NCBI GenBank assembly: GCA_951406725.2
Contig: OX597823.1
Location: 102,920,001-102,984,000, forward strand
Source of the DNA: Octopus vulgaris
Taxonomy: Eukaryota
Length of the DNA: 64,000 nt
Direction: 5' to 3'
Positions 1 through 64,000 of this stretch are shown here, piece by piece (position 1 is the first letter of the stretch; the number at the start of each line of letters is the position of its first letter). The position numbers and the translations under genes were made by a program. The notes below the pieces were generated by a model. The model did no database searches. It saw only the letters and a list, made by a program, of their open reading frames with translations, and was not told where the DNA came from.

Positions 1-812
1 TGCTTAGTTTGCATTGTCACAGATTAAATGTTGGAAAGGGGAGTTCCTGACAAATATATTTCTTGTTGATATACAAGAAATACTTACAGTTGCTTGAATG
101 GAAGCAATCAGCGTTAAATGTTTTAGTTATGAAAGCAACACAGCACTTGTGTTGGAATATGACATGGTGCACTGTCCTATGATGCATATGATGGAAAAAA
201 GTTTTTCTTGGGATTGTAACCATGTTGATCTGCCATTTTCGTGAATAGTCAAAGATATTGCTTTCCCCATTGTACCCCAACACTCCTGGCACTCTTTTTA
301 TCAACCTCAGAAGAATGAAAGACAATGATCATAGGTGGGGTTTGAACTTAAAATGTAGAGATACATATCTAAATTCCACATATATTTATATATATATTCA
401 TATACATCTTACTCAATCTGACATCTGATATATTATTGTTATAAAATATTTTAACATGTCAGTCATGTTCTGATTCCTCATAGGAATAAGTAAATATATT
501 TATACTGAATGTGTTTCAGACCACAAATGAGTGGAAAAAAATTTGCTTACTGTCAAAAGACAAATGCGATTGTTTGAACATGTGATCAGAATCAATAAAT
601 ACTAAATTAGTGATTGCTGCTAGATTAAAGTTAACATACTGATATAGATTGTAATAAGGTGTTATTTGAGAATGTTGGTTACAGAACTGACCAAGGAGAC
701 CCCTACAGAGAGTAAGTATACTCATTTGATTTATACCAACATGTATGTATTAACATTTAAAACATTGATATGACGCATGTTTCAAGTTAATTATATTTTA
801 TATATATTACAG

Positions 813-961
813 GTAGTGCATCTCGTTTGAAATATTTATTCAAGAGGGCTCGCTTCTTCTTAATTAAGAGTAATAATCATGAAAATGTGGCTTTAGCTAA
901 AGCTAAAGGTGTTTGGTCAACTCCCCCACAGAATGAAGCCAGACTGAATCAAGCTTTTAGG
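813..961 (+). CDS. YTHDC1: YTH domain-containing protein 1, first exon in window (gene starts upstream)
   Basis: tacag| acceptor, |gtatgg donor. Encodes (G)[49 protein letters not shown], matching the YTHDC1 YTH N-terminal motif [24 protein letters not shown]. Confidence 0.96.
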
Positions 962-1313
962 GTATGGAGTTAATCAACTGCTTCTCATGCTGTATTTGTC
1001 ATTTATTTTCTTAAAAGCAATTGTGAAAAATTACTTCATCTAAAATATATATCTACACATCCAATTTTTATTCTATAGTTACTGTAATTCAGTTATTGTA
1101 CACCACATGCAGGAAAAAACATTTTGTTGGCTCCTGTAAGCTAGAAAGTGTATGTAAGTGTGACTGAAGTTTGATCCTCTAGCATCACTAAAAAAAAAAT
1201 GTTCCTAATAGATCATGTTCATTGAATAATCTCTGTCAAAGATGAAGGTGTTTAATATTGCTGAAAAAATGTATTTTTCTTTATATCTTTCATGCAACTT
1301 CATTTTAGAATGC

Positions 1314-4052
1314 TGTCACAAGGGTGTCTTGGTTGCTGTGATGTGGAGCTGGTAAAAAAGGAGATATATTTTGTAGGCTGCATGAATAATAACTGAAGCA
1401 TATTTGCAAACATTTAACTGAAATATTTCTTGCTGCACATAAATGTGTTGGTTATACACAGTGAACAACATAAATGTTTACGGACTGGGAGAGACAGACT
1501 ACTCAGAAGTTATAGAAAGCTTTCTGTTTGACATGCAGTTGGCCTAAAAACTATATGTCAACTGTGCAAATCAGAAATCCTTGGCGATCCTTGACCATCT
1601 GCATACCAAATGGTTTTTATAAGGGACTGGAAGCTAAATTCCAAAAGCCATGTTATGCCATGCCACAACTTCACACTGACTGGTTGATCACATGAAACTA
1701 TGATGGTTCGCTCGAGGTGTCTGATCAGTTGAGATTTGGAATCAACACCACAAGTAGTCTTCTCCTAGTTCTTTACATGAATGTAAAAAGTACAAAACAA
1801 TAAAATGAAGCCAACACAAGTGCAAAAAGAGCAAGAAGGAAAAAAATATGCTTTGAACACAGAATAAATGCAGAAAGAATGGCTATATAAGAATAAGTTT
1901 GTAAAATAGGCCAAGTTCTGCAGATTTTTTTGAAATGTAAAAAGAAAACTTTTTTTGTTTGTGTTAAAATAAAGATATGATCAAGTGTTCTTAACCAGCC
2001 AATGGAAGTCTGTCAACATTGACAGTCACCCATCTCCTCTGAATCTCTATGACCATACATTTTGGTTTAGGTTTTAGTACACGTTGTGGACCAGAATAAT
2101 CCGTGTGCAAAGGATGCTTAACTGCATTGTTGCGTACAAAAATGTGAGCCCAAGTATTGATGTTGGGTGAAATAAAAGTTTTGATCAACAGAGATAACTG
2201 TGCCATATAATTTCATAGACAATGAATATAGCTGGTAGGATCATGTTGATTAGCTGTAGCCACTACCATCTGACCAGGCAGTGTAAGTGCCAAACCATAT
2301 AGTAATTCTGCTTGGAAATGATGTCATAAAAAAATAAACAAACAAAAAACAAATATGACATATTGAAATCCTGCAATGTTGTTTTCCTGTGGTTGAGTAG
2401 ACGATCTGAAAGAAGACAGTTGCATGCATTTGTGTACTTTAACACCAAAATGGTTATGATACCAACAAAACATTCACCTATGAGGACTGAATAGTTGATT
2501 TCTAGAAGTCTTCTGGTCACAAGAATTTGAGGATGTAGAAAATGTAGGATATTCTAATTGTGCAAGTCTATCTGTAAAAGCCAGAATTTTGTCTTTGGGG
2601 GTCTTACAAAAAATCACCAGTTTAGAGGAAATAGAAGATATGAAGGGAGGAGGATAAGTATCTGCATTACAAACATTTGAGGAGGAAGTAACCATAATAC
2701 TGTCTTTCAAGTTGCCAATGGGGTAGTAGAGCTCTGCTGTCTTACAGGCCTTAACATGGATTGCACATTTTGAAGATAGGTGCAAGAAAAATAGTTGTCT
2801 CAACATCAACTCTTCAAGTGGGTTATCCTCTATTAATTCTCTCATTCTTCTTCTCAACAGTTGGGAATGTAAAATTTCTACTTTCATACTTTGATAAAAT
2901 ATGGAGTCAAAAATGTTTGGTAATCGAATCTTTGACTTCAGTGCTTAAAGCACGAGGCAAAACACTGACTAATAGGTGAAATTGGTATCTGAGGAAATTT
3001 TATTTACTGTGAAATTGGTTTTGAGCTGAGAAAACCAAATTGAAGGACCTCCAGGTGAAGCAAAGGACAAAGCAACCTGAATAGCTAAGCTATCACTATT
3101 TTCAAAAGAAATTGACAGGACTGGTGATTTTGCCATTCTTACACACAAATCAGCTGGAACCACACAAATGAAAGGATATGAAAAGATTAAATACAGGCTG
3201 TTACAGCAAACTCAGGAAGGTTCTGGATAAAATTTGCTCCTGAATCATTCATTCAAGAGAAGAGAAAATTTTCCTTAATGTTGAAAGTTGGTTTTGACTG
3301 TTAATTTGATCAGATGAAAGATACGCCTAAGCCATTAATAGTCAAGCTAATAGCCTTGTAATGCCATAGTTTCAACAGGTGGAGGTGTGTGGTGGTAAAA
3401 GTAATGAGCAGTGGTGTCTGCCCCCTTTGATCTTATCTCATTGTTGTAGTAGTGGTGATAAGTTGATTTTCATAAGATTGACAAGTTGGGTTTATTGTTG
3501 TAGCTTTTGCTGGCTTTTTCGTGAGTTGAATTTTACCAGATGTTGCTAGGTGAAGATGAATGTCAGGTGTCACCAATTTCATGATATCACTGGCTTTTTT
3601 TCAAATTGAGGGTCACCTTTGTCATGAGGGTGGCTAGTTGCTTGAGTTGAATTGGTCAGTGGAGATATATTTTGTTGGTTGCATGAATAATAACTGAAGC
3701 AAATCTGCAAACACTTTACTGAAATTTTTTATTGCTGGACATAAAGATATTGGTGTTGGCTAATTACAATGAAAATATGTTTGCTGACTGGAAAGACAAA
3801 CGTCTCTGAAATTATAGAAAGCTATCTATGTGACAACATACAGTTGGCCCCAAATTGTACAAAGTCAGCTGTGCACCAAACGGCTTTTATTGGGGACTGG
3901 AAGCTAAATTCTAGAATGTTTGAGAAAACCATGTCATGCCACAGCCTCGTGCTTGATCTGTCAATTAATTGACTAATCATGTGAAACTATAGTGGTTCAC
4001 TTGTGGTGTCTGACCAATTATCTCGTAGTTGAGGTTTCAAATCACCTCTACA
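1314..4052 (-). mobile_element. Decayed, internally deleted Ty3/Gypsy LTR retrotransposon
   Basis: Divergent direct repeats of about 435 bp (1314-1752 and 3620-4052), each TG...CA. Gag-like remnants (2969-3163, 2474-2887) and an integrase GPY/F-like tail (1991-2206, HIFVR...YSGP). PBS-like GGTGAC(A/C)C motifs at about 3562-3618. No TSD recognisable. Confidence 0.8.
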
Positions 4053-4632
4053 ACACTTTATATTGCATAGTATTATGCCTGTTGTTTAATTTAGTTGATG
4101 ATTGGGAAAAAAAATCTTTAGTGTTTCATTTAAATCTTAATTTTGATTACAAATCTTTGAAGTTGCTGTATTAAAGTTGATTGAACAAACCCAGCCATAG
4201 CCATCTCATCTTTTTAGGGATATGCATATAGGATTACATTATCCACTGCATCCTTCCATGTTTAAAATGGTAAGGTTTGATTTGCGGGCAGGTTGGTGAC
4301 AACTTACTTTTGCAGGTTGTGTGACTATGTGGTCTCTTCTTATGTCTGTTGAAAATCTGGTGAAGGTATCTAAATACAATACTATATTCGTATAAGCAAA
4401 TAAATACTTAGAACGATATACTTTGTGCTACTTGTGGAAATAAAAGAAAAATAATATACAGCACCTACAATTTTATATGATCAAAACAAATTTGTAGATA
4501 ACTGAAACATAAGAATAATATAGTAGAGAAGTGTTAGATAAATCATCTGTTATATGGTTTACTGAATTAAGATATTACTTGAACAATATTCAATTTCATA
4601 TACTAACATCTTCAGTTTATTTATATTTATAG

Positions 4633-4687
4633 GAAGCTGATAATGTAATTTTGGTGTTTTCTGTGAAAGAAAGTGGGAAATTTCAAG
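4633..4687 (+). CDS. YTHDC1: YTHDC1 exon (YTH domain)
   Basis: tatag| ... |gtattt. EADNVILVFSVKESGKFQ(G); phase 0 to 1, fits both neighbours. Confidence 0.95.
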
Positions 4688-5015
4688 GTATTTAATTTAT
4701 TAATTTCTAATGGACACTGATATATTTTTTATTAAATTTGTGGTATTTTGCAGTTAAATTGCTGCTGGGGGAATAATTTACCATTTTCCTTTTAAGTAAT
4801 AAAATTCAAGCAATTATTCCATTATTGGGAAGCAAAGTATAGTAGCTATGTTTTATGTCTCAGTTTTTTGCTTTTAATAAATTTTGTGTTAAAAGGTTAA
4901 AAAAAAATATTGAAAATTTATCATAGTGAAAATAATTATAATGTCTGTTGATCAGTTATCACTTGAATTTTTAAAGATTTTAATGTTTGCTTTTCAACAT
5001 TTTATCACTGTCAAG

Positions 5016-5133
5016 GTTTTGCACGATTATCAGCTGAATCAACAAGGGATCATCCTCCAATACGTTGGGTTTTACCACCTGGGTTAAGTGCTCGAGCACT
5101 CAGTGGAGTTTTTAAATTGGATTGGATTAACCG
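5016..5133 (+). CDS. YTHDC1: YTHDC1 exon (YTH domain, second cage Trp)
   Basis: tcaag| ... |gtgagt. (G)[38 protein letters not shown](R); phase 1 to 2. Confidence 0.95.
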
Positions 5134-5501
5134 GTGAGTTGAAAACAAAGTTTTCTGTATCCCCAGCGTATTGACTATATATTTTCAGGAGTGGAGAAGA
5201 AATTGTACAAAAATTTATTGAACAGCCATCCATTTCTATCAGTATTTTTATCATTCAGGAAAGAGTTACAAGATATAAACATGAGAACCTGTGGGTTTCT
5301 ACTTTTTAACCATGGCTATGTATTATACTTATCTTCCCTGCCCACCCCTGCAACTTACTCAGTATCATTCCTCTCTTATCCTACTCATCCCTTTACTCTC
5401 TGGTTTCACTCAACCATTCCCACTCCCACTTCTAAAATGTGAGTAGATGAGCAAGAAACCTGTTCTGCTCTGGCCTTTTTGACTCTCATCTCTTAGCTTA
5501 A

Positions 5502-6818
5502 CCCTATCGTTACTATATTTCTGACCCCTTATGTGTTTCAATTCATTTCTAACATAATCATAAATTTAGTCTGGTTTCATTAAACAACTATAACTTTTTT
5601 ATTTATCAATATATTAATGTGATTTTTGGAAGATAATTTAATGAAATGTTCTCAACCAATTCTATACTATAATTTTTGTCACAAAGTGACTCTAATTGCA
5701 GGTAGATACAGGTAAATTCAACAAAATATAAAATTATTAAAATTTTTGTTCAAACATCGCTGTAGAAAATGGGTTATTAGCTAATATTCAATTGGGTATA
5801 CAACAAAATTTTACTATAGAATTTGTAACTTTCTGATACCCATAATAATATTTATGGCAAAATAGGCCTTAATTTCATTTAAGGTTGTGGGAAACCACAA
5901 ACTATCCCTTCTTTCGCTTTGTTTACATTTCGCGTAACGGTTCGTTTCCGCTGTAATTTTCTGATACCCATAATAATATTTATGGCAAAATAGGCCTTAA
6001 TTTCATTTAAGGTTGTGGGAAACCACAAACTATCCTTTCTTTCGCTTTCGCCGTAATTTTCTGATACCCATAATATTTATGGGTAACTTTCTGATACCCA
6101 TAATAATATTTATGGCAAAATAGGCCTTAATTTCATTTAAGGTTGTGGGAAATAACAAACTATCCTTTCTTTCGCTTTGTTTACATTTAGCGTAACGGTT
6201 CGTTTCCGCCGTAATGATTTCAAATAGGCTCATTCGAAAAAGTAAAAAGAAATAGTCTAAGACTTTACTCTCCTGGGAAAGACTGTGGCTTGGTCCAGTT
6301 TCTTCAGAAAAATCACTGAAAGAAACAGTTTTTAAATTTTCACTCCATTCAGGTGCCAATTTATTTTCTTTATCGCTGTCAGAGCTCTCGGATTCACTGC
6401 TTTTATTTTCAGAAAATGAAACATCGTATTCATTATCAAATACCATGTGCTTTTTTTTTTCAGTCATAGAGTTAGATTTATGAAGGTGTTCAGTAGAAAA
6501 GCCTTCGAATTCTGACTCGCTGCTTGATATAATGAAATTTGTATCCATTTTTTGTCAGAATTACAAATTTTGAAAACACAATAGGAACAAATTTCGGGAA
6601 AAAATCTCCCAAAATTCACGGAATTAAAATTACACTTCGATCGTTGTACAAAACTGTAGATGAACTGTTTACAAAGCATAATCACGTGTTTTCACGAATG
6701 TACTAAAGAGATTTGCTCTGATATTCTCATTTAAATATGAATAGGTAAATACGGGCAGCTTGGTCACATGAACCAAAATTTTTTTCGGGCGGCTTTGGGC
6801 AGTTTGGTAACGAAAGGG
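5502..6818 (-). mobile_element. piggyBac internal-deletion derivative, copy 1
   Basis: TTAA on both sides, TIRs CCCT(A/T)TCGTTAC. ORF 6030-6548 is an acidic N-terminus plus LDYFFLLF...IITAETNRYA...EIKAYFAINIIMGI, a piggyBac transposase N-terminal part with no DDD core. Confidence 0.92.
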
Positions 6819-7282
6819 TTAAACTATCTTCTCCCCCTTATTTGTTCATTGTCTTGCAAACTGCATGACAACTTTGCTAGTGCTGGGAGCACCAAAAAAA
6901 AAAAAAAAAGAACCAGTACATTCTGTGAAGTGTTTGACATTAGGAAGGGTATCCAGCTATAGAAACCATGTCACAGCAGACACTAGAGCACAATGCAATC
7001 CTTATGCCTAACAGATCCCATCAAACTGTTCAATCTATGGCAGCATGGAAAATGGACATTAAATGATGATGATGGTGACGACAATCTGTCTGTAGAATAA
7101 ATGTTATATATTACATAATTGTTATAGTTTGTTTCTTTCATTGCACTTCCATACACATACAACTTGTACTAAAAATCAACCATTTTAAATTTCTGTCTTT
7201 ATAACAGTTAAATAAAAGCACTTTTTAAAAAAATTTAGTATTTTTATATAAGCAGTTTTTTTCTTTCATTTTTATTTTTTAG

Positions 7283-7367
7283 GCGTGACCTTCAATTTAC
7301 TAAAACTACACATCTGCATAACCCTTGGAATGAAAATAAATATGTTAAAATTGGCAGAGATGGACAA
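7283..7367 (+). CDS. YTHDC1: YTHDC1 exon (YTH domain)
   Basis: ttttag| ... |gtatga. [28 protein letters not shown], with the hallmark [14 protein letters not shown]. Confidence 0.96.
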
Positions 7368-7880
7368 GTATGAAATTTTTTTTTTTGCTATTAATATTTT
7401 TTAAGTTTTCAAAAATTCTCCTGCTTTAAATAGGAACTATATTTCCATTAGCCTGACATATGTAATCAACCATTGTTGATTGTAAACAACGTCTTCATAT
7501 TTCATCACAAATATTTACCATTTTCAACAGTTTGAGAGCAGCTGCTTCAAATCTTTGTCCCTTTTCATCTCTTCCATTCTCATGCTGACCACTTCAAGAG
7601 ACCCACCTTTCTCTTCCTGCTTGTTGCACTATCTGATGTCCAGAAAGGCTTTGTGTGTATGGCTAAAAATTTTTTCTTTTTAAGATTAATAGGCATTGGT
7701 TATAATTAAGGCAGAGTTCTGTGTCAAGGAAGTATAATCTTAATATAGTATGCTCATTTATGCAAATGTCTTTCTGATACTGTTTAGCTATTAATTCCGA
7801 TTTTTACATGATTTTGATGTTTTTTGCTACAAAGACTTATGTATCCCAATATGATTGATTTTATAACTTTAATTTTACAG

Positions 7881-8122
7881 GAGATTGAACCAACAGTTGG
7901 AGAAGCTCTATGTAAATTATTTCCGTCAGATGACAATGTTGATCTTGGCAGTATTGTAAGAAAGGCTAGAAAGTCACACCATCACTCTCGAAGTTCAGAA
8001 AGGCATTTGGATCGTTACCGTGGAGTAAGCAGTACTGGTGGGCCCAGTGGACCAGGTGTTGCAGGAACAGCTTCTACAGGAGCCAGTAGTAGCAGTGGCC
8101 CAAGGAATTCCGAAATTTCTAG
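7881..8122 (+). CDS. YTHDC1: YTHDC1 exon (end of YTH domain plus low-complexity linker)
   Basis: ttacag| ... |gttaga. EIEPTVGEALCKLFPSDDNVDLGSIVRKARKSHHH...PRNSEIS(R); the phase-2 end matches the exon at 23949. Confidence 0.9.
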
Positions 8123-11100
8123 GTTAGAGCACTTGTTTCAAGCTCAAGTTTTATATGGAAGAGGTATAACATGACCTCTCATTCCCAAGTACTTTGAGTA
8201 TTGTCTAATTTTTGAGGCGCGTATACACTCAATTATACAAATTCACACATACATGCAGACATATCTCAAAATATTCACCCTATGTTAGCAAATACGTACA
8301 CATAATACTTATAATTATGTGTACGTATGTATATCTATTTGGCATATGCATTCCTTCGAAGGTTCTTTGTTTTCCTGAGAAAATAAAAACCAAGAAAGGA
8401 ACAAGCTTGTACCAAGATAGATTGGAATATAAACTGGGTGGCGAAAAATGTTAATACCAACTCTTTCCGACTGGTAAGTATGTCAGAGTGGGCCGTATAT
8501 CTTTAATGATTCTCTTCCTAGCATATTACAGGGCTTAACTCCTGGAGCCTCTTACCACTGCATTTAGGAAGGCTTGACTTGCCTCATTTGAGCTCAATTT
8601 GGCCAGATTTAAAAGAAAAAGAGAGAAAAATAGAGGAAAAAAACAAACATAAGAAATGTTTATATCTGTGCAAGGACTTGCACACTATCTTGTAATACCA
8701 ATTCTGAAGTTGTTCTCAAAGGATTGTCTTATGGCTTCTAAAAAAGTGTTCTTACATATGCAATATTCTCTGGCATCCCATTGTTATTAAAGTCTTCTGG
8801 ACAGCAGTTATATTGATTCAGTTGGGTTGGGTTGTGTTATTGACAGCAAAATCAGTGAGTATTAATGTAATTTTCAGTGTTTGTAATCAATGTTATAAAC
8901 TATCATGCCATATTATCATAAAATGGTTTTCATTGGCTGTTTCCCTTCCCTCCAGCCTATTTACATGCTGATAGTAGACTACTTCACACCTACATCCTCA
9001 ATAATGTTGCCTACCATCAACTTACATCTGCATGGACGTAAGCATTTCATTGTACATTTTCTTATAAATGCAGTCATCTGTCTTTATTTCGACAAAAGTT
9101 TAAGTTGGTGAAAAGGCAGTTAAGTTTTGGTGCTGTCTCAAATGAAACAAAATAATTAAAAAGGAAAGTACAAAAACCCCACACATACACACATGCCCCT
9201 CCCCAAAAATCCAAAAGTAAGTTTTATGAACTGCGTATCTCTATATATAAATATATATTTATATAACCATCGGTGTTCAGCTCTAATTGAACTGTGATAC
9301 TACTATTGTTATGCGTGGGACTTCTCACAAAATGCCACATAATGAACTAAATATTGCATTAAAATAACGAACGTTAACATAAAAAAAAAATTAAAACGCA
9401 AACAAATAGTAGTGAGCAATGGAATACAGCTTGTATGTGGAGTTGGTACTGAGATGCTAGAAGACATTCAAACTGCAAAACGGTATGTTACCTCTTTTTC
9501 TTTTGCATAATTTAACCCACAGATCAACATATATGGTGCATCGTTGAGTTTTTGTTTATACAGTTATTTTTATTGCTTCGTTAAGCTGATTATAAAGTTA
9601 GGTCTTTCGTCCATCTCTTTATATATGCCAGTTTTATCAGTTGAAGTTCTGTATTTGAACTATTAACATTTATTGAACTCCATTAGAAACATTTTACATG
9701 GCATCATAATGATTAAGAATAGAATTTTAGGCTTCAAAAGTAACTCAGCATTTGTTACTTCATATGCTTAAATATCTATTTCCATATCAAGCAAATGTAT
9801 TTTAAACTTTATCAACTTGTCCCCTACATTTTGATATTTTTACTTCTTTAGAAGTAATTTAGCTTTTAGTTTATATATATATGTTTAGTTTGAAGCAATT
9901 TTTTTCTGAGATCTAAGTTTAAAGGGTGATGTAATGTACTTGTAACTATTTGAATTGTTTCTACTGAATTATTCTCCAGCTGAACATTCAAGATATTTAT
10001 GGAAATTTTTCTTCCTTTTAATAAATATTTTATTCCTTCAAATTATTTTTGGGTGACGTGAATGATAAATAATTAATACAGCTAGTACATACAAAACTGC
10101 ATGCAGTTTTTATGTAGAGGTGTGTTGTTTTTTTTTGTTTTTTGTTTTTTAATATTAGAAGTAACTATATGCTCTTGCTAATATTATACCTTCTATTTAA
10201 AGAAAATTTATTTATGTTGCATAAAGATATGAAGTATATGCAACAAAAAACACTCGTCATCTTTGTAGCTTTCCAACTTCTTAAATATTTATTAATATAT
10301 ATTTCTTTAAACTCTCATTTAATAGGAGTATCGATTAAAAAAAATCGTTTAAGTCTCAGCTATGAAAGCTTTTGAGTATATTAGAGATCATAACTTTGAA
10401 TTATTGCAACAAATGTTATTGACTTTTGTTTTCATAATTTATATCAAAAGGCTGAGTTGTTGTTGTTTTGAAATAGTTGCTGTTGAGAGCCAGTAATCTG
10501 CTGCAATGGTGGCACAGATTAATCAATACAGTTTCAAAGTAGTTCGCTCATGACTTGCTCTCTTGTACTGGGAATATCCTCACCATTGATTCTCTTTTGA
10601 TTTCATTGATCTTATTCAATTTCCTGCGCTTTTGGTTTATTTTTCATTTGCATTTGAGATTTGGGTCAAAATAGTAATTCTAGTATAATAAAAAAAATAA
10701 TAATAAATTTCTTGAAATCATTGCTGGAATTTAATATCTGATAAAATTTTATTTCACATGTTGAAATAAAACATTTTTTTCTTTTTTTTGAAATTTTATA
10801 TATGATTATATTGTTCAGGCCCTGTTCAATATAGATAGATAGATTTCTGATTTATGGCAATGTAGTATAATTAAACTATTTCAACTAAAGCTTTGCTATA
10901 TTTCATATTTTGATTTAGATGTGTTTATTTTTTCCTCTCGTCTTAAATGGTTTTAAACATCTAAATATTGATTATTCAATCAACCCTGCACTTCTGTTTG
11001 TCTGGTGCCTGGACAAAGGACCGAATTAATATTTGAAAAGTTTTGGGGGTTAAAATATTCAAATTTTATTTTAAATTTTCTTGCCACTGAATTCTGAATA

Positions 11101-13969
11101 TATTGAAGTCAACCTCATAAAAAAATTCTAAACTTTTCCTATTTGTTTTTCATTTATTTTATTAATGCTATCATGCCTTTTGCTTCAATTCAGCATATTT
11201 ATATTTTAGCTTTAATTTAGCCCTATATATGCAGCGTGGTTTGACTAATGTTCTTCATTGAACAGACATTTTACTACTTCAAATTACATATTTCTTTACT
11301 GTTTTTAAGTATTGAGCTTCATATTGGTTTTATATTGCTCTAGGCATCTTAAAAACTAACTAATCTATTTATATAGATCCATATACATGTATGTAGCTAT
11401 TATTAAGTGAATATTTCCTAGTTGTGATTTTCAAAAAAAAATATTTTACGATTAAATGTTACACGTATTAGTAATGAGTAAATAAATCTTTTAATATTAG
11501 TTTATGGATGAAGATTAGCAGGAATTTGAGTTTAAAAAATGTGGTTAAAAGAATTTGAAACTAACTGATACTGTATTGCTGAACCAATATTATTATTATT
11601 ATTATTTGCTGCTATATTATTATTAATATTATTATTTGCCTAATATCCACATTAAACTTTGCATTCACACAAAATACAATTTTTCAAATTGATTTGATGA
11701 CTTGTCATTCAGTGAGTTTTATTTATTAAATGGTTTTAATCTTCTTACTGTGAAATTAAATTTCATAGTTATTCCAGTAATGATGTAAAATATCTACCAA
11801 AAAGTATAATTGGTATTTTCTGCAAGTCATGTTGCTTCAATAAACTTGACATACTCAACAGAAATTAGCTTCAAATATGACAGTTCTCAGCAAAAGATAG
11901 ACTGGTATATAAGACTGCCTTCCACAATTAAAGGTAATGAAATTATGAGTAGATATATGTGATTTCTACAATCAAAGTATTAAGCAAGGCAGTTTCAATC
12001 CAAATTCTAATGTATCTTTATCACTTACTAAAATAATTTATAAAAATATCCTATAAATTCTTAGTATTGTTTCAGTTAAGCATTAAGGCAGCACTTTGTC
12101 TATGATTTTGCTCCAGTTGCAAATAGTACGTATGAGGACTGATTTTTGCTTTTTTGTACTACAAGGGTAATTACAATTAGACTGCCATTGGAACTAGGTT
12201 TACCACTTGTGAAAAACAGATCATTTTTGAAGCTACTTCTTGAAATATTTAATGTCTCCCAAATTCTAACTTCCTGTTATGAAATTAAAAGTATTTTTTC
12301 ATGAATTTATTCTGTAAATTTATTACAAAGATGACATATGACTACATATATATCATCAAATAGCTTTGGGTTCAATACTGCTGCAAAGCATACAACTTGG
12401 TCAGCTGTCTTTTGCCATAGTGCCATAACTGCCTAAGTCTTGTAAAACTGGGTACATGGAAACTGCAGAAGCTCATTCAATCGGTTGTATCTGTTCTTAT
12501 GTGGTAAATTTAATTTGCCAACCAGTAATATTGCCACCTGACTACCTACCTTTAATTGAGATACTGGCTCTCTAGTTTGAAGATAACATGAATATCTTGA
12601 TGTACTGCTTCCTCCATGTTCTCCACCAGTCTTGGAGGTCCTGCAAAAGGTACAGGTTACAGGCTCTGCTCTTCATTTTCTGATTAAGCCATAAAAATAT
12701 CATATTGGCTTATATCTTTAGAAAGGCATAAATGTCACACACTCAACAAAAGAGGTACGAGTTATTGTAACATGCATATTACCACAAGATCTGGATCCTT
12801 GTAGCTAGTGAGCCTGTTGCTCAACCTGTGCAGTGTCGTATACTGACTGCACACAGCAATGCTACAGCTTTGAACACCTCAGCTATAACTAGCTCAAAGT
12901 TTTGAGAACATGATTTATAAACAAACATTTTAATAGATTATGATGTAAAGATTCATTTAGCTTTATCACAAATGACTATTTACTTTCACTCCACATCTCA
13001 TAAAACTTTTCCTTTCATTCAGCAACTTCATTGGTGTTGTCTTAGAACCAATTTTTGAATAGTCTTTCATTACTCATAAGCCTGGTTCTTCAGATATTAC
13101 ACTTTTCATACATGAGGTCTCATCATGTTAAGTGTTTAATTAATAAACTTGTATCTCTTTAATTCTCTCTCTCTCTCTCTCTCTCTCGCTATATTGTTTA
13201 TCTTTTAAATTCTTTGATATTATTGTTACTTCATACATACACATCTCTCTCTGTGTCTCTCCCTGTCTGACTATCTCTGTCTTAAATGATTGAGTCAGAG
13301 GTTTAATATGTTGAAGTTTCCTTATTTCACTGAAAGTATATCAAAATCATTCTGACAGTGAGATATTCATGTTAATTTTAAATACTCTTTAAAATAAATA
13401 AATAAAAACACATTTTAAAGATATGGGTATTGGAGGCCAAGAGTATTTTGAGTTTGTATATGGGTTGAGCTATGTATGAAAAGTGTACACACTAATTTGT
13501 TAGGTTGAAAGGTGTAAGGGCAGTAATACAAGATATTGTATACCCTAATATCTGATAGCCTTGTTATGTGAAATGGGTCTACTTGAGTAGATGCTATACT
13601 GTAACATTAAGTATGGTGTCATATTCTGGTACTTGGTCTCTTGAAACAAAATCTATAGTTATTGAATTTCTGTCAACTGCCAACACCTTTGCTTGCAAGT
13701 ATTCAACAATGACCTGTTTATGGTTTACTGTATAATTCATTGAGCATTACTATCTAGGAAACGTAGCTCCTACATCAAAGGTGGGTTTCAGTTGGTGATT
13801 TAATTCATAAATTATGTTGAGATGAAAATTTATCTTATTTTGATATGAACAATAGGATACCATTGACTTTATTCATCTTGATATTTATGAAACACAAGTT
13901 CGTCACACACCCGGTTCTTGTTGTCCAGATATGCCACTCTCTCATTATAGACATGCTCTTTTATCATCT

Positions 13970-14253
13970 ATGTGATAAACTTGCACTCCATCAGTTACGA
14001 AGACAAGCATTCCAGTTGATCCGATCAATGAATTAGCCTGCTTGTGAAATTAACGTGCAAGTGGCTGAGCACTCCTCAGACATGTATACACCCTTAATGT
14101 GGTTCTCAGGGAGATTCACGGTGACACAGAATGTGAATTACATGTACAGAGCAACATGAAATACAGTATCTTGCTGAAGGATACAACATGCCGCTGGGAA
14201 TCACTCATGACCGTACAATCGTAAGCCAAATACTCTGCCCACTACATCATGTG
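13970..14253 (-). mobile_element. SINE-like repeat
   Basis: Decayed tRNA-like head at the right end on the minus strand; related sequence at about 49340-49520. Confidence 0.55.
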
Positions 14254-14328
14254 GTTGTCATGTGATATTACTTGATTCAATTGCAGAAGTAGTTCTAAAA
14301 TTGAAATTTGGTGTCTTGTTAAACCAAT

Positions 14329-14655
14329 GAGACGTCTGCATTGACTGGGTCATGCCCTCCGTCGTCAACCAGGAGAATTCATCTACGAAGCAATTGCCCC
14401 AGCTCCCCTTCATGGCGAAAGCGATGTGGTGGACAATGAAAAACCTGGCTGATGACAGTCAAGGCTGATCTGGAACCCAACATAGGCCCCCATATCTACA
14501 GCATTCGCCATTGGAATAAGGAGTGGTTGGAGATCACGCGGTCGTTAGCCTCAAATCGCCAGGTCTGGTCGGCGTTTGTGAGAGATGCAGCACTGAGGAT
14601 GAATGAAGCCAGCTCAACTCACCCCGGGTGAATGCTGTTTCAAACAAACAAACTA
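14329..14655 (+). mobile_element. 3' fragment of an RTE-clade LINE
   Basis: Translates, with lesions, to RRLH*LGHALRR...KTWLMTVKADLEP...SLASNRQVWSAFVRDA, followed by a (CAAA)n tail. Confidence 0.75.
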
Positions 14656-15061
14656 AAAAAACCTTATAGGCCATATCTTGAGGCACTATCTGCTTTTACC
14701 ACTAAGATAAAATACAATCTTAAAAGGTGTTTTTATTGTAGTGAACTGTATTAGGCTGCCTATGGTTGTCTTTATTACTAGAACAAGCAAAACAGTTTAT
14801 TATATATTTGTGATGGTAATGAAAAAGACATAGATCAACTAAATGGTGGAATTCTTGGCATAATTCTCTTTTATACCCTCAAACCATTGGAGAGTTCTGA
14901 AGTTAAGAACCAAGATTTTCAGTTAGTATATGTGCCTGGAGCGACTGAGTATTTAATAAATTTAATCTCATAAATAGGTATTAGTGTGTAATTGAAAGGG
15001 AATTTTGGAAAACTGTTAGATTTAGTGAAATGAAGATGATCAGAATATGAAATTAGTTTAA

Positions 15062-16118
15062 CCCTTTCGTTACTATATTTCTGACCAAAATACACCCCTT
15101 ATGTGTTTCAATTAATTTCTAACGTAATCATAAATTTAGTCTGGTTTCATTAAACAACTATAACTTTTTTATTTATCAATATATTAACGTGAATTTAGGA
15201 AGATAATTTTATGAAATGTTCTCAACCAATTCTATACTATAATTTTTGTCACAAAGTGACTCTAATTGCAGGTAGATACAGGTAAATTCAACAAAATATA
15301 AAATTATTAAAATTTTGTTCAAACATCGCTATAGAAAATGGGTTATTAGCTAATATTCAATTGGGTATACAACAAAATTTTATGATAGAATTTGTTATTC
15401 TGGGTAACTTTCTGATACCATTAATAATATTTATGGCAAAATAGTCTTAATTTCATTTAAGGTTATGGGAAACCACTTTCTTTCGTTTTGTTTACATTTA
15501 GCGTAACGGTTCGTTTCCGCCGTAATGATTTCAAATAGGCTCATTCGAAAAAGTAAAAAGAAATAGTCTAAGGCTTTACTCTCCTCGGAAAGTCTCTGGC
15601 TTGGTCCAGTTTCTTCAGAAAAATCACCGAAAGAAACAGTTTTTAAATTTTCACTCCATTCAGGTGCCAATTCATTTTCTTTATCGCTGTCGGAGCTCTC
15701 GGATTCACTGTTTTCACTTTCGGAAAATGAAACATCAGATTCATTATCAAATACCACATGGTTTTTTTTCTCAGTCATAGAGTTAGATTTATGAAGGTGT
15801 TCAGTAGAAAAGCCTTCGAATTCTGACTCGCTGCTTGATATATTGAAATTCGTATCCATTTTTTGTCAGAATTACAAATTTTGAAAACACAATAGGAACA
15901 AATTTCGGAAAAAAATATCCCAAAATTCACGGAATTAAAATTACACTTCGATTTTTGTACAAAACTGTAGTTGAAGTCTTTACAAAGTATAATACTTGTT
16001 TTCACGAATGTACTAAAGAGATTTGCTCTGATATTCTCATTTAAATATGAATAGGTAAATACGGGCGGCTTGGTCACATTAACCAAAAATTTTTTCGGCC
16101 GGTTTGGTAATGAAAGGG
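15062..16118 (-). mobile_element. piggyBac internal-deletion derivative, copy 2
   Basis: TTAA TSD and the same TIRs; highly similar to 5502-6818; truncated transposase ORF 15431-15859. Confidence 0.92.
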
Positions 16119-19100
16119 TTAATTTGGCTGTGTATAGTCAGGTTTGTACTCCACTGGTTCATTATTTAAGAAAAACTAGTGATGGTCTGTTTTGGCAAAA
16201 ATAGTTCATAAAATTGTTTTTATACTGTAAGAATATTTTACAAGAAGGTTTATTTTAATGTAAATTGGTTGTAGATAATTGACCTAAACTTAGAGTATTC
16301 AGAATAGTTATGTTTCTCTGTTTGCAGTTCCATAAAATCTCACAAATAAAAGTATTCTGAAGATAAATTACTTGAATGTCATTCGCCCCAAAACAATAGT
16401 GAATGTTAACATTTAATGCAAACAAGCATCAAATAGTTAACTAGAGTTATAAACAACTATTAGCGAAGAGCTATTATTTTAATCATTTCTGCAAGTGCAG
16501 TAAACAACTCTGAGAATGTTTGAGTCCTATTCTGACCTCATCAGCAAAACTTAGATTTTACTGTACTTCCTGGAATAAGGATGGGAAGAATCACTGTATG
16601 GATAAGATTGTGCATGGGTTGTCCTAGAAAAGTTGAATTGTTTAGAAAATAAAATATTTGGAGGCTGCCCAAAAGAAAAGCAGTACTTGATTTGATGCAA
16701 ACGTATTAAAATTGTAAGTAATATTAAAAATTTAAAATGAGAAATAATTATTTAACAGAGGGTAAAAAGCAGTGTAAAAAGTCAATGACTAATAAACATG
16801 ATGCAAATGGAATTTAGGTATTTTATGTTCTGAATAAGTTTTCTTCTTTATTTCTCATCACCTAATTATTTTTTGTTAACATATTTAATGCAATGGATAT
16901 TAAAAAGTTAACACTACCTTGAACATACCCAAGATTTTGATTTATGCTGTAGAGATAAATGGGATTTAACTATTATTATATCTGCCATCTGATTAATTAT
17001 TCTGTCTTGATTCTGGAGAGTGTAGAAATAATAATTAGAATGAAGTGTTTGGGCTTGGAAGCAGATGTAGTATAAATGAATAACTTTTTTGTTTGTATGA
17101 ACTCTCCTGTCCCTTGGAGGTGTGTTTTGGCTTTAAATGAAAGTATGATGAATAAATTTTTGTTTTGCAAGATTCTTGATGTGAAAATGTGCATTGAAAC
17201 AGCTATTGTTATATTTGGGGATGGTAAAAGACGAACATCCCCAAATAGACTTTTGATATTATAGAGTATATGCTTCCTGTGCTGGCACCACATAAATAAA
17301 GCACCCATAGAAAGCTGCTGTATTGCAGGAACATCATGCCAACATAGAAAATAGAAATGTAAAAAACAATATGTATGATGACAGTTAGATTAATTCTTTA
17401 TTTAGATTTTAGTGTATTATTGAAATTTATATTAACTTTTGTTTGAATATTATATGATTATGTGTGAGTTGCTGTTTTCCAAAGTTATGAGTTTAACATA
17501 GATGCATCAGTGTGAATAAGCTGAGTTGACTAAGTATTTTTTATAATAATTACAGTAACCACATTTTCATTTTTATTTAATGTGATTACTTTAATGGGAT
17601 TTTTCATCTCATGCAAAAAATGGATCCATTTTCTTATTTTTGAAATTTTAGATCAACCAATGTGATTTACATAAACAGGGAATAAATAGTTCAACATACA
17701 AACCTACTTTCTTGGGAACTTTCAGTCTAAAAAAAATAAAATTTTATTCTTCAATTTGCTTAAATTATTAGCAGTTTATCCTTTCTATCTCCCAATGTTA
17801 TCTTTCTTTGTGTTTTTAAATGGTAATGATAAAGCTAAGAAAAAAACCTACAACCTACATACTCAGCTCAATTTCTACAAGTACAAAAAGCTTCAAGGTC
17901 TTGCATATTAGAGATGAAATTGGTGTTAGGAGATCAAAATTAGTGAATACTGATTGGAATGGTGTGCCGAAAATGTCAGTTAATACAGGAACACACACAC
18001 ATACAAGCACACTTAATGATATAAGTTGTCAAATATTTTAAACTAAAATCTAAATATTTGCATGATCATGTAATTGAAACCTTAAAATTTTAATCTGTTG
18101 AGACTTTAAGCTAGTGATTCACAACCTTTTTTTACTTTGTGGCTCACTGGAGATCAAACATTTCTAGTGATATTCACATGGAAAGGTTTATTTATTTTGT
18201 TTTAGAGTTCATATTAGAAAAATATTACTTATCTTTTTTTATTAATTATATTAGTGCATAACAAAATCATGAATAACAGTTATCAAGTTATTAAGTGTAG
18301 ATTTTCTAAAACCTCTAATTTTATTTTAAAAAAATCTGGGGTGCATTTAGCTATCTTTTGCAATGCACCAGTGTGCTGCACTGCACCATTTGAAAACATC
18401 TGTTTGAAGCTATTGTAGCTTCAAATTTTTCACTTGTTTTAGATACAAAATTATTGTAATGTTGAATTCAAGGTATTTTTTAAAACACAATTTTTATTTT
18501 TTTTATTGACATTGTTTTGAATATATTTCTATAATTATCTCTGTATCACCTGAAACATTACTCCCAAGCTCTATCCCTGTCTTTTCAAGATCCCTGTTTA
18601 CAAATGTATGCAAAACAAACTTCTGAATTTTTAAGCTTACTCCATTAATCTTAATAGCATATGAAGTGGTCATATCCTTCCCAAATATTCTACCTGTTTT
18701 ATCTTCAAGCCTGCCATGTCCAGCCTCTTGTTTCCACATCGTTCCAAAAATTTCAAAATCAAGAAGATACAAAATAAATCATGCTTAATTCAAAGCATTA
18801 TGAATAATAAGCATTGCATTTGGCAGTAATCTGAATGTTGAAGGATTAAAGTTTCCATTATGTTACCTTTTCTCTCCAACAATATTCCAGTACAACTGTG
18901 TCCCTGTAGGCTTCAGGCAACAATCATTATTTACTGAGAAAAATTTCTTATCTTTCCCAACTTCAGTTTCTCTCTTTCTTTCTCTATCTCATTCTTTTTA
19001 TTTTCCTCTTTTCTTTTTCATTCTACAAACCCACCCTAAATATCAGACAATTAAATGTAAGAGAGTCAAAGAAAACCATGATAAAAGGAAAAGGGATTTG

Positions 19101-20414
19101 TTATAGGAATGCTGTTGTAGTATCAGGTTTGTTTGTAGTCTGTGGATATAAGTCAGGCTTGACTGTTAAAACCTGAACTTCATCAATTGAAAGAAAACAA
19201 AAATGTATTCTACTATGATACCTGGTGAGGTGTGGTCTGTGAATCCTTTCTGTCATCATCCATACTCTTCACTGTATTACCTAATATATCTGGACCTGAT
19301 TGAATTATCGGTAAAACATAGTGTTAATAAACACATGCACTGTCTAAATGAATGATCCGTTCTAGCACAAAATATATTTCATGGTTTAATGTTTTATTTG
19401 TATTGGAAATAATGTATTTGAGTGTTTTGAATTGTTTGTTTTATGCTTTAAAAGACGGGAGTTCCAAAGGTTTGTCATATGTAAGGTAAACTAGATTGCA
19501 TATTTGGACCAAGGTTTTGTTCAGTCAGCTTTATTGTTGACAATAGTTATTAAGGGATGAAGAATGGTTTTCTTTTCAATTTGTTGATGAGTGGGGGTCA
19601 ATTTTAAAGCTGCTTGCATGAAATCTCTAGTTCCAAATAAATAACCTGTTTAACTTACATGTTGCAAGGTAAAGTCTGGAATCCAAGGAAACTTTTCATT
19701 CTTTATGGCAATTATACTCATTAACATTTCACAGAATCTCTCTTTATCATGTTTATATTATTGCTTCAGTTTTTGTAGTGAAAATACTCTTTCTGTTTTT
19801 CAAAAATTTAGATGAATGTTTGTTTAGCTTTTCATAAACTATTTAAAGTGTGATGTAGTGTTTGCTCACCCTATTGACAGAGACTCTCAATGAGCTTAAG
19901 CTCAGTTGCTAGTAAAGCAATTTTGTTTTACTATTTCTTTGTATTGATTATTTCCTGTTATAGTCAGTAAACAGGACTAGGCATTGGTAGAATCTTCTAG
20001 ACTAACTTGCTTCATCTGATACACACACTACATAAAACTATTAGTGCTGACTGAAAGGCCAAACTAGTGAAAGGCATGGGTAAACTTGTTTATTTCCCGT
20101 AGTTTTTAAAACTGGAAGTCAGATTATCAGTGGATTGTTGTTTCACATTAGCCATTCAAAATAATTCCCTAATTACAGCTGAATTAGTTTATGGAGGTCC
20201 ACACCCAGTGTTGCTGAAGTCCCTGTCTGTTCTAACCGATCTATTAAACTTGGTGCCTCATTGTTTTAAACCATAGTTATATTTATTGTCGATTGAATTA
20301 ACAATCAAGAAGCTAGAGGAGATGGTGTTGGGAATTCATTTGAGCAAAGATCATAAGTCAAGAGTTGGTCTTCCTTATGGACTACTGGCTACAGTAGGTG
20401 TTACAAGTCTATAC

Positions 20415-20640
20415 GGCGAGCTGGCAGAAACGTTAGCACGCCGGGCGAAATGCATAGCCGTATTTCGTCTGCCATTACATTCTGAGTTCAAATTCCGCCA
20501 AGGTCGACTTTGCCTTTCGTCCTTTCGGGGTCGATAAATTAAGTACCAGTTACGCACTGGGGTCAATGTAATCGACTTAATCCTTTTGTTTGTCCTTGTT
20601 TGTCCCCTCTATGTTCAGCCCCTTGTGGGCAATAAAGAAA
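20415..20640 (+). mobile_element. tRNA-derived SINE, full length with TSD
   Basis: A-box-like GAGCTGGCAGAA, B-box GAGTTCAAATTCC and core GCCTTTCGTCCTTTCGGGGTCGATAAATTAAGTACCAG. 14-bp TSD TAGGTGTTACAAGT (20395-20408 and 20641-20654). Further copies at about 20760-21180, 28230-28420, 45580-45805 and 59410-59740. Confidence 0.88.
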
Positions 20641-22235
20641 TAGGTGTTACAAGTGTTATATTTTATCAGATTCTTTAGTTATTTTGTTGCTATCTTCTGG
20701 CTATTGAGTTAACTAGAAGAAGTTATTGTTAAGGCAGCCAAAAAAGAAATGATTAACGACATTTCTTCCAGTTTTACATTGAGTTCAAGTTCTGCAAAGG
20801 TCGACTTTACTACCTCATCCTTTCAGGGTCAATAAATTAAGTACCAGTGAAGCACTGGGGTCAATGTAATCAACTAGTCCCTTCCCTAAAAATTTCAGGC
20901 TTTGTGGCTTTAATAGAAAGGATTATTTTTATTATCACTGGTGGTGAGCTGGCAGAATTGTTAGCACACCAGTCAAAATATTTAACAGTATTTCGTCCAT
21001 CTTTATGTTCTGTGTTCAAATTCCGCTGAGGTCGACTTTGCCTTTTATCCTTTCAGAGGTTGGTGGAATAAGTACCAGTTACATACTAGGGTCAATATAA
21101 TCAACTAGTCCTACCCCCCAAAAATTTCAGGCCTTGTACCAATAGCAGAAAGGATTATTATTATTATTATTACTGTTATTATTATGAAGGCTGTATATTG
21201 TTTTGCTATTCATATTTGGTAATAGTCTCTCTGTGCTACCACATAATCCCCAAACTGATTCTTTGTATTTTTTGCACCATATGACAATATCGTCATTGTT
21301 TTACATCTGTTTTCCCATGATGACATGATTTGGACAGGCTTCAACAGCTTCTCACCACTCATTGCTCTTCTTCATCTGACACAGACGAAAAAAAAAATCC
21401 AATTTCTGTTCCTTTAAATGGCATAGTTTTTATGGCTGATTATCCTTCACAGTTGGCTATGATGATGGACTGATAGAAGCTTTGATAATCTTAAATTTCC
21501 TTATCAAACCTATAGTTTCATGTCTTAATGAAATATTGAGGTTGAAATTAATAGAATATTAATAATGGTGTCAGAGGATGTAAACATTTTGGACGGCCAG
21601 TTTTGGGTCATGTTGTCTCTTTTTTAATATACTTTGTTCTGCACACCTTGGATTACTTAAATGTCAGGTATGCATAACAAATCTTATTACCTATGACAGA
21701 TTGGAATCTTAGCCAAGAAAAGATTTCTTTTTCACTTGCTTCTTGCTATCGACACTGGCATTGGCTTAAGTTCCCTGATTCTGCTGCTACTATTATAGCT
21801 GAAATGACTGAATAAGATGTCAGATAGTTATTGACTTGTGGATTTTAAATTCAATATCATTGTGAGATTTGTCTGTGGGCAAGACAGTGCCCACTGTCTT
21901 TGGTATACCAAATTTTCCGGCATACAAGTTGATGTAGTATTTAGTGTAAACATGTGTAAAAAATTCAAACATTGTCCCTGTCTTTCCAAATCCTGTTACA
22001 TTTCATATGGAATGTTTGATCTTCCAAAGCCATCTTGGTATATAAGTTGACCTGTCCTTTTGTTCTGAAAATTTGATTTGTATGCTGGAAAATATGACAA
22101 ACAGATTCAGAGCTTTTCTGGAAAATTTAGCTACTGTGTTTCCTCTCCAAAGTAAGATTTATCTTCCATTTGCTTACTGCTATAAAAGCTGAAGTTAAGC
22201 ACTATCTTTTGGGACTTTAGAATTTTATTAAAGAA

Positions 22236-22604
22236 CTAGCAGTATCGCCCGGCATTGCCCGCTTTTGTTTCCACCCTTTAGAATTAGAATTTTTGAAAAG
22301 TGAAAATTTTGCATTATGTAGCTTTTCTGGTTGAAATACACCGAAAAATGGTGACACAGCAGTCAAAAAATCGTAAAAAAATAGGAATTTTCAAAGAAAA
22401 AAAGCACCTTTTTGATGTAAATAATTTTTGGTGTTAACATGGTCCGATTTGAATTTTTTCTTCTACGGAATGAAGAGCAAGCCTTTTTCTATCATGCTTT
22501 CAATTTTGGTTAACTTATGCCGCAGGGTCTCGGAGGAGATAGTGTTAGTTGAAGGCTACCAAACCTGCCATACACAGACAACTTCAGCTTTATAGATATA
22601 GAGA
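22236..22604 (-). mobile_element. Non-autonomous Helitron
   Basis: Minus strand A|TCTCTATATCTATAAAG...GC-rich subterminal hairpin-like CGGGCAATGCCGGG...CTAG|T; no TSD. Confidence 0.78.
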
Positions 22605-22984
22605 TTGGTTGAAATATTTTATAGTATTTAGTAACGAGTTTTTACGTTCTAAGTCCAAATCCCACTGATGTTGAATTTGCTTTGCATCCTTCCTGGGTGA
22701 TAAAATAGGTACCACTCAAGTACTTGGGTCAGATAAATCTGAGAGAGTATAGCCAAATAAGTTGGCTATACTCCTATGATCATTGTTTTGGTCTTGTGCC
22801 CCTGTTAGACACTATTATTATTAAGATGTTTAATTATCTAAGTGGTTCCTCAAACAAAGTATTAGCTTCTGTGCTAAGTTGTTTTGTAGAAATAAGAAAT
22901 AAAATATAACTGTATAAATGACATATACATGTATGGTAACAACAGTATTGAATATCTACAATTTTTCTCATGTCAATGCAAGTG

Positions 22985-23350
22985 GAGTGGCTGTGTGGTA
23001 AGAAACTTGCTTCCCAACCACATGATTCCAGGTTCAGTCCCACTGCATGGCCTCTTGTGCAAGTATCTTCTCCTATAGCCTTGGGCTGACCAAAGCCTTA
23101 TGAGTGGATTTTCGGTACTAGGAAACTGAAAGAAGCCTGTTGTGTATATGTATATATATATATATGTGTGTATGTATGTATTTGTGTCTGTTTGTGTGTC
23201 CCTGCCATCGCTTGGCAACCAATGTTGGTGTATTTATGTCCCTGTAACTTAGCGGTTTGGCAAAAGAGACCGATAGAATAAGTACTAGGCTTACAAAGAA
23301 TAAGTCCTGGGGTCGATGTGTTCAACAAATGACTGAAATGAGTAAAAGAA
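22985..23350 (+). mobile_element. Second tRNA-derived SINE family
   Basis: GTGGCTGTGTGG A-box, GGTTCAGTCCC B-box and an internal (TA/TG) tract. Partial relatives at about 34190-34330 and 38130-38340 (reverse). Confidence 0.75.
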
Positions 23351-23948
23351 TATGATTGGTTTGTGATTTAGTATAATTTGGAACACTGAAAATACAAAAT
23401 GTGTTATTTTATGTTAAAGAATTCTAAGTATTCCAGTATAAAATTTATTTTAGAGCTTTTATATAACAAGCCCTTAGTATGGTAAGCTCTTTTTTTCTTT
23501 TTAAATCTTTTCAATTATTGTGAAACATTTTATGTAGTTAGAATTGATAACAAGTTTTTAAAAAACATTCTGGTTTAAGCTTCTAATCCATCAAAATAAA
23601 ATAAAATTTATCTGATAAGTATTTTATTTCCATATTGTATAATTTTGAAGCTATTTTTCGTACCTTTTATAAATGCCAAAAATATAAATTAGTAAGATTC
23701 GCTGAAATAGCAATTGAAGCCATTTTATTTCAATCTACTTCCTTGGAATCCTGTTCTGATGCCACTTGAAATTATGTTTATATATTTGGTGCTCTTTTTT
23801 TTACATTTTGTTTTGAGGGCTGTTTTATTTTATTTTTTCCCCCTTTTAGTAAATGTCTATTTGCCAAATAAGTATTGCATGCTGCAGTTACTGTCAACAT
23901 TGTTTTATTGTTCCCTTTTTTTTTTTTATGCTCTACTTCATGTTGCAG

Positions 23949-24022
23949 GCGTAGAAGACACAGAGAGGAGTTTGAATCACCAAGAGTAAAGAGATCTCGT
24001 ATGGACTATGACAATAGGAATA
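23949..24022 (+). CDS. YTHDC1: YTHDC1 exon
   Basis: ttgcag| ... |gtaagt. RRRHREEFESPRVKRSRMDYDNRN, resembling vertebrate RRRPEDYD...KKPRIDY; phase 2 to 1. Confidence 0.88.
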
Positions 24023-25553
24023 GTAAGTATCAGCAGGAAATTTTATTCAGTCGGGTTTGTATAACTTAATTTGGAAATGTTCATTATTGTACATCAACAT
24101 CAAAATAAATATCAAATGGAAATTGTAGTTGTGATACCTGTTCCGGTGGCACGTGAAAAGCACCATCTGAACGTGGCCGTTGCCAGCACCGCCTTGACTG
24201 GCTTCTGTGCTGGTGGCACTTAAAAAGCACCAACCGATTGTGGCTGCTGCCAGCCTCCCCTGGCATGTAAAAAGCACCCGCTACAGTCACGGAGTGGTTA
24301 GTATTAGGAAGGGCATCCAGCTGTAGAAACACTGCCAGATCAGACTGGAGCCTGGTGCAGCCGCCTGGCTTCCCAGACTCCAGTCGAACCATCCAACCCA
24401 TGCTAGCACGGAAAACGGATGTTAAATGATGATGATAAGAATATAGTTCTAGATCCACATAAAATTATGGTGATAAAAGCTGGGATGTCTTTGATCATAG
24501 ACTTGCTTGAACCTTGTTGAGTTGTGACTAAACAACAATTATAGTAATTCAATATACACCAACAGCTTCATTTTTTTTCTTTTTTTTTTTTCTCATTCCA
24601 TAACTGTTCTGTATGTTGTTCACATCACTTACTGTTGCATGTTGGGATGATGAATTTATAATCAAATTTTATATTTTCCCCTTTGAAAGATCATGTTAGT
24701 GAATGGGCAATTGTTACATTATGTCTTTCCATACTTGATTCAAATCAATGTAAGATTACTTAGCTAGTTTACAGATAAGATATATTCAAAGCAGACACTT
24801 AGTCATGTAATTACTAAGGGATGCAAATTGTGTGTTCATATACTGCCTGTTTACCTCATCCCCCACTTTTGTAATGTTTTGACACATGGTTTTCTTTACT
24901 GGCACGACATACTGGCAAGTCACACAAAAACTTACCTGTACATGTGATCAGGTTTGATCCTATTTTGCAGCTCTTCATCTACTTAGCAACTTTGAGTAAA
25001 TTTATGTAGATGGAAACTGTGAAACCCATTGGATTAAGTGTACCAGCTCTTGTTAGTAAATTGAATTTGTCACCTAGTTTAACACCATCATCGTCAAACC
25101 CTTAGTGGACCCTGTTGCAAGCATTTAAACGAGGTTCCTAGTCTCAAGGTTTATCAGTGAGTGATGGTTTCTTCCTCTCTTCTCTGAACAGTTTTGGAGA
25201 CTCTGCAAAATATCATTGGTATTGCCTTGCCTCCTCCAATAGGAAAAAAATTTTATTTCAAAATAAACTTTACACATGACTGAATAATAATGACATACCC
25301 CCTTTCTTTTTTTCATCACATGTTGTTTGGTATTATGAAAGGAACTCAACCACAAAATGTCCTGTCAAACAATATATCTATCAAAATGTATTAAATTCTA
25401 GTGTTCAGTTTCCTTAAAAAATTTTTTTCTTTTAAAACCCACTATTTCTATATGATGAAAGTTGCATTTTAACTGATTTGTGCCAACTACCTCTGGATAT
25501 GGAAAGCACTCTCACTTAAATGTATTATTAAAAGATACCTTAGTTTCTCTTAA

Positions 25554-25773
25554 CCCTTTTTATACCAACCCGGCTGAAACCGGCTCTGGCTCTGAGTACA
25601 AATGTCTTGTTTTCATAAGTTTTGAATTAAAATCTCCCACCAAACTTTAGTCACAATTTATGTTCCTAACACTAGCTGAATGATAACTAAGTTATTTTAC
25701 TAAATTCTTTGTTATATTTAAAATAATTGAAAGAAACACAGAGCATCTCAACAGAAATACAGTAATGAAAGGA
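25554..25773. mobile_element. piggyBac MITE (same family as 49053-49266)
   Basis: Near-identical internal sequence, TTAA flanks, slightly decayed TIRs. Confidence 0.87.
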
Positions 25774-26211
25774 TTAATAATGCATTTAATCCTTTAACAC
25801 TCCTATTGCTCTGTCAAATGTAATACTTATTCTTTTCACATAACTCTACATTATCTTGTACCTTTGAGATTTTGATGATGTAATTGTATACTCATGACAA
25901 TGTCATTTTAGAGTAGGTGTGTGATGAGAGGTCAGACCTAATCAGTTTGAACATAAATCAGGTGGAATATTTGAACTGAATATGGTCTGTTTAAAGAGCA
26001 GTCAGAATCATAAGAGCATTGGAAAAGATGCTTTACAGTATATGTTCTGAGTTCAAATCCCACTATGCTTAATGGCCCTTTATTTATTCAGGGTCAATAA
26101 AGTACTGGTCAATTACTGGATTTGGTTTAATCAATAAACTTCTGGCCCTATGTTTTAAATATTTTGTAACTGACATGAATGATATATATGTGTTTTGTGG
26201 ATAGGATACAA

Positions 26212-26368
26212 CTATGTGTTGTTAGTTTGGAGGGATGCCTCATTGGCAGCAGTGGTGGAATATGCTTAACTGTTGTTTTGTCTTTGGTCAGGACTGACCA
26301 GAGACTAAACAACAATTAAGCATATTCCACCACTGCCAATGAAAGATTCCTCCAAACTAACAACATAG
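26212..26368. repeat. Long near-perfect palindrome (arms about 75-80 bp, 2-nt spacer)
   Basis: Centre GGTCAG-GA-CTGACC at 26286-26299; the arms are complementary apart from a few mismatches and two small indels. Confidence 0.93.
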
Positions 26369-26906
26369 GGCTGCTGACTGGTTTTGTTGAGAAGGTGAGA
26401 TGTTCCAGTCATGGCCACATACACTCCTCTTGAACACAGATGTAATCTGAGTAAGATTTTCGCTATTATGTTTAACAGAAAGTTTGATTGGCTGGTGGCT
26501 TTTAAATCTAAATACACAATGCAATCAATCCATAACTTAAATTGACTTGTTGACTATCACACCTGATTTTAAAAAGTCTTCTCTACAAAGATGTGGGTAT
26601 TCTGTCTGGTGTGTGTGGTGGTAGTTGAGTACATTTATATTAATATGTCTGTAAGAAACAATTATAATTCTGAAAGCATTAGGATTTAACCCATTAGCAT
26701 TTAAAGTGGTCATATTTGACCCAAATAGTCTATTTGTTCAAACTGGCCAGATCCAGCCTCTCACACCTATACTATAATGTCATTCTAAAAATAAACAATC
26801 ATACCATCAAAATTTTGAAGCTACAAGTTACAGCATAATTAATTACAAAACAGTGTGAATAAATTAGCATTACATTTGACTGAGATCTATAATTTCTTTT
26901 TTCCAG

Positions 26907-26943
26907 ATTTAGATGCATATTACAAGGAAAGGCGGCCTGATAG
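26907..26943 (+). CDS. YTHDC1: YTHDC1 small exon (37 nt)
   Basis: ttttttccag| ... |gtaagt. (N)LDAYYKERRPD(R); phase 1 to 2, required to keep frame between its neighbours. Confidence 0.85.
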
Positions 26944-27124
26944 GTAAGTATTTTGCTTTGGAAATATTTAAAACTTAATTACAATCACTGCAATAAAGAA
27001 ATGCTTATCTCTGTAACCTTTTTCATGCAACTTGGTTACGTTGTATCACATTCATAGAGTATAAGATTAGATTTAAATGTTGTTGTCGTGTTACGTGATG
27101 TGTGTATGTTTCTGCATTTTCTAG

Positions 27125-27170
27125 GCCACCTCGTTATGGCGGAGTTCGCCGAGAAACATTCTTAAATGGA
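27125..27170 (+). CDS. YTHDC1: YTHDC1 exon
   Basis: ttttctag| ... |gtaagt. PPRYGGVRRETFLNG, compare vertebrate RFSGVRRDVFLNG. Confidence 0.92.
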
Positions 27171-30088
27171 GTAAGTATACATTAACTCTCATTTTTACGT
27201 AAATGTCAGAATTTAAAAAAAAAAAAGACAAGAGAAAGCTAAATTTATCATTTTATTAATGTAACAGATGTATTATTTGCTAATTTCCTTTTATTGCTTA
27301 TTCCGTATTGTATTTTCTTTCTAACTTTCTAATTGGAAGAACAGTTCAGTAAACATAGATCATGTTCCAATGACACAAACATTAACAATAATAATGTTGA
27401 ACGACAAACTATTTGTGATTTGAAATGTCTGTGTAACTTATTCTTTTCAATGAAGCACCATAACAGCTGTCTATGTGGAATTTTGTTCGGTTATGACACT
27501 ATATATTTTTTTTAAAAAAAGCTCCCAAATCGCTGAAGTTAGTCTGGACAAAGCATGTTGATCTGTTGCTTGTTGATTGGCTTCCTTCATCACTTCATCT
27601 CTTTATTTTACTATTAGCTTCTTAAATAATGTCATTTTCTTTCTTCTTTTTTTATTTAGAAATAGTTGTCTTGAGATATTTGTTACTCATTAAGTAATCT
27701 TGTGCAGAGATGCTGTTTTAATATGGAACCGTTTTACCAAACTTTTGGAGTGAATTTATGAATGAATTTTCTTAGTCTTAGAATATCTAAAAAATATTGA
27801 AACTAGGCAACTGAGTTGATATATTACACATACTCGAATGTTACTTAGCCTCAGGTTCACCATCTTCTTGTGTATCAGTGCCTTTTTTTTTTTTTTTTAA
27901 AGTATGCTAGCATGGAAAAACAGATGCTAAATGATATTGGTGTATTTGAGAGATATTAGCTGCTATTTTTAACTGGTCAGTCAACTGCATAAAGACTTGC
28001 TCGTTAACTCAATGATATTTTTGTCACAATAGATCTATCCATCTTTTTTTTTTGCCATGGGGAATTAGAAGAAATAGAGCTTCTTTTTACTTAGAATATC
28101 TTCAAATCTTCCCAGTTATTAAGATTTTGGCTTGGTTTTGAAAATCTTTCTTCACTGATATTTTTTGTAAGCAATGTTTTCTTAGAAAAGCTTAGAAAAA
28201 AATTATTAACTAAAGAAAACATTTCTGTTGAAATGCTTAGCGGTATTTCGTCTGCTGTTACATTCTGAGTTCAAACTCCATCAAGGTCAACTTTGCCTTT
28301 CGTCCTTTTGGGGTCAATCAAATAAGTACCAGTTACACACTGGGGTTGATGTAATCAACTTAAACCCTTTGTCCTTGTTTGTCCCCTCTGTTTAACCCCT
28401 TGTGGGCAATAAAGAAATAAATGTAAGATAGTTTCTGATATATACTTCAGTTATACTTCTGATATATCCTTTCAATTCTAAACAATGTTTCTTATACATT
28501 TATAACTACATTTCTCATTTATTAATATGCAGATAGCACACATGGTAGAGAAGTGGGCTAAATGTTTTTTGTTTCATAATTTTGAATTCATATCCCCCAC
28601 AATTGTCTGTCAGTAATAAAAGTACATATAGGAATATATATAAAGTCAAAATGCAATTATAGAAACTATCTATTTTTAATTTTTTATAGGGTCATGTTGC
28701 ACTGTTTATATACCTGTTATTTTGACAGTTGACAGCGTATCAAGTTTCAAAGTGTTTAGGTTGTCCTTTACACAGAGAGATAGATGTGTGGGGAGCAAGA
28801 TTAAATAGCATGTGTTAATGTGTTTCTTTGAAATGAATTTGTATATGTGCATGCATGTACAGGATATGTATATGCATGTGCATGCACCACATACTTGCAT
28901 AAAGAAAATTCAATGTTGAACTGTTACAATGTTCATATTTATTACACGGTAAAGCTGTTAAATCACAATTATTTACCTCTAAACAAATGTTTATGGAACT
29001 GCTCTTAGAGAAATAGAAATTCCCAGCATTTTGTTGATTTTTTTTTTTTTTTCAAACAAAAATTTTTTGAAACCTTAAAAATTTTTGTGAAAAAAAAAAA
29101 AAAAAAAATATTGTGGCCTTGAAATTTTTCCTCATCCAAAACTTTTGTCTAGTGTTTCTTCTGCTCTTCATTTTTCTGCTGTACACAATTCCCACCCCTG
29201 GCCCATTCTCCAATATCTCTGGCATATTGCTAAATATTATCGATTTTGTTTTTGGCTCGCCCAGCAGTGGAACAGTGTGGCGAGCTCATGGACTTATCCA
29301 GCAGCAGGGGTACGGCCATTAGTCCGTCCATCTGTACGTACACCATTCTTTTCACTGTGATAACAGTTAACTATATTAACATTGATATCTTATATTTTAT
29401 ATTGATTTTTAAAGATTTTATTTATTTATATATTTATTTTTTGGAAAAGAGAAAAAAGAAAATCAGCTAATTACTTTAAAGATTAAAGAGAAAAAGACAT
29501 CAAATATTTAATGAAAGCATAAAAGACTTCATATTTTCTAGTTAACACATTATCGTTTTAATGTACTCTCCTTGACTTGTTGTTTTCTACCTTTCTTCTG
29601 CTAGAAACTACATCAGCCGCCACTTTGTCAAGTTCCCATTTATAATATCTTCTGTTAAATGTTTTCTCACTGCTTACATCTTGGTTCTCTTTTCTACAAT
29701 TTTTTTTTCTTTTATATCACAACAAATACTTTTGGTAGCTAGAATTAAAATTTAGATTCGAGTTCTCTTTTCTCTAGCTTTTTGTTTTTGTTTACTTTAA
29801 CTTTGTTATTCTGTATGTTGATAATTAAAAGAAAACTTTTTATTACCATGTGGCTCAGTCACTCTGTGCCTCGCTCACCCTGTTACTCAAAGTGCAGTGT
29901 TAAAAAAAACTAAACTAAAACTTATAAAATATTTACTTTTAGTGTATCTGTGTAATTTTTTCATGATAGCTTCATAAGTTGAAACAGAAAGTTTCATTCT
30001 CTCTTCTCCATTTGTCATATTTCTTATAGACTTTAGTTTATAATTTTCCATTATAGATATTCAAGTATCTCCATATTATATAAGTATA

Positions 30089-30130
<42 letters not shown>

Positions 30131-30900
30131 CACACATTTACACACACACACACACACACACACACTGCTTTTTTTTTTTAATGCATTTCACCTCGAGTAT
30201 AAGCAAATTTGCTATTTACACTTTTGGTGTCCACACATGTAACTAACCCCACTCATTCTGTAACCTTGATTATCATTTTTATTGGTGTTTCATCTTATTT
30301 TCAATTAAAACACTGGCTAGATAGTCCGCTGAACATTGCCAAAGTTTCATTGGTTTGCCTACCACTGTCATGATCTCTTGCGGAGTAGAGTAACATTGAT
30401 ATTTAAAATTAATTTTAAATTAATTATATAAATCTAATCTTAAAAAATAACGATGGTGTTTTCTCATTCTAGTGGAATATTTATTTAGAGTTACATCAGC
30501 AGTTACAATTTTCCATTGCATTAATTATGCATTTATTTTATCATCATTTGTATAACTAATCTTGTATCTTATGAGACTATTGTATATTAAACTTATGGCT
30601 AGTTAACACTTCTTACTAAATTATCTTTATGTCCTCTTGCTAATTTCACTGAGTAATTTTTATAAGCAGACTCATTGTCTACTTATTTAATCTTTCAGAT
30701 TTAGGTTTTGATAAATTCATCAGATTATTTTCAATTAGTATCTAGTACTTTCATTTCTAGCATTTAAATTTTTAAAGTAAACTTTAAAATAGCCATATAT
30801 TAAAATTAATCATTAACTAAAGTAAATTATTACTGGTTATTACTCTGTCATCCACAGTAAAATGGGGATTTTTTTTTCCCTTTTATTTTCTGTTTTCTAG

Positions 30901-30975
30901 TCATATAGTGACTACATGCGAGAGTTCCAACATGTAAGACCTCCACCGCCACCTATGTCACCTTATGGCCCACCA
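30901..30975 (+). CDS. YTHDC1: YTHDC1 exon
   Basis: ttttctag| ... |gtaagt. SYSDYMREFQHVRPPPPPMSPYGPP, compare vertebrate SYNDYVREFHNMGPPPP. Confidence 0.93.
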
Positions 30976-31105
30976 GTAAGTCAGTTCAATTTATAGTTTT
31001 CACTTTTTGACAATTTTGTAGACCTAATTTTTGTTATAAAAAAAAATCTACATAATTTCCAGACTAACATTATTAATGCTGTTGCAATTATCTTCATTGT
31101 TTTAG

Positions 31106-31273
31106 CCTCCTGCATATGGACATCATATGGATCCAATGGTCACCTATACTGGTCATTATGATAACCGGCCGAGAAATTACATGACTCCTCCTGAGTATGG
31201 CCCAGCTTCGATTTCCAATCCCAGGCGCACAGATAAACGCTCAGCGAGTGCTGTTTGGGCAGAGAAACGTTCA
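31106..31273 (+). CDS. YTHDC1: YTHDC1 exon (Pro/Tyr-rich)
   Basis: ttttag| ... |gtaagt. PPAYGHHMDPMVTYTGHYDNRPRNYMTPPEYGPASISNPRRTDKRSASAVWAEKRS; phase 0 to 0. A possible alternative GC donor lies after 31243. Confidence 0.85.
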
Positions 31274-31584
31274 GTAAGTCAAGTAGTCATCACGTTTTAT
31301 TATTCTTTTTTTATTCATTCGTTTAATTTTCATTTATTTCTCCTGAGTGCTACATCTTTTAGTGGCAACCACATGGTTTACTGTTTTATGTAGCACTTCT
31401 ACTGGCTGCTACATATTTTATCTCTTTTATGCCAGTCACTCTGTGATTTGCATGTTATCTAGCTGATAACTATATTTTACTGGTCACTATGTAAATGTGT
31501 AGTTACTAGATGCTTTAGTTTTATATATATATATATATTATATGACTAGTGGTTGCATGTCTTTATGTATTATTATGCAGATGG

Positions 31585-31588
31585 CTAT

Positions 31589-31634
<46 letters not shown>

Positions 31635-31697
31635 GTGTGTGTATGTATGTATGTATATATATATATATGTATGTATATATACACATGTGTGTGTATG

Positions 31698-31728
<31 letters not shown>

Positions 31729-31739
31729 GTGTGTGTATG

Positions 31740-31770
<31 letters not shown>

Positions 31771-31797
31771 GTGTGTGTATGTGTATATATATATGTA
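31585..31797. repeat. Compound (TA)/(TG) microsatellite with higher-order units
   Basis: Repeated ACATGTGTGTGTATGT(AT)n blocks in the last YTHDC1 intron. Confidence 0.9.
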
Positions 31798-32057
31798 TTT
31801 TCATCAAACTCTTTCCATAATAATTTGTAATTATTGGAATGCCTTTCTTTTCAATGAAAATGTATTTACTCTTTTAAAAGCATTTTTTGTTTTACTAGAG
31901 AGGGAGATTTTAACTTTTATACTTGTCATTTTTATTGATAAGCCATTTGCTCATTAATGGAGGACCTGCTTTCCCCAAATGATATAAGACAAAATGATTG
32001 ACTAACTGACATAGTTAAGCAATATCCCACAATTCCTTTTGTTTTTTTCTGTTACAG

Positions 32058-32144
32058 TATGAGAGAGATGTTGATGATTTCCTCCGTAGAACTACACATG
32101 GGAATAGCTCCAGAGACCGACATCGCCACCGAGATCGCCGGTAA
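32058..32144 (+). CDS. YTHDC1: YTHDC1 terminal coding exon
   Basis: ttacag|. YERDVDDFLRRTTHGNSSRDRHRHRDRR*, with conserved VDDFLRRT; TAA at 32142-32144. Confidence 0.94.
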   Translation, partial: YERDVDDFLRRTTHGNSSRDRHRHRDRR

Positions 32145-35100
32145 AAGCCATCATCAACAATTAGATTACACTTGCAATTTAATTGCTACTTAATAACTAG
32201 TGGGTTGAAAGATGCTGTAAGCTGCAAAGACTATCTGCTTCTGGTGCTCAGCTATTGGTTTCGTGAAGTTACTGTCATCATTGTGCTGATATATTTTCTC
32301 CGTTAAAGATGAATTACTTCACACTTTCACCCAGCTTAAATCATCTGTCAAAAGATTGCTCCATCTTATTTTCAAACCCATTGACAAAATGTGAACATTC
32401 ATTTTTGCCTCAATCTCTTTTACTATCTACAGATATTTTCATTCACTTCACACAATAGATCCCATGCAATAGTTTAAATATTTTGTAAAAACAAAATATC
32501 AATCACTTAAAAAAAAATAAACAAAATTTGAAACAAAATATGATTTTTATTTCTAAATTGCATATATCTTTAAAGGGGGAAAAAGTTTCCTCTTTTTTTC
32601 CTTTTTTTTTTTTGTCTGTTTAACATCAAACACTTCATTCTTTATTTTCTAGTGATATATGAAGTACTTTCCTGCTGTATTATAATCCCTGCTTTCTCTG
32701 ACTTGATCCTAGTATCAGTGTGATATTAGACCATTTTGAAAAAAAGTATTTATATTTTGATACATATTACAAATTTTACTGAAGGAGTTTTCCTCAGTTG
32801 ACTTCTTTTTTCTCTTGTAATATATATATATATACATGGCAATGTTACATGGAATCATTGACTTCCATTCAAAAATATGTGGTAAACGTGATTTGTTTGT
32901 TTTTTATGTTTGACTGCTTTAAGACTTCATGTTGTTGGCTTTTAATGTTTGTTCCTTGTAGGACTGTGGATGGTATTCAAAGTTCAGCACCAAACAAAAA
33001 AGAAATGGCATACTGCAATATGAAGCAGATATATTCACAGTAAAAAAAAAAAAAAAAGAGAGAGAGACAAAGCTACTTTCAGTTTTAAGAAGCTCTAAAT
33101 TTTAAGTAATTTGGTTATAATATATTGATGTATTTTCAAATTAATCTGAAGGTTTTTCAGTAAACCAAAACCAACACAATATTTGATATTGAAATATGAG
33201 CATATGATAAAAAAAATAGTTTGGGTTATATTTCAGGAACTGTGTCTTAATATATAAATGGCTTCGTTCTATTTAATTTACTGACTGCTAAAAATGAAAA
33301 TTGCTACATCAATGAGCTGCTACATTCAAGGATATTTTACTGTCTTGATTTTTGATGGTACAATGGAGATTGGCACAAGAAAAAACTATCAGCTATGAAA
33401 CAGCTGCTATATTTTGTAAATCCTTCCAACCCGTAATAATTAAGTTTGGAGTATAGATGCTCAAAGGAGGAAAGAAATTATTATAGTCTTTTAAGAACAG
33501 TAATTAATTATAACTCGTAATATTTTTGATGATTCTTAGTTCTATATACTGTAGGAAAAGATTAGTTTTTGTTTCTAGACTAGTTTGGCTACAACAAATT
33601 AATTCACTGATGGCATTCTTGTAGTTCAAAGAAACTCTTATACTACTCTAAGTTGTCTCTTGATTTATTTTTTTGGAAGCCAACACAAAAGTCTGTTGCA
33701 CTTTTGAGAATATTTCAGATTTGAAATCATTCTAAGCATTATAAAACTTTCAAACTATTTGGGTACAAGCCATATTGAGGAAGAACAAGTTGCTGGCTTT
33801 AGAAGTTGTCCAAGTACACCCTCAGTCTATATAAGTGTTTTAAAATTTATAAATTTGTTGTTTTTGATTCAGGAAAGAACAAATGTTTTAATGAAATGCA
33901 GTTGTTGTTAGTTTGTCGCTGAAACATTTCATATTTCTCAGTTGAACAAAATATTGATTTTAATCTCACGATGTCAATTTACAAGCAAGCAAAATCAACA
34001 AGCTGTTCTCTAATTATCACAATTGATTCTCATTATATTATATTCTTGTTAGAATATTATATGCTACACAAGAGTGGTGATCATTTCTGAAACTGTAGAG
34101 GGATAAAACTAAATGCATCATAGTATTTGGTTTTTATTCCTCCAGCTTCTGAATCTGGATCTTACTCTGAATCACTTTGGCTTGCATGATTGTGTGGCAA
34201 AGAAGCTTGCTTCATCACGATATTGCTTTCAGGCTCATTCCCACTGCATGGGGATTTGACCAAATGTCTCTTACCATTACCTCATTGCAACCAAACACTG
34301 AAATTTGGTAGGCAGAAACTATGAAACCCTGTCAGAGGGAGTGTTCTTGGGTGATAGACTTAATCCATTGTCCAGTTTAGTGCTGCCACTCTCTTTTGGG
34401 TGCTTTAGCAGAGCACATTCTTTTGCAAGCATTTAACTTCCTCCTTTCCTCCCGTCACTCTTCAAGGACCTGTAAAAAAATCCCTTTCCTCTCAACTAAT
34501 TAAAAAAAAATTAATTTTTTTTAATCCTAGAAAGATATTGTGGTCAATTGATCAACTATGCACCACATAAAATATTTGACTACGAGAGAAATTATTGTGT
34601 ATCATTCAATACATGCTTGTGTATACACTCAAGAACTGACACGAAAAATTTATATTCTGATGATGAGCAAGAAACATTGAGTAAAAGTAATCAAATTAAA
34701 ACACTGTTACTATTCTATTGTGCTAACAAACCATTAAACCAGATCCAAGTTAACATGAAAACCCAGAACCTTATATTTTGAAATTGTAGGAAAAACAGAA
34801 TTTAGAAAATGGTTAAATTTTAAAGTCGGAAAACCAGTTCTTTCACTTGTTGACATTCAAACTATTTCTTGTCAAATTTTGTGTTCCAGAAAAAAATATT
34901 TGATGATACCAATGTATTACAGGGCAGTAACCTATTTTTTCACAGGAGTTTTTCATCTCTTGTATGATGCTTGTATCCTACCAGTCTCAAATCTTTAAGT
35001 ATGAGCTTCCACACAATAAAATTATAAAAAGACTTAGGTTATTATACTGTTAATGCAATTGCCAAATAACCAGTCATTTAGATTCTGAAAAATAAATTTG

Positions 35101-35600
35101 AATGTGCAATACATTTTGAATTCTAGTATTGTTTTGGTATTTGTGTGACCTTTCAGAGTAATTATAAACTCGAGAAGAGAAATAGATATAAATCTGGTGT
35201 TTATTAGGTAGTAATTTTCTGAAACACTGACTTAATTTAAAACTTTTTTTTTATCAAGCTTATCAGTTACATGTTAAATATATTTAATATATGAGCTATT
35301 TATTTATTTATTACCATTCCCGACATAATTTCATTAAGATGGTCTGAGTTTTTGAGTTTCTGTTCAGTAATTTGTTTTTTAATTTATGTATTGTAATTTG
35401 AGTAAATTAGTTTGCCAATTGCTACTTGTGCTAAAACCTATTAATATGCAGCTGCTAGGTAAAAGCAGATGAACATGACAGCTCAGGAAGTGTTCAACAG
35501 TCACCTTTGTACACAACATGGAGAAACAGATTTTACTTGTAATTGAACTAGTTTAATCAAAACTATTTTCAATAAAACAGTTCAATGCAGAAAACTTTTC
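32145..35600 (+). other. Probable YTHDC1 3' UTR with candidate poly(A) signals
   Basis: AT-rich, nearly TE-free stretch after the stop. AATAAA at 35015, 35091 and 35571, the last two followed by U/GU-rich tracts. The end point is inferred. Confidence 0.45.
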
Positions 35601-36604
35601 TTTGTGTACTTTTTTTTCCTCACTAAAATTAACAATTTTCAGTGTAGCTGTATTTATATCTTTGTTATTAGACATATCTTAATATTTAATATTTTAAAAA
35701 TGTGGTCCCTACTTTCAAGATGTCAAAGCATTTGTTAAAGTGTTGCTGCATTAAGTGAAGCAACTACATAAGAGAACTGTTACTGTCTAGTACAATTCAA
35801 AGAACAAACTTTGTTCATTCATTTACTGCTATCTGTTACTACAAATACCAATCTTTGTTTTCAAATTCAATGTAATTTGTGGGCCATCAGGCAGGTGGTC
35901 TGTTTACTTCTAGTTCTTCATCATCATCATCGTTTAACGTCCGCTTTCCATGCTAGCATGGGTTGGACGATTTTGACTGAGGGCTGGTGAACCAGATGGC
36001 TGCACCAGGCTCCAATCTTGATCTGGCAGGGTTTCTACAACTGGATGCCCTTCCTAATGCCAACCACTCTGAGAGTGTTGTGGGTGCTTTTTACGTGCCA
36101 CCGGCATGGGGCCAGTCAGGCGGTACTGGCAATGATCACGCTCAGATGGTGCTCATGTCGCAAAATAATTTTTACTTACATATGCATTGCTTGCAGTAGA
36201 AATGGGATGATATACTGGGTTATGGGCCATTGCAAAACAAAGTTGCTGATCTCTTTACTAGACTGAGTCCTGGCATTTGACATCTATGGTACTATTGGAC
36301 TTACAAAGCATTGCTCTTCATACTTCCATTGGCTACAGCTGTAGTACATGTCTTCTTGCAGAAAACGGAATGGAATAATTTTCAGCAACTATTAGAGAAA
36401 ACGGTTATTTTATTTACACACACACAGTCTCATGTGAATCAGTATCTCATACTAGCTCAGCAACATTGATGTTTCAACAACACTTTGCTCTGATATTGCA
36501 TTTACTCTACTACAAAGATGGGTTCAATACATTGGCATCAAAGGTCATTATGTACAGGAAATATTAATTTTATCAATGAAGTTATTGGTTGAAACTAGAT
36601 GTAT

Positions 36605-37110
36605 TCATCATCATCATCATCGTCCGTTTTCCATGCTAGTATGGGTTGGATGGTTTGACCTGGGTCTGGGAAGCCAGATGGCTGCACCAGGCTCCAGTCT
36701 GATCTGGCAGTGTTTCTACAGCTGGATGCCCTTCCTAACACCAACCACTCCGAGAGTGTAGTGGGTGCTTTTTACAGGCCAGGGGAGGCTGGCAACGGCC
36801 ACGATCAGTTGGTGCTTTTTATGTGCCACCGGCACGGAAGCCAGTCACGGTGGCGCTGGCATCAGCCACATACGGGTGGTGCTTTCTACGTGCCACCGGC
36901 ACAGGTATCACAGCTACAATTTCCATTTGATTTTTTGATGTTGATGTACTTGACTCAATAGGTCTCCTCAAGCACAGCAAGCCGTCCTGCGGTCCAAGGC
37001 ACTTTTGGATGGGCTGGGGCTTCTATGTGAAGCTGGTGCAGGAAACAGCCATGAACTCACGTTATTTGTCAGGTCTTTGCAGTCACAGCATATCTCCAGA
37101 GGTCTCGGTA
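36605..37110 (-). mobile_element. RTE LINE 3' end with (GAT)n tail
   Basis: Shares GCTGTGCTTGAG and GGTGGCAC motifs with the LINE end at about 63830-63910. Further copies at about 6875-7080 (+), 24085-24434 (+), 35919-36155 (-), 40526-40910 (-) and 60000-60260 (+). Confidence 0.8.
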
Positions 37111-37580
37111 TTGGTTTATAAAACTATTTCACTCTACAATTTGGAAATTGTCAAACATTCAACAGTTAAGTCATTGTGTGTGAAGACAGCAATTATGGTT
37201 TTATTGAGGAGAACACTGGAGTAGTTCACTGTTATTTAGATCAGGTCATAGTAAGCTAAGCCTTGCACTGAAAGGTAGCAAAGTACTCATGGCATCTATA
37301 GATAATCACTTTGCAGTTATATATTTAGGGATTCCTTCATCACCTAATTGTACTTTGACGTATTGATGAAAGATCTCAAACTTCTATATAAATGATATTA
37401 ATTTATATAGTATCATTTATATATAACACTCCTATATAAACGATACTAATTTCACTACTAAACCTCTTTCATGTAGATCAGTGATTTCTCAGAGAATATA
37501 TTTAGACACACTAGCACACAAAGGCATACTTGTACACTGCAAGAAGTATCGAAGTGCATCAGTAACTTTTTAAAATATAT

Positions 37581-37788
37581 CCAAGGGGATGCTGAAAAGT
37601 TCCTGGCTTTAGGTAAAAGAAAATAAAAGAGGATCAGTTATGATTTTATTGAACATATTCTCTCACATTCACATGCTTATCGCAGTGGTCTTTCCATTTT
37701 TCTAAGTTATGTAAAAGAACTCGGAAGGATGGGCCTCTCATCAGGATTTTCGGGATACCCTTAAAACCAGGAACTTTACAGCACCTCG
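37581..37788. mobile_element. mariner-type MITE
   Basis: Inverted ends GCTGAAAAGTTCCTGGCTTTA / TAAAACCAGGAACTTTACAGC; right end CCTCG|TA. Confidence 0.72.
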
Positions 37789-38532
37789 TAATTTAAGGTT
37801 ATAGAAATTCCATGCTGATGCTAAAGCATTATGAAAAATATGTAAGTCATAAATACAATTAGTAAACATAAATATAATTAGTCCATTCTACTGTAGGCAC
37901 AATGCATGACATTTTACGAGAACCGGCTTACTCAGATCAACCCCAACTGCTACTTTGTTTATCAACCCAAGAAGGACAAAAGGTAAAGGTGAACTCAGTG
38001 GCATTTCAACTTGGAACATAATACTTGAAGAAATGCCCCTAAGTCTTTGTATCCAATGTGGTAACAAACCTCCCAGCTTGCCATGTTACACATTATATTT
38101 TAATAAAATGAGATAAACAATAGTTTTCTTTACATATCTTTTTATCTTGTTTCAGTCATTAGACACTGCAGACATGCTGGGGCACCATCTTGAAGAAATT
38201 TAATCAAACAAATCACCCCCACGACTTAATTTTTTTTTAAGCCTGGTACTTTATCAGACTCTTTTGCTGAACTGCTAAGTTGCAGGGATGTAAACACACC
38301 AGCACAAGTTGTCAAGTGGTGGTGGTGGTGGGGGACAAATATACACATATATTTATATATAAAATAGGAATTAGAGATAAAACCACTATTATGCAACTCA
38401 AACAGTGATAGACATAAACCAATACATAAATAACAAATTATATATATATATATGTAATTTTTTTTTTTACTATATAAAACTTATAAATTAGATCTCAAAA
38501 AGTATAAAATGAATTATAAATATATAATAAGT

Positions 38533-38642
38533 AAAAACACTACATACGTTTCATGGCTACAATTAAATTCGAATTACAATTAAGTTTAAATTCAATTGAA
38601 ATAAATTTAAATTAAAATTATAGTCAATCTTCAGGTTAATGA
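38533..38642 (-). ncRNA. Degenerate hammerhead motif in an AT-rich Penelope-like remnant (about 38360-39460)
   Basis: Minus strand CTGAAGA-TTGACTATAATT...AATTGTAGCCAT-GAAA-CGTATG-TA; stem I is poor. Confidence 0.5.
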
Positions 38643-39879
38643 TAATAGTTTTTATTAAAGAAATAAATAAAATAATAATTTTTCTTATAGAAGAAAATCC
38701 ATTAACTTAATTAGAAACTTAAAACATTAGGATTATTTCCTACAACACATTTATTATGTTAAATATTTATTTTTAAGGTAAAAAAATAGATAGAAATATG
38801 TATTTATCTTTGAAGATATAATTTGGCTTTAAAAACATGATAAACTCTTGAATATAACTCAGTTATATTCCAATATTTAATTACCAAATTATTTAACAAA
38901 ATAATCACTATTCATATTTTTAGATCTAAGTTCTCATCTAATAATTATAAAATATTTAAAAATAAGTATCTAAATTATAATCAACAAATATAGTAATTAA
39001 AAATCTAAAATTTTCTCTATCAATAATTATATAGACATATAACTAAAAATAAATTAATTAATTAGTCCATTATTACTTACATAAATATTATAAATATCAA
39101 TAGAATATATTTATGAAATACATTTAAAAATCAAATTAAAAACATAACCTATCTTAAAAGAACCGTATAACTATTTTACGATCTATATACCTCAGTGACT
39201 AAGTAATATCTTACAATTTACGTACAGTTATAATCTAATAATTAAATATACATATCTAAAATATCAACAACAACTAAATAATTATAGAATCAAATTAACA
39301 ATCAGTAGTTATTGCAACACTTCTTAAAATGTCATTAACTAAAATTTGAAAACGGGAATTTTCCATCTGTTTATTCTATTTCTGTTAACGTAATTCCACA
39401 AGTTAACGTAATTCCGCTTAAAAGACACGGTTTTCGAGAGTTAAGTAAACCTTTTTCTATTTAAGAAATTTTAAGATATATAGCTACAAGATAATGCATG
39501 ATTGACTGAAAACAATGTGAATAAATAAGCAGTGCATCAGAGTAACCTGAAAGCTAAATGGTTAAAGTTGGTTGTTTAGCCCCAAATCAGCCCTGATTGA
39601 GCAAGGCTTTAATTGATGGCCTTCACCATCCATTTCATTTTTTGTGTAACTAATACTACAATGTCTAATGTGTTCTTCCCACTTTAAGATGGCTGGGATT
39701 GAAAGTGCTTTGGGGAACTTGGCTGCTATTTCTAGCAGGTTGAACTACTGTGTAGATGCTGGTGTATTTAGAGATGTGAGACTGGCAGAAATCATTCTCT
39801 GTTCAAGCTACTTATACTTGTGTCCTGTTTTTAATTAATTGCTACAAACTAATTAAATATTCCGTTGTACATTACTCCA

Positions 39880-40264
39880 TCTCCTACTCAAGGGGGGCTT
39901 GAGCAATGTTATATCAGTTGCCTTGACTGCGGAGAGAGCAGCTTCTCATTGCCAATAGAATGGAGGTTAGTCTCAGGCTTGGATTTTCAGGCAACCAGGT
40001 TGCTATCTTATCAAAGCAAAAAATAAATATCAGAAACTTGTTGCAAGGTAAATGCACAGCAGGGGAGATATTCAGAAGAACTCCCATCCAACAAGTGTTT
40101 TGGCCTTTATTCCTGACAACTCTAAAGGAGCTGGGTCCAACCAGGTCATGGCCCCTAGGTGTCCTCCTGCTGCTTTCCAAAATCCTGTCTCCAGCAGGAT
40201 TCAAACCTGGGTCATTCTCCTTGTGATCTTATGTTCCCAGGTCTGTTTCAGACCACTAGGCCAC
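39880..40264 (-). mobile_element. tRNA-derived SINE-like element
   Basis: Minus strand begins GTGGCCTAGTGG (A-box) ... GGTTTGAATCC (B-box); GC-richer than its flanks. Confidence 0.55.
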
Positions 40265-42347
40265 ACTAACCACCAAAGGAACCAGTTCTCTTCCTTGTAT
40301 TTCCTATAAATAACCAATGGAATCTATAACTTGGTCCATTGATCATTTCTCCTTGTCCATATCCACATTGAGCTCTTTTCAACAACATCAGACAAGCATT
40401 TGATTGTGGCCTTTGATACCCAACTGTCCAAGTAGAAAGATAGACAGATGAAAGCCATATAGATAGACAACAGATAAGAGAGAGGGAGATAGAAGATATG
40501 TAGCCAGTTACATAGATAAGAGAAATCATCATCATCGTTTAACATCCGTTTTCCATGCGTTGAACGATTTTGACTGAGGGCTGGCGAACCAGATGGCTGC
40601 ACCAGGCTCCAATCTTGATCTAGCAGAGTTTCTACAACCGAATGCCAACCACTCCGAGAATGTAGTGGGTGCGTTTACATGCCACCAGCATGGGAGCCAG
40701 TCAGGTGGCACTGGCAACAACCTTGCTCAAATCTTTTTACACATGACACCGGCATAGGTGCCAGTAAGGCGATGCTGGTAACGATCACACTCGAATGGTG
40801 CCTTTTACATGCCACCGGTATGGAAGCCAGTTAGCCGCTGTGGCAACGATCAGGCTCTTAGCACCCTATGAGCACGGGGAACAAGTGCTAGTAAGGCGAT
40901 GCTGGTCATAAATAGACAGATAAATAACTTATGCAGCAAGGAGAAGAAACCTTTAACCCTTTAGCATTTAAACTGACCACATCTGGCTGAAATATTTTAC
41001 CTGTTTTATGTCCAAACTGGCTAGATATGACCTCTCACAACTATCCTACAATGTCCTTCTAAAAATATACAAATAACATCATCAAAATCTCAATGCCACA
41101 ATATAATAATTAATAGAAAACAATGTCAATAAAGAAGCATTACATTTGACAAAATAATCTGGAAGTTCCATGATTGAGACTTCCTCAGGTAAAGCATAGC
41201 CTTCTCTCTCATCTCATCTAGGTCGTCTCAAAGGATGCCCCATTTTAGGAGTTTCAGGTGCGCATACAATAGGAATCATAGGGCACTGCTCCATGTGGTC
41301 CTGCAGTTTCCATCTAAGAATATTAGGGTCCCATCCATTTTCTTGTATTCAAGATCTTCTGCATGATATCCTGCTTGTTCAAAGCCAGGAATCTGATCTG
41401 TTGGGTCCTGCTGATAACTAAATCCATGCCCTACTGCTGACACTTCGATTTATTGTCATTAAGGTTTGTCTGTCTCCTGGTAAGACCTCCTTGAAGATTT
41501 CTCTCCCTCCAGCATAGCTCTCCTGGTCAATGGGGCACACAGGCACTTCACTGCAACATGGTACTTGGTGAATTGGCCATTGACTACACAGTAGTTCTTC
41601 TGCCCTTTGACAGGTCTTAATTTATGTCCCGCAGGGTGTCCAACAATCACCCTCCTCACCAAGCAAGCTAGATAGGATTACCAGTTTAGTTGCCGACAAC
41701 CCAACCATGTTGTACCGGGTTACATGTTACCAGTAGTGCTCTTTGTATCTGCCAAATAAGTGGTAAGAGAAACCGTATAATGATGTACAATAACATAACG
41801 AGTAGACGCACAATTATAACTAAAGGAAAGTATGGATAAAATATCTTCATAAATTTGCCAAGATCAGATGAAAATATTATTATACAGATACTATATTTTC
41901 CAGGATATAAGTAGAATTTTTCAAACCAAAATTTACAGCCAAAAAAGTTGAGCTGACTTATACATCAAGATTAATTTGTAAGATCAAAAATTCCATGTGA
42001 AACAGCAGGATTCGAAAAGAAAGTGACAATGTTAGAATGTTTACATAACATATTATATCAACTTGTATACCAGAAAATACAACAGGGTGTCAAGAGACAT
42101 ATTTAGATAGACAGTGAAGATTGTGTATGAGAGAGAGAGAGAGACTGAAAGAAAGACAGTTCTGTTCATGCATAAAAGAAAAATTAAGACCAGATTCTTT
42201 TTTTTTATCAAATATCATTTATTTCATAATATTCTCATTCAACATGACTGGTACGTTCCTTCCCCAGACAAATGGCTGGAACTTGAAATCTGTTTCTTTT
42301 GTTTTGTTTTTTTTTTGTTATTGTTGTCTTTAATCATTTTTCTTCAG

Positions 42348-42480
42348 ATACATATATACATATACATGTATGTATATATATACACACATATATACATGTG
42401 TATGTGTATATATATATATATACATACACATATATATATTTATATATATATATATACACACACATATGTATGTATGTATA
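42348..42480. repeat. Compound (TA)/(CA) microsatellite
   Basis: Directly visible alternating purine-pyrimidine tract. Confidence 0.9.
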
Positions 42481-45400
42481 TTATAATCACTAGATAAGAG
42501 ATGAAGTAGAGAAGAGAAAATAAAAATATGGAGGTGGGTGTGGTGGATATGAGAGCAGCAGTTATTGACAGCGGCAAAGGACTAGGAAGAAAATGAAGGG
42601 AGCAAGGGTTAGAGTAACAGAGGGTTATAAAAACAAACATCTTTATTCCTTTTGGATGTTCATGGATAGTTTGGAAACTAATGAATTCTTCTGTATGTAA
42701 GAGAAAAAAAAGGAAGAGTAGGGGACAATAAAGGCAGCAGGGAGAGGGAGTGAAAAGATCTGATATAGAGGGCAGTATGTGGTGATGGCGATGGTGATCA
42801 TTTATTAAATGATGATTTTGAAATGATATTAACATAGAGTAGTGGTGATGGTGGTGAGATGTTGGGGGAGTTAAAGTATCTCCCTCCCCTGTCACACTGA
42901 AAACGAAAATTCAGAAAAAGAAAAAAAAGCGCACTTAAAAAAAAACAAACTTTTTTTGTTTTTCTTCTTTTTATAAAAAAGACATTAAAAAAAAATTTTC
43001 TTACAGAAACATTTGGAGAAGTTTCCAAATATATTTTTAAAAAAAACTCAGTAATTAAAACAAAAAAATAAACCCAAAAAACAAAAGAAAAACCTGCTAA
43101 AATAAGAGAGGGAGAATATAGGTGTCAGGTATTTTGGAAATGAGAAAAAATTTAGAACTGAATAGTGTTGAATATGTATATATGTGTATGTGTGTGTGTG
43201 TATATGTGTTTGTAAGAGTAGGTGATGGCGGTGGTATGATGGTGATGATGATGGTGATGGTAAAAATGGATTCATTGAATGATGATGAATGAGCAGTTTT
43301 GATTGGCACACAGGTATTTCATTCAGGTTTTACTTCTTTATTTCATTTTGTTTTTTTAAATTTAAAAAAAAAAAAATTTTTTTTGTTACTGTTGTTTTCT
43401 TAATCCAAGAAATTATATCAATTAGAATAACACATGTACACCTTTTTCTTTTCTTCTTTCTTTTTGAGGGTGGAGAGGGTGTAAGAGAGAGCGGGTAGGG
43501 AGTTTTATTTATTTAAATCATTTTTCAGTTGTTAAAGGGTCATGTGTAAGGGGGACCCCCCAACCCCTGCCCAACCCTCCAGATTCCCCCTTTGTTATCA
43601 CAAACATGCAATTGTATGTGTATGTATAACACACACACCCTCTCTCCTTTTCTCTCCCATTCTTTTTCACTCTCTTCTTGATATCTCAATCGGATTATTA
43701 CAAACATGCAATTGTGTATCGAAGAAATCCCCACCCTAAACTCCCACCCAAGCTTGCTGTTATCACAAACACGCATCATAAAGTAATACTAGGTACAAAA
43801 GGCACCCCTGCCTTCCCCCAACTGTTATCACAAATACACACAAACAATGCTGTGATAAATTGAACAAAATAATAATAAAAAGTGAAGAAAAGAAATCCAG
43901 AAAAAAACAAATAAAAAAAAAGGATTCAAATGCAGGAAAATAACGTGCTAATAGATTACAGATCTAATTAACTTAGATCTACTTACCAAATGAAAAAAAT
44001 TTTAAAAGTCCTAAAGAAGGCACACTTAGTGTTTATGAGTTAAATTACCTAAGTTTTATATTATTTATTTTATTCTGTATCTTGTAATAGGAAATGAAGA
44101 AGCAAACTTCAATATCTCACCCCCACCCCCAAATTTATTTAAGCAACTTATCTACCAAACTGATAGGAATTAATTTCACGCATCTTCCCACCCCACCCCA
44201 CAACTGTCTGTTTAATCACTTTTGAGCTATGCACAAGGCCAAGGGAAAAATGTTTCAAAGAAATTACTCCTTCCACATACACATAAAAAAAAAAGGTTTT
44301 GTAAGAAAACACTCTTGAATATTTTCTTTACAAAACACAATATTTCATCTTGGAGGTGTACTTGCCAGGAAAGTGGTTTGATCTGAGTCAGTGTGTTGAA
44401 AGTAAAATGATTGCAGTGAAGATGATGATACATATTAGCTTTTCAAAAACACACAAACTTAACTTCACTTAAAATATTTATTATTTGGTATCAAAATTTT
44501 CATCAGAAACGAAATTTTGATACAAATAGTAATTACAGTCTTCATGTGCTTTTGAGTGGCTAATACGCATCTTCCATTCTGCAATCATTTATTTCATATT
44601 ATTATACTTTAAAAGAATGAAAAAGATATGCTTTAAAAATCAGAACAATGAAGTATTGTGCTGCATACTATAAAAGCAACTGGTCGAATCCTCTATTGTA
44701 GATGCTATCTTTAGGCAATAAACAGCAGGGTATCTAGACTAGAAACAGCAACCCAATCTCACCAAATATCATATTTTGATAGAAGAATAGAAGCTATTCA
44801 ATTTTAAATGAATAAATAAAACAGGGATGGCCTTCCTGCTACTTAATTTCATATTACTGTGAATTCCATAAGCTTTGGGTTTATAAAGGCAATATTACAT
44901 ACTCACGATGTGCATACAAAATAGATTAACCTGTTATAGCCCAAACCTCTCCAAGCCAAATGAGGGAGGATGCCTCTAGGCAGTCATTTGATATGCTAGA
45001 AATAGTAGCAATCTTTGAAATGATAACCCTATAGTCTTAGAAAAGGACACAGATCAGTGCTAATGGAACTGCAGATCAATGATCAAAGATGCCCAAGCAT
45101 TGGTCATCCTGTCTTTCTTTACCCCTGCAGCATTTAAACCAGCCATATCCAGCTCATTCAAATATTCTAGTCCTCTCACACCTACCTTACAATATCATTC
45201 TAAAAATAAGCAACCACATCATCAAAATTCTGAAGCTACAAGATAACGCACGATTAATTCAAAATAAATTAATAAACATTACATTTGTAATGCTTATTTT
45301 CTTATAAAATGAGCCTCTGCAATAATACCAAAGAGCTTGAAGATGTAATGTAACTTGGACTAGATTACCTAATGTCTTCTAAAACAGTAAAACGTCTCCT

Positions 45401-45800
45401 CATAAACTAGGTTGGTTTCTAACAAATTATTAGATGAAATTTGACCTAATTTCAAGAGTATTAAAGTATAGTATTTACCCAAGTAATTTTCTAAGTAATG
45501 ATTGTTTATTATTATTATTATTATTATTAGTAGTAGTAGTAGTAGCAGTAGCATCATCATCATCATCATTATTATTATTAGGGCAGTGAGCTGGTAGACT
45601 CGTTACATGCCAGGCAAAATGCTAAGTGGCATTTTGTCTGCTTTTACGTTTCGAGTTCAAATTCTGCCAAGGTTGACTTTGCTTTTCATCCTTTCAGTGG
45701 GGTTGATAAAATAAGTACCAGTGAAACACTGGAGTCAATGTAATCGACTTGTTCTCTGTAACAAAAATTGCTGGTCTTGTGCCAAAATTGGAAAGAATTA

Positions 45801-45840
<40 letters not shown>

Positions 45841-45844
<4 letters not shown>

Positions 45845-46569
45845 AACTTATAAGTGAGGGCTAAAGAAAATTATTTCAAAGCCAATATGCTGATAACAGA
45901 CTATTAAATCGTCAATTTCCACATATTATTTACTCGCTACAGAAAAAAACACGAAGAACTGTAATCAGGCAAGCCGGCTGTTAGAATTTTTAAAAAAGTT
46001 TGTTATTTCTATATTGAATCAATTTTCTGTAGAAAAAAAACTTCATCCTATATTAGTAGTAGACTTATTACTACTCGCTATAGGGACTGGTAACCACTAT
46101 AACCTATAGTGGAGAAGTCAACACGTTGTGCTGAGGCTGACCAAAGAATTTTATTTTTAGATATATCTGGGGTACTTATATGTACTCATGATTTTTGCTT
46201 CGTTTTTTTCCTTGGGCGCATGTAAGTATCTTATTTATATTCTTTCGTATGTTCTACTGAAGAGGAAAGAATCTTTTATGAGATTAATTCTGAAATTGAT
46301 TCAATATAGAAATAACGAACTTTTAAAAAAAATTCTAACGGCCAGCTTGCCCGATTACAGTTCTTCATGTTTTTTTCTGTAGCGAGTAAATAATATGTGG
46401 AAATTGACAATTTAATAGTCTGTTATCAGCATATTGGCATTGAAATAATTTTCTTTAGCCCTCACTTATAAGTTGTTTATAATTTTAACCGTAAAGGTAT
46501 TTTAATATGCTGCCACATGTTTTGATGGAATTTTTTTCTGTAGAAAAAAAACTTCATCCTATATTAGTA

Positions 46570-46572
<3 letters not shown>
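45841..46572 (+). mobile_element. Penelope-like pLTR / retrozyme-like unit embedded in (TA)n
   Basis: 185-bp inverted repeat (45841-46025 vs 46293-46478), 39-bp direct repeat (46023-46061 vs 46534-46572), internal hammerhead motif, (TA)n on both sides. Confidence 0.7.
46244..46319 (+). ncRNA. Type I hammerhead ribozyme motif
   Basis: Stem I TTCGT-atg-TTCTA / TAGAA-ata-ACGAA; core CTGAAGA 46257-46263; stem II GGAA..AATCT / AGATT..TTCT; GAAA 46292-46295; stem III TTG-att-CAA; AUA cleavage triplet ending at 46306. Confidence 0.75.
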
Positions 46573-46616
<44 letters not shown>

Positions 46617-48044
46617 CTTTATGTTATTTTTTAAAAAAGATCTGAAGATTGGTAATTCAAACAGTAAGGAAAGAGAATGATGATATAAAGTGAAGTGACA
46701 TAGTCACAACAAAAAAGGACGTCTAGTTTACACTACTTAGTATTCAGCTAAACAAAATGATAATTCATTTCCCCATTTTTAAATTAGTCTTTTAATATGT
46801 ATGTATGCATGCATGTATGACCAATACTAATGGGAGGAAAGATAAGTGAAAGTATATTTTATCAACAAAATAACCAAATAATAATAATGATCATCATGAT
46901 GCTTTAAAATTTTGGCATAAGGCAGAAATTTTAGGGAAGCGGGTTAGAAGTCAATTCCATTGACAGCTATGTTCAAATGGTGCTCACTTTATCAACCCCA
47001 AAAAGATGAAAGGTGAAGTTGAACTCAGAATGTAAAGAGCTGGAAGAGCCACCAAACATTTTTGGCTGACATGCTAACGAATCTGTCAGCTTTGCTACCG
47101 AATAATAATAATCTTTCTATGATAGGCACAAGGCCTGCAATTTGGAGAGAGGAGGCTAGCTGATTACATCGATCTCAGCACCCCGCTGGTACTATTTTAT
47201 CAATCCTAAAAGAATGAAAGGCAAAGTTGACTTTGGTGGTATGGGGAATGGGTTAGTTGATAACACGTCAAAGAATTCAGTATTAGAGATTCATTTCAGC
47301 CAATGTTACTAATTGGTTTCACACTGGATATTAACAGCATGGTTAAGTAACACCACATGCTCTTCAGAGATGGCAAGTAAGGAAAAAAATAAGTGCACAC
47401 CCACACACACAGCATAGAATGGCAGCAAGCTCTTGCTAATTCAAACCCTTTTGGTATTGTTTCTTCTCACTTAGTCCAATAAGTTCAGCCATGGACAAGA
47501 ACATTCTAAGAGACAGCTCAAATATATAAACATAACTACATGATATATAAGATATTTAAGCAATCTTTCCCTAACAGCAGGACTTATTAAGATATTGATT
47601 TCAAATTTTGGTACAAGCCCAGCAATTTCAGGGGTTAAGTCAATTACATTGACTCTAGTGTTCAGCTGGTACTTATTTTATCGAACCGAAAAGAATGAAA
47701 GGCAAAGTAAAACCATGTGGCATTTTGAGGACTTAAGATATTACTCATAATAAATCAGGTCACATTACTAAAAGATTGATTTAATAAAAGCTTACATCAC
47801 TTAAGGAACACGAAGTATTATTACACTTTCAGTAAAATCGCAAAAATTTGATAGAGAAAATGTATGTGAATGAGAGGTGGGATGCAGGAGAAAGAAACAA
47901 AATTGTTCCAATTAAGAGTCAGACTTAAAGAGTATTACAAACTATTAGAATTTAATGTAATGTATACCATTAAAAAAGCAAAAACAAAATCAAGATTACA
48001 AGAATATTCTAAGTGCTACATATCACACATAACTGATATATATA

Positions 48045-48270
48045 TTTCTTTACTACCCACAAGGGGCTAAACACAGAGGGGACAAACAAGGACAGGCAAA
48101 GGGATTAAGTCGATTATATTGACCCCAGTGCGAAACTGGTACTTTATTTACCGACCTCGAAAGGATGAAAGGCAAAGTCGACCTCGGCAGAATTTGAACT
48201 CAGAACGTAACGACAGACGAAATACCGCTAAGCATTTCGCCCAGCGCGCTATTGTTTCTGCCAGTTCACC
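48045..48270 (-). mobile_element. tRNA-derived SINE, same family, reverse orientation
   Basis: Reverse complement closely matches 20415-20640. Decayed reverse copies at about 37880-38080, 46900-47240 and 47590-47720. Confidence 0.85.
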
Positions 48271-49052
48271 CTATATATAATACACATACATACACTTCCC
48301 ATATATTGGAAATCAATAGCATCAGTTACTATTATCAACTCCCAGACTAGAGTCGTAATCCATCTCATTAGGGTTAATTTAAACTTTCATCTCTCCATTA
48401 CTGATAGTTACCAATAATATATTAGAATCAATTGAATAGTTTACACACCCTTCAATAGATTTCTTCCTTTATCTGTATCACTATTGACATTGTATGATGA
48501 ATCTACTCAGGTTCAATTCCTTGTCAGAGCTACTTCACCTACATTGCTTAAACACATGGCATGGACATCAACAACTTCTTATTTTGTCTAAGAAAAAAAC
48601 AAAAAAAACCTTTATGACAATATGAGAAACAATTTCCTACAATAACTCAGAAGATTTCCTACGTTAGTAAACAAAGATGTTAAAATAAGCTACCAAATGT
48701 TTCTGGCACCAAAGAGAGAAAGAAGACTTTAGTGAACACTGGAAGAAGCAAACAGGAGTTGATTAATGAGAGCCTACTTTGGAAATTCTGACATCATTGA
48801 AATTAGATTAGTCATAACAAAGACATATTCGTCAATCATTTAAAAGATGAGACTGGAATTCAACCAAGAAGAACTTTACATGCTCTGAGTGAGAGAGAGA
48901 GAAAGGTGGAAGATTAAAGCCTAGTGAATTCAAGTTAGCTTAATAAAATGATGTTTCTAAAGGAGAAATGTATCTGCATGCACACACACACATAATTTTA
49001 TGATAAATTTTCATAAAACTATGCTGTTACTGCTGGTAAACATACAATTTAA

Positions 49053-49266
49053 CCCTTTCGTTACCAACCCGGCTGAAACCGGCTCTGAGTACAAATGTCT
49101 TGTTTTCATAAGTTTTGAATTAAAATCTTTCCCCAAACCTAAGTCACAATTTATGTTCCTAACACTAGATTAATGATAACGAAGTTATTTTGCTAAATTC
49201 TTTGTTATATTTAAAGTAATTGAAAGAAACAAAGAACAGCTCAAAATAAATACAGTAACGAAAGGG
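49053..49266. mobile_element. piggyBac MITE
   Basis: TTAA|CCCTTTCGTTAC...GTAACGAAAGGG|TTAA, the same TIR as the larger elements. Confidence 0.9.
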
Positions 49267-50475
49267 TTAATATTGTTTTGTATATAATTCTAGTTATTAA
49301 TTTTACCCTATAAGTATACACTTTGTTAAAAGATCTCCATCAGTTTAGACTGTGTATTCTAGTTGTTTGATCAACTGAACTACCTAATTATTGAATTAAC
49401 ATGAAGTCAATGAGTATTCCATAGACAAAAATATGCCCTTAACATAAATTTCAGATAGAGTCGGCATGGAACTGAGAGACATACACTGGGCCTTTGAATA
49501 AGAGGCCTGCACAGTTTCTCTCAATCTTTCCTTTAGCATTTAAACCAACCACATCAGGCCAAAATAGTCTACCAGTTTTCTTGCTCAAACCAGCCAGATC
49601 TAACCTCTCATAGCTATTCGACAATGTCACTCTAAAAATAAACAATCATCTCTTTGAAATCATTAAGCTACAAGATAATGCATGATTAATTGAAAAAACA
49701 ATGTGAATAAATAAGCATTGCACTTGACAAAGTAATCTGAATGTGCTGAAGGGTTAAAATATGTGGCCGGGAGAGAAATGCAATTTTCATTCATATACCA
49801 TTTAATATTGGTTTTTATATAGAATCCTAACTATTAAATCTTTTTTAATGAATATCAGTTGATTTCAATGATAAATATTCCAAGTTTTTTCATCAACTGA
49901 ATTAGTATTTCATTTGCGTATAGTGCTGAGCTCAAATCTTCTAATGAATAAATCCCTTGTTGAAAGAAAGATAGTTACAAAAAAGACAGGAGAAAAAAAG
50001 TTACAAAAAGACAGGAGGGGTCAGAAACACAAAGGATAAAACTTCTTAGGTTTAGAAAGCTTTTGAGTATGATGTATTAGCTATTCTCTAGATTTATCTC
50101 AGACAATTTGGCTGACTACCATCCCAAAGACTCAACACAATGTTGAAGAAATGGCAGCATACTGAGGATGATAATTATGCACTTCCAGGGGGACATACTT
50201 AGGCCCTTTAAACTGATATCTAAGAATAAGACAAATAAGCAAATATATGAAAGCAACAAGCAAACATATTAATGGCAATAATCAAACATAGTGACAATGA
50301 AGCAAATTTGGTGAAGATATTTTCTCGTAACACTCACAGCAAACTGAATCATATGACACATTGGAAAGGAGTGAATCTGCATGGCAATTTGAAACCATAA
50401 TCTTAGGAAGTAACCAAGAACTATCTAACAAAACAATTATCAATTAACATCATAAATTAATTTTTGTCTTAAAAA

Positions 50476-51439
50476 ATTGAGTTAAAAAATAAATTAGATG
50501 TTCTATATCATTAACTAATTGACCAATTATGTACCCACTCTTGATATGAAAAGGAGAAGTAGAATAAGACAGTATGATATTCGGAACTATTTTTCAAGGG
50601 TTTAGCAATGTACGATGAAGTGAATTAGCTTCAACAAGAAATCATAATCAATTTGCATGTAAGGAATTGGTGGTACTCATCAATTAGAGATGATGACATC
50701 AGACAAATATTATATGAAATAATATTTAGTGTGATATTAAGTAAGATATATACATTATCTGGATTTTTGGCTATTTCTGGTTGAATTTCAGTAATCTTAT
50801 AACAGAAACGCTAGCCCCATTTCCTTTTCATTAAACGTAATTTAGAATAAATTCAAAATTGTGGGCAGAATTTTTTTCATTTTCTTTTTAAATTTTAACT
50901 GTAAACTAAAAGTTGAAAGTATACACCACAAACATTTAAGCCATCTACCAAAACAGGACAGTGCTGTTAACCAAGTGAACTGAAGTTAACAGGATGAAAT
51001 GAATAAGGAAGAACTAAAAAAATAATTTACTTATAAATTGCTAACATTCGTTGTCCAAACTTTTGCTTCATAATTTCACTGAATAACCAGTGCCTCAGAC
51101 ACAAAAATTGTTAATTCATGGGCTTCTCGATAACTGTTATGAAGTATTTCAGGCACTCTTGCAGATCTTTCTTTTTATTCAAGATTTAAAATGTTCAATA
51201 ATTTGCATAATCAATTTTTTTTAATGACTGCAAGGGCAGATACAGTTTTAGGGAAAACCTCTCAACAAGTCACGTTCCCAAAATGGTGAGAAGTTAGAAT
51301 AAATTTTCTCTCATGTATTTTTCTTTTTCTTTTCCCTCTTTTTACAAAAACTATAAAATTATTGAGTTAAAAAATAAATTAAATGTTCTGTATCATTAAC
51401 TAATTGACCAATTATGTACCCAACTCTTGATATGAAAAG
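50476..51439. repeat. About 78-bp direct repeat pair, 885 bp apart
   Basis: ATTGAGTTAAAAAATAAATTA...CTCTTGATATGAAAAG at 50476-50553 and 51361-51439, with about 3 differences. Confidence 0.85.
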
Positions 51440-53269
51440 AAGTGGAGAGAATGAAAAAACAATATCTGTTATTTAATCCTAGTAATAAGAACAAACATTT
51501 CTTCTATCATTGCCTGTTCTATTTTCAGAAAACATAACTAAATTAGTTTTTAATTAAACCAAAGTTCTAGTAAGAGCAGCTAAACTAATTATACCAAATA
51601 TACTCATTGTGTTTCTACAATTCAAATTCCTGTTAGTTTAAACTTAGTTTCATATACTTAATTTTGTGTTAATATTTAATATGTTGTAGATAACAAAAGT
51701 GATATTGTCGTACATATACTTCACCCAGTTTTCAATAACTTTAATACCTACACATCTTCTGTAAAATACATTCATATATTATTATAAATAAACACAAAAT
51801 TAAACCTTAAAAACTTTAGTCTTCTCAAAAATAAGATAATCATTCCACAAACACTTAACTAAATTCATTTGTTGGAGTAACTGATAAACTAAATAACTTT
51901 ATTATCAAGGTTAATGGCAAAATATAAAATGAACCTAGCCCTTCATTTTACATTACACATATTCTCCCTTACAGCGTCATGTTTATCTATGTTTTTTGTT
52001 TCTATATAAATTATATGCCACTCTGTCACCAAACATCAATCTTTATTCTTGCTACTGTTTAGTCTAGTCACAGTGTTAACAAGGAGGAGACACATTAGAT
52101 TCACTTGGAATTGGTTCCATTTGATTTAACAAGAGAGTAGCCTGCTGATGTACCTGATATATAGACAATCAGCATTCGTATGTCATTAGCCTTTCACTAG
52201 TGATTCATTAAGATAACAAAGTAAATATTTAAAGGGGGGATTAGTTTGAGAAAAAAAAAAGCGACATTGAATGAAAATGGTTAGGTAATTTCTTACTCCC
52301 GAATTTTAAGGAACAATGGAAACATACTAAATAGATATCATTTCAAGAGGAAGCTGCAATTCTTGTCCATCAATCATGGAAATGAAGAAAAGAGGCAGGG
52401 AGAAAGAGAGAGAAAGTGAGAGGAGGAGGGGGAGAAGAGGGGTGATTATGTGATTGTTTAAGCACAAAAGGAAAGGAAAAAGCATACATGCACACACACA
52501 CACACACACACAAGCATGCATAGATGCACCCCCCACACATACACACATAATTATATATATATGTATAATAAATATATTGGGCTGGGGAGATCCAATAACA
52601 AAACATTAATACTGTATTCAATTTGGAGATCATATCTGGAAGTCCTTTTAAGACTACATGTCAAAAATTTTTAAGTAATTTTATTCCAATACCCCCACCC
52701 TCCCCATGTGGCTTTCCTTTTCATATTTTGCCTACCCTCTAGTTTCATCCATCTCTTCAAGTGAAGTAGCAAGTAGAAGTAGAAAAGAATAATGAGATAG
52801 GAGTCTCGTTGCTGTTATTTAACCACAAAGAACTTAAGAGGTTCAAATTTGGTTATAGCAAATAAAATAATAACGGGTAAAATATCTTTTTAATCTGTGG
52901 AAAAAAAAAAAGAAAGGAAGGAAAAAGGGGGGGAGTGTCTTTTCCTGGGGTTGTTTGTTTATCTGTTTTCTCTCTACATACACAGTTGGCATGGATAGCA
53001 AGTGGGAAGGAGAGGTTTAAAGTGATAAAAATATTCAACTGGTATTTTTTTTTTAATAAAATAATTATGACAAGTCAGTAGAAAATTTCTTTTTACACTT
53101 AATAAATTTGAATTAGTAATCAGGGTTTCGTCGTAATTTAATTTAAATAAAAATCTTTTTTTTTCCTTTTCAAGTTTAGAACAAATTAAGGTAGATGAAA
53201 TATATACATATTAACTACATCTGCACATTCAATACATCATGCATAAGTAAACCATTTATGCAACTATCG

Positions 53270-53280
53270 CATGTGTGTGT

Positions 53281-53320
<40 letters not shown>

Positions 53321-53528
53321 TTATGTGTGTGTGTGTGTGTGTGTGTGTACACACAAAATGCATACACTTGAACATAACAATCAAGTTTTATATATTTAGA
53401 AACTTTACACACCCACACATATATAAACTATTATGCATGGAAATACAAAATATATATAGCATACATACTACATGATAACACTTAGATATAAATTATATTT
53501 ATACAAGGGCATGTCAATGTAAACACAA

Positions 53529-53564
<36 letters not shown>

Positions 53565-53723
53565 ATCTACATGGTACAATTATGTTCATGTGTGTGTATG
53601 TATGTATATATAATTATACATACATAAAAACACACACACATAAATACACACACAGTACTTCCATATAGATACATTATAGTAATAGCAATACATACATTAA
53701 AACTATGTATGTATGCATGTATA

Positions 53724-53797
<74 letters not shown>

Positions 53798-54320
53798 CAT
53801 ACATACATATACATATATATATATATATATATCAACATAGAACAGTCATTTATGCATACATACGCTAGCCCATATATATATATTCATATAGACACAAGCA
53901 TACATAGATATACATTTACATACTTTTTTATTCTATACAAAACACACACACACACACACACACACACTAACAGAAATTTAGTCTTAAACTTCAGAGCTGG
54001 ATTTCTGTTTCATTACTTTGTCTTCATTATATTTTTCATTTGTGCTCATTTTTACAATTTCTATATCCAATGTAGAAAGATATCAATATTTTCTGGTAGA
54101 AATAAAAAAAAAAACAATAAAAACTTAAGGGTTGAAAGCTAATCAAAATAATAAGTATTGACATCTTTCTAGCGGTTTTATTAGCAGGGAGGAGGAGGAG
54201 GAGGAGGAAATATTCTTTTTATACACGTCTCTCTATTTTTCTGTATCATCTTTAAACTTTGAGTTTGTTTGTTTCCATTCTGCTGTGTTATTTATGTTAT
54301 GTGTGTGAAGTACACATACC

Positions 54321-54389
<69 letters not shown>

Positions 54390-54763
54390 ATGAGTGTATA
54401 TACATACTTAGACATGCACACACACATGTATATACATGCATACATATATGAATATACATACATATGTGTGTATATGCATACATACATATATATGTGTATA
54501 TACATACATATATACATGTATATATATACATACATATGTGTATACACATACATATACACATGTGTACATATAAACATATACACATGTGTACATACATACA
54601 TATACACATATGTGTATATAGATATATATATATATGTGTACATACACACATGTGTGTGTGTATATACATATATATATATACCTATGTGTATATACATACA
54701 TATATGTGTATATACATACATATATATGTATATACACACATTCATACATATATGTATACACAC

Positions 54764-54812
<49 letters not shown>

Positions 54813-54903
54813 ATTATGTACAAAATTTGTAAGAAGCAAGAAAGATTGACAAGAATTTGGCTAATCCTTTTATATGTAAACATGTATGTATATGTATGTT
54901 TAA

Positions 54904-54944
<41 letters not shown>

Positions 54945-55430
54945 AACACACATACACACATGCTTGCATATACACATTTTTCATTTGTTTTTCCTTTTTT
55001 AAATTCTCATCAACTAAAAGCAAAGAAAGACCTCAATTCCTTTCATTTGCCTCAGGGTCAGATAGAATAGAGAAGTGTCTGAATGGTTGTAGGGCATACA
55101 GTGGTTGGGGTGGGTGGGGGGAAGGTGTTTTTATATAGAAGGGGGTGGGTGACAGAAGGGGTGATGGGAGGGTACAAGTTGAGAGAGAAAGAGAGATGTA
55201 AGAAAAACAAAACAAACAAATATCAACCACAGTTAAAGGTTCTGGGGTCAGTTCTATTTAGACAGACATGTCACACAACCATTTTTGCCTATTTCCATGG
55301 TTACAGAATTAGCTGGAGTAGGGTTGAAAAGTCTAGCAGACTTGCTGAGCTCGTTTACTCTCTTCTTTCAATAATTAGAAGACACACGTTCAAATCAGCC
55401 ACGCTCTCAAAAAGAGTCATATCATATACA

Positions 55431-55492
<62 letters not shown>

Positions 55493-55553
55493 ACACACAC
55501 ACACACACACATATATATATACACATATACATATATATGTGTGTATACATATA

Positions 55554-55620
<67 letters not shown>

Positions 55621-55640
55621 GCATATATATATATGTAAGG
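53270..55640. repeat. Cluster of (TA)n/(CA)n/(TG)n microsatellites downstream of the TSC2 stop
   Basis: Tracts at about 53270-53352, 53530-53560, 53705-53832, 54320-54810, 54905-54960 and 55440-55635; these produce the spurious YIYI/VCVC ORFs. Confidence 0.92.
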
Positions 55641-55872
55641 TGAGGTACTGGTGAGACAAGGAAAAAAAACGAAAACACATCACCAGCATTTTGGCAACAA
55701 GAATGATTTCTAGATGGAAAATGGTAATGATGCAAATAAAAAGGAGAGGGTTGACAGATGTGAGAGACAGAGAGAGAAAGAGAGGAACAGAGAAAGAGAG
55801 AGAAAGGGAAAGGAAAAAAAAGACTGATGTAGAATGGAAGAAGGAGAAGTGTGCTATAGAAAGATTAAATCT

Positions 55873-56070
55873 TCAGGAATAGTCCGTGAAATCTTCGTGA
55901 AAAACTTTTGCTTCAGTCCGATCATAGCCAGCCCTCTCGTCGGCAGCTGTTTTCAATTTCTCCATTACTTTACTACGTAATCGTTTCATGTGTCTTAGAC
56001 GTTCCAACCAATTAGATGCAAAAGGATCTTTAGGGTTACTTTTCTGTCTCCAAAGGACCATAGATGCCAA
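55873..56070 (-). CDS. TSC2: Tuberin terminal coding exon
   Basis: Minus strand tttcag|. LASMVLWRQKSNPKDPFASNWLERLRHMKRLRSKV...EDFTDYS*, compare human [31 protein letters not shown]...EDFTEFV*. Confidence 0.94.
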   Translation of the reverse strand: MASMVLWRQKSNPKDPFASNWLERLRHMKRLRSKVMEKLKTAADERAGYDRTEAKVFHEDFTDYS

Positions 56071-56691
56071 CTGAAATAAAGTAATTGTATAGTAAATATA
56101 AATATTTTCTTATTTTTGTACATAAAAGTTAATAAAATTGTATACACATGTTTAAGCTTTTTGATATGAATCCACTAGACCACATCTGATCCATGATACA
56201 AAGACCAGTCATTTTAAAGATTCATTGTCTCAATGAAAACCAGTCATCTTAATTCTATTTCAAAAGCTTTGAAGTTGGTGGTCCAAACAACCACCAAATT
56301 ATGATGAAGTTAAGTTACTAAATGCTTCCGAATTGATTATTTTCAAAACCAATTGAAACACGCATGCAATATGATTCATTAGACGTATAGTCATGAAAGA
56401 GTGGAAGACTAAAAACAGAATGTATATAACCAATAATCGTATCATGACAAATGAATGTAGGATTATTTTCCAAGTTAATTCAAATTTCTGTAGTTTTTAT
56501 CGAATATCTGATGATATTTTGTAGATTGTATACTGAACAGAAATTTTAATAAATGAAGGAGATAGTCTAATCTATTGATTCCCAATCTGGGGTGCAAGGG
56601 AGCATTTCAGCACGTACCACAAAGAGATAAAGGATATATTTCATTAAAATTATATTCCAAAATAAAATTATTTACTAACTCTTATACTTAC

Positions 56692-56780
56692 ATTACAGTG
56701 GATTGCCATTAGCCGAACCAAAGCAGCTAATTTATCGTCGGAAATTGTCTTGGATTCTTGTCCCAAAGATTCAGCAATAT
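56692..56780 (-). CDS. TSC2: Tuberin exon
   Basis: Minus strand ttttag| ... |gtaagt. DIAESLGQESKTISDDKLAALVRLMAIHCN, compare human [20 protein letters not shown]; phase 1 to 0. Confidence 0.92.
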
Positions 56781-57207
56781 CTAAAAGAAAGAAAACAATA
56801 AGTGAAATGGAATTATTTCCTGAGAGGAACATGATAGTAAAATGAGAGTATTCATATAATTTTAAAAATTGTCTTTAATTAATTGTACTGGTGTCACATA
56901 AAAAATATCCAGTATGTTTATCTATAAAGTGGATGGTGCTAGGAAGGGCATCGAGAAACCATGTAGAAACCAGACAGTAGAGCTTGCTGCAGTCCTCTGG
57001 CTTCTGTCAAACCATTCAATGAGGGGAACCTTCAGGTGGCTAATTAGTTTGCTAGAAACAGCAGCCAGGTCTCACTCAATTTGCATCTTATACACATAAG
57101 AATAAATCTAAAAATTACCCAGTACTGTGCCCGAATAAATGACAAAATGTCACAGACGGAATACTTTATGATTAAAGTTTTTTGTTGAATCAGGACTGAT
57201 GTATAGT

Positions 57208-57436
57208 TAACCTTTTAGCATTTAAACTGGCCGTGTCAGGCTCAAATATTCTACTACTTTTATGTTCGAATCATCCAGATCTGGCCTCTCACACTTACCC
57301 TACAGTGTCATTCTAAAAATAAACAGACACACATCACCAAAATCTTGAAGTTACAAGATAATGCATGATTAAATTAAAACAATGTGAATAAATAAGCATT
57401 ACATTTGACAGAGTAATCTGAACGCTAATCAGTTAA
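57208..57436. mobile_element. Older TTAA-flanked MITE family (piggyBac-like)
   Basis: ttaacc(c/t)ttagcatttaaac...tacatttgacagagtaatctgaa..ttaa. Related copies at about 18690-18850, 25790-25995 (reverse), 26686-26885, 39470-39565, 40954-41160, 45120-45290 and 49530-49757. Confidence 0.75.
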
Positions 57437-57878
57437 CTGCAATAGCAAGTTAATGAACACACCTGTACACCATAACTTCATCTGCTTAAAACAGCGATAA
57501 AATCTCTCCATTTAGAAACAGAACACCAGGCAATCTAGTTCTAAATACTCTAAGTTTGATAAACAAAAATAAAAGAAAGAAACAGGCTTTGCACACAGAG
57601 AGTGCTTTTGATTATAAATCTGCTGGATCAGAGTTGACCTGGGGCTGTACAACAATCACCACCACATAACTAAATGTGCCTTTAGTGGAATCTATTCTGA
57701 TGTAAGTATTCAAGCCAGGTTTTCAATCTGATGTAACTCTCTCTCTCTTCCTCTCACCACTTTCAAATGCCCTGTAAACACCCACAAATACTGCTTTTCT
57801 ATTTGTGACTAAAACTTTGAAAAAAAACAAACAAAAAAACCCTTATAAATAGGTTTTGATTTAAAAATAACAACTGAA

Positions 57879-58231
57879 TACCTTATATGCTCACAGATAG
57901 GTTGCACTTTTTTTAACAAAAATTTCAATACAAATCGCGAGTGCAACCTGTCCACAAGGATCTGAAGCAGATGGCAAAGTAGTGGAGTTGATTTATCAAT
58001 TAGACTACTTTCATAAAGTCACTTCCACAAAAATGTCTTAATATTTGTAAGCAAAGTTTTGAAATAAAGGTGAATATTTGATAATATCTAACAAATATTA
58101 GTAACATTTACATTAAAAAAGAGCCATGTAACTCCCCAGATTATCATGCGACCTATCTGCAAGTCAACCGCAAATATCTACTTTGACAACCCCAAACTAA
58201 GGGTGTGACCTATCTACAAGTATATACAGTA
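57879..58231. mobile_element. Tc2/pogo-like MITE (decayed)
   Basis: TACCTTATATGCTCACAGATAGGTTGCAC / GTGTGACCTATCTACAAGTATATACAGTA inverted ends. A similar remnant lies at about 41890-42085. Confidence 0.55.
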
Positions 58232-58279
58232 GATAAAGTAAGTAAAAAAACAAATAAAAATAAAAATGTAGAATCTTAC

Positions 58280-58306
58280 CAGACGTTATAACGTCTTTGA
58301 CAGCAG
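58280..58306 (-). CDS. TSC2: Candidate 27-nt TSC2 microexon
   Basis: Minus strand ACTAAC branch point, about 30-nt pyrimidine tract, ttag|CTGCTGTCAAAGACGTTATAACGTCTG|gtaaga. Phase 1 to 1 with an open frame (AAVKDVITS). Confidence 0.72.
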
Positions 58307-58829
58307 CTAAGAGAAGAAAGAAAACAAGAAAAAAAAAAACAATTGTTAGTTAACTTATGACATTTACATTAGATATTAAAATAAAGCTATATTCTATAGA
58401 GCACACACATTACATATATATTAAAATAAAGGAGATATTTACAGTCAGAATTGAAAATTGTTGGACAGAAATTACTGAAATTGCAACAGAAAATAATCCA
58501 GAAAGTCATTTATTTTTATCATTTTTATCATTTATGGAATTTTACTTGTGTAGCAAGCATCTTGATCCAAGAATGGGTGTGGAAACTGAAGCAATTACAT
58601 CAGCAAAACCATTTTCAGTAATTTTATAAAACACAAAAATTGTTAGACTCTTTTTCCAGTTATTTTTTCGAGATGTCAAAATTTTTGTTGCGCAAATGGA
58701 ATAGAACAATGTCAGTAAGGGTGCAGCAGTAGAACATGTAAAAACCAAACGGAAAATAAAACTGGGTTTGATGGAATTATCTAATACTGTCCCCTTGAAA
58801 TTATTGGTCTCAGGCAGAATCTGAAACCT

Positions 58830-59410
58830 TTATTATTGAGTGAGAGAGCAGCACATGCTATTGAAGTGACACAGGGGTACAAATATACGAAGCCCAATAT
58901 ACCCATCATGACTACCTGTCTGATAAGGGAACACCAGGCACATGCATCACAGCCATACATGTGCGATGTGGTGATCTCATATTAAGATAAACAGCACATG
59001 ACCTTGTAGGTGAGGCTCAGCTAGAATTTTCTACAGGTCAAGTAGCCCATCCTGCTCAAAAGGTCCCTGAATAAGGTTTGTTTAAGGATGTTGAACAAAA
59101 TACCTATGTTTCCAGATGTGAATTATTCAAATCCAAAGAATTCCTCTCAGCATATGGTTATGATGCTCCCCAACTTCTTCTGCTCATGATCAGAGATGCA
59201 TATATTGTCAGCCACCAAGGGACATGCTCAACTGGTTTAGGTCAAGCAACTGACAAGAAAATCTGTGATATTGAGCAGAATATTTGCTGTAGCCCATCTT
59301 TTATACCAAGACAAAACAAAGTACATGATAACACCTCTAATCAATTAAGATCAAAAGCCATGAGAGACACTGCTTGGTACTGCATCAGGGCATATTATTA
59401 TTATTATTAC
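58830..59410. repeat. Interspersed repeat of uncertain class, flanked by (TTA)n
   Basis: GC-richer block bounded by TTA repeats, probably a retroelement tail; single copy in the window. Confidence 0.4.
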
Positions 59411-59836
59411 TATTTGGGGTCAATAAAGTAAGTGCCAATTGAGCACTGGGGTTGATGTAATCGACTAAACCCCTCCTGTTAAATATCAGGCTTTGTGTCT
59501 ATATTAGAATTATTATTGAGAGTAATTCTGTTTTAGAATTCTCTTTCCCCTAAAATTATTGGCCTCTTGCCAAAATTTGAAACCATTATTATTATTATTA
59601 AGGTAGCAAGCTGGCAGGATTGTTAAGCATGATGAAAGAAATGTTGCCAAGCATTTTGGCCATCTTTATGTTTCGAGTTCATTCTGCCATGGTTGACTGC
59701 CTTTCAGCACCAGTTGAGCACTGGGGCCATGTAATCAATTTATTTTAAAATCCTCTGCATTCACTGTGACTATGGGTTCAAGCTTAGCCAAGGAGGTTAT
59801 GAATACAGTGCATTAAGATTTATTAAAGCTCTACAG

Positions 59837-60402
59837 CAGAGGTTCTCAAACTTTCTGCCCCCCACCCATGGCCACATAATACCCTCAGCGCCCCCACCCC
59901 TATTTTTATGTATAAATAAATATTTTATATTTTACTAATTTATATATATTATGAATCATTTGATATTTAATATAATATGATATAATTTGTATATTATATG
60001 GCTTCTGTGCAGGTGGCACATAAAAAGCACCATTTGAGCATGGCCGTTGCCAGTACTGCCTGACTGGCCCCCATGCCAGTGGCACGTAAAAGCACCCACT
60101 ACACTCTCAGAGTGGTTGGCGTTAGGAAGGGCATCCAACTGTAGAAACTTTGCCAGATCAGATTGGAGCCTGGTGCAGCCATCTGGTTTGCCAGCCCTCA
60201 GTCAAATCGTCCAACCCATGCTAGCATGGAAAGCAGACGTTAAACGATGATGATAATGATGATAATAATATTATTATAAATTCATAGCATCCCCCAATCC
60301 ACTACCTTCTTCCCAATGCTTCCTTTTTCTCTACCTCCCCCCCCCCTCCACTGCCCCCTTAAGCACCAGCGCCTACCTGGAGAGGTGGCAGCACTCACTT
60401 TG
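59837..60402. mobile_element. hAT-type MITE with a nested RTE tail
   Basis: Left end CAGAGGTTCTCAAAC; 8-bp TSD CTCTACAG at 59829-59836 and 60403-60410; right TIR partly deleted; RTE 3' fragment at about 60000-60260 inside. Confidence 0.72.
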
Positions 60403-60885
60403 CTCTACAGGATAGTCATACCATAACAGAATAATAGATAGATATGCCAGTTAAAACTAACAGATAACAATCCTCAAGGTAGAAGAGTGACAGGTGTATA
60501 GCAAAGGATATAACTTTCAAAGACATTCTCACCTCCGACTATATCTTCATTACAGCACAAGTGAACTTTTACATTAACTCAAAAATCATTTGTTTCAGAA
60601 AAAATATACATAAAATTACATATTCTATAGTTCTTTATAAACCTCAAACCATCTTACAGTTTCCAAAATAACCATGGAATTTCCACAGTTATTCACTATT
60701 ACTGCTATTTACCACTGCTAGTTATTCCTATTACTGCTAAGGCTACCAATGGTTAAGTTGAAAAAGTACAAGCAAACCATAATTTATAAAAGAATATAAT
60801 GATATAAATCTGGTATGATTCATTTGAGAAATAAAGAAGTCAAATTTAACAAGAATAATCAAAGAGAAAGCCATGAAATTCTTAC

Positions 60886-60973
60886 CATTTTGGTTTTCTC
60901 TGGTAACTATTTTGACTGCATTAGTGTTACAGTCCAACGGTTCTATGATAATGTTTACAAAATTGAATTCACT
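60886..60973 (-). CDS. TSC2: Tuberin exon (Rap-GAP domain; gene continues beyond the right edge)
   Basis: Minus strand ttgcag| ... |gtaaga. SEFNFVNIIIEPLDCNTNAVKIVTRENQN, compare human TSC2 [26 protein letters not shown]; phase 0 to 1. Confidence 0.9.
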
Positions 60974-61026
60974 CTGCAATGAAAGAGCAATTAAAAATAA
61001 AACTCTGCAAATGTATGACTATATTC

Positions 61027-61071
<45 letters not shown>

Positions 61072-61277
61072 AGAAATAATATTTGTCCCTTTTTATGGAA
61101 ACAAAAGTGTATATAGGACTGCAAAAAAAAAGTGCTCAAATGTTAATGAGACAAAGATAAGGAAACATTGGTCATAGAACAAACATTAAATTCGAGACAA
61201 CGACTTTATATATAACACCATACCTCAAACATTTAATCATATACAAATATCACCGTGGTTCTTAAACATATAAAAAT

Positions 61278-61674
61278 CTAGAAAAGCACTCGGAAAGCAC
61301 AGACCTCTGCCAAGCAGTTCATTTTAAGATAGATACACGAGTAAAATTACTAATAGAGAAACGAAAATAAACTTTGGAAACAGCGATGCCACCATAGGTT
61401 ACGTGGAAATAATGAACGTGTTTTCAAGGGAGATAATCAAAGAACGTAACATTGTAATACTTCATGTAAAGTAAATATAACAAATGAAAAATTCTTCAAG
61501 AAACCATAAAAATTCCTGGATCACTATCAAAATTTCATCATCTGTTCCTTGTGTCATTACCAACTTTTCCTGCAAGTTTCATCAAATACTATTCACAACT
61601 TTTTGAGTTATTTTGCACACAGATGGACAAACCAATGCTGATGAAAACATAACCTCCTTCTTTGGCGGAGGTAA
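61278..61674 (+). mobile_element. Helentron-associated (HINE/DINE-like) element
   Basis: Subterminal inverted repeats ACCTCTGCCAA / TTGGCGGAGGT and a 3' hairpin ACCTCC-TTCTTTGGC-GGAGGT. Confidence 0.65.
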
Positions 61675-62004
61675 AAATATACATACACATAAAAACACAG
61701 AACGTAAAAATTTATATGGGAATAAAATACAAATAGAACAGCCTATCAAAAAGGTAAATATAAACGACTAAAAATTCATTAAAATTCCTAAGTGTGCCAT
61801 ACTACCAAAAAACTAATAAACTAAGATAAAGTAAAATATCAAATGACTAAAAATGTTTTATCAAGCAATTAAGAATAGTTTAAAAAGGTTTTTTTACTCC
61901 CCTCACACAAAGTATGTCTAAAGTTCAATTTTTATAACCATGGTAGGTTAGAGTTCATGAGCAAACAGACTTTCACAAAGGCAAATGTAGTGGTGCAACA
62001 ATAC

Positions 62005-64000
62005 TGTAGACAGGGCCATTAAAGCAAAGAAACAGACCTGGAAGAGTAGGGGCAACAGGGAAGGGAAGCTAGGAGACAGGTATACCTAGCCAAAGGAGAA
62101 GTAGAGAAGAAGAAGTCTGCCAATGTTCAGTGTCATGAGGACAAAAAAACTGAATTATTTCAGCTTGCAAGACAGTGCGTGAGAGAAAACTGTGATGTCA
62201 TAGGAGAGAAATGTGCTTGTATGGATGATGGTGCACCTGCTTTTACTGAATCTGCAAAGAAAGGGGCTTAGAGATACCATTATGAAAGACCGCTGAATGT
62301 GGAGAATGAATGGGAGGAGGAGAGCCTGCCGAATCCTGGTAGATAAAGCAATTAAGGATATGAAGACAGGGAAAGCTTCCGGCCCATCAGGAATCACTGC
62401 TGAGAGGCTTAAAATATCTGGCAGTTTGGGTTATGGTCAAGTCACCTGTATTGTAAATCAGGTGGTTCATGAAGGAGTCTGGTGTAGTAGCACCATAGTC
62501 AACTGCTACAAAGATAAAGATGATGCCTTAGACAGAAATAATTACAGAAGTGTCGAATTGTTCGATCAGGTGATGAAAGTTGCAGAGAGAATGCAGTTTG
62601 GTTTTGTGTCAGGTAGAAGCACCATTGATGCTATATTTCTGGTAAGGCAACTGCAGGAGAAATACCTAGCTAAGGATAAACCTCTGTACTTGGCTTTTGT
62701 TGACTTGGAGAAAGCTTTTGACAGAGACCCCACTGATACCTTATCTGGTGCTCAATGTGGAAACTAAGGATAGACGAGAGGTTGGTGAGAGCTTCATACA
62801 GGGATGCTACCTGTAAGGTGAAAGTGGGCAATGAGTACAGTGAAGAATTCAGGGTACAAATAGGGGTTCACCAAGGATCGGTGCTTAGCCCCCTTTTGTT
62901 CATCATAGTCCTCCAGGCAATAACAGAAGAATTCAAAACAGGTTGCTCCTGGGAGCTCCTCTATGCTGATGAGCTTGTTCTTATAGCTGAATCCCTACCA
63001 GAACTACAGAAGAAGATCCAGGTATGGAAGCAAGCTCTAGAATTAAAGGGCCTTAGAGTTAACCAAGCAAAAACCAAAGTCATAGTAAGTAAGAAGGCAG
63101 ACAAATCACATATCCCTTCAGGTAGACGGTCCTGTTCAATCTGTAGAAAGGGTGTAGGTAGAAACTCCATAAGATGCAGCCAACCTAATCTTTGGATGCA
63201 TAAAAGGTGTAGCAACATCAGAGGAAGGTTGACAGGGAGACTAACTTTTATATGTGGAAGGTGCACAGGGGCAATAAACACTGAAAATGTGCAGAAAATA
63301 GACTCCATCAACTAAAGGTAGTAGGTAGTTTCTGTTATCTAGGCGACCAAGTTAGTAGTGGAGGTGGATGCTCTAAGAGTGTAGCTGTGAGAATAATTCA
63401 GAGAGCTCCTACCCCTGCTGGCAACAAAGGGCCTCTCTCTCAGAATGAAAGGCAGATTGTTTGATGCCTGTGTGCGAACAGCCATGCAGCATGACAGTGA
63501 AACATGGGCTATGACAGCCAAGGACATGCGTAGGCTTGAGAGAAATGAAGCCAGTATGCTTTGCTGGATGTGCAATGTCAGTGTGCATGTTTGACAAAGT
63601 GCAAGCATCTTGAGAGAAAAGTTAGGCATAAGAGGAATCAGATGTGGTATGCAAGAGAGACGACTGCACTGGTATGGTCATATGATGCGTATGGACGAGG
63701 ACAGCTGTGTAAAGAAGTACTGATCTCTAACTGTGGAAGGAACCTGTGGTAGAGGTAGACCCGGGAAAACATGGGACAAGGTGGTGAAGCATGATCTTTG
63801 AACTTTAAGCCTTAAAGAGGCAATGACTGGTGACTGAGATCTTTGGCAATGTGCTGTGCTTGAGAGGACTTGTCAAGCCAAGAGCATCAATGCTGGTGGC
63901 ACATAAAGAACATCTTTTGAATGTTGGGCCTCCTGGAGGCAAAGTGACTGAGTTCCTTTCAAGCATTGAGCTTCATAGAGGCAAAGTGGCTAAGTTCCTT
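62005..64000 (+). mobile_element. 5'-truncated, inactivated RTE-clade LINE (reverse transcriptase pseudogene) in a TSC2 intron
   Basis: MKTGKASGPSGI, QFGFVSGRSTIDAIF, YLAFVDLEKAFDR, GVHQGSVLSPLLF, LLYADEL (mutated YADD) and RRLHWYGH. Frameshifts and stops present. Confidence 0.93.

Follow-up and report, generated by a model that had tools for sequence, protein, structure and literature searches.

Introduction

Penelope-like elements that carry an endonuclease leave a recognisable footprint on insertion, which consists of an adjacent, inverted and 5′-truncated copy, a tail on one side only, usually of 30–40 bp, and a bias towards (TA)n targets (Arkhipova 2013, PMC3846280; Craig 2021, PMC8557442). 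In vitro, the protein of a lizard Penelope element cuts and extends both strands of AT-rich DNA, begins synthesis at two internal sites whose distance equals the tail, and uses mainly uncut RNA as its template (Frangieh 2024, PMC11167929). Animal non-LTR retrozymes have been proposed to be non-autonomous elements that derive from Penelope and are moved by it (Cervera and de la Pena 2020, PMC7229834; Li, Clavereau and Pollet 2026, 10.64898/2026.07.22.740005), and the later text describes them as homologous to pLTRs; the case for this mobilisation rests on co-occurrence and sequence similarity.

Here we describe a hammerhead-bearing repeat in a 64-kb stretch of Octopus DNA (hereafter the window). 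Its layout is that of the already described Penelope insertion unit, and the concept is not new; the octopus family works like Penelope insertion units and retrozymes and adds a cephalopod family to them. We hold with middling confidence that the window element is a non-autonomous Penelope-type unit, inserted at nearly full length and copied from a linear tandem transcript. Its insertion into a TA microsatellite by a Penelope-like reverse transcriptase-endonuclease acting in trans is likely. No account of a hammerhead repeat in octopus came up in the literature searched, the scope of which excluded most subscription journals as well as Repbase and Dfam; these two databases may already contain the family.

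Results and Discussion

Organisation of the Window Element

A sequence-only reading of the window had proposed a self-cleaving, non-coding mobile RNA family at this locus, and when the sequence was re-checked all of the features that it named were found where it had placed them. The hammerhead landmarks agree in every position (CTGAAGA at 46257-63, GAAA at 46292-95 and an AUA site with the cut expected after 46306), the recurrence of the first 39 bp of the unit 511 bp later is exact (46023-46061 and 46534-46572), and (TA)n runs flank the element at both ends (Table 1). The inverted copy, given as about 185 bp long and ending in the ribozyme core, indeed breaks off within the GAAA; aligned in full (45838-46025 against 46293-46481) it is 94.7% identical over 189 columns, the shorter figure being what remains after subtraction of the bases common to the TA run. 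It is a 3′ end of the element that meets the target at either junction, and a target-site duplication is unreadable inside (TA)n. No second copy of the unit was found within the 64-kb window.

Table 1. Features of the octopus element, in window coordinates
Feature	Position	Strand	Remarks
Left (TA)n run	45806..45841	.	Likely half of the target microsatellite
Inverted 5′-truncated arm	45838..46025	-	Reverse complement of 46293-46481; 3′ end adjoins the left TA run
Forward arm	46023..46572	+	A full 511-bp period followed by 39 bp; non-coding, strongly self-paired, GC content 30%
39-bp redundancy, first copy	46023..46061	+	Exact repeat; 3-T overlap with the inverted arm
Type I hammerhead motif	46244..46319	+	Predicted cut after 46306; stem II closing pair G-U in the window copy
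Near-palindromic stem III	46295..46305 (11 nt)	+	Predicted dimerisation site
3′-terminal block	46384..46481	+	Common to many more copies than the rest of the unit; 46481 is a recurrent family end, followed by (TA)n
91-nt extension (tail-like)	46482..46572	+	Forward arm only; ends with the second 39-bp copy (46534-46572)
Right (TA)n run	46571..46612	.	

As in a Penelope-type insertion, the inverted 5′-truncated copy is adjacent to the element at its 5′ end and the target is an AT-rich microsatellite. Further features shared with the endonuclease-bearing Penelope insertions are the staggered outer ends, a hammerhead in the terminal module, the (TA)n target itself and a template longer than one unit (Arkhipova 2013, PMC3846280; Craig 2021, PMC8557442; Frangieh 2024, PMC11167929). 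The octopus locus differs from the insertions described in those reports in that it has no reverse transcriptase or GIY-YIG ORF, its period is only 511 bp, and its two outer ends (46481 and 46572) lie 91 nt apart, so that the one-sided extension exceeds the 30–40 bp of the Penelope tail. Equating the 39-bp repeat with such a tail was considered and set aside, the repeat being redundancy only and the ends differing by 91 nt; the redundancy probably marks where the forward cDNA stopped.

Translation of the unit in six frames revealed no coding remnant (the longest plus-strand frame has 73 aa) and no Pfam match. The unit is non-coding, has a GC content under 50% and carries a type I hammerhead, as expected of a non-LTR retrozyme. 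Every insertion feature is, at the same time, that of autonomous elements (PMC8557442, PMC3846280), and the 511-bp period could instead be the terminal module (pLTR) that an autonomous Penelope-like element carries in repeated form, or its truncated ends in partial tandem, with the locus an ordinary 5′-truncated insertion that has an inverted pLTR. We regard this as rather unlikely, and the forward arm, which starts with its own ending sequence and has no coding remnant, argues against it.

The Unit Belongs to a Multi-Copy Family

The unit was found in 20 of 24 listed runs (8 studies, two organisms), and four of them (X1, X3, X4 and X17), all in the form of public contigs, were compared with it at 85% likeness. 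Records that fell on the unit numbered 1,179 out of 23.6 million in the DNA run X17 and 1,684 out of 35.8 million in the DNA run X4, most of them 90-99% alike, and two small runs gave 79 and 40 such records. One DNA run is possibly the source of the window itself, and we therefore relied on contigs that differ from the window.

Head-to-tail joints with a period of about 507-511 bp are present in five contigs from three runs, among the 15 joints listed of 18. Those leading from 46541 to 46034/46035 occur in two contigs of X1 and one of X3, with 50, 38 and 38 letters on the shorter side, and where readable they pass the 39-bp redundancy by 11-22 or more letters; the other two come from the DNA run X4. 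Divergent contigs also overlap along the entire unit, its lowest-depth part included, which implies that some copies, at the least, leave no space for an ORF and, together with the joints, that the period of about 511 bp is a property of the family and is present in its DNA. A chance join at 46061/46062 that is specific to this locus was rejected, since the joint is present in divergent contigs. Within the four runs no contig spanned the whole unit or two hammerhead motifs, and the tandem arrangement is seen there as head-to-tail joints only. In 13 contigs of X4, among the loose ends listed, a TA run follows directly after 46481, which of the two outer ends is the one seen to recur. The contigs thus bear out the earlier proposal of a non-coding, hammerhead-bearing mobile family, which is multi-copy, has a period of about 511 bp and ends in (TA)n.

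Coverage of the unit is far from even in the two DNA runs. Relative to 46061-46136, summed contig depth, which is no copy number, reaches 21-24 times in the 3′ half of the hammerhead, where it peaks within the unit, and 17-18 times at 46384-46478, suggesting that most of the related DNA is not the 511-bp unit; such an excess would be expected from sister families, from truncated copies or from a parent element. That the 3′ blocks so outnumber the 5′ part is a point for the period being the pLTR of an autonomous element, and so are the four contigs in which 198-381 unlike letters precede the matching part, as well as the reported expansion of Penelope families in octopus (PMC8967140). These contigs have low depth (10.6-80.8), however, as the flanks of single insertions would, and divergent contigs cover the entire period and its joint, both of which speak against that reading. 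No autonomous partner was found, the listed loose ends of the contigs being readable over 30 letters only.

The animal non-LTR retrozymes (PMC7229834; 10.64898/2026.07.22.740005) are repeats that, like the octopus unit, are non-coding, low in GC and self-paired, carry a type I hammerhead and form head-to-tail joints; a term search of both texts found no mention of cephalopods or inverted arms. In length, the octopus unit surpasses the repeats of the former study (150-450 bp) and falls within the range of the latter (51-972 bp). In contrast to the retrozymes, the window locus comprises 1.08 units and not an array. The Chlamys elements that are non-autonomous, MRC1 among them (Craig 2021, PMC8557442), are likewise short Penelope derivatives with pLTRs and head-to-tail insertions, but most Chlamys lack canonical hammerheads, and their hosts are green algae and their preferred targets (CA)n or (C)n.

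X1 and X3 cover the unit evenly, with a 3′ to 5′ depth ratio of 1.2-1.3 compared with 17-18 in the DNA runs, and the letters at 46119, 46120, 46242, 46337, 46339 and 46349 that make up 2-5% in the DNA runs account for 31-87% in X1 and X3. This pattern would fit transcripts of a few source loci, the RNA nature of these runs being a guess. Contigs identical to the window copy within 46044-46284 extend over 140 nt in X1 and 241 nt in X3, without a single difference, and come from two organisms. A viral scan for the unit gave no matches, and two metagenome matches were dismissed as chance; both lie inside one bacterial reading frame, in two contigs that are 98% identical to each other.

The Hammerhead Motif

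In the window copy, the core elements CUGANGA, GAAA and NUH are linked through stems I, II and III as in a type I hammerhead. Stem I is formed by pairing of 46252-56 with 46307-11 and of 46244-48 with 46315-19, and stem II by pairing of 46264-67 with 46288-91 and of 46270-75 with 46280-85, each in two parts. A search with hammerhead models had been suggested as a check, and its outcome was divided: a motif descriptor of the type I topology gave one match in the 64 kb on both strands, against an expectation of 0.01 (loose) or 0.005 (strict) per shuffled window in 200 block-wise dinucleotide shuffles, whereas the Rfam hammerhead models gave no match at gathering score and none among the 10 matches up to E=10.

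The position numbers 10.1 and 11.1 used for the window motif follow the hammerhead convention. The closing pair of stem II is G-U here, and not G-C, owing to a T at 46291. C occupies this position in 98-99% of the summed depth of both DNA runs, and the family therefore has the canonical G10.1-C11.1 pair. The T at 46291 (TG from CG) fits CpG decay; judged from its letters, the window copy of the hammerhead looks decayed, and as a lone copy it is probably inert. The hammerheads of Penelope-type elements (Cervera and de la Pena 2014, PMC4209133), in which the G10.1-C11.1 pair is highly conserved, share with the octopus family this pair, the type I topology, a palindromic helix III and a predicted dependence on dimers. 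The octopus motif departs from those described there in its helix III, which is not minimal and has 4 pairs and a 3-nt loop, in its two-part stems I and II with internal loops, and in having no extra base between positions 9 and 10.1.

The loose ends listed, which are readable over 30 letters only, include sister motifs that have CTGAAGA intact and their stems changed. In one of them, read by eye, C-G replaces T46274-A46281 (11 contigs, agreement 0.75), and one loose end of run X17 among those listed has a broken core, CTGAACA. Variants fell into the 12 core positions in 0 of the 40 listed of 123 (P=0.40) and into core plus stems in 2 of these 40 (P=0.18), and neither figure is significant.

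Core conservation that does not reach significance, a lack of hammerhead matches in Rfam, and a ribozyme region that by itself folds no better than shuffles in two of three windows would all be seen if the repeat were an AT-rich dispersed one, propagated as DNA and unrelated to Penelope, in which the hammerhead is present by chance or as a vestige. We consider this very improbable. The number of such motifs expected per window is a hundredth or less, the family has the canonical closing pair, and sister motifs keep the core. Moreover, the depth of the unit is highest at the 3′ half of the motif, and the staggered 3′ ends in TA together with the variable inverted junctions fit retrotransposition.

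Predicted Folding and the Template

We then considered the predicted folding of the transcript. For the monomer, the predicted probabilities of formation are 0.6-0.95 for stems I and II but only 0.01-0.03 for stem III, because 46258-61 is predicted to pair with 46300-03 instead, and the active fold lies at -11.6 kcal/mol compared with -15.7 kcal/mol. In the dimer, a double-hammerhead fold has -33.5 kcal/mol, whereas two monomers together come to -31.4 and the most stable dimer fold to -34.8, and the near-palindrome at 46295-46305 is predicted to form a self-duplex of -6.7 kcal/mol; all of these energies are without tertiary contacts. The ribozyme is thus predicted to be dimer-dependent, being off as a monomer and foldable as a dimer. 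The unit as a whole (46062-46572) has a fold z of -4.5, compared with -1.2 to +1.7 in eight flanking controls; its minus strand has a z of -4.0, and the self-pairing is not strand-specific.

With an energy 1.3 kcal/mol short of the dimer minimum yet lower than that of two monomers, the double-hammerhead fold is in line with a true non-LTR retrozyme, in this case an octopus retrozyme of 510 nt whose tandem transcripts, from a few source loci, would be cleaved only as dimers after 46306 and circularised into 511-nt circles, which a Penelope reverse transcriptase would then copy beyond a single round, starting at each end of the cut TA target. Both arms cross the cut site and the forward arm is longer than one unit, as this would require; in addition, strong self-pairing is a property of retrozyme circles (PMC7229834), and a model with a circle as the template has been published (PMC4209133). 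Even so, we think this course of events unlikely. In vitro, insertion of the lizard element was unchanged by hammerhead mutants (PMC11167929), and 8 of 9 predicted Xenopus retrozyme dimers gave no cleavage (10.64898/2026.07.22.740005). None of 10 inverted-junction breakpoints is at the cut site, the minus strand folds about equally well, and invertebrate circles, at 170-400 nt, are shorter than the 511 nt of this unit (PMC7229834). Finally, the DNA contains head-to-tail joints and no circle is needed. If a circle were the template after all, the locus would provide direct footprint evidence for the proposed Penelope mobilisation of animal retrozymes and the first cephalopod case in the literature searched.

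Of the circular or multimeric template that the sequence-only reading had envisaged, a template longer than one unit stands and the circle proves unnecessary, since with head-to-tail joints present in a DNA run a linear tandem transcript suffices.

Proposed Insertion Mechanism and Decay of the Arms

On the preferred reading, in which a linear tandem transcript was copied, a head-to-tail source locus would give rise to a linear transcript longer than one unit. After cleavage of both (TA)n strands by a Penelope protein, either end would serve that protein to prime cDNA, with synthesis starting at the two internal sites 46481 and 46572 and yielding cDNAs of 189 nt and 550 nt, both of which would run through the uncut ribozyme site. 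The two cDNAs would then join head to head across the 3-base overlap, and the arms would decay independently thereafter, mostly at CpG. Being of retrozyme size, with a Penelope footprint and two predicted starts (46481 and 46572), the unit lends itself directly to the in vitro assay that has been published (PMC11167929).

The two arms differ from each other by 9 substitutions and 1 gap. Six of the nine are CpG-type transitions, with three CpGs lost per arm, and at 46344, 46367 and 46409 the letter of the family is that of the inverted arm. These CpG-type differences, taken together with the family letters, fit a single template followed by later decay. The identity of the 39-bp repeats is compatible with the age of the arms (P=0.12).

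Inverted junctions also vary in position. Four of the 10 breakpoints (2 from the window and 8 from contigs, a small sample) fall within the hammerhead and three at the start of a repeated T-rich motif, and the places involved include 46023, 46266-46298 and 46373. Opposite-strand junctions with other breakpoints make up 4 of the 15 joints listed (18 in total). Self-priming has been put forward as an alternative origin of inverted junctions (Arkhipova 2013, PMC3846280).

The hammerhead is bracketed by a splice-donor-like 6-mer (46222) and a T-rich, acceptor-like 13-mer (46370-46382 and 46531-46543), the latter present at two places in the unit and otherwise absent from the plus strand. Penelope elements with 5′ introns have been described (PMC8557442); no spliced form with a GT..AG joint was seen among 15 of the 18 joints.

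Genomic Neighbourhood

Exons of YTHDC1 lie on the plus strand from 815 to about 32126 and end some 14 kb before the element. For the exon at 7878-8123, identity to YTHDC1 amounts to 100% in Octopus, 95% in Argonauta and 78% in a cuttlefish, and the ESM Atlas gave no usable match for it. Between 33 and 62 kb, none of 43 candidate exonic frames had a Pfam match that would indicate a neighbouring gene. Two similar, decayed copies of a DNA transposon, at about 5500-6700 and 15100-16000 (-), are situated inside YTHDC1 introns; the copy at about 5500-6700 matches DDE_Tnp_1_7, and we take both to be piggyBac elements. Broken reverse-transcriptase frames at 62297-63677 belong to a LINE-like element with a PHD-like finger, which is 16 kb off and for which no link to the hammerhead unit was seen. 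Around the element, at 45570-45800 and 46900-48240, a short interspersed repeat, presumably a SINE, is present in several copies on both strands, and the left TA run adjoins the end of one of these copies.
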